Below, one piece after another: positions 1 through 57,909 of a stretch of 57,909 bases of DNA (the first letter of the stretch is position 1; the number at the start of each line of letters is the position of its first letter). The stretch is from Girardia tigrina (taxonomy: Eukaryota): the NCBI GenBank assembly GCA_001938485.1, contig MQRK01197785.1, positions 1 through 57,909 of the forward strand, given 5' to 3'. The position numbers and the translations under genes were made by a program. The notes beneath the pieces were generated by a model, which saw only the letters and a program-made list of their open reading frames with translations, was not told the DNA's origin and did not search any database.

Positions 1-926
1 AAGTCTCTACGACAAGTATCTCGTGAGGTTGGAATTTCCAAGTCTACTGTCCAGCGCATAATGCAACGTTGTAATTGGAAAAGCTATATTCCAAGATTAG
101 TTCACGCTCTTAATGACAAGGACCCAGACCGAAGAGTACAGTATTGCAAGTGGTATTTGGAACAATGTCAGGGAAATGCAGGTTTTCCAACAAAAATTGT
201 GTTGAGTGATGAGGCCTCATTCAAATTAAATGGTAGCATNNNNNNNNNNNNNNNNNNNNNNNNNNNNNNNNNNNNNNNNNNNNNNNNNNNNNNNNNNNNN
301 NNNNNNNNNNNNNNNNNNNNNNNNNNNNNNNNNNNNNNNNNNNNNNNNNNNNNNNNNNNNNNNNNNNNNNNNNNNNNNNNNNNNNNNNNNNNNNNNNNNN
401 NNNNNNNNNNNNNNNTAGAATTGACTTTGAAGATGAAGAGTTTTTTTTCAGCAAGATGGGGCACCCCCACATTACCATCGCGATGTTCGTTCCTTTCTGG
501 ATGAGCTCTTGCCAAACAGGTGGATTGGACGAAGTGGTTTTGTTGAATATCCTTCCCGTTCACCAGACCTAACACCACTAGATTTTTTCTTATGGGGATA
601 CTTAAAAGACAAAGTCTACGCTAAGAAACCTGCAACAATCACTGAATTGAGAGAAGCAATTGAACATAAATGCAGCAAAATACCAAGGGAAATGTTTGTT
701 GATGTGTGCGATTCCATTGCTTCGCGTTGTCAGAAGTGTCTGGATCAAGATGGACGTCAGNNNNNNNNNNNNNNNNNNNNNNNNNNNNNNNNNNNNNNNN
801 NNNNNNNNNNCGTCAGTTTGAGAACAAACTGTGACCAATATAAATAAATATTACTCGTACTTATTTTTACTTTTTTAATCAATAAAATTAAATTTTTAAT
901 GTGTATACATATTTTTGGGACACCCT

Positions 927-927
<1 letters not shown>
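1..927 (+). mobile_element. Tc1/mariner DD41D (rosa/VS-type) transposon, 3' part with right TIR
   Basis: QQDGAPPH...WIGR...PSRSPDLTPLDFFLWGYLK with 41 residues between the last two Asp; terminal ...TTTTTGGGACACCCTG next to (TA)n. Confidence 0.88.
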
Positions 928-967
<40 letters not shown>

Positions 968-1352
968 GCAAAATATATTATTAATAAAAAAATCAGAACG
1001 ACTGTAAAACGATGTAGTCATGACACACAGTATAAGCTTGATACAGTTTACAACGTTTGATCAGAAAATAGTCGGTATTAGCAGTCTACAAGTATGAAAA
1101 AAAGGAATGGCGGCTTATTGGAGTGGTATGGGAACTCTGGATTGGCAGTATAATGATTAAAATTGAGTAATGTTGCGTTATAGTCTGTATCTATGTAAAT
1201 TACTGGAATTCGAAATATTCAATTAGTTAACTGAAGATAGTAAAATATCTTTTGAGAATTAATTATTTTGAAAAATGAAGTTTTTTGTTTTATATATGTA
1301 TACTGCATTAAAACGCTGTTTTATTCCATAATAAAAACAAATTTACACTTAC

Positions 1353-1511
1353 CTAATAATAACACTATTGTACATTGTGGTAAATCGGATTTTCTTTCAG
1401 TTTCCATTGAAATACCCATCAATTCTGGTATGTCGTCAACGGGTTTGCGTAAATCAATAGAATCCGGTACAATTTCTTCTTGAGAAGAGGAACCCAGTAC
1501 TGTAGATGTTA
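1353..1511 (-). CDS. AK5: AK5-like exon 7, linker and first strand of a second AK domain (...DLPQCTIVLLLG); gene continues beyond the window start
   Basis: Open frame between the ttag acceptor and a G|GTAAGT donor; ends in a hydrophobic strand plus Gly, as expected just before a GGPGxGK loop. Confidence 0.8.
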
Positions 1512-1562
1512 CTAATTAAGTCAAGAAATCGAAAATGTCTTTAGACGAAAAATAAAACGAAC

Positions 1563-1635
1563 TTCCTCTAATTTCTTTGTTAAACAAACTAAGAACTTCT
1601 TTGTAAACTGTTTCAGAATCCCTGTCTCCATCGAT
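1563..1635 (-). CDS. AK5: AK5-like exon 6 (IDGDRDSETVYKEVLSLFNKEIRG), end of first AK domain
   Basis: aaacag acceptor; IDG.R..E.VY is the AK C-terminal motif; followed by a 51-bp GT-AG intron (1512-1562) that removes an in-frame stop. Confidence 0.85.
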
Positions 1636-2624
1636 CTGTTTTTGGAGAAGGAAAAAAAATTATTATTTCTGATGTAAATAATATACATAAATTTTATTTT
1701 TACTCTTTGCTTTTTATTTGTGTATATATATTTGTGTGTAATTGTCTAACAATGTCATAAATTGTTGACATAAAAAACAAAAACAATAGATTCTTTCTTG
1801 ACAATGTCTCCTCAATTTCTTTTACATTAATGAGCCTTAACATGTTTGACTTGAGATATATATATATACAGCTGTGGACAATTGTGTATATTGCAAATGT
1901 TACTTGTTTCAGAAGAATAACAAAACACTTTCACTTATGAAAGATGGGACATAGCACTTGTTGTTTAAGGTACAGTGTCTAAAAGAGGAGAGAAAATTAT
2001 ATTTATTGTTTCAAATAAAGAAACATTCTTTTCGTTTTTCAGTTAAAGCTTTCCTTTTTCTCCAATGAAGAAGACAAATGATTCTGTCTGCGTTGATAAT
2101 TTATTTTCAAAGATAATCCTATAGAAACCTAATGCAAAACACGTTTGATGAAAGAATGACAAAATAAATAAAAGCGTCGAAGAATAATTATAAGCAAGTG
2201 TGTTATATTTGATTAAGTAATTAAGTATATTAAAAGAGAAGACTAAAAGAAATTTAACAAATCAATTTTTTTAGATATTTGAAGAAATGTTCTCTAACAG
2301 TTTGTTTCAGTAATTTGTAAATTTCTTTAAATAAAATAAAGACGTTTTCTAAATTTGGTTTGGTTAAAAAAACTTGATTCGAAAAGTCCTTTTTTTCAAA
2401 TTTCTATATAAAACCATTATATCATTAACATAGAAATATTTAGATTTTTCTAGAAGTCGTCAGAGCATCTTTAAGCTTCTTTTTTTGAACAGAGTAGTTG
2501 ATCATGTAAACCTTTTTTGGAAGAGACCAGAAAGGATGCAGAAATAATTTAGACTACATTATTTTGCCTTAACGAAAATTTTGCCTTCTTTACAAAAATA
2601 AAACCGTTTTTTGAGAAAAAGAAA

Positions 2625-3012
2625 ACTAGTAAATCAAAAAATTTTAATTTTTATATCCATTCTTTATGCAGACAGAACTCTACTTTGCCATCAAAGTTTT
2701 TAAAATTTAAAAAATTTCAATTAAAAAACACATTAAAAATTAATATAAACTACTTATAATTTATAAGTAGATATCTTGCAATTAATATTGTTCGGGAACT
2801 CGGAATTTTCCTTTTTTAGCTATTTTGGGATCTTAAAAAGTTTTTTTCGATCAAATTTTTACATAATCATTGATTATCATCGAGAATGAGTAGGTATATA
2901 AAGTTTGAAGAAAATCGATTGAGTAAAAAGCTTTCAAAAATAGGTTTCTAAATTCCACGGATACACACACATAAATATATATAGAAAGTACGCTAATAAA
3001 AAGAATAGAAAA
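2625..3012 (+). repeat. Dispersed family A (HINE-like: ACTAGTAAATC start, (TA)n, AAGAATGG-like sub-terminal repeat)
   Basis: Alignable copies at 4459-4812(+6056-6120), 10433-10800, 42462-42910, 52725-52805 (partial) and 54900-55166 (reverse). Confidence 0.8.
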
Positions 3013-4458
3013 AAGGCAAAATAAATAAAATTAACCACTTAACAAAGTAAAATAGACATTCCGTAACCAAAATAACTCAAGTGATGCTTAGAAAAGTTTA
3101 AGTCCAAAGCAAATGATTCGCCAAAACCATTAAATTTTAATTTAAATAATAATTTCAGTTAATCATTGTAACGTTTGGATATTTGTACAAAGCTTTATAC
3201 TATGCTAGAATATAGTTTAAAAGAACATTTAAGGATTTAACACAAGATGATTACAAGAGGGTAAATCTATCAGAACCATAGTTTAGAAAGATCTTTGATT
3301 AATTTAATTAAAGTAAAGGCAAATATTTGCAAAGGTTAATCATTGAAAATTCTAAATTATTGCAAAGGCTAAAAAGACGCTAAAGCTAAGATATTTCCGT
3401 TATCCGACTTGAATATATAATAATCTTAGAAAACAATGTCTAGTATGTACGACGAGAGCGTCATAACTTCCCAAAGTTACATACTCTCGTCTTCGTCACT
3501 TATGGACCACCAAACCATCCTTGTTTCCAATTCTGATCGTTTCTGCAAATCTAGTTATTACTGTTTGTTAAGATGAGCGTAATAATTAAACTAAACTTTG
3601 TTTAATAAAATATTAGTCTTAAGTATTAAATTATTTTTACTCGTGTAACTATTCATTTCTGCCCAGATATTCATCTACTCTCTTTTGTTTATGTTTTGTT
3701 TTGCTTTTTCCTGTGACAAAATGATTTCATAGTTATGTTATCTTCAACGTTCGTACATATGTTAATAATAGAAATTGCTTAGACTGCATCCAGTGCCCCA
3801 TGTCAACAACCCATAACTACATGTTGCAATGCATACAGAAAAGGAAAATGCTTGGAATATACATGCATCCCCTACACTATTGTTCAAGATTTTATCAATT
3901 ATTTGGTAAAAGTAAATGGCCGTATTGTCTATTTTAAAGTTTTATAATAATCTTTAATTAAATGTAATACTATTAATATTTGTATTCTTTTACATCAATG
4001 TAGAAGATTATTTCAACCCCTTGACAAATATTTTTTACATTTAGTTGTTCAAAAAGTTTGTGCCGTGCTTTCATTTAGGTAAAAGATTTTTCTAAAGCAA
4101 ATGACTTACAATTTGAATATTCCAATATTTGTAGCCTGGACACCAATGAGAAATTCTGGAGCACAGTTTTTAAAATCCTTTTCCAAAAAACAATAACAAA
4201 ACTCACACAACTGGTTGGAAATGGCTTTAAAAAACCATGTAATAAATGCAAAAGTCTATACAAATCTTATTTATGATGTGATCCTGTTATTATTTAATTG
4301 ACTAGACTTAAATATTTTTGCAGCATATACCTACTGGAAAACCCAATTTATAAATTGTAATCCGAAAGTTATCATAACACCAAAACGAAAAGAATTAAGT
4401 GCCAACAATTAACATTAATGGTACAACTTAAATCAGACAAAACGAAAATCAGCGGCTA

Positions 4459-6055
4459 ACTAGTAAATCAAAAAATTAAATTTTTTATATCCATTCTTTA
4501 TGCAGGCAGAATTCTATTTTACCAACAAAGATTTTAAAATTTAAAAAAATTAACATTTAAAAAATTTTAATTAAAAAAAGAATCAAAATTAATATAAACT
4601 ACTTAGGATTTTAAAGTTAGGATTTATTTTCGGGAACTCGAAATTTTCCGTTTTTTACAATTTTGGGATCTTGAAAAGTTTTTTTCGATCAAAGTTTTAC
4701 ATAATCATTTATTGTCATCGAAAATGAGTAAGTGTGCCAAGTTTGAAGAAAATCGATTGATTAAAAAGACTTCAAAAATAGGTTTCTAAATTCCATGTAT
4801 GTATATATATATATATTAGGGTGGTCGAAAAATAATGGCGGTTTTGGGACACATACTTCAAAGACGTGCAAATTCACAGAAACAAAAGTTTATTAATCAA
4901 AGTATGAACCGTTGGAATCAATAGATTTTTGCCAACGAGAAACAAGTTGTTTTATTCCATCAGCATAAAATGCATCGGTTCTCGAAGCGACGAATTCTTG
5001 GAAGGCATTTTGAGCATCATTTTGGTTTTTGAAAATTTTTTCACGTAGTAAGTTGTACAAATGCCTGAAAAAGTAGAAGTCCATTGGCGAGAGGTCTGGT
5101 GAATATGGTGGATGAAGTAGGGCTTCATAGCCCAACTTATTAAGCTTTTGAGAGTCACTTTTGAAATATGAGGTATAGCGTTATCATGAAGAATGATGGG
5201 ACTTTTTCGATTGACCAATCCCGGACAAAGGGTTTTCAATTTTTTATGCATTTCATCAATTTCATGACAGTACCTCTCCGCTGTGATTGTTTCANNNNNN
5301 NNNNNNNNNNNNNNNNNNNNNNNNNNNNNNNNNNNNNNNNNNNNNNNNNNNNNNNNNNNNNNNNNNNNNNNNNNNNNNNNNNNNNNNNNNNNNNNNNNNN
5401 NNNNNNNNNNNNNNNNNNNNNNNNNNNNNNNNNNNNNNNNNNNNNNNNNNNNNNNNNNNNNNNNNNNNNNNNNNNNNNNNNNNNNNNNNNNNNNNNNNNN
5501 NNNNNNNNNNNNNNNNNNNNNNNNNNNNNNNNNNNNNNNNNNNNNNNNNNNNNNNNNNNNNNNNNNNNNNNNNNNNNNNNNNNNNNNNNNNNNNNNNNNN
5601 NNNNNNNNNNNNNNNNNNNNNNNNNNNNNNNNNNNNNNNNNNNNNNNNNNNNNNNNNNNNNNNNNNNNNNNNNNNNNNNNNNNNNNNNNNNNNNNNNNNN
5701 NNNNNNNNNNNNNNNNNNNNNNNNNNNNNNNNNNNNNNNNNNNNNNNNNNNNNNNNNNNNNNNNNNNNNNNNNNNNNNNNNNNNNNNNNNNNNNNNNNNN
5801 NNNNNNNNNNNNNNNNNNNNNNNNNNNNNNNNNNNNNNNNNNNNNNNNNNNNNNNNNNNNNNNNNNNNNNNNNNNNNNNNNNNNNNNNNNNNNNNNNNNN
5901 NNNNNNNNNNNNNNNNNNNNNNNNNNNNNNNNNNNNNNNNNNNNNNNNNNNNNNNNNNNNNNNNNNNNNNNNNNNNNNNNNNNNNNNNNNNNNNNNNNNN
6001 NNNNNNNNNNNNNNNNNNNNNNNNNNNNNNNNNNNNNNNNNNNNNNNNNNNNNNN

Positions 6056-6094
<39 letters not shown>

Positions 6095-6120
6095 GTGAGC
6101 TAATAAAGGAATGAAAAAAA
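4459..6120 (+). repeat. Family A copy split by a mariner inserted in its (TA)n
   Basis: 5' part 4459-4812; 3' tail GACAGTGAGCTAATAAAGGAATG resumes at 6091. Confidence 0.7.
4815..5294 (-). mobile_element. Mariner (DD34D, Hsmar1/cecropia-like TIR) 3' part; remainder probably in the N gap to 6055
   Basis: HDNA...HPPYSPDLSPMDFYFF...NGSYFD with a frameshift; TIR TTAGGGTGGTCGAAAAATAATGGCGGTTTT; flanked by (TA)n on both sides of the gap. Confidence 0.88.
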
Positions 6121-6741
6121 CTGGCAAATTATGTTTAAAAACCAAAACACACCATTTGTAAACCAAAATTTTTATTTTTTAGTACAATTAATTTCGAAAG
6201 TATAAGCGTCATCGCCAGGTCTCTAGAAAAAATGAACTTTAAATCTGCTTATCTTAAAACGTAAATTTGGTGGAACTCTAATTTTGTAGGTTGAATATAT
6301 TGATTTAAAATTTGATAAATGATACGAGTAAATAAAAAGAAAAAAACTCTATCAATTTATCAATCAAAATAAAACTATTTCCACGGTATTATCCACACTT
6401 TTACAATAGAGGGACAATAAAGATGATGTTCAATCAAAAGAAAATTAACTTGAAAAACATTTCCATCTAGAATTGTTCATCAATCAACATTCTATCAAAA
6501 CATACTTTTACTAAAACATTTTATAAACGTTCTTAAGGAAGTTGAAAACTTTAATTGTTACAATCTATTTTTGTTCCTTTTTAAGTCAATTATCCTTTCA
6601 GAATAGTCTACTTTTTGAGATATTTATGAATTAAACTCTAGTCGTAATTGTCTTTTGACTTTGATAGTGTAATATTAATATAATGAATATTATTCTTATC
6701 TTTTTTGCACTTAAGAAAAAATAAATAAAATAAAAACTAAC

Positions 6742-6939
6742 CAGTCTCAATTTTTTTTGATCGTCAAAATATTTGCAAACCGCCAATGTATTTGATTTGT
6801 AATTTAAAATTTTCTTAGCAACTGCATTAAGTGTGAAATCCCTCCATTCATTGGAATTCGGTTTATTTTGTAAATTTCTCTGACAAACATCTTCTTCGCA
6901 GTCAATCAGCACCATAAACTTCAATTTGCTAAAACCAAT
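6742..6939 (-). CDS. AK5: AK5-like exon 5, LID region (IGFSKLKFMVLIDCEEDVCQRNL...FDDQKKLRL)
   Basis: Follows a 56-bp GT-AG intron (6940-6995); 198 bp, phase 0-0; AK core strand/LID pattern. Confidence 0.9.
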
Positions 6940-6995
6940 CTAAAGATAATTGTTTTTTATATCTAAATTTATAATCTATGGAAAATTTCACGCAC

Positions 6996-7109
6996 TAATC
7001 TTTCGAAATCTCTTCTTTCCTGGTCTGTACGAGGGTACCCATCAATAAGGAAATGTTTTTTATCTACATTCTTGTTGAGTTCTTTTATGAGAATATCCAA
7101 AACCAAGTC
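6996..7109 (-). CDS. AK5: AK5-like exon 4 (DLVLDILIKELNKNVDKKHFLIDGYPRTDQERRDFERL)
   Basis: Adenylate kinase signature FLIDGYPR; ttcag acceptor and GT donor, 114 bp, phase 0-0. Confidence 0.92.
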
Positions 7110-7469
7110 CTGAAAGAAAATTGTAAAATAATTTAAACTGAAGGAAAATATTCTAAAATCTGAGTCAGTTGTAACCAGAAAGTATTCCAATACAATGGCA
7201 GAGTACTAAAATGTGAAAATAAGCACCATGAAGTCACTTTACCACCGTAAAGAAAAAAGCATCTTAAAAAAATAGAATGTCCACACGGTTTTTTTCGTTT
7301 TGTTATTAGACCTTTTTTCGGGATAAAGAATTATTCAAATTTTTACATTTCTGTGAATCAAGCTCAAAATCTTTATTAATTTCATCCCTTTACGTTTCAG
7401 GATCATTTTTTAGGACTATAGTTTATGTTTAATGACGTATTAACTCTTGTGTGTATTCGAAAATACTAA

Positions 7470-8500
7470 TTAATTTAGGTAAGTAAATAAACTAAAATGG
7501 TCAGTAAATTAAAAATTAAATTGGTTGAATATGAATAGGTTAGTAAATAAATAATCAATTGATCAGTAAAAAATACTGTAATTATTTTAATTAATTTATA
7601 TTAATTAACCTATTAATTTTAAGCCGATGAATAACTTTCGCATTGAAGATTATCAAAGCGATGAAGAAATCGACGTACAACAACGAAGAAGAGGCTACAA
7701 AAGCATTATCATTGGATAAACTCTGCGGACGTTTGTTTCAGAACCAAAGTTACAATGGACGAAAAATCTGCTATCGTTGCAACAAGGTTTAAAAACGCAA
7801 TGAAAAACAATGTTCCGTGGATATAGAAAACGCTACAGTTTTCAAGTCTATAGCTGAACATGACCAGTGCACCAAAATTCATGATATATAATGATTAAGC
7901 AAAGAAATCAAGAAGCGAATACGATAAATTTTTGATTATGGTATCACAAATCCAAAGCAGATAATTTGTGCATTGCAATCAAGAAAAATAGGACGTACTA
8001 TCTCTTTAAAACTATGGAATAAGTTTAATCAATAGGCCAAATCTTCAAAAGATATCAATGGAGAAGATGAAGGCCCCAGACGAATGTATTACATTCATGC
8101 TAGAGTCACGGAGAAAGTAAGTGACAATGATTTAGTGAAATATAAAGATCAATACTTTGCAACTTTCGCACAATTCAAAAAATCTTTTAGTATTTGGTGA
8201 ATGGAAGAAGTTAACAATTGGATGAACGTAACATGTAACTGCCAAGCATTTCTGAAGGATTACATCTGTAAGCATTTTGTTGGTATTGGAATTTGTCTCA
8301 AACAATGCAAACCACCCGCAACAGCTAAAGAAGTTCCTATTGGCAAAAAGATATTATATCATTTTTTACCGCTCAATCAAGTTTTTTACTGATGAATTGC
8401 ATATATATTGACTAAACTATTAATATTTTACTGATCAATTTGTTATTTATATACTAACCTATTAATATTAAACCATTAATTAATACTTTTTAATTTTTAT
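7470..8500 (+). mobile_element. Internally deleted MULE/Mutator-like element with SWIM zinc finger and long TIRs
   Basis: CNCQAFLKDYICKH SWIM motif in ORF 8201..8392; inverted repeats 7534-7571 / 8426-8463 (AATAGGTTAGTA...ATTGATCAGTAAAA). Confidence 0.75.
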
Positions 8501-8989
8501 CAATTGTTAAAGAAATCATCAAATATTGAAATATACACTTGAACATTCCAGTCTCAATTAAATAAAACATAACAAAATATATAAAGTTTATATAACCAAA
8601 AAGAGTTAAAAAAATATTTTTTTAAAAACCGACAAAATATTTAATAATTGAGTAAAACAAAAAAGTACATAAAGTTTAAAAATTAAAAAAACTTAGATTA
8701 ATTAAAATTAATAGATTTTAAAAGGAAAATATTTAGTAAAAGTTTTAAAATAAGAATTTTTAAATAAATAATAAAAACAATAAACTAGGTCAAATCTATA
8801 ATATAGAACGAAATTATTTTAAAGTAAAAGTTTATGATAAATTAAATTTAAAATAAGGTAAATATTTATTAAAAAATAGTAAATTTCAAAGATAAATTTT
8901 AATAAATGGATTTTGGCGAAATGATTAAACTAGCGAGTAGAAATTTGTTTAAATGTGTGTGTAAGTTTCATTAATAAAGTTTTGTGTGA

Positions 8990-9620
8990 AATCATGAATT
9001 CTTGTCCCAGAAATTTGTGAGTACTGCAAAGTTGAAATGTATGTCAATGTCACGTGTCGCTTTGTACGCTCTCCGCTCAAAGTTGACCTGTAGATTTACT
9101 TTCATGAGCGCAAGCGTATTGTTCTGATAGACATAAAATGTCCCTTTGATGAGAAGGAGAACTTTGATAGGGCTAATAGGGGCAATCTTTAGAAATACAG
9201 ACCTCTTCGAGACTCAATTCAAAAGCCAATACGGCGACCATACAGTGTTATTGTTAACATTTATTTAGGTACATGGATCCCTCAAAACCGTGAACCTCTA
9301 GATGCCGTATTCCTTGCCGACTATGAAAAAGCCATTACTTATGCATCTATTAGATCAAATATCCATCCCGTCTGTGGGTTGCCTTCAAGGATTCGAAAGA
9401 CGCCAGTAATCTATTGCAGTTCCGAGACGACCCGATCCACAATCCAAGAACTACACTAAAGGAAGGGGCAATATTCGAGGAAGATACTGAGGAGCTATGA
9501 CCTCAGCCAATCCAATCAAATAAAGGCGGCAATTTAGCTGTCTCATACAGCTTACAATTGGCAATCAGCCAATCCAACACACCAGAAAAAAGTCCCGTCT
9601 GGGCAATCAAAAACTTTTGT
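8990..9620 (+). mobile_element. Relic of an RLE-clade (R2/NeSL/R5-like) non-LTR retrotransposon: endonuclease domain and 3' region
   Basis: Manual translation ...LKVDL*IYFHERKRIVLIDIKCPFDEKENFDRANRGNL*KYRPL...LGTW, the restriction-like endonuclease pattern PD...D(V/I)xxPF...KY...GxW. Confidence 0.7.
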
Positions 9621-10432
9621 TTTATAATAAATTTTACGAACCTTGAATGAAACATCTTCACAATGTCAATGCAACTAACAGCTTTTAAATTTATTTTTTG
9701 CTAAATATACGAAAAGATTTAATGAAAAAAAAACTTTAAAAAATAACCAAATAAAAATTCTTTTAAAAAAAATCAGAAAAAAAGCTTTTGTCCTTTATGC
9801 TTCGTAAGGATAAATTAAGAAGGAAAATTATTTTCTTTGATGTAATTTTATTCACTGAAAATTATTTATCACCTATTGTTGTCAGTGTAAAGGAAATTTA
9901 TCGGATAAACAAAATGGAATTTCTTTGTTTTTCCTCTTAATTAATGGGAATATAATGGGGTTTTGTTTTGAAAAACCGCAAATATGGCAGGTCTGAATCA
10001 GTACAATGGCAATGTAGTTTAGAGATAAAAATAAAATAAAAATTATTATTCTGAGGGAAATACACAGGGAAAATAGTTTACAAAATTACAAGTCTTCTTA
10101 GAGATAATCAAAAACGGAAATATAACATATAATCACATAAATTCTAATTACTTTCGAGATAAAAAGATTTTAAAATAATTATTAGCAACAAAAATCTTGA
10201 TGTTGGTTCATAGGCGCACCATATCTTAAAGGGTTGTCGATCGGGAAACAAAAGGGAAAAATAAAAAAAAATAATATATGGTTTATAATTTTTTTTGTTT
10301 TTTTAATTTTAATTGTTTTATGACTCTTAATATAAAATTAGAAATAAAATTAAATACAATATTTATTTTTACGTGATGTATATTTACAAATAAATAAAAT
10401 AAACGTGAAGTCATAATAAATTAATATTATTA

Positions 10433-10800
10433 ACTAGTAAATCTAAATATAAAATTTTTTATATCCATTCTTTATGCAGACAGAACTCTACTTTGCCAAC
10501 AAAGCTTTAAAAATTTAAAAAATTTAAATTAAAAAAACTACTTATAATTTATAAATAGATGTCTTGCAATTAATATTGTTCGGAAAATCGGAATTTTCCG
10601 TTTTTTTTCCATTTTGGGATCTTAAAAAGTTTTTTTCGATCAAATTTTTACATAATCATTTATTGTCATCGAGAATGAGTAAGTGTGCAAAGTTTGAAGA
10701 AAATCGATTAAGTAAAAAGCCTTCAAAAACAGGATTCTACATTCCATATATATATATATATATATATATAGAAAGTAAACTAATAAAAAGAATGGAAAAA
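10433..10800 (+). repeat. Family A copy
   Basis: High similarity to 2625-3012. Confidence 0.8.
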
Positions 10801-11189
10801 CAGATATTAAATAGTAGTAGTTTATATTATAAATATGAAATACAATCAAAATTATGTCGTGGAATAGGAAATACTAACGTTCAAAGACGTCTACATGATG
10901 ACCCAGTTACCTTGTTACAAAAAATAACATGTTTTTATGAATATTACAATTTGTCAATGATTATTTAAACAGGGTTCTTCAAATTAATTGTTTTTATTTC
11001 TAAATTCTTTACTGTAACCTAGAGTTTGTTACCCTATTGTCTATGAATTATAATTTTCTTATAAACGTCAATGTATTTTATTGTTGCATTTACAAAGAAA
11101 ATCTGTGAAAGAAATACGAAATTTAAAATTTGCTAATAAAATTAATCTTACGTTCATTTATCGAATACTAAAATATTACAAAGAGACGG

Positions 11190-11940
11190 GTTAGGTTATA
11201 CCTTCAAATGATTGTGACAGCAAACAAACAGTTCGCAATCGCCAATTCAATAAAGTTACAAAACCGGTTCTTAATTCTACTTCAAAGAGGTAAGCCAGTA
11301 AGTTCAAAGTGTCTTGGAGTTCAATTCAGTGCGTTATAAAAGAAGATGCTCACTTATATCATTATAGATAGAGTTTTGGTCTTACTCTAAATGATCAAAA
11401 AAAGAAAATATTCTTATTCGATACATGTAAATATTACGCGAGTATTCTAAATCTTGTTGCTTTCTCTGCAAACAAATTAAGCATATTAGAAAGGTCTAAG
11501 TACCTTTAAAATTTTCACCTGTACTGCAAATTGATTAAAAAGATCAAACCGAAGAGCGAGTTGTTCTAAAACGTCAAAGAGCCCAGATTTACCCTTTTTC
11601 TGAACAAAGGTCGACTTCATTTATTGTTTTTTCAGTAAGATATTAAAATTATTTTACAAATTTTCTTCCACAAAAAGAAGCAAACATGTCTCTGACATGC
11701 ACCAACTCTTTTTTCTGATATAAGCCGAGGTTTTCAGCAGGATTTCAAAACAATCACATAGAGCAAATTCTTGCTCTGGACCTAAACCTTGTTGATTATT
11801 TGATATTGGATATTAGCATAAACAATTCGAGTTCTATGAGCCTTACTCAGTTAAAAAAATAATTACAAAATGGAAAGAATAGCCTGGATCAGAAACATAG
11901 GATTAAATATGAAAGTGATCAAATTGAAACAATCAAATAA
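11190..11940 (+). mobile_element. Highly decayed Tc1/maT-like transposase relic
   Basis: Remnant DLNLVDYLILDI near 11780 resembles SPDLNPLDYSIW. Confidence 0.4.
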
Positions 11941-12014
11941 CATGGATCAAATGTATCAATAAATATTATTCTTGGTTTATACTGTTTTCATCCACAGGTT
12001 TATCTGACGTTTCT

Positions 12015-12365
12015 ATTAAATGGGCCTCCAATCTCTTTCAATAATGCTTTTGAGCCTACATGTTCTTTAGATGGTCAATCCAAACCAAATAAGTCTATAA
12101 GCCCCCGACAGGCCTCCTATGAAGACGTCAGCCTTTCGCATCCGCCCACGCTTTGGCAATCCAGTGAGAAAGGACCAGTAATGGGTAGCGATCCCATGAT
12201 TCTGCATCCATTTGGCTGTGTATGTGGACTTTACACATCCGCGAAAAGGGTATTTGAAGATTCCTCTCGCATTTAGATCTTTAAGGCGGTAGCCCAGATG
12301 GTTTTATAAGGGATTTGCTTCTGACTTTTCTGTCGTAGCAACATTTGGATCGAAGATTGGTACTT
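12015..12365 (-). mobile_element. C2H2 zinc-finger retroposon-like family, copy 1
   Basis: Translates to YRLKDLNARGIFKYPFRGCVKSTYTAKWMQNHGIATHYWSFLTGLPKR; shares its 3' tail with copies at 40750 and 46743. Confidence 0.65.
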
Positions 12366-12759
12366 GATTATGTATTAAATAATATTTCGTATCTATTTTT
12401 CCAAATTTAACAAGAGAAAACGAAATAAAATTATGATATCTAAAACTTGCAATAAAACAGTTTCAAATACATTCGATGAATTTTCACAATATTTAATATT
12501 CTTTCGGTATGACTTTCCTTTGCGTAAATTTGAAAACAAGTTTTCATCAATTTTGTGTAGTGTTTTCTTTTCCAAATATTAAGTAAAAGGATAAATAAAA
12601 ATGAATTATTATATTCCTGAAAGAAATGCTTTATTTATAGATATTTATTCTTTATACTTCTTTTGACTTTTAATACGTTATTCGCTCAATAAGTAGTGAA
12701 CCTAGTACAATAATCAATGAACAATGTCAAAAACAATTTTAATTTATAACAACAAAACT

Positions 12760-13620
12760 ATGAAGGTTATTATTTTTAAAAAAACTCCAAAAACGTCCAC
12801 ACACTTTTGCCAACGCTTGGCTAACTCAATGAAGGCATTTTCAAAGTGGCATTTTCAAAGAAATTCATAAACTACATGCTGCAAATCTTCTTTGGAGGAG
12901 TAATTGTGGCCTCTTAGGACTCGCTTGAGATGGTTAAATAAGAAAAAAATCAGAGTGGAGCTGGTCAAGGCTATAGGGTGGTGTGAGAGCACTATAAGAC
13001 GACAACTCTGAATGGCTGCTATTGAATGACCACTAGTGTAAATTGTCATGTAGGTAGTTTTTTTCTTCTAAGTTTCCGAGTCTGTTGTACAAGATCGGGA
13101 TAGTACGCAGTGTTTAGGCGAACACCAGATTCCGCAAAATCTATGAGAATTACACCACTTGCATCCCGAAAAATTGATGTTCGCATCTTCCTTGAACTGG
13201 TCTCACCTGGCAGTTTCGATTTTTTTGAATCCCATTTTTGACTCAAAAATGTATAGACAGAATGGTGTCTCATCTATTTCTCTAGAAGTGATTCTTCTTT
13301 CATTTTGGATGATTTTCTCCAACTTTTCCGTTATTTTGTTCCTTGATTTCACTAGGCTTTCCAAACTTTTCCATGTTCACCAAACTAGTTCTTTCAGCTT
13401 TAAATAAATTGAACCAGCGTTTTATTGTAGTCGTAGAAGGACTCTCATTACCATAAACACCATTCAGTCCCATCTGGATTTCATCCCGACCTTTACCTTT
13501 CAAAAACAAGAAGCGAATAACAGTGCGGTATTGAACACTTTTAATGTCATTTTCAAAATCACGCAATAAATTTAATAAGAAACAATGACAGACTAAAACA
13601 AACTTGACAAAAGTGATCTA
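12760..13620 (-). mobile_element. Decayed mariner transposon (irritans-like)
   Basis: YRTVIRFLFLKG...TIKRWFNLFK HTH; IFRDASGVILIDF; FFLFNHLKRVLRG; frameshifted across ORFs 13300..13566, 13046..13273 and 12855..13049. Confidence 0.85.
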
Positions 13621-13916
13621 TATATTGTACTTTACTTCTTTAAAGTATTATTTAATTTCAATTCAGATTTTTATATTAGCCTCACTATTTATTTGGTTTT
13701 TTTTCGGACATGCTAATTCATTACGTCTTTCCTAAAGGTAATTGAACGAAAACTTATAAAGCATAATATTACCATCTACCTTGTATTCCTTTATATAAAT
13801 AATAAAGTTAAATTAAAACGAATTAAATTCATTGCTAAAAATAAAAAATTAAAAAAATACAGAAAATTTTAAAAATCGAAAAAAAGAAATATCAATAAAT
13901 AATATAACCAAATGAC

Positions 13917-14179
13917 CTCTGATGCAAAATTGCCTTCATTAATGATATTAACATCGCCCTTCCATTTACTGTTAACATCACGCGCTTCCATCAGAGCTCT
14001 CTCTCGGACTAATTTCCCAATTTCAATATGCACAAATTCTGGGAAATTGATCGACAATTTGTAGCAGTACTCCGATTTCCCGATTCCCGGGCCGCCCTGA
14101 ATTATAACAATCGTCGAGTCTGGAGAAATCTTCAACTGAAAAGATCCTATTTCTGGTAACGGTTCAGGACGGAAATCTT
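13917..14179 (-). CDS. AK5: AK5-like exon 3, P-loop of first AK domain (IVIIQGGPGIGKS)
   Basis: ttgcag acceptor, phase 1 matching exon 2; GGPGxGK P-loop; GAG|GT donor, phase 0. Confidence 0.92.
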
Positions 14180-16916
14180 CTGCAATAACATAATAAATAA
14201 TCTAGTTCTTTATGCGAAAATTATTGTCATTTCCATCAAGAAAATATCTTTTTACGACTTCACAAAATCAGATTTTAAATTATTTCTATTCACATACATT
14301 TCAAATAATTTATTATTATAATAAAAAAATATTTTTAAATAAAATTAATTATAGTAAATTAAAAAAGACTAGTAAATTACAAAATACAATTAATAAATTA
14401 GTTTAATAATAAATTAATTCAGAACAATTTACATTTACTGTTCAAGTGACGTAAAACTTATTTTACTGTTTTTATACACTCGCCGTGTTGTTATATGTTC
14501 GGGTGGAATTTAGTGATCGATTTTAAAGTATATTCCCTTTTAGATAGAGCTTTGAAATTTGGAACAAAGCTCAGAATTACATGATAATACAATATTTGAA
14601 CAAATAGAGACGGATAAGCCGAATTTCGGATCTGTTTCGATTAATGTTGGTTTCTTTTACAAAGTTTATTTAAAAAAATATGGCAATATAAAAGCTCTTT
14701 TTATACACGTGATTATTTTTAATGTATATACAATAATATCTGATTCTTCATATGTGGTAAAAACGAATAACTTAAGGTTTTTGTAAAAATACTATCCTAA
14801 ATTTATAAAACAGTACACGGGGGTCCGTAAAACACTAAAAAAATATTTTGTATTATTTTAGTGTCGACACACGTATAATTTCGAATTAATTCATTATTTT
14901 TAAAAGAAAATAATATTCCTTTTATTGTTTTCATGTTTCAAATTTTTTGATAAATTTTATTAAATTCTTTCATTTTCTTTTATTTTGAAAAATTGTATGA
15001 TGAATATTTGGAATTTTTGATGTTTTATGTTTGAATGTTGTATGTTGATTTGGAATTGAGTCTCTCCTACCCAGATGGATGATTAATATTTTAATTCTTA
15101 TTATCTAAAAATATGTAATGTTTAAATTTATTTCTAAATTAATAATTTTAATTATTATTTGTGAAATAATTCTGAAATAAGTATTTTAACAATTTATAAA
15201 ATCAGATAATAAGATTAAAGTCATTAATTAATTAGAAGTAATGTAATCTTACGAAAGTTTTGACAAAGATTTTCCTGAGAACAACCAAACTTGTAATATT
15301 AATAAAAATATGAAAAGTTATTTGATGTTCTTCATTATGTACTTACATCTCTTATCCTCTTTTAATAAACATTTTACGTTTTAATACTTTATTAGGATTT
15401 ATTATCTATGGTCATGTATGTTCTTAATCTCGTATTACCAGCAATAATTTATTTACTGGAGCATAAAACGAAATCAAATTGTGATATTATCAAAATAAAG
15501 TTGGTTAAAATGATATAATATTTTATGTAATATATTTTTGAGAACAGCACATTCTCACAGTTAAAGAAATTCATTTATGTCACATTCAGAATGGTTCATC
15601 ATCCTTCTTGATTGATTAATGATAAGGTATCCGAAAAGATCAAAAGTGAAAGATAAAAATTATTTCAATTATCTTTGTTAGAAATGATGGGCACTCCATC
15701 ATCAAAACCAATCGAAGCCATATAAAAACTAATTTAGCTCTAAAAATTTATTTACACGAAAAATTCCACTTTCAACGCACTGAAGCTAAAAAATTAATTC
15801 TACATAAACAAACAAATTTTTTTAATTATAATTAACTTTTATAATCAGTTAATTATAAATTTTAATTTGAGGAACAATCTTTTTCTAAAATTTGTTAATG
15901 TCAAACCGGAATATTCTAATTTTAATTTATTCTTAATTTACTTATAAAATTTAATTTAACTAATTATTTTATTCTTCATCTAATTATTAAATTTAACTCT
16001 ATCTTATTTAAATTTTAATTTACTTAATTTATTCTTATTTCTTTATTCTTATATTCTCGTCAATGTTATGCATATAATCTCATCTTGCATTTCCACTCTA
16101 ACTCACAAATTTTCTTCTGATGACTTACTCCCTAACAATCTTAATTATAGAAACCAGCAAGAAGACAAAAATATGAACTAATCATTGTAAATATTTTAGT
16201 AAATCTAAAATCTCTGATTACTTTCTAAAATATTCTAAAAATTTCAATATACTAGACTTGTTTTTTGATAAATCAAAACAATTGAAGTTGACTCAATAAA
16301 CAGCGAATTTGTGGCCAAATTCTTCTTCTACTCCTATCTTCCAAATCATGAACATCTTACCTTTATTGCAAAGTCTTCATCGAATATGATAAAATAGATA
16401 GGAATAATCACTTAGAGAACTTCAAAAATATTCTTCTTGAATTAAATAAAAGGAAACAAATATAAAAGCTTATAAAATTATTAAAACAAATATATAAAAA
16501 TATGATCATTCAATGAATCAAATGATATTTAATTTTCAAAATAATCATCTTTCATCACATAAATTTACAAAAAAATTAAATTTATGTTTAATTTATTTAA
16601 TTTATAAAATTTATTTTAATTATTATTAAATTTACTGAATAATTATTGTATCAAAATATTTGTATTTTTTAATTGCAATGTTATTTAAAACTATAAATTA
16701 ATTTTTTTTTGAAATTTAAAATGACGTGAAATTACAAAAAACAATTACAATATCCAAGACATCAATCAAGCATGGCAAATATTCAAATACAAAATATAAA
16801 ACATTCCAAAATATTCATTAAAAGCATTACTAATTTTAATAAAACAATAAAAATTGATTAGTTCCTGATGAGATGACTGTCTTATATATATATATATATA
16901 TAACTCATATATATAT

Positions 16917-18447
16917 AAGGGGGCCCATAAAGTTACTTGTCATGCTTGCATTATTTCTTGGAAAAAATCTTGGAAAAAAGCAATTTATTAATAAAAAACA
17001 TTGATAGGTACTCCCGAATTATGTAATAAAATAGTCGCTTTTGATTAATAATGTTACATTTAAGTTTCAGTGCGTGAACCATCATGACCTTCACATAATA
17101 TCATTCTAGCAACAAAATAGTTATCAAATCACGAAGAATAGTAATGTTCATATGAACAGTAATACTTACTTTGGGTTCATTAAGTGTCACTGGAGCAGGT
17201 GGTAAACATAATATTTCAGTATATAATATACAATGATGATGATATATATAATATACAATGATGATATACAAGGATGACGAGTCCCACAACTAATAGATAC
17301 ACTAATTTAAGTCTAGAGATCTAAATGGCCATATGAACTCAAAATTTCTTGGAATGATCCGATTACTAAAATTTTCTGTCAGAAATCTATGGACCGCATG
17401 GAAGAGACATTATATTGAAATATTGTTTTTTGCAGGGCTTTTGGAGTTGAGAAATGAGGAATATTTTAGTCAGTATTGACATATCCACTTAAAGATAATT
17501 GTGCTTAATGAGTCAATAAAACGTTGTACATCTTATTGTCGTGAGTTTCCATTGTGGCGATTGCACGTGAAACAAAATTAAATCTCCAATATGTATCATT
17601 CTTTGTGTTTGCGTGTACTCTTGTGAATTTTTAATAAATGACAATTAAGTTTTGAGCGAAGAAAATTCCAAATTATCGACTTTGAAAAATTAAAATCTCT
17701 GAAAATGATCCTTGAGTTCAAGGTACGTTGAACATGAAATTCTTGAATTTTATTTAGTGATTCCAACGAATCACTCACTGTTTCCTCAAAAACGCAAAGC
17801 AGTAACTGTAACCCGATCAGCCAGCTAAACATACTATCACAACTGGGGGCTTCAAAAAATATCATGTTGTGTGTGTGGTGGTATTTCGAAGGCCCTGAAA
17901 ACTAGAAACACGGTTTGGATGGTCGAGTCATAAGTCTGGTACTAGAGGGGAGATCTCCGATGAACGAATGCACAGGATCGTTAACCAATCGCAGCTTCTT
18001 CTTTAAATTCAATCTGAAACCGGCCAGAAACACTTNCCGCCGCAACCCGGTTCAAAACAAATACCAACCCACGATAAACTGTCATTCACAATTGAAGTTA
18101 TTGACTGAAAACGCTAATAACTTTTGCGACTGCCAGGTTAATGCAATTAAAGTGAAAAAATGTGCTCTTATAAGACTAAATTATGACGGTATCTATGAGT
18201 AGCTAAAATTTTCAATAATTTATAGATTTTGTTTTATTTAAAACATTAAAAATTCATAAAACTTTAAAAAGGTTTCAAATGATTTCTTGGAAAAAATCCA
18301 ACAAAAATTAAATAAACCAGAAAAAAGTTAAAATCGATATATTTTAATAGGAAAATATTTAATTATAATTAATTTAAAATAAATTAAAGAGATTACAGAT
18401 TTATTTATAAATCCAAAAACATGACAGAATTCTTTATGGACCCCCTA
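16917..18447 (-). mobile_element. Decayed DD41D-type Tc1/mariner with TIRs, containing a nested plus-strand mariner fragment (~17850-18150)
   Basis: TIRs AGGGGGCCCATAAAG (16918) / CTTTATGGACCCCCT (18432-18446); WPFRSLDLN remnant near 17310 on the minus strand; KNIMLCVWWYFEG mariner motif at ~17856. Confidence 0.6.
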
Positions 18448-18479
18448 TTGATACACAAATAGTAGCAACTTTCAATCAC

Positions 18480-18642
18480 CTTTCGGTGTGGGAGCGATCG
18501 GCGGTAGAGGCGTTCTCTTGGCCTCGAGAAACATGTCCCAATGAACGGCATTCACTCCTTGTTTCTTGATTCTTTCTAAACACTCTTGCAAATAATCGAT
18601 GTAATCTGTCGGTCGATGGTACATCAGTCCCGTCATGAGACA
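18480..18642 (-). CDS. AK5: AK5-like exon 2 (CLMTGLMYHRPTDYIDYLQECLERIKKQGVNAVHWDMFLEAKRTPLPPIAPTPK), Dpy-30/RIIa-like domain
   Basis: AG acceptor at 18644-18643, GT donor at 18479; frame differs from the supplied ORF 18476..18739; similar to human AK5 SLLNGLMCSKPEDPVEYLESCLQKVK...VKWDTF...LPP. Confidence 0.9.
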
Positions 18643-18764
18643 CTATTCGGAAAAAAATCAGAAACTCGTTTATTTCAATCTCAAACACAATTTGTGACAA
18701 TAAAAAAACACCAAAAATAAAACCCGAAGAAAACATCAAGAAAATAAATTGGAAATAATATTAC

Positions 18765-18848
18765 TTCAAATAATTGCGGTATTTCATTTTTCGACAAATA
18801 ATCTTTAGCACTTTTTGCTGTCGTTAAACTCTTTTGTTGAACTTGCAT
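18765..18848 (-). CDS. AK5: AK5-like adenylate kinase, coding exon 1 (MQVQQKSLTTAKSAKDYLSKNEIPQLFE)
   Basis: Manual translation; AKDYLSKNEIPQLFE matches the AK5 N-terminal docking domain (human AKEYLARREIPQLFE); phase-0 GT donor at 18764. Confidence 0.88.
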
Positions 18849-18875
18849 ATTTCTTAATTTAATAAAAATTACAAC

Positions 18876-18889
18876 TTATCCATAGCAAC
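18876..18889. promoter_or_regulatory. Candidate RFX X-box upstream of the AK5 ATG
   Basis: TTATCCATAGCAAC, one mismatch from GTATCCATAGCAAC, 28 bp upstream of the start codon. Confidence 0.4.
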
Positions 18890-19359
18890 ATAAATATTAT
18901 CTATGCGTTTAAACAAATCGTTCTTAATTATTAAATGTTTGATAAATATTTTTTTGGAAAATATTAAATCTTTGCGGAAACTTTATTGAAACTATAGTAA
19001 ATTAGGTTTTTATTTTTTTATTATTAGGAAAATGTGATGATCTATTTCATCATGTTGTGTGGCACGGAAAATTTGTGTAATAAATAATATAGGTCTTTGT
19101 GATGTGCAAAATTTTTTAATTTAAAATATGAACTTACATTTAACTTGATAATGTATTACATAACACCACTTTATATAAAAAAGGCAAGCTAGCACAAATT
19201 GTTTAGTTAATTATTTATTTAACACTGAAAATATAATTACTTGACACTATATAGAAGAATAAAAGAAAGAAGAAATTTTGAATTTATTAAGAACACAAAT
19301 TGGATTTTCAATATATTTATTGATATCACAATTTGAATTGATTATAGATTTATTTAAAG

Positions 19360-19830
19360 TTATAAATAATAAATCTCCAACGCCATTGGGATTGTGTTCG
19401 GATCTCATTTATCAATATACATGTAATGGGTGTAACGCCACATACATTGGAGAGACTTCAGGTCATCTCTGTAAGAGAATCCAGGAACACAGTCTCAATG
19501 AAGGTGGAAGTAACATTGCAGGACATAGAAGACATTGTAAAGGAGATATAACTTCACAACACTTTAAAATTCTGTGTACTCAATTTAAAAATTATTGGGA
19601 GAGAGTGACATGTGAAGCGTTATATATAAGATCTTTGAATCCTAATATTACCGTTCAAACTGCACTCTCTACAACTTTGTTGAGAGTTTTTAAATGATGT
19701 ACTGATTACGTATTGATTACATAATCCTTAACTGCACTATATAAGTAAATTTCGTTTGAAAAATCATTTGTTCTGACGATGACGGTTAAACCGTCGAAAT
19801 TTATAAATACTTTCAATTGGCTTTCCAATT
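19360..19830 (+). mobile_element. Penelope-like element 3' end: GIY-YIG endonuclease and pLTR
   Basis: LIYQYTCNGCNATYIGETSGHLCKRIQEH...EALYIRSLNPNI is a Penelope GIY-YIG domain. Confidence 0.88.
19765..19810 (+). ncRNA. Minimal type I hammerhead ribozyme-like motif of the Penelope pLTR
   Basis: CTGACGA (19773) - stem II GACGG/TTAAA/CCGTC - GAAA (19796), then palindromic AAATTT; stem I pairing is imperfect. Confidence 0.6.
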
Positions 19831-20968
19831 TGGATATTTATGATATATTAATTTAATTTTAAAGCTTATTTTAATTTTTAAATTTTCAAAATAATTCAAC
19901 GTTTATATTTAAAATATTAATCTTCCATCTCAGTGGGCGAAAAACAATCCTAAAACAAAATACCAAACAACACACAATAAACACCATTCAAAAATATTCT
20001 TCACAAAATTAAAGTTGGATTAAATCATATGAGTAATTTTTGAGTTTTAAATTTCGATTATGATAATTACAATTGGAAAATAAAAATTGAAATTCATTAA
20101 GAATAAATATTTTTTTATTACAAAAGTACTTCTTTTTAGAATAAAAGATTATTTAAATAATTTATAAAACGGTAAAATAGTAATTAAATTATAACAAAGC
20201 TGAAAATTTCTTTGATTTATGCAAATAATTAAATCATATTGATATTTATCTTGTAATTATAATTCTTTCTGATGAATTGGATATCGATGAAACTAGTCAT
20301 TTAAATCTTAGTTTCTTAAATTAAAGTCTTTTAGACATTTGTAAACCATTTTTGTTAAAAAAACATCATTATAACTTTCTTGATTTTGTTACTTATGTTG
20401 GGTATTCAAATCTTTAATCTTAAATATTTACTTTTATTCTTTATTCTTTAATCTTTTCTCTTTAATCTTTAATCGTTAATCTGACTCCAATTAATCAGTA
20501 CGGACATCCAACATAAAAATATAAATAATGAACACAAATTCTTTTATGAAACTTTATTTCAAATGACACTTATTAACACGTCAAAATAATAATAATAATT
20601 CAATTCTTGATGACAGAACACAAACACAAATCAATATTTCGTACGAGTTAACAGATTACAGTAAAAATTGTGAATCTCCAAAACGAATGATAGTTTAGAT
20701 TTTTAAAATAAACCTTTTTCTCCTATACTGGATACTTATGGTTTAAGAAAATGTGTTTTAAAAAATAATAAATAAAAATAATTCTTTATAACTGTAGTAG
20801 CTATATTTTAATATAGATATTTTAATTTCAATATATTTTAAAGTCGTAATTACATTAAAAACATGCTTATTAAAATTCTATATTGTTAAGGTTCTGAAAA
20901 TAAAAATATTAGTAAGTAAATATTTAAAATATACTTTTTACCCTCCTGAAAAATAAAATCAATTAGGA

Positions 20969-20999
<31 letters not shown>

Positions 21000-21129
21000 T
21001 ACATAGAAAAAATAAAATAAAAAAAGTGCTGATAAATCCCTTTGTAACTTCCCTTTTGTTTGAGCTCAGTGCTCAGGAACTTAAGGTAGTTAATAGGGAT
21101 AATTTGCATTTGTAATATTACTAATATAA

Positions 21130-21425
21130 ATCATATTATTTTAGCATTATTATTTATTATATTAAAATTATAACTATTATTATTATTATCATTTATTTTA
21201 TAATTATTGCTATATTTTTATTATATTTATAGTTATTATTTTGACTATTATAAATTAATTAATATTATTATTATTAGTATTAGTTTGTCATTATTATTAT
21301 ATTTGTATATGAAACAATTATTATTATTTATTTTGTACTTCGTCAACGAGTTTTTCCTCCCTAGTCGGGGCCCGTTCATTAAGGGGGCACGTCTGTGTTG
21401 GTTGGAAAAAGCCGTTGTAGGCTTG
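21130..21425 (-). mobile_element. Probable LINE 3' end with a degenerate (TAA)n tail, truncated by an N gap
   Basis: GC-rich 21339-21425 abuts a degenerate (TAT)n tract of about 200 bp, which reads (ATA)n on the minus strand. Confidence 0.35.
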
Positions 21426-21686
21426 NNNNNNNNNNNNNNNNNNNNNNNNNNNNNNNNNNNNNNNNNNNNNNNNNNNNNNNNNNNNNNNNNNNNNNNNNNN
21501 NNNNNNNNNNNNNNNNNNNNNNNNNNNNNNNNNNNNNNNNNNNNNNNNNNNNNNNNNNNNNNNNNNNNNNNNNNNNNNNNNNNNNNNNNNNNNNNNNNNN
21601 NNNNNNNNNNNNNNNNNNNNNNNNNNNNNNNNNNNNNNNNNNNNNNNNNNNNNNNNNNNNNNNNNNNNNNNNNNNNNNNNNNNNNN

Positions 21687-23575
21687 GTCACTTTTTAAAA
21701 AAAAATTTTAAAAATGAAATGAGCCGATCGGCTCGTTAGTTTTAGTGGGCCGACGTGTCGATTGAGTAACTATGCCCAAATCAGAGTCGACTTCAGTCGA
21801 CTATCGCTGGGGAAATTAATGGGCAATTAAGCCCGAAGCTGAGGTAATTTAATTTGAATTAATGAGCAATTAAGCCCAAAATAAATTAAATTAATTATTA
21901 AATTTATGGGTAATTAAACCCAATTAAAATAAACAAAAATTATAAATTTTAAATTATAAAAATTTATAAATTATAAATTTTAATTTTTAAACTTTTAATT
22001 TTTTTTATATATTAACAAAATGTTTCGGGTATAAATACCCCTAAATTTTTCACTATTGTTACGCAAAAAATAAATCTAAGCAAAATTTATTTTAAAAAAT
22101 TTGATATTGAAAAATTTATGAATTATATTTTGGAGTCCTCCGTCGTTAGTTATATATTGTCCTATTCCGAGAGAATTTTGTGATTCAATTGAATAAAGTT
22201 TTAAATCCGATTTCTTTTGAGTTTTTACTGTTATTTGAATTTGAAAACTAATCTCAGACGAGATTCATTTAAATTGAAACCTCAAGAGAGCGTTAAACAA
22301 TTTGATAAGTTCAATAAAGTTGGAAGAACCTTTTGAAAGGGAGTCAAATCATTACAATTTGAAAGTGTGTTTTATAGTAATTGAAGATAACTTGATTTCG
22401 AATACCCCACAATATATTTATTATATACATATTTATAATACGGTTAAATTTAAAAATTGTAAAACTCCTAAAAAAAGAACTTTGTTCAAAAAATTAAAAA
22501 AACACATTTTTTTATAATAAATTTTATGAACTCAAATTTTGATGAGGTTTGCGCTGCAAACAGTTTTTCTAACATGGCGACCAAAACCTTGGAGATCCTC
22601 CTATCGCGATCTGTCCCAGATCGATTCAAGAAAGGAGAAGATATCGAAATTTTCATTTCCAAATACCGTAGATTCTTCGAGTTAACGCAGACCAAAGAAA
22701 ATGTAAAAACTTTTATGGTGAAAACTCTGCTAGACGATGAGGCCATCAAAGATTATGAGGATGTCGATGACGGCGTGAAGAATTTCGAAGATCAATTGCG
22801 ACAAGCGTTTTCCAAGAAGAGTTCCCGATTTGAAGACCTGGCAGAAATTCTGGAATACCGGAGAGGTTCTGAATCAGTTGAAGACTACTTTAAGACTGTG
22901 GCATAATTGGCCAATAAATTAGCCGCATACAATTGGGACCAAGCCGAATTAGAGAAGGAGATACTATTGCACTGTTCCAGTGATAAAGAGATCCTAAAGG
23001 AAGTTGAGATGAGAGATTAAAATGAGATTACGGATATAAAAAAATCGATGACAAAAATGGACAAGATACAAAAGAAATATGATCATGTCAATGCAGTGAA
23101 AGACGATTGAATCCATGTACAATCCAGAAGAAACAAGACACAATCTGGAATTTAAGGATTTGAAACGACATTGAATTACAACAACAAGAGAAGCACACAA
23201 CTGACAGTGAGAAATTTTGAAATGAAGATTTACAATCATGAAGGCGTATAGAATCAAGATGGTGCTGGTCCTGCAATTTAATGGGACACATAAGCAGGAA
23301 CTGCAGCAAAAGATTACCCGTCACCTGCCATGCTTGCAGAACACAGGGCCATATCAGAAGAAATTGTCCAAATCGGAAATGTAACCGATGTGCAGCCAAT
23401 GGCCATAGGAGAGAAAATTGCTATACGAATATGAGGAGAAGACATTTGGCCAATAATCAAAGAGAAACGGGAAGACTTGATGCCACTGCCACAGCTGGAA
23501 GAACTTGGAACAACAACAACTCAAACCGAGGAGATAGCCGACAAATACCGACTCAAAACAGACCCAACCAACTGT
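21687..23575 (+). mobile_element. LTR retrotransposon remnant: LTR-like region and pseudogenised gag with three CCHC zinc knuckles
   Basis: gag from ATG 22574 (MATKTLEILL...) with stops and frameshifts; CWSCNLMGHISRNC, CHACRTQGHIRRNC, CNRCAANGHRRENC; TATAAATA ~22029 and AATAAA 22192; no pol seen. Confidence 0.75.
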
Positions 23576-23967
23576 CCCGACCCTCTCGAGCATAAACATT
23601 TTTGAAAGCTCTTGAGCCCCAAGTGGCTATTAAGGATCAGCCACAACCCAGCGTCCGTTTTAATATTCATTTGTATTTATTTATATAATGGGTCGGACGT
23701 CTCTTCTCGCTCGACATCTGCCTGACAGTGCCGAGTTTGAAGGACCTTCAGGTTGCGGAAAAAATTTCGTCCAGAATAGTCCTAGAACCATTTATTAATC
23801 ACTTACAACAAAATGGGATTCTTATAAACGTCAGCTTGTGTAAATGGAATTTTTAACTATCATTGTTATTATCAAAGTTAATTAATCACGATTCGACTAT
23901 TCTTAACACAATATAAATCATTTATAAAATCATCATTTTATTAAGTTATTAAAATAACATCTGATTG

Positions 23968-24076
23968 TTTACATTTTCTTTGGTCTGCGTTAACTCGAAG
24001 AATCTACGGTATTTGGAAATGAAAATTTCGATATCTTCTCCTTTCTTGAATCGATCTGGGACAGATCGCGATAGGA
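23968..24076 (-). repeat. Perfect 109-bp inverted copy of gag segment 22599-22707
   Basis: Base-by-base reverse-complement identity; ATTGTTT at both junctions (23964-23970 and 24077-24083). Confidence 0.92.
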
Positions 24077-26399
24077 ATTGTTTTTTATTTTAACAAAAAT
24101 AATATATTATTAAATCAGAATTCTTTTTTCTATTAAATTAAAAATCAAATTTTCTAAATTTACCAAAAACATATAAATCGAAATTTAATCGACTATATTA
24201 AAATTAACATTTAAATATATTAACAAAACAAATATCGTCATTTCTTTTACTGAACTAATTTCATAAAATAATTCATTTGTCTGATTTGAATTCACATGTG
24301 AAAAATGAAAAAGACAATCTATTTCCAATTCGACGCATTCAGTGATAAAATCTTAATTACAAATCAAAACTCGCCAAAAGAAATCAAAGGTGATTTTTTT
24401 TAACATTAAACTTTATAATTATTACATCAAATTGTAAATTTTATTTCACGTTTTCGTATTTTATTAACGACAATTTTTTTTGATATTTAAGATTCTCTTT
24501 TTTGATATTATCGGTTAGATTTATCGTACTTATTAAGGACGCTAAATGGATTATTTATGGGTATAGGTCCGTACGGGCCCAAGCAAAAATAAATATAGAC
24601 AAACATAAAATATTATCAGCATACTCGGAAAAATACTTTTAAAATTAAAAAAAATATATTTAAATATTTTCAAGTCACCTAACCTGAAGGGAAATAAAAT
24701 TTATTTATTACATAAACACTGGCTTCATTGACTTATTCTGGAAAATAATCGACTAATTTTAGAAAATATTTTTACTTCGATTTCAGAAATGTTTAAAAAT
24801 TTATTTCATATTTTTTCAGGTGGGCCTAATATATTTTATATATCTAAAATTTTTAAAATTTAAATATTTTTCTGGAATTGTTTTCTCTTCTATCTGGGTG
24901 GGAGAAACACAACCCTAAAAGAACATACAAAACAACATTCAATAAACACCATTCAAAAAAAATTTTCGTAATAATAATATGACGAAATTCGTTTCAAGAA
25001 TCAGAAAAATCAACCTTATTTTTAGAATTCGGAGACATATTTTATGTAAATCCCAAACAACCATAAAGGGATGTACAATAATTACATAACACGAAATTCA
25101 AAAATTTGTGAGCCTCCCTCGATTATTATAAAGCTTCGTAACGAAATATAAACTCTCCCATCAAACTTACGTAACGAGAAGCTGAACCCATCTCTGTAGA
25201 TCGCTTTTCATTTTTATGAATAAATCTTGCAACTCATGGAATATTGTAATCACATACAAATACATCGTCTCTTTTGTATCTGTTATCAAATCCGAATTAA
25301 TTTTTTATTCCGAAAGACTTAAAATCTCTTTGGAAAACCAAACTTAATTTTCCCTTTAGAATATATCGCATGGAAAATTTACAATTGACATTATGACGAT
25401 ACCATTATTATTAACTTAAATATTTTGTTGATTTTCTTTATTTTTTTTGTATTTACGTACTAAAAATATTTTTAGTGTATTTTTTTGTAAATTAATAAAA
25501 CTAAAATAATTATAAAAACTCTTCTAAAAAAATCAAATATAAATTAACGAGATTCGAACTTTCAAAATTAATTGTAATTCGAAGATCATTTAGGGACTAC
25601 AGTTTCATTTTATTCAGCATCAATATTTGGACTAGGGTATACAATCCAGGGATAATACACAAAATATTCCTGGGAGTACCCAGGGACAGAAGTTGATCTT
25701 CAAGAAATAATTGGAATTGTCTTCGAAATTTGTGCAGTTTTGTTAAAAATCTAAAAATTTATGTTCTTACACAATTTATTAACTTTATAAATCACTATTC
25801 ATGTCTAATTAACAAAAATATTATATATTATTTATCAAAAAATATTTTTATATTTAATGTGAATAGTAAAATAAATTGATATACATACTCGAGAAAAAAG
25901 AATTTTAATTTGAATTTAAAAAGAAATCGATTTTTACCAAACAATAATAATTTTGAAAAAAATCGATTTTTTTCGTAAGGAGGCAAAGTTATACGACGTC
26001 CGCCTGTAGTATAACCAAAAAATATATAAAATCTGTTATACTTTTTTGATAGTTATTATTATTCGGTGTTTTCCAAAAAGTAACTGGAACTGCGATCCTG
26101 AATATATTAGATATCACTAAGGCACGGAATCTAATGACCTTAAAAATCAAAAAAAAATGACTCTCTTTTATTTCCTCTCTTTCCGGGTGAGATATTATTT
26201 TGTTCTTCCCCTCTGTCAATAGAGTCGCCACCGTCACAAATCCGCCGCAGTCACACCACTGCGTCACCCACTCTGTTATCAATTATTATTATAAAAAAGA
26301 ATTATTATTATTAAAAGAACGTTTTTTTCGTTATTAAAAAGTACTATGATACAATCAATACTCAAATCTTGTCTTTGCTCAAATCGATAATGTTCAATC

Positions 26400-27195
26400 T
26401 TTTATTGAAATTTGAAGTTACATAAAGTGCGTCAAATGTTCCTCTTGAAGCCCGATAACAATTCTTACTCCTAAACACAAGGATGTTACTGCAGAATTTA
26501 CTCATTTTATTTAAAAAAAGTATCCTCCTGAAATCGAAAAAGCTTCACACCTTGCTCCACCTTATTTTGCACGACATTGGTCTAAAAATAGGCAAACATA
26601 ATTTTTTTCATACCTTATGTTAGGATGACTTATATAAACAATATGAATTTTGTAAAGTTTGGTGAAGAATCGCCGGATTTTCCATATTGAATTTTTATGT
26701 AGTGATAAAGCTTGCTTCAAACTTAATTGACATGCTAACATACTGTTAAATCCTTGTTGTATTTTTGCAGCGAAAGTCAATGTTCTTAGAGTCACAACCT
26801 GAGCTAGAATAATCAACAAGAAATGCACACCTTTTCACTACGTCAAAGATGTTCAACAATGGCTTAATCAAACTTTTCTGGATATTTTTTTGCTCCTGGA
26901 ATTAGTTGAATGATTTGCTACACGCCGGGAGCTGACACCACATGAGTGGAGAGTTTTAAGGAATCCGGTTTATACTTATAGGATCTTCTAAAACAAAATT
27001 TTTAGCCCGAAGGGAACAAAACTTCTGAGAGAACTTGCCAAAAAATCATCACAGGGCTATCATAACATGACGTGATTGGATTGGAATCCAATGTAGATAT
27101 TTGGAAGATTAATACTAAATATACCAATCGAATTTGTTGTTTTAAATATCTGTATCTTATTTAAATTTGGTGTTCATTAAGGTTGCCCCCCCCCC
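26400..27195. mobile_element. Rearranged DD41D-like transposase relic (N-terminal part on minus, C-terminal part on plus)
   Basis: Minus: SIWKI...LYKIHIV; plus: PFHYVKDVQQWLNQTF...ELTP; both heavily decayed. Confidence 0.4.
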
Positions 27196-29139
27196 ATGAA
27201 ACAATTGAATTTTGAGTTTATTGCGAAATCACTTTACTTTCCATTTTTTAGTTTACGAAATTACTTTTCAAGAAAACTTTGTCTTAATTGACTTGAAAAT
27301 GTCAAATAAAGTTTGTAAATTGATAAAAGTAGATCGACTGTAACTAACCAAGTATATTATCTCGATAAACGTAACTGACGATATACCTTTATGCTATAAT
27401 AATGAGTATTTAAATAGTAAATAACTTTATTTGAGGTAATGATTAAGTAAAAATGATCAAATAACCAACATACAATAAATTACTGTTAAAAATATTATCA
27501 TGAACGAAAGAGATAAAAGTAACAAATCAAAATCAGACTAATAGGAAGTAATAGGCTGTAGAGTATAAATAATAACCGAAAATTAATTACTTCAAAATCA
27601 ACACAAATCTTTTAAAATGATCGTTAAGTCTAGGTCGTAATGCCGTTTGATGAATTACAGTTGTCTTGGCTTTTATAATTGACGAATTCTTGAATAATTA
27701 TTGACAAAGTTCTCGTTAAAATATTAGGCGATATCTGAGTCAAAACTTTCAAAAAGCAATATTGTCAGACTTCTGATGATTGACATAGAGTCAGTATCGC
27801 GGTAGATATTGATCGAAGTTATCTGTTTCGATTGACAAATAAAAATAATTTCAATTGGGAAAAAGGATAGGTACAGTAGGATAAACTTGAAATTTGACGA
27901 GACAGGTAATAATAAAAGTCAACACGTGAATGATAAAAAAATATTATTTCTGACGATCGATTATTCGATCAGTAATTTAAATTTTGCATTTAAAAGTCAT
28001 CTTGACGATATCAAGTCAACAAGATGAATTATAAATTAAATAACAAAAAAAACAATTATATGATAATAATTTATATATAAATAATAATAAAAATATAATC
28101 ATCAAATATAATGGTAAAAATATATGCTTATTTTATTATAAATAAAATATATTAATAAATTATTTAAAAGTTAATTTTTAATATTTTCATGTCAATCTAT
28201 TTCAAAATTTAAATTTTAACTTTATGGAACAGTCGCTGTACTCATTAGTTTATATTCTGTGACGATAAAATATTTTTTACTTTTCATTTTTAACACGTAC
28301 GTTATATTAATAAACTTTTATTTCTTTTTTTGAATTAATCAATTAAGCGTAGTATTTTTATCTTTTTAGTGAAAATATTGCAATAAATTTTTGTTTTTTT
28401 GTTGAAATTTCAATAAATCATTTTATATGACTTTTTTTATTTGTAATAAATAATAATTACTATTTAATAAATTTTTATTGAATTCTTTTAAAATAATTTA
28501 TATATTTTAGAAACGTATTGAATTTCTTGAACATTAATTAATGTATTTTGTGAAATGCAAATCAATTATAATAATTGTAACAATTTTGGGTAATTTTTAT
28601 TAACATTTGTATCATTAATGTCAAAGTAAAAATGAAATATAAATATTTGAAGATAAACAAATAATGTTGAAGTCACATTTATACCATAAAATTGTTAAGA
28701 GAAAAACCAATTCCCTACACTACATTAATATTTTTTATTAATTTTATTAATGAAATAAAGGATTATTGATCAATTCTACAATTATGTATTCTTAAAAATA
28801 AAAATAATTTTTACTTATTCTGGTTTAAAGCTGTTCATTCCGATGTACAGTTTGTCAGTGCCGGACAAGATCCTCTCATTGATCTGAAATTAAGTCATTT
28901 TGGGAACCCTGAAATAATACACAAATTAATAATATTATAAAATCTTTATTTCAGTAGTTTACATTGTTGGGTTCTTGATCAATATTAGAATTCATAACAC
29001 CAAAAATTTATTAATAACACAAATAACAATCATTTAAACAATTTTTCTTGAGGAACTTTTGTTTTCTTTTTTTTGACCAGATTTCTTATACATAAAAAAT
29101 ATGGAATTATAAATAATGATAAGCTATTTATTAAAATGA

Positions 29140-29495
29140 AATTTTAGAAATTATTATTTTTATTATTTACAATTCAAAAATGTAAAACTATTATTTTTTT
29201 ATTTTAGAATTACAATTCTCAAAATTAAAATACAAAATATTATTCTTATTTTAGAAATAGACTTCAAATTTGAAATACAAAATATTATTCTAGTTCAGAA
29301 TTACAATTCTCAAATTTAAAATACAAAATATCATTTTATTTTAGAATTACAATTCTGAATTTTAAAACACAAAATATTATTCTATTTCAGAATTACAATT
29401 CTGAATTTTAAAACACAAAATATTATTCTATTTCAGAATTACAATTCTGAAATTTAAAATACAAAATATTATTCTTATTTTAGAAATACAAAAAT
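29140..29495. repeat. AT-rich minisatellite, ~46-bp unit (TTTAGAATTACAATTCT...AAAATACAAAATATTATTCT), about 7 copies
   Basis: Tandem copies visible directly. Confidence 0.85.
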
Positions 29496-29728
29496 ATTAG
29501 CAATATTTAAATTTATTATTATTTAATAGAGATTATTTACAAAAATTAATTATTCAAAAATTTAAAGAATGAGCCCGTCCTTCACATACATAAATACAGA
29601 TAAGATGAATTCAGCCTTATAAATGAGTAATAATTTTAGGTTTTCCTGAAATAAACATTTACTGATACCATTAATTCCGTTTGTGATAACTTCAATAGTC
29701 CCCTTCAACTACTGAATACACTGTTGTA

Positions 29729-31061
29729 CGTGGTTGAAGCATTAAGTCCCCGGACTAAGTATACAAGAAAAATCATAGGCATTTCATATATATTCTACAA
29801 GTAATAACAAACATGTAAAGGTTTAATTCTCAATGTAAGAACCATTATTGGTCATGCACTTCTCCCAGCGTACCACTAATTCCGAAAAGGCATCTTTGGA
29901 GAAGTTTAAGTCACATTCAGCAAAGAAATTCATAACTGCACCTCTCAATTCTTCATGGGATTTAACGTTTTTGCCACGAATCGCCTTCTTCAGGTGCCGG
30001 AATAACCAAAAATCACTTGGTGCCAGGTCATGACTGTATGGAGGATGACGTACGAGGTTGAAACCTCCATCATCAATAGCCGCTATGGAAAGGTCACTTT
30101 TGTGAATTGGTGCGTTGTCTTGCAATAGCCACAGTGGTGAGCCTCTAGGCTTCCTACACAGTGATCTGGTTTCAGCAACAAGTGAGACATAGTTTCAGTT
30201 CCATATTTCAATTCCATAAACATATTCAGTTTCACTGTTTTGTCTACGAAATCCAGTTTTGTGACACCATCACCATCCCAAAATACAGTCAGCATAAGAC
30301 ATCGCCGATAGCTTGTCCCGGACCTCATTTTCAGTGCTAGTTTTTCATTTGGAAGGTGCCATTCTGAAGATTCTCTTTTGCTCTCGGGTACTTAGAGGCT
30401 TAGCGGTGTCTCATGTACAGTGACAATGTTAGATAGATATCGTTGTCCATGTTCTTGCCACAAATCCTGGTTTTGTTGAGAACACTGCAAACGTGCCTCG
30501 CACATCTCTCTCGACAGAAATCGTGGCACAAGCGAGATGCCAGCTTCCTTATTCCAAGGGATTTCAACACCTCACATGCTTTCCCTTCACTGATGTTCAG
30601 GCTAGCTCCAAGAGCCTTTACAGTGATTTTTCTCTCTGTTTTGATGATTTCCTCGCAACGCTTCTCTAATTTGTCTTGATCGATTTCCACTGGTCGTCGT
30701 GGTCTCTTCATCAAAAGCAGTTGTCGTTCCACGTTTAAACTGGGCAATCCAATCATAAACTGTCGCTTTAGAGAGACAATTTTCCCATAAACATCCCTTA
30801 ACTGCTTGATAATTTCCTGGCTGTCTACCCTTCGCAGCACAAGAAATTTAATCACACTGGGATACTCAACAGGATTCATTTGGAAAAATGACGAAATGTG
30901 TGAAATTTTGTTTCCATGCCTGTAGAACAAGTAAACACAATGATGCAATAAAAAAATTGCACTTTCATTACCTATAGATATTATAGTTTAATACCCCAAA
31001 AATTCACTAAATTATATTTAATGCTTTCTATCTATTCCGGATAATTAATGCATCAACCACG
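29729..31061 (-). mobile_element. Full-length but frameshifted mariner transposon (1333 bp) with TIRs and TA target duplication
   Basis: TIRs CGTGGTTGAAGCATTAAG.../...AATTAATGCATCAACCACG with TA on both sides; MLTVFWD, QDNAPIH, HPPYSHDLAPSDFWLF motifs. Confidence 0.92.
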
Positions 31062-31189
31062 TATTTCCAACATCAGCTAAATAACGGAGTTCTATAATTA
31101 ATATCAATTAACATTTCGAATAGATTTCTATACAATACTTGACTAAAATGATACAGGTTATCGGTCAAATATCGATAATAAGAATTTTG

Positions 31190-31630
31190 GAAATTAAAAT
31201 CGTTAGTCCCAAAACAGGAATAGCTCAAAACTGCAGCTCCATAAGGTCTGTACATTTCTGGCACCTGATCGCTGATGACTATTTAATCAATAATACTCAT
31301 CTAAAGCATATTAAGATAGGCCTCTTCCCCACGGCGGAAGCTCATGCGGCACTTACTATAGTCGGGAGCTTAATTGATGTGTCATACAAGTACTCAACTG
31401 ATTATGGGCCCTGTCATTACGTGTTTCCGTAATACCCCTCAGAAAGCGTTGTCTTTAACAGTAGTGGTTTGTAAGCCCATGCTACTCATACTCACTAGGC
31501 AGCATACTAGTAAGGTAAGCTTCGGACACTTTAGCTCTAAAAGTTTCCCCTCTAGTTTCCCAGGGACACCGCGTGAAGGTATGCGCGTCTGGCTTAACAC
31601 AGGTTACCAAAGTAACATGTTCCCATATTA
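31190..31630 (+). mobile_element. Possible extreme C-terminus and structured 3' UTR of an RLE-clade non-LTR retrotransposon
   Basis: IAQNCSSIRSVHFWH loosely resembles the terminal helix of NeSL/R2-like ORFs; followed by ~330 bp of GC-richer hairpin-rich sequence ending CCCATAT. Confidence 0.3.
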
Positions 31631-34600
31631 AGATAATGGTTTTCAGCACTTATTTTTATGGTACTTCATAAAATTATATAACTTAACCACATAAATTATG
31701 TGGTCTCAATATATGCCCATTATCTCATGATGATCATTTTATTTAGCATATATTTATAATAAAAGGTAACTGTATGGGCCCAAAAAGTCACTAGTTATCA
31801 TAGAATTTTAGCAAGCTTTTCAAGTCGACAATTCAAGTATTGTATGTCAATTCAATGAGAAGGTACAACTGCCTTTGTACAATAATTTGTAAGAAGTAAT
31901 TGTAGATTTTGGAATTGTTGAGTATTCTGATACAAATACATTTGGACTTTGCTTTAAAGTATTCTGATATATTTTTGGATCTCATTTATTGAATCAGATT
32001 TTAAATGTTGGGCTCGTAATTTAAGGATTTAAGTTAAAAATTATACTTTACTAAAACTAAAATAATAAAAAAATATTGATAATAAAACACGTAATAAAAT
32101 TTTTTTTAAATTAATTTTTAATTTTTTTTAATATATTATCTATAAATTTTTTTATTAGAAAACCCATAAAAAACTCATTTTACATATTTAAATATTTCTA
32201 TTTAAAATTATTTTACGATAATTTTTATTATTAAAATAAACATAAATGACAAATAAAAAAATATTTTATCAATTTAAATTTAGACGAATCTTTTCCAGTC
32301 AGATTAAATATAATTTCTTTCATTTTAATTCGAGATCAGAAGATTGTTTTCATTGTTTTTTATATCTTTCAAAAGATTTAGCCTTAAGGATTGACTATTT
32401 AAATTGAAAATTTTCATGTAATATTAACTTTGTCGAAATGCCTTAAATATTTCTTAAAATATCTTCATTGTTTGTCTTTTTGTTAAAATTGAGTTTGCAA
32501 TAATATTACTGAAAAATAATAATAAGTAACTTTTGTTTTATTAAAAAAAATGTTTAATATCAATAAGGGCTACTTAAACTTTTCTCCTTTTTTAAACATT
32601 TCTTTCCTTGCAATTGTAATGTTTCAAGTTATTTCAACCATAGTTTTCATTAGAAAATAAAAATTATTATTTTTGTAAATAGACCTTCTCTCTTTGCTCT
32701 ATTTGTTTGGATCTAAAGTTTTACAAGTGACACAAATTAGAAAGAACTATCTGCTTTTTTATGATCGTTTTGAGGTAACGTAATTATTAAATCTTCCTTC
32801 GTAAGTTCTGTTCTACACCTAGCTAATTTTGGTCGATAGCTATGTACCTATCTTTTCTTTAGTAGCAAAGAATTTGTGTTTGGATTGTAATTAATTCTTA
32901 TGTTTTATTATTGTTATTTTTTATTCTTTTTATTATGTCATTAAAGAATATAATAATAATAATAATAATATATAATAATAATTAAAAATTATAGAAAATT
33001 AAAAAGTCAATGAGATAAAAAATCAAAAATTTAAATTGGATATAATAAAGAAGAAAGTTTTAACTGGATTATCCACCCTAAATTCCGGGAATCTTTTTAG
33101 TATGAAAACCGAACGATTTATTTACAATGTTTTCCAAAGTCAATCAACACTCAAATAGAAAAGAATTAATTCCGTTACTCAACCGATCATTATTCGTAAT
33201 AAACTACAGAAATCTAAATATCCCCGCTAGTAACTTTCAGTTCGTCAAAATTTATCATCCAACGCAAAAAAAACTATATCACAAAAGAAGAATCGAAAAC
33301 CTTTGGAAAAGATATTCTCAGGGATCATTTTCAAATTAAGTAACATAACTACATTTATCTCCCACTGTTTCTTTTTATAATCGTATTGATTCTTCATATA
33401 ATCTTTTGTCAGTTCATCAGTTTGTTTCATAATATATGCTGCTAATAATCACGATTTTATCATTTCGGTAAATTCACTGAACTCGTCCGAGATTGTTTTA
33501 TACCATTAACAATAATGTTATGTTATTTTATATTATTTTATTGTTCTCTTTTATTTTATTGACTCCAAATTCAAGATGAAGTAATTGTTTGAGTAGTATA
33601 TTTTAAAATATTCTAACAATGTAAAGTCTATTATTGTAAAATTTTATATACACACTAAATTAATTGTATCTAAAATATTCGAAAATATTTAAGTAATAAT
33701 CTTGATAATGTCTTTAATTTAACAATTGATTCCCAGTAATATTTTTAGACTTAGTTTTTTTGACTTCAACATTAAAACGTTTTGAGTTTTTTCAAGAAAT
33801 TATTAGATCTAACTAATGATTATGTATCACTTTTAGTTGTCTTGATTCAACTCTTTCAAGATGCACTCAAATCGCGGCACCACTGAGTCAGGATGTTTCT
33901 ATGTTTTTGAGTAAAAAAAAACATTGATGACCAAATATTAATAATTTCAAATTATTTATAATAATATACATAGAATGTTTTAGCTAAAATGAAATTTTCC
34001 AGAAAAAATTTATTTTCAAATATTACTTCATAGCTCAGTTTAAAATGCAAACATATGTAAGTTTTGTCTTAATAGAGTCAATATGTTCCAGATGAATGAG
34101 TTTTACAAAAGTCTTATTTAATCGACTTAATCATAAAACCGTTGATGCATTCTTTAAAGAGGTTGTTTCAAGGTAAAAAGTAACTTCAAAAGAATTCCAA
34201 ACATTTATTGTTTTCAATAAAGATAAAGCAAAAGTAAAATGATTTTTTTTAAATTAAGTATTTTTGAAATTATTCTGTTTACATTTTTGATTCAAGATTA
34301 CATAGAAAACTTTTATCTTATTGTTGATAAACAATAATATAGAAATAAAAATGATTTTTAAATAAAAGATTTTAAATACAGATTTCTGTTGTAGTTATAT
34401 CTATTTTATTATCATACTGATAGTTATTAATAAAAATATAACCATATTAACCATGATGAGAAATCATTAAGAGACCAAATGATTTAAATATTACTATATT
34501 TTCTCTATTAATCGTCTCTTGAGGTTGTAAAACGAACATCGAAAGAACAGTAACTATAATGAAATGTAGTTATATATGTAAGCAGAATCAGACATAAGAA

Positions 34601-36335
34601 CAATTAATTAATTTATTTAAATCTAACATAAACACTTTGAATATTCCAACAACGTCCCAATATTTCTATTGATAGTTCAGGAGCACTTGTAATAATATTG
34701 TAATAATAATATTCAGTATATAAATATATATACATACCCGCCGAAAGTAATAAATCAATATATTTTAAAAATTGCGTCCTGAATTTTTCAATTTTTATTT
34801 TATTAAAATATTTTAATATTTTTTAAAACTCACTGAAATTATTATGAAATAACACTTTACCATTTCCGACATTTATTATATATTTCCATCATGTTGAAAT
34901 GATTAATTATTTTACAAAAATTATTACAAAATATTTTAAAATATTTTTTATATAATTACATTCTTAACAAAGTTCCTTAAATCTAATATTCAATAATTTT
35001 ATTAATCTAAATTGAAACAAAAATAAGTTTGATAATATTAACTTGTTTTCAATGAATTTCAATGAACAGAAAAAAATTGAAAAACAAATAAATTTGAAAA
35101 GTGAAATTGATTTTAAAAATTGATTTTTAAAAAATTATAATTCTTAAGAACGTTAAAATAAATTTACTTTTAATTAAATTTTTTTAAAAGCAGAAATAAT
35201 TGTTTAATTAGAGACTCTTTATTTCTCACAACAATAATTATTACTTTAATGGAAATTATATTATTTTTTAATTTAAAAATCAATTGCATTTTTATATGAA
35301 AATGATATAAAAATTAAAATGTAAATTTCATATTCATTATTTTTATAAACTAAAATTATATAGTAATACAATGTGGCAATTAAAGGGTAGAGGTTAATAA
35401 GACTTCTATTAAATTTTGTAACCGAGGGAGGGTGTAAATACCTGGCTAATTTATGACAAACTGGTAACGTAACTATATAAATTACTTAGATTATTTTAAT
35501 TTGTACCAAAATAAGTTCGACGATAGTCCGTTAATTTTGAAGTGCTTGAATTAAAACTGCTTCAAGTTTCGAGTAATTTCAATTTCATTTAAAAATCTTA
35601 ATTTGATAAATCTATATATGAAACCTATAATGATTAACTATGACATTTTCACATGTGTAAATTCCTTAACTCTTCGGAACTTAAGTAAAATAACTTGGAA
35701 GTCAATTACACTTCATTTACACTTCACATTTCTGCTCTTTAATGATTTAGCAAAAAGTAAATTATAAAATTTAACATAATATTAAAAAAAATGTTTTTTG
35801 ATTAATTAAAATATATTAATGTATTACGCAACTTTAAGCTGTATTACAGGGGGAGGGGAGGGGCCCCTTTTGAGCTACATAACACACTTTCTAAATAACC
35901 CTTTAAAATTATTGCATTATCCTACTAAGTTCATCCGGATATTTTTAATATAATCGTGATTTTTTAAAGTTAGAAAGTGAGGAGCATACAAATCAGTACA
36001 TTTTATAAATCGTAAAATTTCATGATTCGAATTTCTGCAAAAAATTCCGTAGCAGCATTTTTGCAGTGGTAAAAGACCGCTCTAAAACGGTGGATATTTC
36101 CTCAACTTTGTGTAATTTAAAAGGAAAGTTTCTCATTTTGTCACAAATCATTACAAGCTAGAAAGCTAAAAAACATTAAATTTCGCGTTACGTATTAAAT
36201 GAACGGCCCCATATACCATCTTTTTACTTCATACAATACTCCTCGTGCAAAGCAATTTAATTAGCAACAATTTCGGAAAACGATAATTTTTTCATGAAAA
36301 TCTTGATTCTATCTCTTACCATTGTCTGAATTTTT

Positions 36336-36771
36336 TTACAAGCATTTATTACGTTTCATTTGTTTGTCTGGCTGGATGCATCAAATCTTGCGATCGAAAT
36401 TTCACACACTTCCCGTTCACCTAGCAACATGAAACTTTCAGGACTGATGTATTCTAGGTGAAAATACACTTTTCCATGAAACTGTTTGAGAAAAAATAAT
36501 TTTTATTAATTTGTTTTGCAAAAAACCACTTACGATTATCTACAAATTTATACACTGTATTACATAACAATCTTTTCGTTTATTTTCATGAATGAAATTA
36601 AAACTCTATCTAATTACCAAATAATTATTACAAGCTTTTATTACGTTTCATTTGTTTGTTTGTCTGTCTGGATGCATCAAATCTTGCGATCGAAAATTCA
36701 CCCACTTCCCGTTCATCTAGCGACATGAAACTTTCAGGACTGATGTATTCTAGGTGACAATACACTTTTTC
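36336..36771 (-). repeat. Two tandem ~140-bp cores of a Helentron/DINE-1-like non-autonomous element
   Basis: 36336-36473 and 36628-36771 nearly identical; (TGTC/TGTT) microsatellite and CTTGCGAT core shared with the 48430-48575 element. Confidence 0.6.
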
Positions 36772-38934
36772 ACTGTCACTGCTCATGTCACTGCCTTTAG
36801 TTTGGCCGCAAAAAGTAATTAAAGTGTCGTTCTCATGTTTTCCTCAGTAGTAGGCTTTGAAATTTACTACATCTAAATGCAAATAGAAAGCGGGTTTTCG
36901 CCTAATAGGCTTTGATAATTCAGTCAAAAAATTGTGGGAAGTGGGGATGAAGATACAGAACCGCAAACATATGACAAATTATAAAAGCTCGTACACCAAA
37001 AAATTTTTTGGTATGATATTATTCAGTAACGCTTTTCTCTATAATAATTTTTTAATAACTTCAATAGAATCTTGAGTTTTGTTTTAAAAAAGAAATGCGG
37101 TAAAATTATATAAATTATTCAAATAATATTTAAATTATTAAAGGAATTTAAAAAGAAATTATAAATATAAATAAAAAACTATAAAACAGTATTAAATCTG
37201 TCGAAAGTATAAAATATTTCAATCTCATTTTCCTTATTTTGATCTTTTATTTCGCCAGAATTGATATAATTCAACTTTATGATAGTTTCAAAAAAATTAC
37301 AGGAACTATTATATCAATACAATAAAATTAAGAGGAGAGCCTTCCATCTTCTCTTTTGTCCAAACAACCCAAGTTAAAGCTGTTATTAATAATATTTTAT
37401 TTTTGTTTTATTCCCTGATTATATCCTGTTCGCTATTGCAATAATTTAATATCTTCGATGATTGATTTTCAGTTTTGCTTGAAATTATTTATAATATCAT
37501 AATTATTAATTATATCTTCGTTCATAATTTTGTCTTAGTTCAATTGTATTTGTTTTCCAAAGTTTCTTTCATCAATTCCTCAACAGTCCTATTCTATGAC
37601 TTGTTTTTGTTTTATATTTTGATTTATTTCCTTCATTATTCTTTTTAAGCAACCAACGGCCGCATTAGTACATATATGGGTGACCGATAGGAAAATATCG
37701 GGGCCATTGACTATAGGTCAGGTCAGGCAAGTTGTCTGCTACAGGTACTACGTAAACTTGTAATACCTGCTTCATGGTCGAATGGTTGGCGACTAAACCG
37801 GCTCCCTCATCTTGAGCAACCTGGGTGAAGAGGCTGTGTGGACACCTAGTAGGATGAAAAACAAAACTTAACAAAGGGTGGATGAGCTCCTTGAAGCCAA
37901 CGGCCATCCATACATGGAGAGGAAATAGGCGCCACCAGGTTCCCTGCCTACTGAGACACTCAAAAATATACAAAAACCAAGCCATATATGCTTGTGCATA
38001 ATTCAGTGCATCCACTGTCCAAGGGATACGGTTCCAAAAAAATTTTTTTTAGTGTGACGTTTACATGCTTGACTGTGTATCCCGGTTTCAAACATTCTAG
38101 ATCGAACTGAAAATAATTTACAATTTAATTGGTATAAAAGACCGATAAATGTAAATTTTGGTCAAATTTCATAAAATATGCATACGTAAATATAATTTAA
38201 ACTATTGTTTACATTATTTTTTGCTGAAATAATACCATTTGTACATTTGTAGAAGACCATATGCAAGTCAGAATTACAACCCTTGCAGTATTATTTGCAT
38301 TTTAACCAATCTCGAATTAGAGACGTTAATTACTTTCATTTTATTATTAAGATGTGAATTTATTTTTGGAACATGTGAATTAATTTTCATAATGTGAATT
38401 CTTTTGTTTTGAAAAATGTGAACTAGTTCGTAGCAAATAGCACATTTTCCATGGAAATACTGCACTTCTTCAAGACTACATGTAATCAAATCAAAATCAA
38501 CAAACAAATATTATTGTAAAACTAACACTATTGTTTATTTGCCTGACACGTGAATTATTCAAAGAAATGTAAAATTAAAATAAGATTATTTTGATCATCA
38601 ATGGTCATAGAAAATCTTAAAGAAATCCAATTTTTAATTCCATAAATTATTAAGTATAAATGTCTAGAAATAAGTCTCTATGCATAAGAAAAAAATATAT
38701 ATCTGGCGCAAATACAGGGATTAAGAAGATGCTAAAACTTTTGGATCTTGTAAAAATTCCGTCCCTTAAATTATACTTTTTAAAGTTCTGCCACTAAAAT
38801 TACTTTTATAAAGCTTCTGCCACCAACACAAATGATTTTAAAAAATAAAAATAAATAATTTAACATAATTTAATAATGTAATAAATAACATCAAACCAAA
38901 AGTAATAAACATTTTTTTTGATAAAAATCTTTTA

Positions 38935-39650
38935 TTAAATTCTAAAGGTTTTGCAAAAATCTCCCCTAAAGTTATCTCTCCACATAAATTCAGTTAAATA
39001 GTACTGTAGAAATTCCTGTAATGGGTTCCAAAAAGTTAGCTGAATGATTAACGTTATGGTGTTCATATTCGAAAACGTCAAAATTAATATAGGCCCTCCT
39101 TTCATCCCTATGAATAATGAATCCTGAAACAACTACTTCTTAAATAATACATCCATTAAAAGGAAAAAAATAATGTATCCACAATTCTAAACACCCAAAT
39201 TTGGTCATTAGGAACTCTACCTCAATAATATTTTTGCTTATGGCAAAATAAACTTTCATCAATTTGACGGACTACATTTTTACCACCCAGTGTAACAGGA
39301 TTAATATCAAAGTATCTTTTGATAATCATAAATATTTAAAATACATAATCATAAATATTTAAAAATGTGGGTTAATGTACATCTTGATATAGTCAAAGAT
39401 TTTAAAGTTAAAACTATAGACTCTTCATTTGATCATATGCAGAGAACATCTAACAAAGTTCTTAAACTTATCTATAAAATGACCAGCAAAGAACCCGTTC
39501 TTAGAGTCAAGGTTGTCTTGTATTTAGAACGAGTTTTTATTTGGCATTTCCAGACATATTCGTCCAAGAACGTTTCCTTCTTAGTGCATACCATTTTAAC
39601 CAAATTAAACCATTTAAACAAGTTTATTAACATCTTTATTAAAAATTAAA
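38935..39650 (-). mobile_element. Merlin/IS1595 (ISXO2-like) transposase relic
   Basis: LGGKNVVRQIDESLFCHKQKYY*GR...QIWVFRIVD, HHNVNHSANFLEPITG and YYLTEFMWR motifs. Confidence 0.8.
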
Positions 39651-40747
39651 CTTTAATTAGGTGATATTAATGGATAGATCTTCGTCAATGCTGTTTAACT
39701 TTAAATGTATAAAGTTCTTAGGGACAATATCCGTGCACCTATTGATAAAATAGGCAATCAATTATTCAAAGGTGTCATGTAGAATATTTTAAAAGTTGAC
39801 ATTTTTTAAAAAAACTGGCATTTTTCTTAATATCTTGCATTAAATTTGTTGTAGCTATTCTTAACAAAGCTTTTGAATGTGAATCATTTAACCTTGATCT
39901 TGAACTTTTATTTAGATTAATCAAAGAAAGAGTTTTTTCAAGTACATAAGGTGAGTTAAGAATTACTAAATATTTCTTGGCAAGTTTTTTTAAATTTCTG
40001 TATTGGCAGTTATTAAACTTCTAGTAAAAATAGTACAAATTTTCTTGATCGTCTCCATATAAGTCATGTAATAATTTATCACATTGTAAATTATTATTTG
40101 TAGTTATATATCAACTGGAACGTCATCTACATGTATAGAAAATGGATTTATAATGTGTAAAAGTTTATAAATTTTCTCAAAATAATCAAATCGATGCTCG
40201 AAATCTGTCATTGGTGCAACGATGTTGTTATTGAATTCTGGAACCTTTTCTCTTGAAATATTAATCACTGACGAAATAAAAGCATTTATTGGGCCACGGA
40301 TCTTATCTTGGCTATGCCTAGTCTAAGTACTTAAACTCAGTATCCATTGCATCATCAACTGGTAGAACAGTACAAATTTTGAAAAATAACTTTTAATGCA
40401 GTCTTCTTTTGAAGAAAAGTAGATCGAAACCAGGAGTTAATTATATAAGAAGGGAATGAAGTGACTGAGACCATAAAAAACCATTCTCTCACACAAAAAT
40501 TTTAAATTAATACAAAGAAACTTTAGAAATCTCTCAGCTATATGTTTCTTTAATTTCAAAGGCACTTGAGATTACGAAGAAAAGACTAAAAAGAGGCTAT
40601 AACCAGTTCAAACAGAATATCAGAAAAAAATATAAAGGAGATAAGCAAACCAGATTTATTCTTTGTTGACGAAACAGAGTTTCTGCTTTAAAAATTAAGT
40701 TTTATGAAAGAAGGCCATATCTTTCAACAAAAATAAAATTGGTTGTC

Positions 40748-41330
40748 AATATATGGGCCTCCCATCTCTTTCGAATGGTATTGAGCCACTAGGCTCTTTA
40801 GAGGGTTCACTCAAACTAAAGAGTGCTATCTGCCCCCGATAGGTCTCCTACGGGGTCTGATCGCTTCAGTCTCTGAAATCTCTTTGGCTTCCCTGTTACA
40901 AACGATCAATTATGTACTGTGGTACCATGATTGAGCATCCCTTTGGCTGTGTTAGTGGACTTAGCAAAAGTCAGTGATCCTAAACGTCAAGTGCGTATCT
41001 TCGGGATTAATCGTTTGCTCCACCACCATTGAGATAATCGGAGGTTCTGTCTTTAACCGAGGATTGGTAGTTGGTATATCTCGTGGTGTGTCTACTTCCG
41101 TTGTATTGCTTCCTTCATTTGTAGCACTTGTTGTCAGTTGAATTTGATTTTCTTCCTCTGTGTTCATGTCTACTCTGTGGTCCTTATTCAGATTTCTTAT
41201 TAACCATCCTCTTGTCTTATAGATTTTGTTGTATTTGTGGCATTTAAACTTGTTAGCTCCATCCGGTTCTTCCTGATCACCTATCTCTATGTGATTCCTC
41301 TTCATGTGCTTGTTAATATATAAATAACTT
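40748..41330 (-). mobile_element. C2H2 zinc-finger retroposon-like family, copy 2
   Basis: HMKRNH...FKCHKYNKIYKTRGWLIRNLNKDH...LTFRITD...KSTNTAKGMLNHGTTVHN*SFVTGKPKR plus the shared tail. Confidence 0.65.
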
Positions 41331-42461
41331 CAACCGATTGCAGTAAAACTATGAACTTTGATGCTTTGCTTCGTTGAATTAGAAATTCTTTTGATATAGT
41401 CTCTAATTTTTCGTTTTTTGTAAAATATAAATAATGGCTTTAAAATTTAACGGTTTTTTATATTATGCATAATTTATGTTTTTGAATTTATAACTCTTAA
41501 TAAAAAAATTTATAATTACCAATAAATGGATTTATAGCTATTAATAAATAAAATTATCATTATTATTAACGCTGTAAAATGCCGAATATAAGCCGCAATA
41601 TGAAAGATTTACAAAAATATATTTTAATACATAAATGTCCAATTGAATTGAAATATTACGCAAAATTTAATTTCCGAATTATTTTTCAATATTCCTAAAA
41701 ATACATTGTGAATAAATTCTTTTAAATTCATTATTAAAAAATGTTAATTAAATTTTAAAAAATAAAAGAATATTTTATATGGATACATTTATCAAAATAA
41801 CCAAATAAAATGGGCGAATTTTATAATCCTTTTCTCATTTACAATAAATTTGATTAATTGTTAACTCTTTTTCAATAGTTAAAAATTTGCATATTTTAAT
41901 TTACATATTGAGTTACTTTATTTTATAAAAAGTAGTTGTTCATGTCAAACAAAAAAAAACGAAAATCAAGAGATCTGAACACGATTTTTATTTTTCTGAC
42001 CAATTTCTCTGCAGTGGAAAAAAAGCTCTTGAAGCAATTAAAGTTGTTTGAATAGTTAATGTAGTAACGACTACTTTTATCGGACTATCAGTCGTAAAGA
42101 TAATTGCTTTTAGGAAAAGTCTTTAAAAATGACTGAATGAATCAGATGTTAATATAACTAAGTATTTATTTTGCTTTGCCAGATTTTTTTTTACTTTCTC
42201 TGATTTGTCCTCCAAATGGTGGTCAGTGCTACTTTCGACTTCAAATTAAATCTTCTCAATCACTTTTAAAATGTAATACATTCCCTGATAAGTACTTAAT
42301 GAAAAACGTTTCAAAAGATTTTAAAATTCTTTAATTTTTCATTTTTTATTCTTCTGCTTATTATTTTTTTAAAAAAGAATTGAATTAAAAAAGAGAAAAT
42401 GCTTCTCAATTGTTGAAAATCATATATGTACAAGATTGAATATTTCTGAGTGTCGTAATAG

Positions 42462-42910
42462 ACTAGTAAATCACCAAAGAAAATTTAAATTCAATCTTTA
42501 TGCAGACATTCTTTGCCAAACAAAATTTTAATAAAAAATATTAAAAAAACACAGTAAAAAATTAAAAAATAATGTTGACCAAGTTGAGCTTGGCCCACAT
42601 AAAGCGTCGATATAAAAAATTTTTTTTATGATTTACTAGTTAGACTTTAAATCGGTTTACTGGACTTTATTTATTTTTTTGCGTATTATAAACTACTTAT
42701 AATTTATAAGTAGATCTTTTTATGCTAATATTTTTCAGGAACTGCTGTTTTGTTCCAATTTTGAAACCTTAAAAAGTTTTTTTGATCAACTTTTCACATT
42801 ATCATTTATTGACAAGGAAAATGAGTAAATGTGCAAAGTTTGGAGAAAATTGATTTAGTAAATGACCTTCAAAAATAGCTTTCTAAATTTCATGGACATA
42901 TATATATATA
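42462..42910 (+). repeat. Family A copy retaining an internal hairpin and inverted repeat
   Basis: ACTAGTAAATCA at 42462, its inverse TGATTTACTAGT at ~42628, hairpin CCAAG-TTGAG-CTTGG at ~42579. Confidence 0.7.
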
Positions 42911-43779
42911 TTATATGATTTATTATATTATTTATATTATTATATGATTTGTTTAATAACGAGTTTTTCAAAGAAGAATTTCAAATGGTAAAAAAATGTT
43001 ATCAAATATGTTGTGAGATTTTCTCAAAGATGTACAATTTTTTTCCGTTTCTCACATGTTACTAATTTTGACTAAGTGTTGTAACAATTTCCCTGACAGA
43101 AAAATATTGTTGACTAATGGAAAAAACGACTTAAATGAATTTCTATCAAACTATTCGATGAAAAAGATAATGATTTTTATTAATACAGTTTGTGATTACA
43201 CCATGGTTCTTGATGTACACAGACTATTTTAGTCTTAAAAATGTTTAATTTTTTATGTCAAAATAACTTTATTTGTAAAGGATTTAAGTTGTAATTCAAA
43301 AAGGATTTAATATCTCCCAACGAATAAGAATAATTATATTATTTTTATTATAAGAGGTAAGGTAAGAAAACAATTATCGACTGGGATTATTATTTTGATA
43401 AATTTTAAAACAAAACATTTTAATATATTATCTGATTTTAGCAATCAGAAATTAAATGAATATTGCCAATTTCTATAATTTTCGTTATATTTTTAAAATA
43501 TAATTAATATCTAACTCACTATCAAGCTAAGCAAAAACCTCAAAATATATTCACATATATTAAAAAAAATATATTTATTCTTTTCAGTTACTATTTTTTT
43601 ATTAAAGGAAAGATCCGAATGTAGCACTTATGTAATTATCCACATATTTGACTAACAAAATCCTGGGGAAACTCCTAGGTACAACCCCCATCAATAAATT
43701 CTTTTTCAATTTTTTTGTATATCAATATTTTGAAATGATTTATTATTATTTTCCATCAAACAGAATCTTACAACTAATA

Positions 43780-44600
43780 AATAAGTTCCCCCGACTTAAC
43801 GGATAACTGTGTATTGTAGAGACTACAGTACTAGCATTGGCGTACACGGTAATGAGCCATAGACTCTGTATGGGATAGAAACCAAAAATAGACAATACAG
43901 AGCCTACTGACTTTCTCGCACGGCTTTAGTTGCAAGAATGCAAGCTTTCAGTGCACGGGCACGCTTCGGTTTCCCAGTCAGAAAGGACCAGTCATGATCC
44001 ATCGTACCGTGATTCTGTAGAGCTTTTGCTGTGTAAACACATTTCGTATAATGAGTAAAGGGACACCGAAATATCCCCACATCATTTGTATTACTTAACC
44101 GAAAGTCGAGAACCACCCTTGGAATCAATCCTGAGTCTGTCTCTGCGGTACCGTCGAGGGGCACTGACACATCATGCATAGTGATCGGTTTCGAAGATTT
44201 TGTACATCCTTCATCTACGTTATTTTGTGAAGCACTAGTACCACTGGTACTGCCTTGGGTTCGGTGATCGATCAATAAATGTCGCTTTAACCATCCATCC
44301 GTTTAATATGTCTTGTGACAATTTTCCATGGGACACTGGAAAGGTTTGTCACCATTCTGTCGCTGCGGCGTCGTAACCGTATGCACGTTTTTGATGTGTC
44401 TTTTTAGTTTTTTTCTGTTCCGCAAAAGCTTTGAAACAAGAAGGATACGTGCATTGCACTTTATTGATAGGCGGTTCGAGCATTTTCAGGTTCTCCTTTC
44501 CTTGTTCAATCACTTCTGTCAGTTATTCAGACACAGTTCCTTTGATCAGGTGTTTGAATTTCTCGTCGTTGTCGAGAATTCCTTTCTCAAACAACTAATA
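43780..44600 (-). mobile_element. C2H2 zinc-finger retroposon-like family, copy 4 (longest, three fingers)
   Basis: CTYPSCFKAFAEQKKLKRHIKNVH; CPMENCHKTY*TDGWLKRHLLIDH; LDFRLSNTNDVGIFRCPF...NHGTMDHDWSFLTGKPKR, all in one frame with two stops. Confidence 0.7.
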
Positions 44601-44994
44601 ATATTTTCTTCACCTCTTACGTGTAAGTTTTATCTAAAACTTGAAGTCCGGTGTCACTTATCATCACAGCAACAAAATAATATTCGTAAATAATAAAAAA
44701 TAAACAATTCTATAATGATTTTTTGTAATTTGTTCTTTTGATTTCTCAAACTTAAAAAAAAATTTATTTACATTTAAAAATCATAATAATTAATCTAAAA
44801 TTTTCTTGAAAGCTTTTAATAAATAAAAATTATTTATTGTATAAAGCGTTTAAGTAGTCCAATATGTTCATGTGTCGCAATGTGACACCAAACTTCGAGT
44901 TTCAGATGGAAATTATTTGAAAAGTGTGCACGCATTAACGGCTGTAAGACTAAATGTTCCTGAAAAGATTTTGAAAAAAATTTTATCATCTTTT

Positions 44995-45680
44995 TTAACC
45001 CATTCACTACCAAAGACCCGTATATGGGTTTACGGCTTATAACTTTTGAACGAAGAGGAATTTTTTAATGCGGTTTTTTTCTAAATATTACTATTAAATT
45101 TTCTAGTCCAGCTCTCTCGCTCTCTAGTCCAACTCTATTCAATATATTGCATCAGATCAAAACTGGAACACGTGGGACAGTGAGAAAAAATCGTAAAGGA
45201 TTGCCAAAATTCACTGGAAAATCACGAAAAGGAGATGTTCAATGGTTTTTGTCTTAAGCTCTTCTAGCAATGAAATGGAAAGACAAACGAGATGTCTACA
45301 TGTTATCAATGGTAAATAGTACAAATTTCTTGAACAGTAGAAAAATTGATAGAATAAACGGAACAGAAATTATGAAGCCCGCTCTAGTCATATTCGCAAA
45401 AAAATGGGAGCTTTTGATGAAACTGACATGCAGATGTCATTCACTGCTTCAATTAGGAAAACTTTGAAGTGGTATAAAAAATTATTCTTTCATATGACGG
45501 ATATGACGACATTCAATTCGTATATAGCATACCGAATGAAGCACAATGTACAGCTTACTCAGTTCAAATTGCTTTTGGTTAGAGAAATACTTCAGAGATA
45601 GGGTCTAAAAATTGACTAAATATTGACTAAAAATTGATTAAAAATTCAAAAAACGGCGGGAACTTATTTCTCAACCTAAT
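44995..45680 (+). mobile_element. Internally deleted piggyBac (PGBD4-like) element
   Basis: TTAA|CCCATT left end at 44995; GTVRKNRKGLP, KWKDKRDVYMLS, MGAFDETD...KWYKKLFFH...NSYIAY. Confidence 0.85.
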
Positions 45681-46739
45681 ATTTCTAAACCTCTATTTAT
45701 TCAAACAAATTTCAATTTCAATTTAATTTTCAATTTAAATTACAAAATAATTTAAAATTATTAAATGATGTTCCCGGTGTGAAAATATTAACTATAATAA
45801 ATTTTACGTGAATGTATTTTTATTAAATATTTATTTATTTTGCAACACTTATTGCGATGGAAATTTCGTCGAAATATGTAAAAAAGTTTTTGAAGGATGT
45901 TTTAATTCATAATAAATAATATTAGTATTCTTAACACAACATTTATTTTAACTTTCACCACAAACATTTTTATTCGAAAAATTATTATAAAATTCGTTTT
46001 ATACATTAAACAATGAAACAATCTTTTTCTTTTATTTATCGTTTTATTGGAATTTCGTGTAATTTATTCTTCTAACAACGGTTGTAAACAAATAAATTGA
46101 TAGAAATTGACGAAACTCAGATCACAATTCATAAGTCAGTGATACATAAATGATGATAAACGTAAAACAGACCAATGTAAATTCACGACAACATTTGCAC
46201 ATCGAGAGACAAATGGATTTTTGTTGGTCGTGTGACCCCTGTTATTGAATATAGTCTAGACATTCACCACTGAAACAACTGGAACATTGACAAATAATGA
46301 GATGCTTTGCGTGTTGCTATGGAAGAAATTCTTTTTTTTAAATAAAATCAAATAATATTTTGATCAAATAAGAAAATTAGTAGAAATTTTTTTTTATTAT
46401 TGAATAGTGACAGTAGTCATTCCATAAGATTTATAGATCATCTAAGAACATGTTCATATTATAGCTAACCTGGTAAAGAATTGTTATGATACTATTTGAA
46501 TAAATGTTTGATATAGCTATTTAAAAAAATGTTCTTATATATCCAAATGGTATTTTTAATCAAATAAATATAACAAAAATTTTACTTATGTTCTATTTTT
46601 TAAAATTATTGACATGAAATAGTTGAAAGAAATTTATTATTAATTTATTATTAAAATTTTGATATTAATATTTCTTCATGTGAATCAAAATCCTTTTGTA
46701 GAAGAAAAAAAACTCTTGTAAAATTTGTAGTTATCAAAC

Positions 46740-47400
46740 ATCATGTGAACCTCACATCTCTATTGTGGTATTGATCATCAGGCTCAAGCAAAACTAAAAG
46801 TCTTTCAACCCCCCAATAGGCCTACTAGGGGCATGTCAGATTTTTGCTTCCTAGTTTTCTTTGGCATTCCTGTTAGAAACCAACAATTATGGACCTTATA
46901 TGCATGATATATTATACCTTTGGGTATGTTCGTGGATTTTACACGACCTTGAAATGGACATTTAAATGTTTCTCTTGCATTTGTTTCTGCGATTCGGAAC
47001 CTCAAAACGCGTTTCAGTGCTAGTCTCCAACGTTCCTATATCATTAGAATTCTGATACTCTGTCAGTCGTAGATTGTCGGAAATCTGTTCACCTGGTGTT
47101 TCTATTTTTTCTTCTTAGTAGGTTGATTCTCTGGTTGTTTCTGTTGGGATCTCATTTTCTTTTAGATTGTGGTCGTTTCTTAAGTTTTTAGCTCTTCAGC
47201 CAAACTGTTTTGTAGGACATTAAACAAAGGTGACATTGGGAACCTTTGATCGACTCTGTTGGTTGACTTCTTTGAAACAGTTCTGTTCATCAATTGTGAA
47301 TAGCTTTGGTATCGGTCTAATAGGTTTTGAGATGTCCTTTGAAAACTTTCCTACAGACAAATCGTCATATCAAAACCCTGATTAGGGAGCATTAACAATC
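46740..47400 (-). mobile_element. C2H2 zinc-finger retroposon-like family, copy 3
   Basis: QCHLCLMSYKTVWLKS...; LRFRIAETNARETFKCPFQGRVKSTNIPKGIIYHAYKVHNCWFLTGMPKK plus the shared tail. Confidence 0.65.
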
Positions 47401-47622
47401 AAGTCGATTGAGTAAGGTTTTTAATTATTGGTTACATTGGTTTTCTATTTTACAGATGTGCTTTGATTCACATTATAAGCGGCAGCTCTGTAAATCATTA
47501 TTAATACGACATTACGATCCATTAATTAATATTTACCAAAAACGTGTGGCGGATTTCTGAATTACTGCTATTAGTAACTGCTATTTCCTCTTTACTGCTT
47601 TTTAGTAACAATCGATCATTTC

Positions 47623-48578
47623 TATACCCCACGTTTTTGGTTAGGTATAAAATTTCTCACATGTCTAGAAAAAAAATTATGTTCCTCTTTTTAGTGCATT
47701 GGTAATGCTTGAAAAACGTGGTTGTTTTTATAAAAATTTTTTTATTAATAATATTATTTAACTATTTTTAGTTATCATTTAGGAATTCAAATCGTTCGAT
47801 TGATTTCNAATAACAGAAATGATAATAAAACCAAAATAAAACTTTTTAAACCTAATTTTAATACTTCTACACTTAATTATCACTTGATTTTCACAATATT
47901 TGTTCAATTTATTAATTTTTTCCGTACCTCATTAACACGGATTATTTTTCCGTATAAGACATAAGCTATTTAATTATAACATATACGGTTTATGTAGAGC
48001 CGTAAATGTTTTAAAATATTGTATTGTCATCGGAAGCAAGCCTGTATAAAAAAATTCAGCTCAATTGGATGACTGAAAGTGGTCGAAAAATCAANNNNNN
48101 NNNNNNNNNNNNNNNNNNNNNNNNNNNNNNNNNNNNNNNNNNNNNNNNNNNNNNNNNNNNNNNNNNNNNNNNNNNNNNNNNNNNNNNNNNNNNNNNNNNN
48201 NNNNNNNNNNNNNNNNNNNNNNNNNAAATTAATTGAAAAAAATTTTTTGAAAATATTTCAATCTTCAAAATAAAATTATTTGGTAATTTGAAAGAGTTTT
48301 AACTTCATTCATGAAAATAAACGAAAAGATTGCTATTTAATACACTGTATAAATTTGTAGATAACCGTAAGTGGTTTTTTGAAAAAAAAATAGAAAAAAA
48401 TATTTTTTTTCAAAATTTTTTTTATCAAATTGTATTGTCATCGGAAGCAAGCCTGTATAAAAAAATTCAGCTCAATTGGATGACTGAAAGTGGTCGATAA
48501 ATCAATCGCAAGATTTGTTCCAGACAGACAAACAGACAAACAGACAAGAAACCAAGCTAATAAAAACGTGGTAAAAAT
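47623..48578 (+). mobile_element. Helentron-associated (HINE/DINE-1-like) non-autonomous element with duplicated core
   Basis: Sub-terminal inverted repeats CCACGTTTT (~47628) / AAAACGTGG (~48563); (CAGA/CAAA) microsatellite; 76-bp core duplicated at 48019-48094 and 48430-48505. Confidence 0.6.
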
Positions 48579-48957
48579 GGGCAAGGTTAAGCTGTTTCAA
48601 TTTTTAAATTTTTTTAATAAAATAAATAAAAAAATTTGCTATTAATATCCAATAAAATCCTGAAAAATTTTATATTTAATGATAACATTTCCAATTAATT
48701 AACATTATATTATCTTACACATAACATTATAAATGCTGACAATGGAAAGTGAATTCTAAAACATATATAATAATCAATATTTTAAGAAAGATTTAAAAAA
48801 TAATTTATATAATTCATTGAGCCATAAAGATTTTTACTTTATCCAATAATTTTATACTTTCTTTTTACTGAAAAAGAAATTGCAATAAATAATTAAGTGT
48901 TGCTTTGACATTAATGTTTTATTAATCTTTGTTTTTGAGAGGAACTCGCAATTGAAT

Positions 48958-49007
<50 letters not shown>

Positions 49008-50109
49008 TTAGGAGATTAAAATTTAGACCAATGTTCATTGATCTGTCTCCAAAGTAATAATAACTTTGGTTTTATTTTTACTGCTCACAAGTTATTTTAA
49101 TATTAAAAAAAACTTACATATACTAAATAATTGTAAAAATATATTCATAAATTATTCATAAAGATTTGTATTATTTATAAAGTTAGTTACTCACAGTCTC
49201 AAATATTAATGACCTCATACATGTACTTCTTCTTTCTTCTTTTTACAAATCAGTTTACTATTTTTGCAATTCTATACTGAAGCCAATGAATTTTTATACT
49301 GTCATATCAGGTCGATGTGGGTACATAATGGACTAGCATAGTGTATTTGTGAATTTCTACATGAAAAATTGAGTACGATAACAAAATAAACCATAGTTGT
49401 TTTCTTAAAGGAATAGAAAATGTTATTATTTCCCCTAAATTGTGGTATTGTCAAGAAGCAGATTAAAGTAATTCAATATTATTTAAAATTCAACAATTTC
49501 TTCAAATCTCGTGAAGCAACTCTAATCACATTACCAGATTTTTTTTCATGTGCACAACAATTGAAAATTATTTATTTATTATCTGAAAGGATTTTATATT
49601 TAATTTTAATTTGATTTAAATAAATTTCATATTTTGTTAGCGTTTCTATTTTCTTTATTTTATATTCCTTAGTATATATTTAATATATATTTAATATATA
49701 TTTAATATATATTTAATATATATTTAGTATATATTTAATAAAATTTCTTAAAGGAATTAATAAATAAATTTTAAAATACATTTTCAATGAAATAACGTTT
49801 TGCCCACAATTGACAGGGATACGTGATACGGATTCTGTTCGTATATCCGTGTTTATTTATGTCGTGTTACGCATATTGATAAATACCAATTTGATAAATA
49901 CCTCAATCTTGAAATCGTATAAATCACGACATTCATAAAACTATACAATTTATTCAATTTAATTCAAAATTTGATAAGCTTTTTTTACCAAATGTCTTTT
50001 GTATTATATATTCAAAGATTTTAAATTAAAAAAAATAAAAAAAATGTTAAAGTATTAAAAAAAGTTTTTAAAAATGATCGTTATACATTTCCGATCTTCA
50101 TTGATCATT

Positions 50110-51880
50110 ATCATGTATTAATTATTTATTAACAAAAATATTATTAAATTCAATTCATAACACAATAAATATATTAAAATAATGGACATGAACAGTACAA
50201 AGAACGTATTAATGTCATAAACAGAAAAGAAAATCATTTTTAAGTAATTTATCGGCCTACCATGAGTATGAATCACTTTAAAAAATCTATTGGACATGCT
50301 TTCAACAAGGTTTTGGAGCATATTTTGACCTATATCATCATATGCCTTCGAAATTGCCTCTTTGAATATAAAATTGCCCAATACTAACTGTTATTGGCAT
50401 AAACATGTCGAGTCAGGATTGCTCATAGATTTTCCATCGAATTTCAATCAGGAAAACCAGCGGGCCAATTTAATGTTGAGATATTATTGGCAGCAAACCA
50501 TTCTCTTGTACTGCGACTGACATGTATTAGAGCGTTATTCTGTTGGTAATTAAAGGAGACGTAGTTGCTATTAACAACATCACAATTTGAATGCAAACAT
50601 TTATTGACAACACAAACAGACTATTCACAACAATTTTCAGAGATCATCTTTCTTTGATTGATATAGTTTTTTTGTTAATCTATTCAAATCTAAAAAACAA
50701 TAAATGGGAAATTTTAATATTAAATTTTAATTTCTCATAATTTTATTGGATAAAAAGACTACGTAATTTTTAAATAAACATTAATTTTTAAAATATATTA
50801 AATTTAATAAGTTAAAATCGTTTACTGAAAATATTATTAAAATTCATAATTATCAAACTTTAATTAATTTTTTTTTTCATAGTACTTCAAATTAATATCA
50901 TTAAATTAATTTCATTAGATTCAAATAATCAATCAATAAACATATGAATCCCATCTGAGTAGGAGAGTCACAAATCTAAACAGCATACAAACAATAAACT
51001 TACAACATTCCAAATTATCCCTCACAGTTGTGTTGCAGTATATATGACAGTAAAGAAATTTCGAGGACTTCTTGGTAGTTCTGTAAGTTCATTTTTGAAG
51101 AAACAAATTTTAAAGGAAGCTTTCCATGTGCTCTAAAGGTCATGGAAGTCATGAGACTACCAATTCTAAAATTTTGTATGAAAATAACAGTGGCTCCATT
51201 CGTAAATCATGCCAATAATGCTTAGCACCGTCGGGGCCATCCAAGTTCTACTTCTTTTCATCACTCCAAATAACCTGAAATGTAAAATTTGAATATCTGT
51301 AATACAATTGATAAATAGTCCAGTCAGTACTACTTAAATTTTCCCGAAGAGTAGCCATATTTGCTTGAGCGTTTTGGAGTCCACGAACTTTGTCAGTTTC
51401 AGCCAAAAGTTGTGCGGGCTTCATTTTACTTTTTCTAATTATGCCACTGGCTGCTAAAACTTGACGGACTTTTCTTGGTTTAATGTTTAGTTGAAGGTCA
51501 TTTTAATCTGGCTGCTAAATTTTCTCTTGACTTTGACGCTTCCGTAATTATTGCGCGTTTTGTAGGAGATGTAAGCTGAGGAGGTCGAATACATGATATT
51601 TTGTACCATAATCAACGGGATTGCTAAAATATCTGTTTACCAAGTCAAGTGAGTGTACCAATTTCTGCGCTATTTTCCGATTACTTTTACCACAGTTCTC
51701 CTTTTCATTAATTTGACCCTTCTCATAATTTGATCACTTTGATCCTTTCCACATTGCTAGGAGGTTGTTGAGAAGAGCGAAGTCGAACATAAATTCTATT
51801 GTAAATGATAAATATAGTATTTATACTGGTAACTACCCCTCACTCACTCCACCCTCACCAATGATTAAAAAAATACACTT
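50110..51880 (-). mobile_element. Decayed Tc1 (DD34E)-type transposon interrupted by a solo LTR
   Basis: YQQNNALIH, WPAGFPD*NSMENL*AILTRHVY, QNLVESMSNR; upstream KMNLQNYQEVLE and WSDEK..NLDGPDG remnants. Confidence 0.75.
50569..51026 (-). mobile_element. Solo LTR (family B, 458 bp) with target-site duplication
   Basis: Interrupts the Tc1 frame; flanked by GTTGC/GTTGT; minus strand begins TGTGAGGGAT. Confidence 0.7.
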
Positions 51881-52349
51881 TATCAGTGCAAGTACATATT
51901 AAAGATTTTGTGAGTATAGACTACAACCTGACAATTACTACAGGATTATCCTACATGGATATAGTGGAATCTGTTAAATCCGTACCAACAAACGTGTTGA
52001 ATGATCAGTGTTGGGAGCGTGGTTTAGTTCATAAAATTTATTTATACCACAATTTGAATTGTCACTAGAACAATTCTCCGTAAAACTTGCGTAACTCGTC
52101 ATCGTTCTTGATTGATAATCTTTTATAATATTCTTTAACATCTTATTATTCAAACAAATTTAAATTACAATTTAATTATTACAAAAATAATTTATACTTT
52201 AAATTATAATTTTAATATTACAAAAATAATTTATTCATTAAATTTAAAATAATTTTTATTTATTTTAAGAAAATATTATTAAAATATTATTTATGAAATA
52301 TTAATTTAATTTTAAAGTGATTATTTAAATTTTAATAATTGATTAAACA

Positions 52350-52464
52350 ACCCGACGTTTTAAAATATTTAAAATATCAATCTTCCATCTGGGTGGGAGA
52401 AGCACAATCCTAAATAACATACCAAACAACACTCAATAAACACCATCTAAAAATATTCCTCACA
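52350..52464 (-). repeat. Family B LTR 5' segment (TGTGAGGAATATT...CTCCCACCCAGATGGAAGA)
   Basis: Homologous segments at 14994-15090 (opposite strand), 19895-20005, 24885-24960, 50945-51026; partial at 16770-16820 and 55590-55634. Confidence 0.7.
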
Positions 52465-52466
52465 CC

Positions 52467-52550
52467 CAACAATAAATATTTTATTCCAAACAATAAATAT
52501 TTTATTACCAACAATAAATATTTTGTTCCTAACAATAAATATTTTATTAA
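52467..52550. repeat. ~21-bp tandem repeat (CAACAATAAATATTTTATTC) x4
   Basis: Directly visible. Confidence 0.8.
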
Positions 52551-52738
52551 TAATCTTTTAATACGAATTAGCTTAAAGTGTTTTAAATTTTTTCAAATAT
52601 AGTTGATGTAGTTCTATATGTCAGAAATTAATTTGATTTTAAATATTTATTTTAACACAAAAGTGATCGAACACATTAAGTAATCTAACAACAATGTAAT
52701 GAAAATCATGAGAGTAATCATCCATTTCTAAATTCCAT

Positions 52739-52772
<34 letters not shown>

Positions 52773-54899
52773 TATATAGAAAGTAAGTTAATAAAAAAAA
52801 TGGCAAAATTGTTAGTAAAAAATTTTAGCATTAAAGTGTTGTTAATTTTTTTAAAGTTACTTATTAATTTAAAATACAATATTACTATAATTTATTAAGT
52901 GTTTTTATAAAATGTTTTAATGTAAAAAGATTTTCATGAGTAAATTTCAGTTTTTCAAAGTAATAAAAGTTATTTAGTTTAATATATTACTACAATTTTA
53001 AAATATAAATATTAGTATTTTAAATGTATTATTTTACCATCAGAATTATGACAAATATTCTGTGTTAGATACAGGCTATCATTTAATTTTGTACGTTTAA
53101 AATTTGTTCTATTAATGGATGATCAAAGTCATGAATTTTAGTGAATTAATAAATAATTACTTTCACCATTTTAGTATTAAATAAAGTTTCAAGTTTTGAA
53201 GTTATATATATTTGAATAACTTTTTTTATATTATTAATATTTATTTGAAATATTTTCTTTTTGAAAACAATAAATTAATAAAAACAATTTAATGCAACAT
53301 AGTTTCTTTTCCTTATAGATGTTTACTTATTCATTTTGTTTATATCCATAAGTAATGTACTTCATTTAGACCGTATATATTTTATTTATTATTACCTACA
53401 AAATACAAAAAATATTTATAAAAGAATATCATATATAATTTAACATTTATTTTTCACAATTTTTAATGGAAAATTTAATAATTTTCGCATGAAAAATGGG
53501 CGATCTTGGTGTGAACTTGTCGTTGTTTATGTAACTCTCATGTTTGTAATAAATTAAAAACCTAAATGCAACCATATATAAACTGATTTTACATTCATTT
53601 AGTTTTTCAATGGGTCACACTTCTTTATAAAATTAGTTTCTTCGTTTTGAAAATCTGAAATCTTTAATTACAATTGATTAAAAAACAAAACTCATTATAA
53701 TAAGTTAGTTAAGATTTTATCTCACCAAATAATTCATTTGGAAAATTCAAATTTCATAATTTGATTTTAAAAATTAAAAACAACTAAATTCGAAATACCC
53801 AAACACGATATAAATGCAACTAACATTAAAAAATAGAAATTTTATAATCTAATGATAATTTATTGAAAATATTTCTTAGTTAGAATGATAAAATATAGCG
53901 ACACTTCCTTTATAAAATATGTGAATTATTGATGCTGGCTATCCAGAATTCTGGTACATTATATTCAATAAAAGAATGGAGTTTATTATTTTATCATAAT
54001 GAATTCCGTCTCTGAATTAACGAAACTTTCTAAAGGTATATTTAGTTAGTTTTTTAACTAATTTCTAAAATATACCTAATAGTATGTTTAAAACAAGCAA
54101 TGAATGACTTAGGTCTTTTATGGATTTAACATTAGTTTTCTTAAGAAAGGACAAAGATGTTAAAGTAAATTTTAAAAATTTAGCTGACTTTTTAGGAAAG
54201 GTTTTAAAGAACAAGACAGAATGTGTACTTCTATCAATTTTGTAACAGTAGAAAGTCGCAAATATTTTTGTTTATCCATTTTGTCAATTAGTTTTTCAAA
54301 GAAAACTTTCAGCAACTTTTTAAATACGGATATTTTACTAAATATATTACTATTTTAATAACGTATTTAGAAATTTTTAAAATTAGTAGCCTTTAATTAT
54401 AGGGATTTTCGAGTAAATTCATAATTTTTACAAGCAATTTAATGACAAAAAATAAAATTTTTTACTTATAATTAATATACGTTGATATGTCAATCAACAT
54501 TTGTTTTAGTTCCGTGACAATTTCGTAAAGACAATTGCATAAATCAAAATTTATAACTTAAAAATGGATAATTTTAAGGGATAACCTTAACCCTAATGCC
54601 TAACCTCTACACAATTGTGTATTACATAATTATATTTCCGTAATTATCTGGTCATAAAAGCACTTTTAAACTTAAAATGCATTTAATAAAAGTGATCATT
54701 TCAAATATTTTAACAATCTAAGCAACACAAATCATTTCTTGTACCTTGAAAAAATGGTGGAACCGTTATTCAAACGTGATAAATTCTCAAAGAAGATACT
54801 TTTGTTTGTCTCGTAGAATTTTGAAAGCACAATTAACTTCAAGCTCCTCCCATAATATCAAAATATCGACGCTGACATCTATTTCACCTAACTGGATCA

Positions 54900-55166
54900 T
54901 ATATATATATATATGTATCCATGGAATTTAGAAACCTGTTTTTGAAGCCTTTTACTCAATCGATTTTCTTCAAACTTTGCACAGTTACTCATTCGATGAC
55001 AATAAATGTTTATGTAAAAATTTGATCGAAAAAAACTTATTAAGATTCCAAAATTGGAAAAAAAACGGAAAATTCAGAGTTCCCGAACAATATTAATTGC
55101 AATATATTTACTTATAAATTATAAGTTGTTTATATAAAAAAAAATTTAATTTTTTGATTTACTAGT
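54900..55166 (-). repeat. Family A copy, reverse orientation
   Basis: Reverse complement of the family A core, ending GATTTACTAGT. Confidence 0.8.
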
Positions 55167-56598
55167 TATTTAAAAAATCTTAAAGTACTTTTGATTCCCC
55201 CTAATAAAACTAAGAAACAAATTATATCATTATTTATTTTAAATTAATTAATAAAAAATTTTAAAATAATTCAAAAATTATCAAAGTATATTTTAAAATA
55301 AAATACAGCATTAAATTGAAACAAAAGACTTTACAGGCATATAAATTTATATTATACAATGTATAATTAACATTTAACAATTTTTTTTAATTTTGTGATT
55401 TATTTTTGTAATTTCTTTGAATAATTTTAAATAAATAGAGGATATAATTTGAATATTATAGTAAAAATTTTTTATCACTATTTATTTTAAATTATTCAAG
55501 GAAATTACATAAATAAAGAACAAAACATAAAAAAGAAATATAGAAAACAATAAGTTTTTAATTAAGATATGAAAACTCTATAAACAACATAAATTATACC
55601 ATTCAAAACATCATATCAACAACAATTCCTCACAATTTCAAAAAACAATGTGGCAGTGATAGTGAAAGTAAATCACATCCTTTAACAATCAATAATATAT
55701 ATATCAGCTATAAATATTATTCTATATTAGCTATACCAATTATTCTTTCTGTATATTCTCCATAAAGCACTGTTAACTTAACTAGAGTATTAAAAGTTCG
55801 GTAAATGCATCCAGGAAGAAAATGTTATTTTTCTTTGCAAATCAGTCTTCAACAAACTCTTGGATGTGATGACCACCATTACAATTTTTTCTATGCTCTT
55901 CCTTTTCAAGTATGTAAATAAATAAATGTTCGAAGGATACATTTTAGAGCTATAATGTAGACAAACAAGAGAATTGAAGTCGTAGTGTCAACAAGCAACC
56001 GAATTAGAGAGTTCCTTACTTTTTTATATCTTTTTTCTGTCTATATTGGATGGGTAATGAAAAATCCCTTTGACATGAAATTGATATGAATAACATTTCT
56101 TTGATTTCATAACACAGACAGCATCAAATAATTCAATGCGAAAGTCTGGATTTCTAATTCGCCGAGGTTTTCACCTATATCTGGTCACTCTTTTGAGTCA
56201 CACTTGATATTTTATAAATAGCGAGTCTGATTATTTATCTCCTCAGTAAAAATGTTAATATAAACTGGTCACCATAACTGTCAAAAAGTCCATGTTGGCA
56301 GCCGTGCATTGTACACATTGTTGTCTCATTCATGATGTAAAAATATTTATAATAAATAACCGGATAATAAATAATAATATACATTCATATATACATACAT
56401 TTATATCATTGCTTGTTTTGTTTGAAGATTTTTATTAAGTATCAAGTTAAATAAAGTTTATAGAAAAGATTAAGTAAAATAAAAATATTTTTTTCGATCT
56501 TAATTTAAGGATTAAATGAAGTATTATGTTGTTTTGAGACCGAAATTTAAAAAGTATTTTAAAAGAATTATCTTGTTTTTAAGTTAAATTCAATTAAG

Positions 56599-56772
56599 AT
56601 TTAATTCGTTCTGTCGGCAAGGTTAGTGAAAAGGAAATGGATTGTGTTATAACATCACCGAACGGAAGCCGTTTAATTGATCCGGATTATTATTTTCTTT
56701 CCGAAAACTCCCAATCTACTCCATATATTGTCGAGTTCATTCCTCGCCAATCTCAAACAATTCATTCCAAAG
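56599..56772 (+). CDS. Probable internal exon of a PDE9-like cGMP phosphodiesterase N-terminus ((D)LIRSVGKVSEKEMDCVITSPNGSRLIDPDYYFLSENSQSTPYIVEFIPRQSQTIHSK)
   Basis: GC-richer open frame ending in an AAG|GTAAAT donor; IDP...NS..TPY.V resembles the PDE9A N-terminal IDPTMPANSERTPYKV as recalled; the acceptor (aag) is weak. Confidence 0.45.
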
Positions 56773-57299
56773 GTAAATTTTTAAATATATATATTTTTTA
56801 AATAATAGAAATCTACATATTCACATTCAGTTAGATGTATATTTAAGATGCTTACACGTTCTTAAGTTGTCAAACTTTAAAGTTTTCAAACACTGTCAAA
56901 AGACTCTTTAAAATCAATATTTTGGGTAAACCTCTAAATCAACAGAGTCCAGCTTTTTCTATGAAGATATGAATAAAAGTATAAGTGTTTGCATTCATGA
57001 TGATAAATATTGAAAAAAATTTATTCAAGAATATTCCATCATGTTAATATCTTTCTGTCGTAGAATACAGCAGAAAATATTTTTATTATGTTTTAAAATT
57101 TCATTAACAGATTTGAAAAGGTTTTTTATTGCAAAAAGCACAAAAATGAAATATTATATATATAATGATTGAATTAATTAAGATATTTCTGAAATCTTTA
57201 TTTCCGTGTTCTATTTAACAGAAACTTCACATAAATTTCCTTCCAAATAAGTCGTGAGACTAATATAGAAAGACTTAAGATATCAACACCACTTTTTAT

Positions 57300-57632
57300 T
57301 TAGAGCAAGCATGGTAAATAGGCATCATTTCTCAAAATAATTTCCATGTGCACTGACACAATTTTCCCAGCGAATAACGAGGTTTCAAAAAGTGGGTTTA
57401 AAGAATTCTGGAGGTTTTTCTCCAGGAAAACTGTTCACAGCAGCTCTCAAATCCTGTTTGTTGGCAAACACCTGGCACCGCAGATGCTTCTTAAGATGGT
57501 TAAACAGGAAAAAATCATAGTGAGCCAAATTGGGGCTGTATGGTAGATGAGGGAGCAAATCGACCCCACAACGCTCAATTGTGGCCATGGAAACGCTGCT
57601 GGTGTAGATTGGAGCATTATCGTGTAAAGATA
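57300..57632 (-). mobile_element. Mariner transposase C-terminal fragment, truncated at a GC-rich insertion
   Basis: LHDNAPIY...HLPYSPNLAHYDFFLFNHLKKHLR. Confidence 0.85.
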
Positions 57633-57634
57633 TA

Positions 57635-57909
57635 CTGTATGAGTAGGGGAAAAATGAGAGTTCTGGACCACCCCCCCCGGGGGGGGTGTAACTAGTTACC
57701 GTGGTTGCCATGGCAACGGTCGCGGTTACCATGGCAACGGTCGCGGTTACCATGACAACGGTCGCGATCACCATAGCAACGGTCGCGGTTACCATAGCAA
57801 CGGTCGCGATCACCTTGGCAACGCTTCCGATTGGCCGCCCGGTTCCCTAGCAACGGTCGCGATCACCTTGGCCTAGGCAGCAACGCTTCTGATTGGTCGA
57901 CGGTTCCCT
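57635..57909. repeat. GC-rich element with a C8G8 palindrome and a 21-bp minisatellite of RFX X-box motifs; continues past the window end
   Basis: GTTGCCATGGCAAC at 57704 and variants at 57725, 57746, 57767, 57788, 57809, 57842; GATTGG at ~57829 and ~57891. Confidence 0.85.

Follow-up and report, generated by a model that had tools for sequence, protein, structure and literature searches.

An RFX-type X-box array in a GC-rich block that likely ends a second mobile element beside a mariner remnant in Girardia tigrina

The locus and its neighbours

We analysed a stretch of 57,909 nucleotides from Girardia tigrina (contig MQRK01197785.1, positions 1 to 57,909 of the forward strand), which we call the window. 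Its minus strand carries exons of an adenylate kinase 5-like gene (18475-18642, 13872-14201 and 6972-7205); a search with the exon at 18475-18642 gave three hits, all of them trematode proteins, at 64-71% identity. Repeats of several kinds are also present. A decayed Gypsy-like remnant has zinc knuckles at 23242-23592, and the start of its gag-like frame forms a 109-bp perfect inverted duplication (22599-22707 and 23968-24076). An unclassified dispersed repeat of 250-390 bp occurs in five copies that are 75-89% alike (2624-3013, 4457-4816, 10432-10800, 42673-42919 and 54899-55154), and a MITE-like imperfect palindrome of 152 bp (80%) lies at 55383-55534. Four more Tc1/mariner remnants, a GIY-YIG (Penelope-like) fragment and a piggyBac fragment are found at 1-850, 4893-6178, 12774-13617, 29823-30987, 19263-19694 and 45258-45598.

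The subject of this report is the block that makes up the last ~280 bp of the window, together with its immediate surroundings. The features there are as follows.

56601..56768, plus strand: part of a host coding exon (phmmer match to P0005)
57328..57627, minus strand: 3′ third of a decayed mariner transposase gene, amino acids 247-346 (tblastn with P0001)
57628..57635, no strand: ambiguous junction, either new element already (junction inside a minus-strand T-run) or mariner codons with a 1-base indel
57636..57668, plus strand: terminal segment with TGT at its start, plus strand purine-rich
57669..57688, no strand: perfect 20-bp palindrome on a C8/G8 run, either a rolling-circle 3′ stem-loop or a C-run and polypurine tract before TGTAA (57687)
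57688..57699, no strand: perfect 12-bp palindrome, readable either as a back-to-back pair of X-box half-sites or as a palindromic subTIR of Helentron type; it holds CTAG then T
57697..57822, plus strand: six 21-bp units, each a 7-bp spacer and an X-box-like 14-mer
57823..57909, plus strand: longer units of 32 and 30 bp, the next one cut at the scaffold end

The host coding segment lies ~0.9 kb upstream of the block and matches P0005 (unnamed, 70 aa) at 64% identity (E 5.6e-13). An earlier note, made from the letters of this DNA, had called it a putative PDE9-like exon. The segment is coding, yet Pfam assigned it no family and neither a PDB search (best E 0.16) nor Atlas gave a family for P0005, which leaves the PDE9 label without support. 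One search on host exons returned no match. A GT donor follows the exon on its 3′ side, so the mariner fragment and the block likely lie within an intron.

The mariner fragment adjoins the block, as had been noted, and is 85% identical to P0001 over 100 aa. It has one stop, no frameshift and at least 19 base changes in 100 codons. The gene is cut just ahead of its LHDNAP motif, and similarity ends at L247 (57627). Three further mariner codons (F-Y-L) can be read from the 8 bases that follow only with a 1-base indel and two mismatches, and a fit as good was obtained in 9% of 100,000 random 12-mer trials. We therefore place the junction either within the T-run, at 57628/9, or just ahead of TGT, at 57635/6, which puts the left edge somewhere between 57628 and 57636. 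Arrival of the block by insertion is plausible, with its other end and any target-site duplication beyond the window.

The composition of the block differs sharply from that of its surroundings: positions 57701-57909 are 60% GC and contain 25 CpG, versus 11-42% GC across 57 1-kb bins of the window, in agreement with the earlier description of a GC-rich block in AT-rich DNA. The G8 at 57679-57686 is the sole plus-strand G-run of at least 6 in the window, and no GC-rich hairpin with arms of at least 8 was found in 1-56000. Beyond the two palindromes, the six X-box-like 14-mers start at 57704, 57725, 57746, 57767, 57788 and 57809, a period of exactly 21 bp, and both their positions and their letters agree with those first reported. 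Within the longer units, GATTGG occurs at 57829 and 57891, 62 bp apart; RFX half-sites end at 57854 and 57884, and CCCTAGCAAC occupies 57845-57854. Unit length rises inward from the end, from 9 to 21, 30-32 and 62 bp.

We found neither a TATA box nor a poly(A) signal in the block. A 153-aa frame across it was considered as a gene and rejected, since it consists of repeats read through into the mariner; a plus-strand frame of 19 codons at 57636-57695 is too short to assess. Rfam gave two weak matches, far under the gathering score, which we took as palindrome artefacts. The block is CpG-rich and non-coding, interrupts a mariner gene and holds the scaffold end, and it is likely the terminus of a second mobile element. 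On this point our reading of the letters sides with the earlier note, which had proposed a mobile element.

RFX-type motifs and their occurrence elsewhere

The RFX consensus is given as GTNRCC-N0-3-RGYAAC (PMC3414849). Three of the six units (57704, 57725 and 57788) match it in full. Two of the others retain the right half-site (RGYAAC) only, and the third has a mismatch in that half-site. None of the six has lost the CAAC end of the right half-site, which also occurs, with new spacers, in the longer units; genuine X-boxes often have one strong half-site (PMC3414849). When a pattern is fitted to the six units, it picks out 6 sites in the block, 0 in the remaining 57.6 kb and no more than one in any of 5000 dinucleotide-shuffled versions of the block. 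As the copies arose by tandem duplication, these counts speak for one amplified motif, not for six independent sites. We regard the RFX/CCAAT identity of the motifs as likely to hold. The description of the units as X-boxes holds in full for the three that fit the whole consensus and with qualification for the other three.

To see where such motifs occur elsewhere, we scanned for two nearby X-boxes. The scan returned 117 metagenome loci, with ~370 estimated across the whole collection; once the motifs are masked, the 117 resolve into 81 unrelated sequence families, as ascertained by the search, with doublet spacings of 15-44 bp. Pfam matches were obtained in 12 of the 20 loci with long frames that were scanned, mostly to eukaryote-type genes or mobile elements. 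Doublets in prokaryote genomes are rare (10 stretches in 596 Gb), a comparison that leaves the greater number of tandem repeats in eukaryotes uncorrected. Outside its repeats, the block had no match among 119 loci, and the exact unit was absent from viral contigs, metagenomes and prokaryote genomes. The G-run/TGTAAC/X-box pattern likewise had no match in viral contigs, and BLAST of plasmids and phages returned none to the block. Generic scans of viral contigs gave 2 and 16 loci, nearly all of them phage or giant-virus repeats and many coding, and were set aside. A sequencing-run search with 56400-57909 listed 20 runs with parts of this stretch: two DNA runs from one study had shares of 0.79 and 0.61 and the rest at most 0.24, figures in which block and mariner are not separable and which we set aside as evidence.

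We describe some of these loci (labelled L) in more detail. An 18-bp X-box array at 652-1070 of L038 is the central repeat of a HINE-like family, to which L014 and L092 also belong; L038 has a 12-bp inverted pair, a microsatellite, a 3′ hairpin and a T-run. L046 is a Maverick-like contig with an integrase and an IVa2-type ATPase; its end (5400-5888) is an RFX half-site array with one full X-box and a TATA box, and the integrase had no relatives in viral contigs. Members of a piggyBac family (L028 10001-10050, L043 2527-2576 and L063) have a perfect X-box in the interval that separates their transposase gene from the terminal repeat. L041 carries, at 346-745, eleven X-boxes spaced every 21 bp and then three GATTGG units; the order of units is as in the window and the sequence is otherwise different. 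We also considered the X-box units of L060 as MULE TIRs and rejected this: the MULE arms are at 1475-1515 and 6645-6685, and the units lie outside them.

The 21-bp period, two helical turns, had been taken as a sign of helical phasing. Among 37 X-box clusters, 27 are regular arrays with modal periods of 9-44 bp, two of them at 21 and two at 42. We gave each family one vote and counted a spacing as in phase when it was within 1 bp of a multiple of 10.5. By this measure 27 of 81 families were in phase versus 25.8% expected (p=0.08), which is no clear enrichment, with a slight excess at 20-22 bp (18 of 81 families). As doublets occur at spacings of all kinds and in-phase spacings are not clearly enriched, the 21-bp period looks ordinary. 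Helical phasing is not required.

A second expectation, that substitutions should spare the X-box, fared no better. In the window, copies differ from the unit at 9 of 84 X-box positions versus 0 of 37 spacer positions. In 15 other arrays, which are partly dependent (L014, L038 and L092 are one family, and L106 is counted twice), differences were found at 90 of 1000 X-box positions (9.0%) versus 71 of 862 spacer positions (8.2%), or 8 versus 7 arrays. Units matched by the search were removed for this test, and four of 19 arrays (L008, L023, one of L103, and L108) were dropped for having too few unascertained positions. Short-period arrays are homogenised, which weakens the test. For the CCAAT box, we found no enrichment near X-box doublets generally (2.3 versus 2.0 per kb).

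What kind of element the block may belong to

Our weighting of the possible classes is a judgement based on the terminal motifs and on how abundant and active LTR elements are in planarians. Our tentative preference, which we hold at rather less than an even chance, is that the block is the start (U3) of the LTR of an LTR retrotransposon, with the motifs as the element's own RFX/NF-Y enhancer. What counts for this is the TGT at the candidate junction at 57636 and the G8 run directly before TGTAA at 57687. Gypsy LTRs are described as starting with TGTNR (PMC2836005); TGTAA at 57687 fits this, and TGTAT at 57636 fits TG only. A BEL element in L043 has the same order of C-run, G-run and TGT behind its pol gene, and planarian LTR elements are reported to be abundant and transcribed tissue-specifically (PMC8532177, PMC6431247). 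Against it, a second LTR, a PBS, a coding region (gag-pol) and a target-site duplication, of 4-6 bp in Gypsy/BEL elements, are all absent from the window, which ends at 57909. Each candidate start also has a cost. An LTR starting at 57687 would leave only 51-58 bp of internal sequence, so an additional deletion would be needed; one starting at 57636 would require a 1-base indel in the mariner, and TGTAT misfits TGTNR. Of 54 G-runs of at least 7 in the metagenome loci, three have TGT after them, and given this background the G-run/TGT signal is modest. A PPT-like match was present in one of 37 X-box clusters of other loci, that one in a Helentron-type family. The perfect palindrome with 10-bp arms is better explained by a rolling-circle end than by an LTR.

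Such an end is possible, if doubtful. The block would then be the minus-strand 3′ end of a Helentron-type rolling-circle element (HINE) in the mariner T-run, with the X-box array as its central repeat, or else the plus-strand 3′ end of a canonical Helitron (hairpin, CTAG then T) in a composite element. HINE ends are described as having a palindromic subTIR of 12-15 bp at 38-60 bp from the 3′ end, a stem-loop at 8-35 bp, T-rich targets and central repeats (PMC4067079). The 12-bp palindrome of the block is 52-60 bp from the junction (60 bp from the T-run junction), a GC-rich palindrome with 10-bp arms is present, and protein similarity stops exactly at the T-run (57628-57626, minus strand), with the junction at 57628 or 57636. 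L038, of the same family as L014 and L092, shares that anatomy and has an 18-bp X-box array. With the junction at 57628, however, the stem-loop lies 41 bp away, beyond the described 8-35 bp, and it falls within that range (33 bp) only for a junction at 57636. The 12-bp palindrome, which is readable as two X-box half-sites, is unlike all 15 subTIRs in supplement S7 of PMC4067079, and the 2013 distribution list in supplement S8 of the same paper names no flatworm. A HINE-type microsatellite lies within 500 bp in only 6 of the 117 X-box loci, and for the plus-strand Helitron variant the 5′ TC end is missing at the junction. Slightly more doubtful is a DNA element with long TIRs, the outer part of one of which would form the block; candidates are MULE/foldback, Tc1/pogo-like elements after TA, Ginger, Academ (whose elements start with TAG) and Maverick, and the palindromic units would be read by the transposase, by RFX or by both. 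The inward increase in unit length is consistent with this, as are the L046 contig, where these half-sites form a terminal array that includes a TATA box, and the piggyBac family of L028 and L043 with an X-box near its end. Some TcMar TIRs also begin CYGTAT after TA (PMC3014272), as at 57633-57640. But the C8/G8 palindrome is left unexplained, and the individual classes encounter difficulties of their own. For Ginger2, the target RTATAY is present, but its register is wrong for a 4-bp duplication. Kolobok elements are described with a TTAA target-site duplication and an RR terminus (PMC9587614), and the flank here is GTAA. The Maverick end motifs (AGT)2, (AG)3 and (AC)3A, which were defined on vertebrate elements (PMC8097293), are not found, the letters at 57642 being AGTAGG; nor is a mariner-derived 6-bp duplication, as 57636-57641, read in the F-Y-L register, is five changes away from the mariner C-D codons. 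On these two counts we dropped Maverick as the leading class.

The remaining explanations do without an intact element end or give the array to the host. Had one chance X-box been amplified in a decayed fragment as a neutral minisatellite, the motif would have no function, and the failure to spare X-box positions and the three off-consensus units would be expected. We consider this improbable: CAAC survives in every unit and reappears in the longer units with new spacers, and the motif recurs in 81 unrelated families, although these were ascertained by search. A chimeric assembly at the junction, or a foreign origin of the block, seems very unlikely. The block occupies the final 280 bp of a scaffold with gaps, sits beside a repeat and has a very different composition, but there is no N gap at the junction, and the searches of plasmids, phages, prokaryote genomes, metagenomes and viral contigs for the block or its exact unit came back empty. 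We give least weight of all to a host-side cassette kept for ciliary expression of nearby genes or for RFX titration, which we hold to be highly improbable. Element-borne sites are reported to rewire hosts elsewhere, as with Helitron HSEs (PMC6927752) and DINE-1 MSL sites (PMC4067079), but here a single copy is seen, the host gene has no family assignment and the motif shows no sign of selection. Fly Rfx targets, moreover, are described as usually having a single X-box near the start site (PMC3414849).

A putative enhancer and its likeness to known systems

Taking the LTR reading as our tentative preference, we propose that the motifs at the end of the element recruit host RFX and NF-Y as its own enhancer. 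Slippage or template switching may have multiplied one X-box unit, first into the six copies of 21 bp and then into units of 62 bp that include a CCAAT box; what would matter is how many sites there are, and the 21-bp period need not. The element would benefit from transcription in RFX-rich ciliated or flagellated cells and in NF-Y-dependent male germ cells, with new copies inherited. Any effect on a host gene would be a by-product, and the array most likely serves the element and not the host. There are precedents for parts of this scheme. An RFX3 site is reported as needed for the full activity of one HERV-K LTR (PMC6102855), and the ERV-9 LTR enhancer as built by NF-Y (PMC10968565). Three tandem X-box variants drive a reporter, often weakly, in ciliated neurons of worms (bioRxiv 2021.02.03.429678), and planarian spermatogonial stem cells are described as maintained by NF-YB (PMC4909293). 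Against an enhancer stands the finding that motif positions are no better kept than spacers, in the window as in the 15 other arrays.

The single locus, a cut-off element end, matters little; the wider recurrence, in at least 81 families and several element classes, could matter. It is conceivable, though we are inclined to doubt it, that animal mobile elements of unrelated classes (LTR, Helentron, Maverick, piggyBac, Academ and foldback) converged on multimerised RFX sites at their ends, here with NF-Y sites added, and so exploit the cilium and sperm-flagellum programme for male germ-line expression. If so, the element in the window would belong to an undescribed animal-wide strategy and would offer a route for the spread of RFX enhancers. 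Elements with arrays of host-factor sites are already known (Helitron HSEs, PMC6927752; DINE-1 MSL sites, PMC4067079), and no paper in the limited library that we searched describes arrays of RFX sites at the ends of invertebrate transposons. Binding of the arrays by RFX would account for the access of such elements to ciliated and germ cells, a point open to direct test by RNAi in planarians. For practical purposes, searches for invertebrate ciliary genes by their X-boxes will also pick up repeats as contaminants.

Among known systems, the MHC class II X/Y module had been named as a counterpart, and the words CCTAGCAAC and CTGATTGG are indeed common to both. MHC-II promoters have the order X1-X2-Y with ~20-bp spacing and an X2/CRE site, and MHC-II and CIITA are vertebrate. 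In the window, the gap between half-site and GATTGG is 6 bp and there is no CRE-like X2, so we see a resemblance only. With the terminal repeats of Maverick/Polinton elements, as in L046, the block shares a CCCTAGCAAC/CCATAGCAAC half-site array at the element end, but it differs in lacking the published end motifs and the mariner-derived 6-bp duplication. HINE and DINE-1 non-autonomous Helentrons have in common with it a GC stem-loop, a 12-bp palindrome near a candidate T-run junction and central tandem repeats; the stem-loop of the window is farther from the end than published (measured from 57628), its candidate subTIR is unlike those listed, and the window stops before a 5′ end. The Caenorhabditis Helitrons with HSE arrays likewise carry many host-factor sites on a mobile element, and for them binding and the rewiring of host genes are reported as demonstrated (PMC6927752), whereas for the array described here RFX binding is putative. 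Closest to the LTR reading are the U3 enhancers of LTRs such as ERV-9, with NF-Y, and the HERV-K LTR at 3q12.3, with its RFX3 site, in which host-factor sites including CCAAT boxes are likewise found at the end of a mobile element (PMC10968565, PMC6102855). Those are vertebrate retroviruses with a single RFX site, whereas the putative LTR of the window has six or more RFX-like sites.
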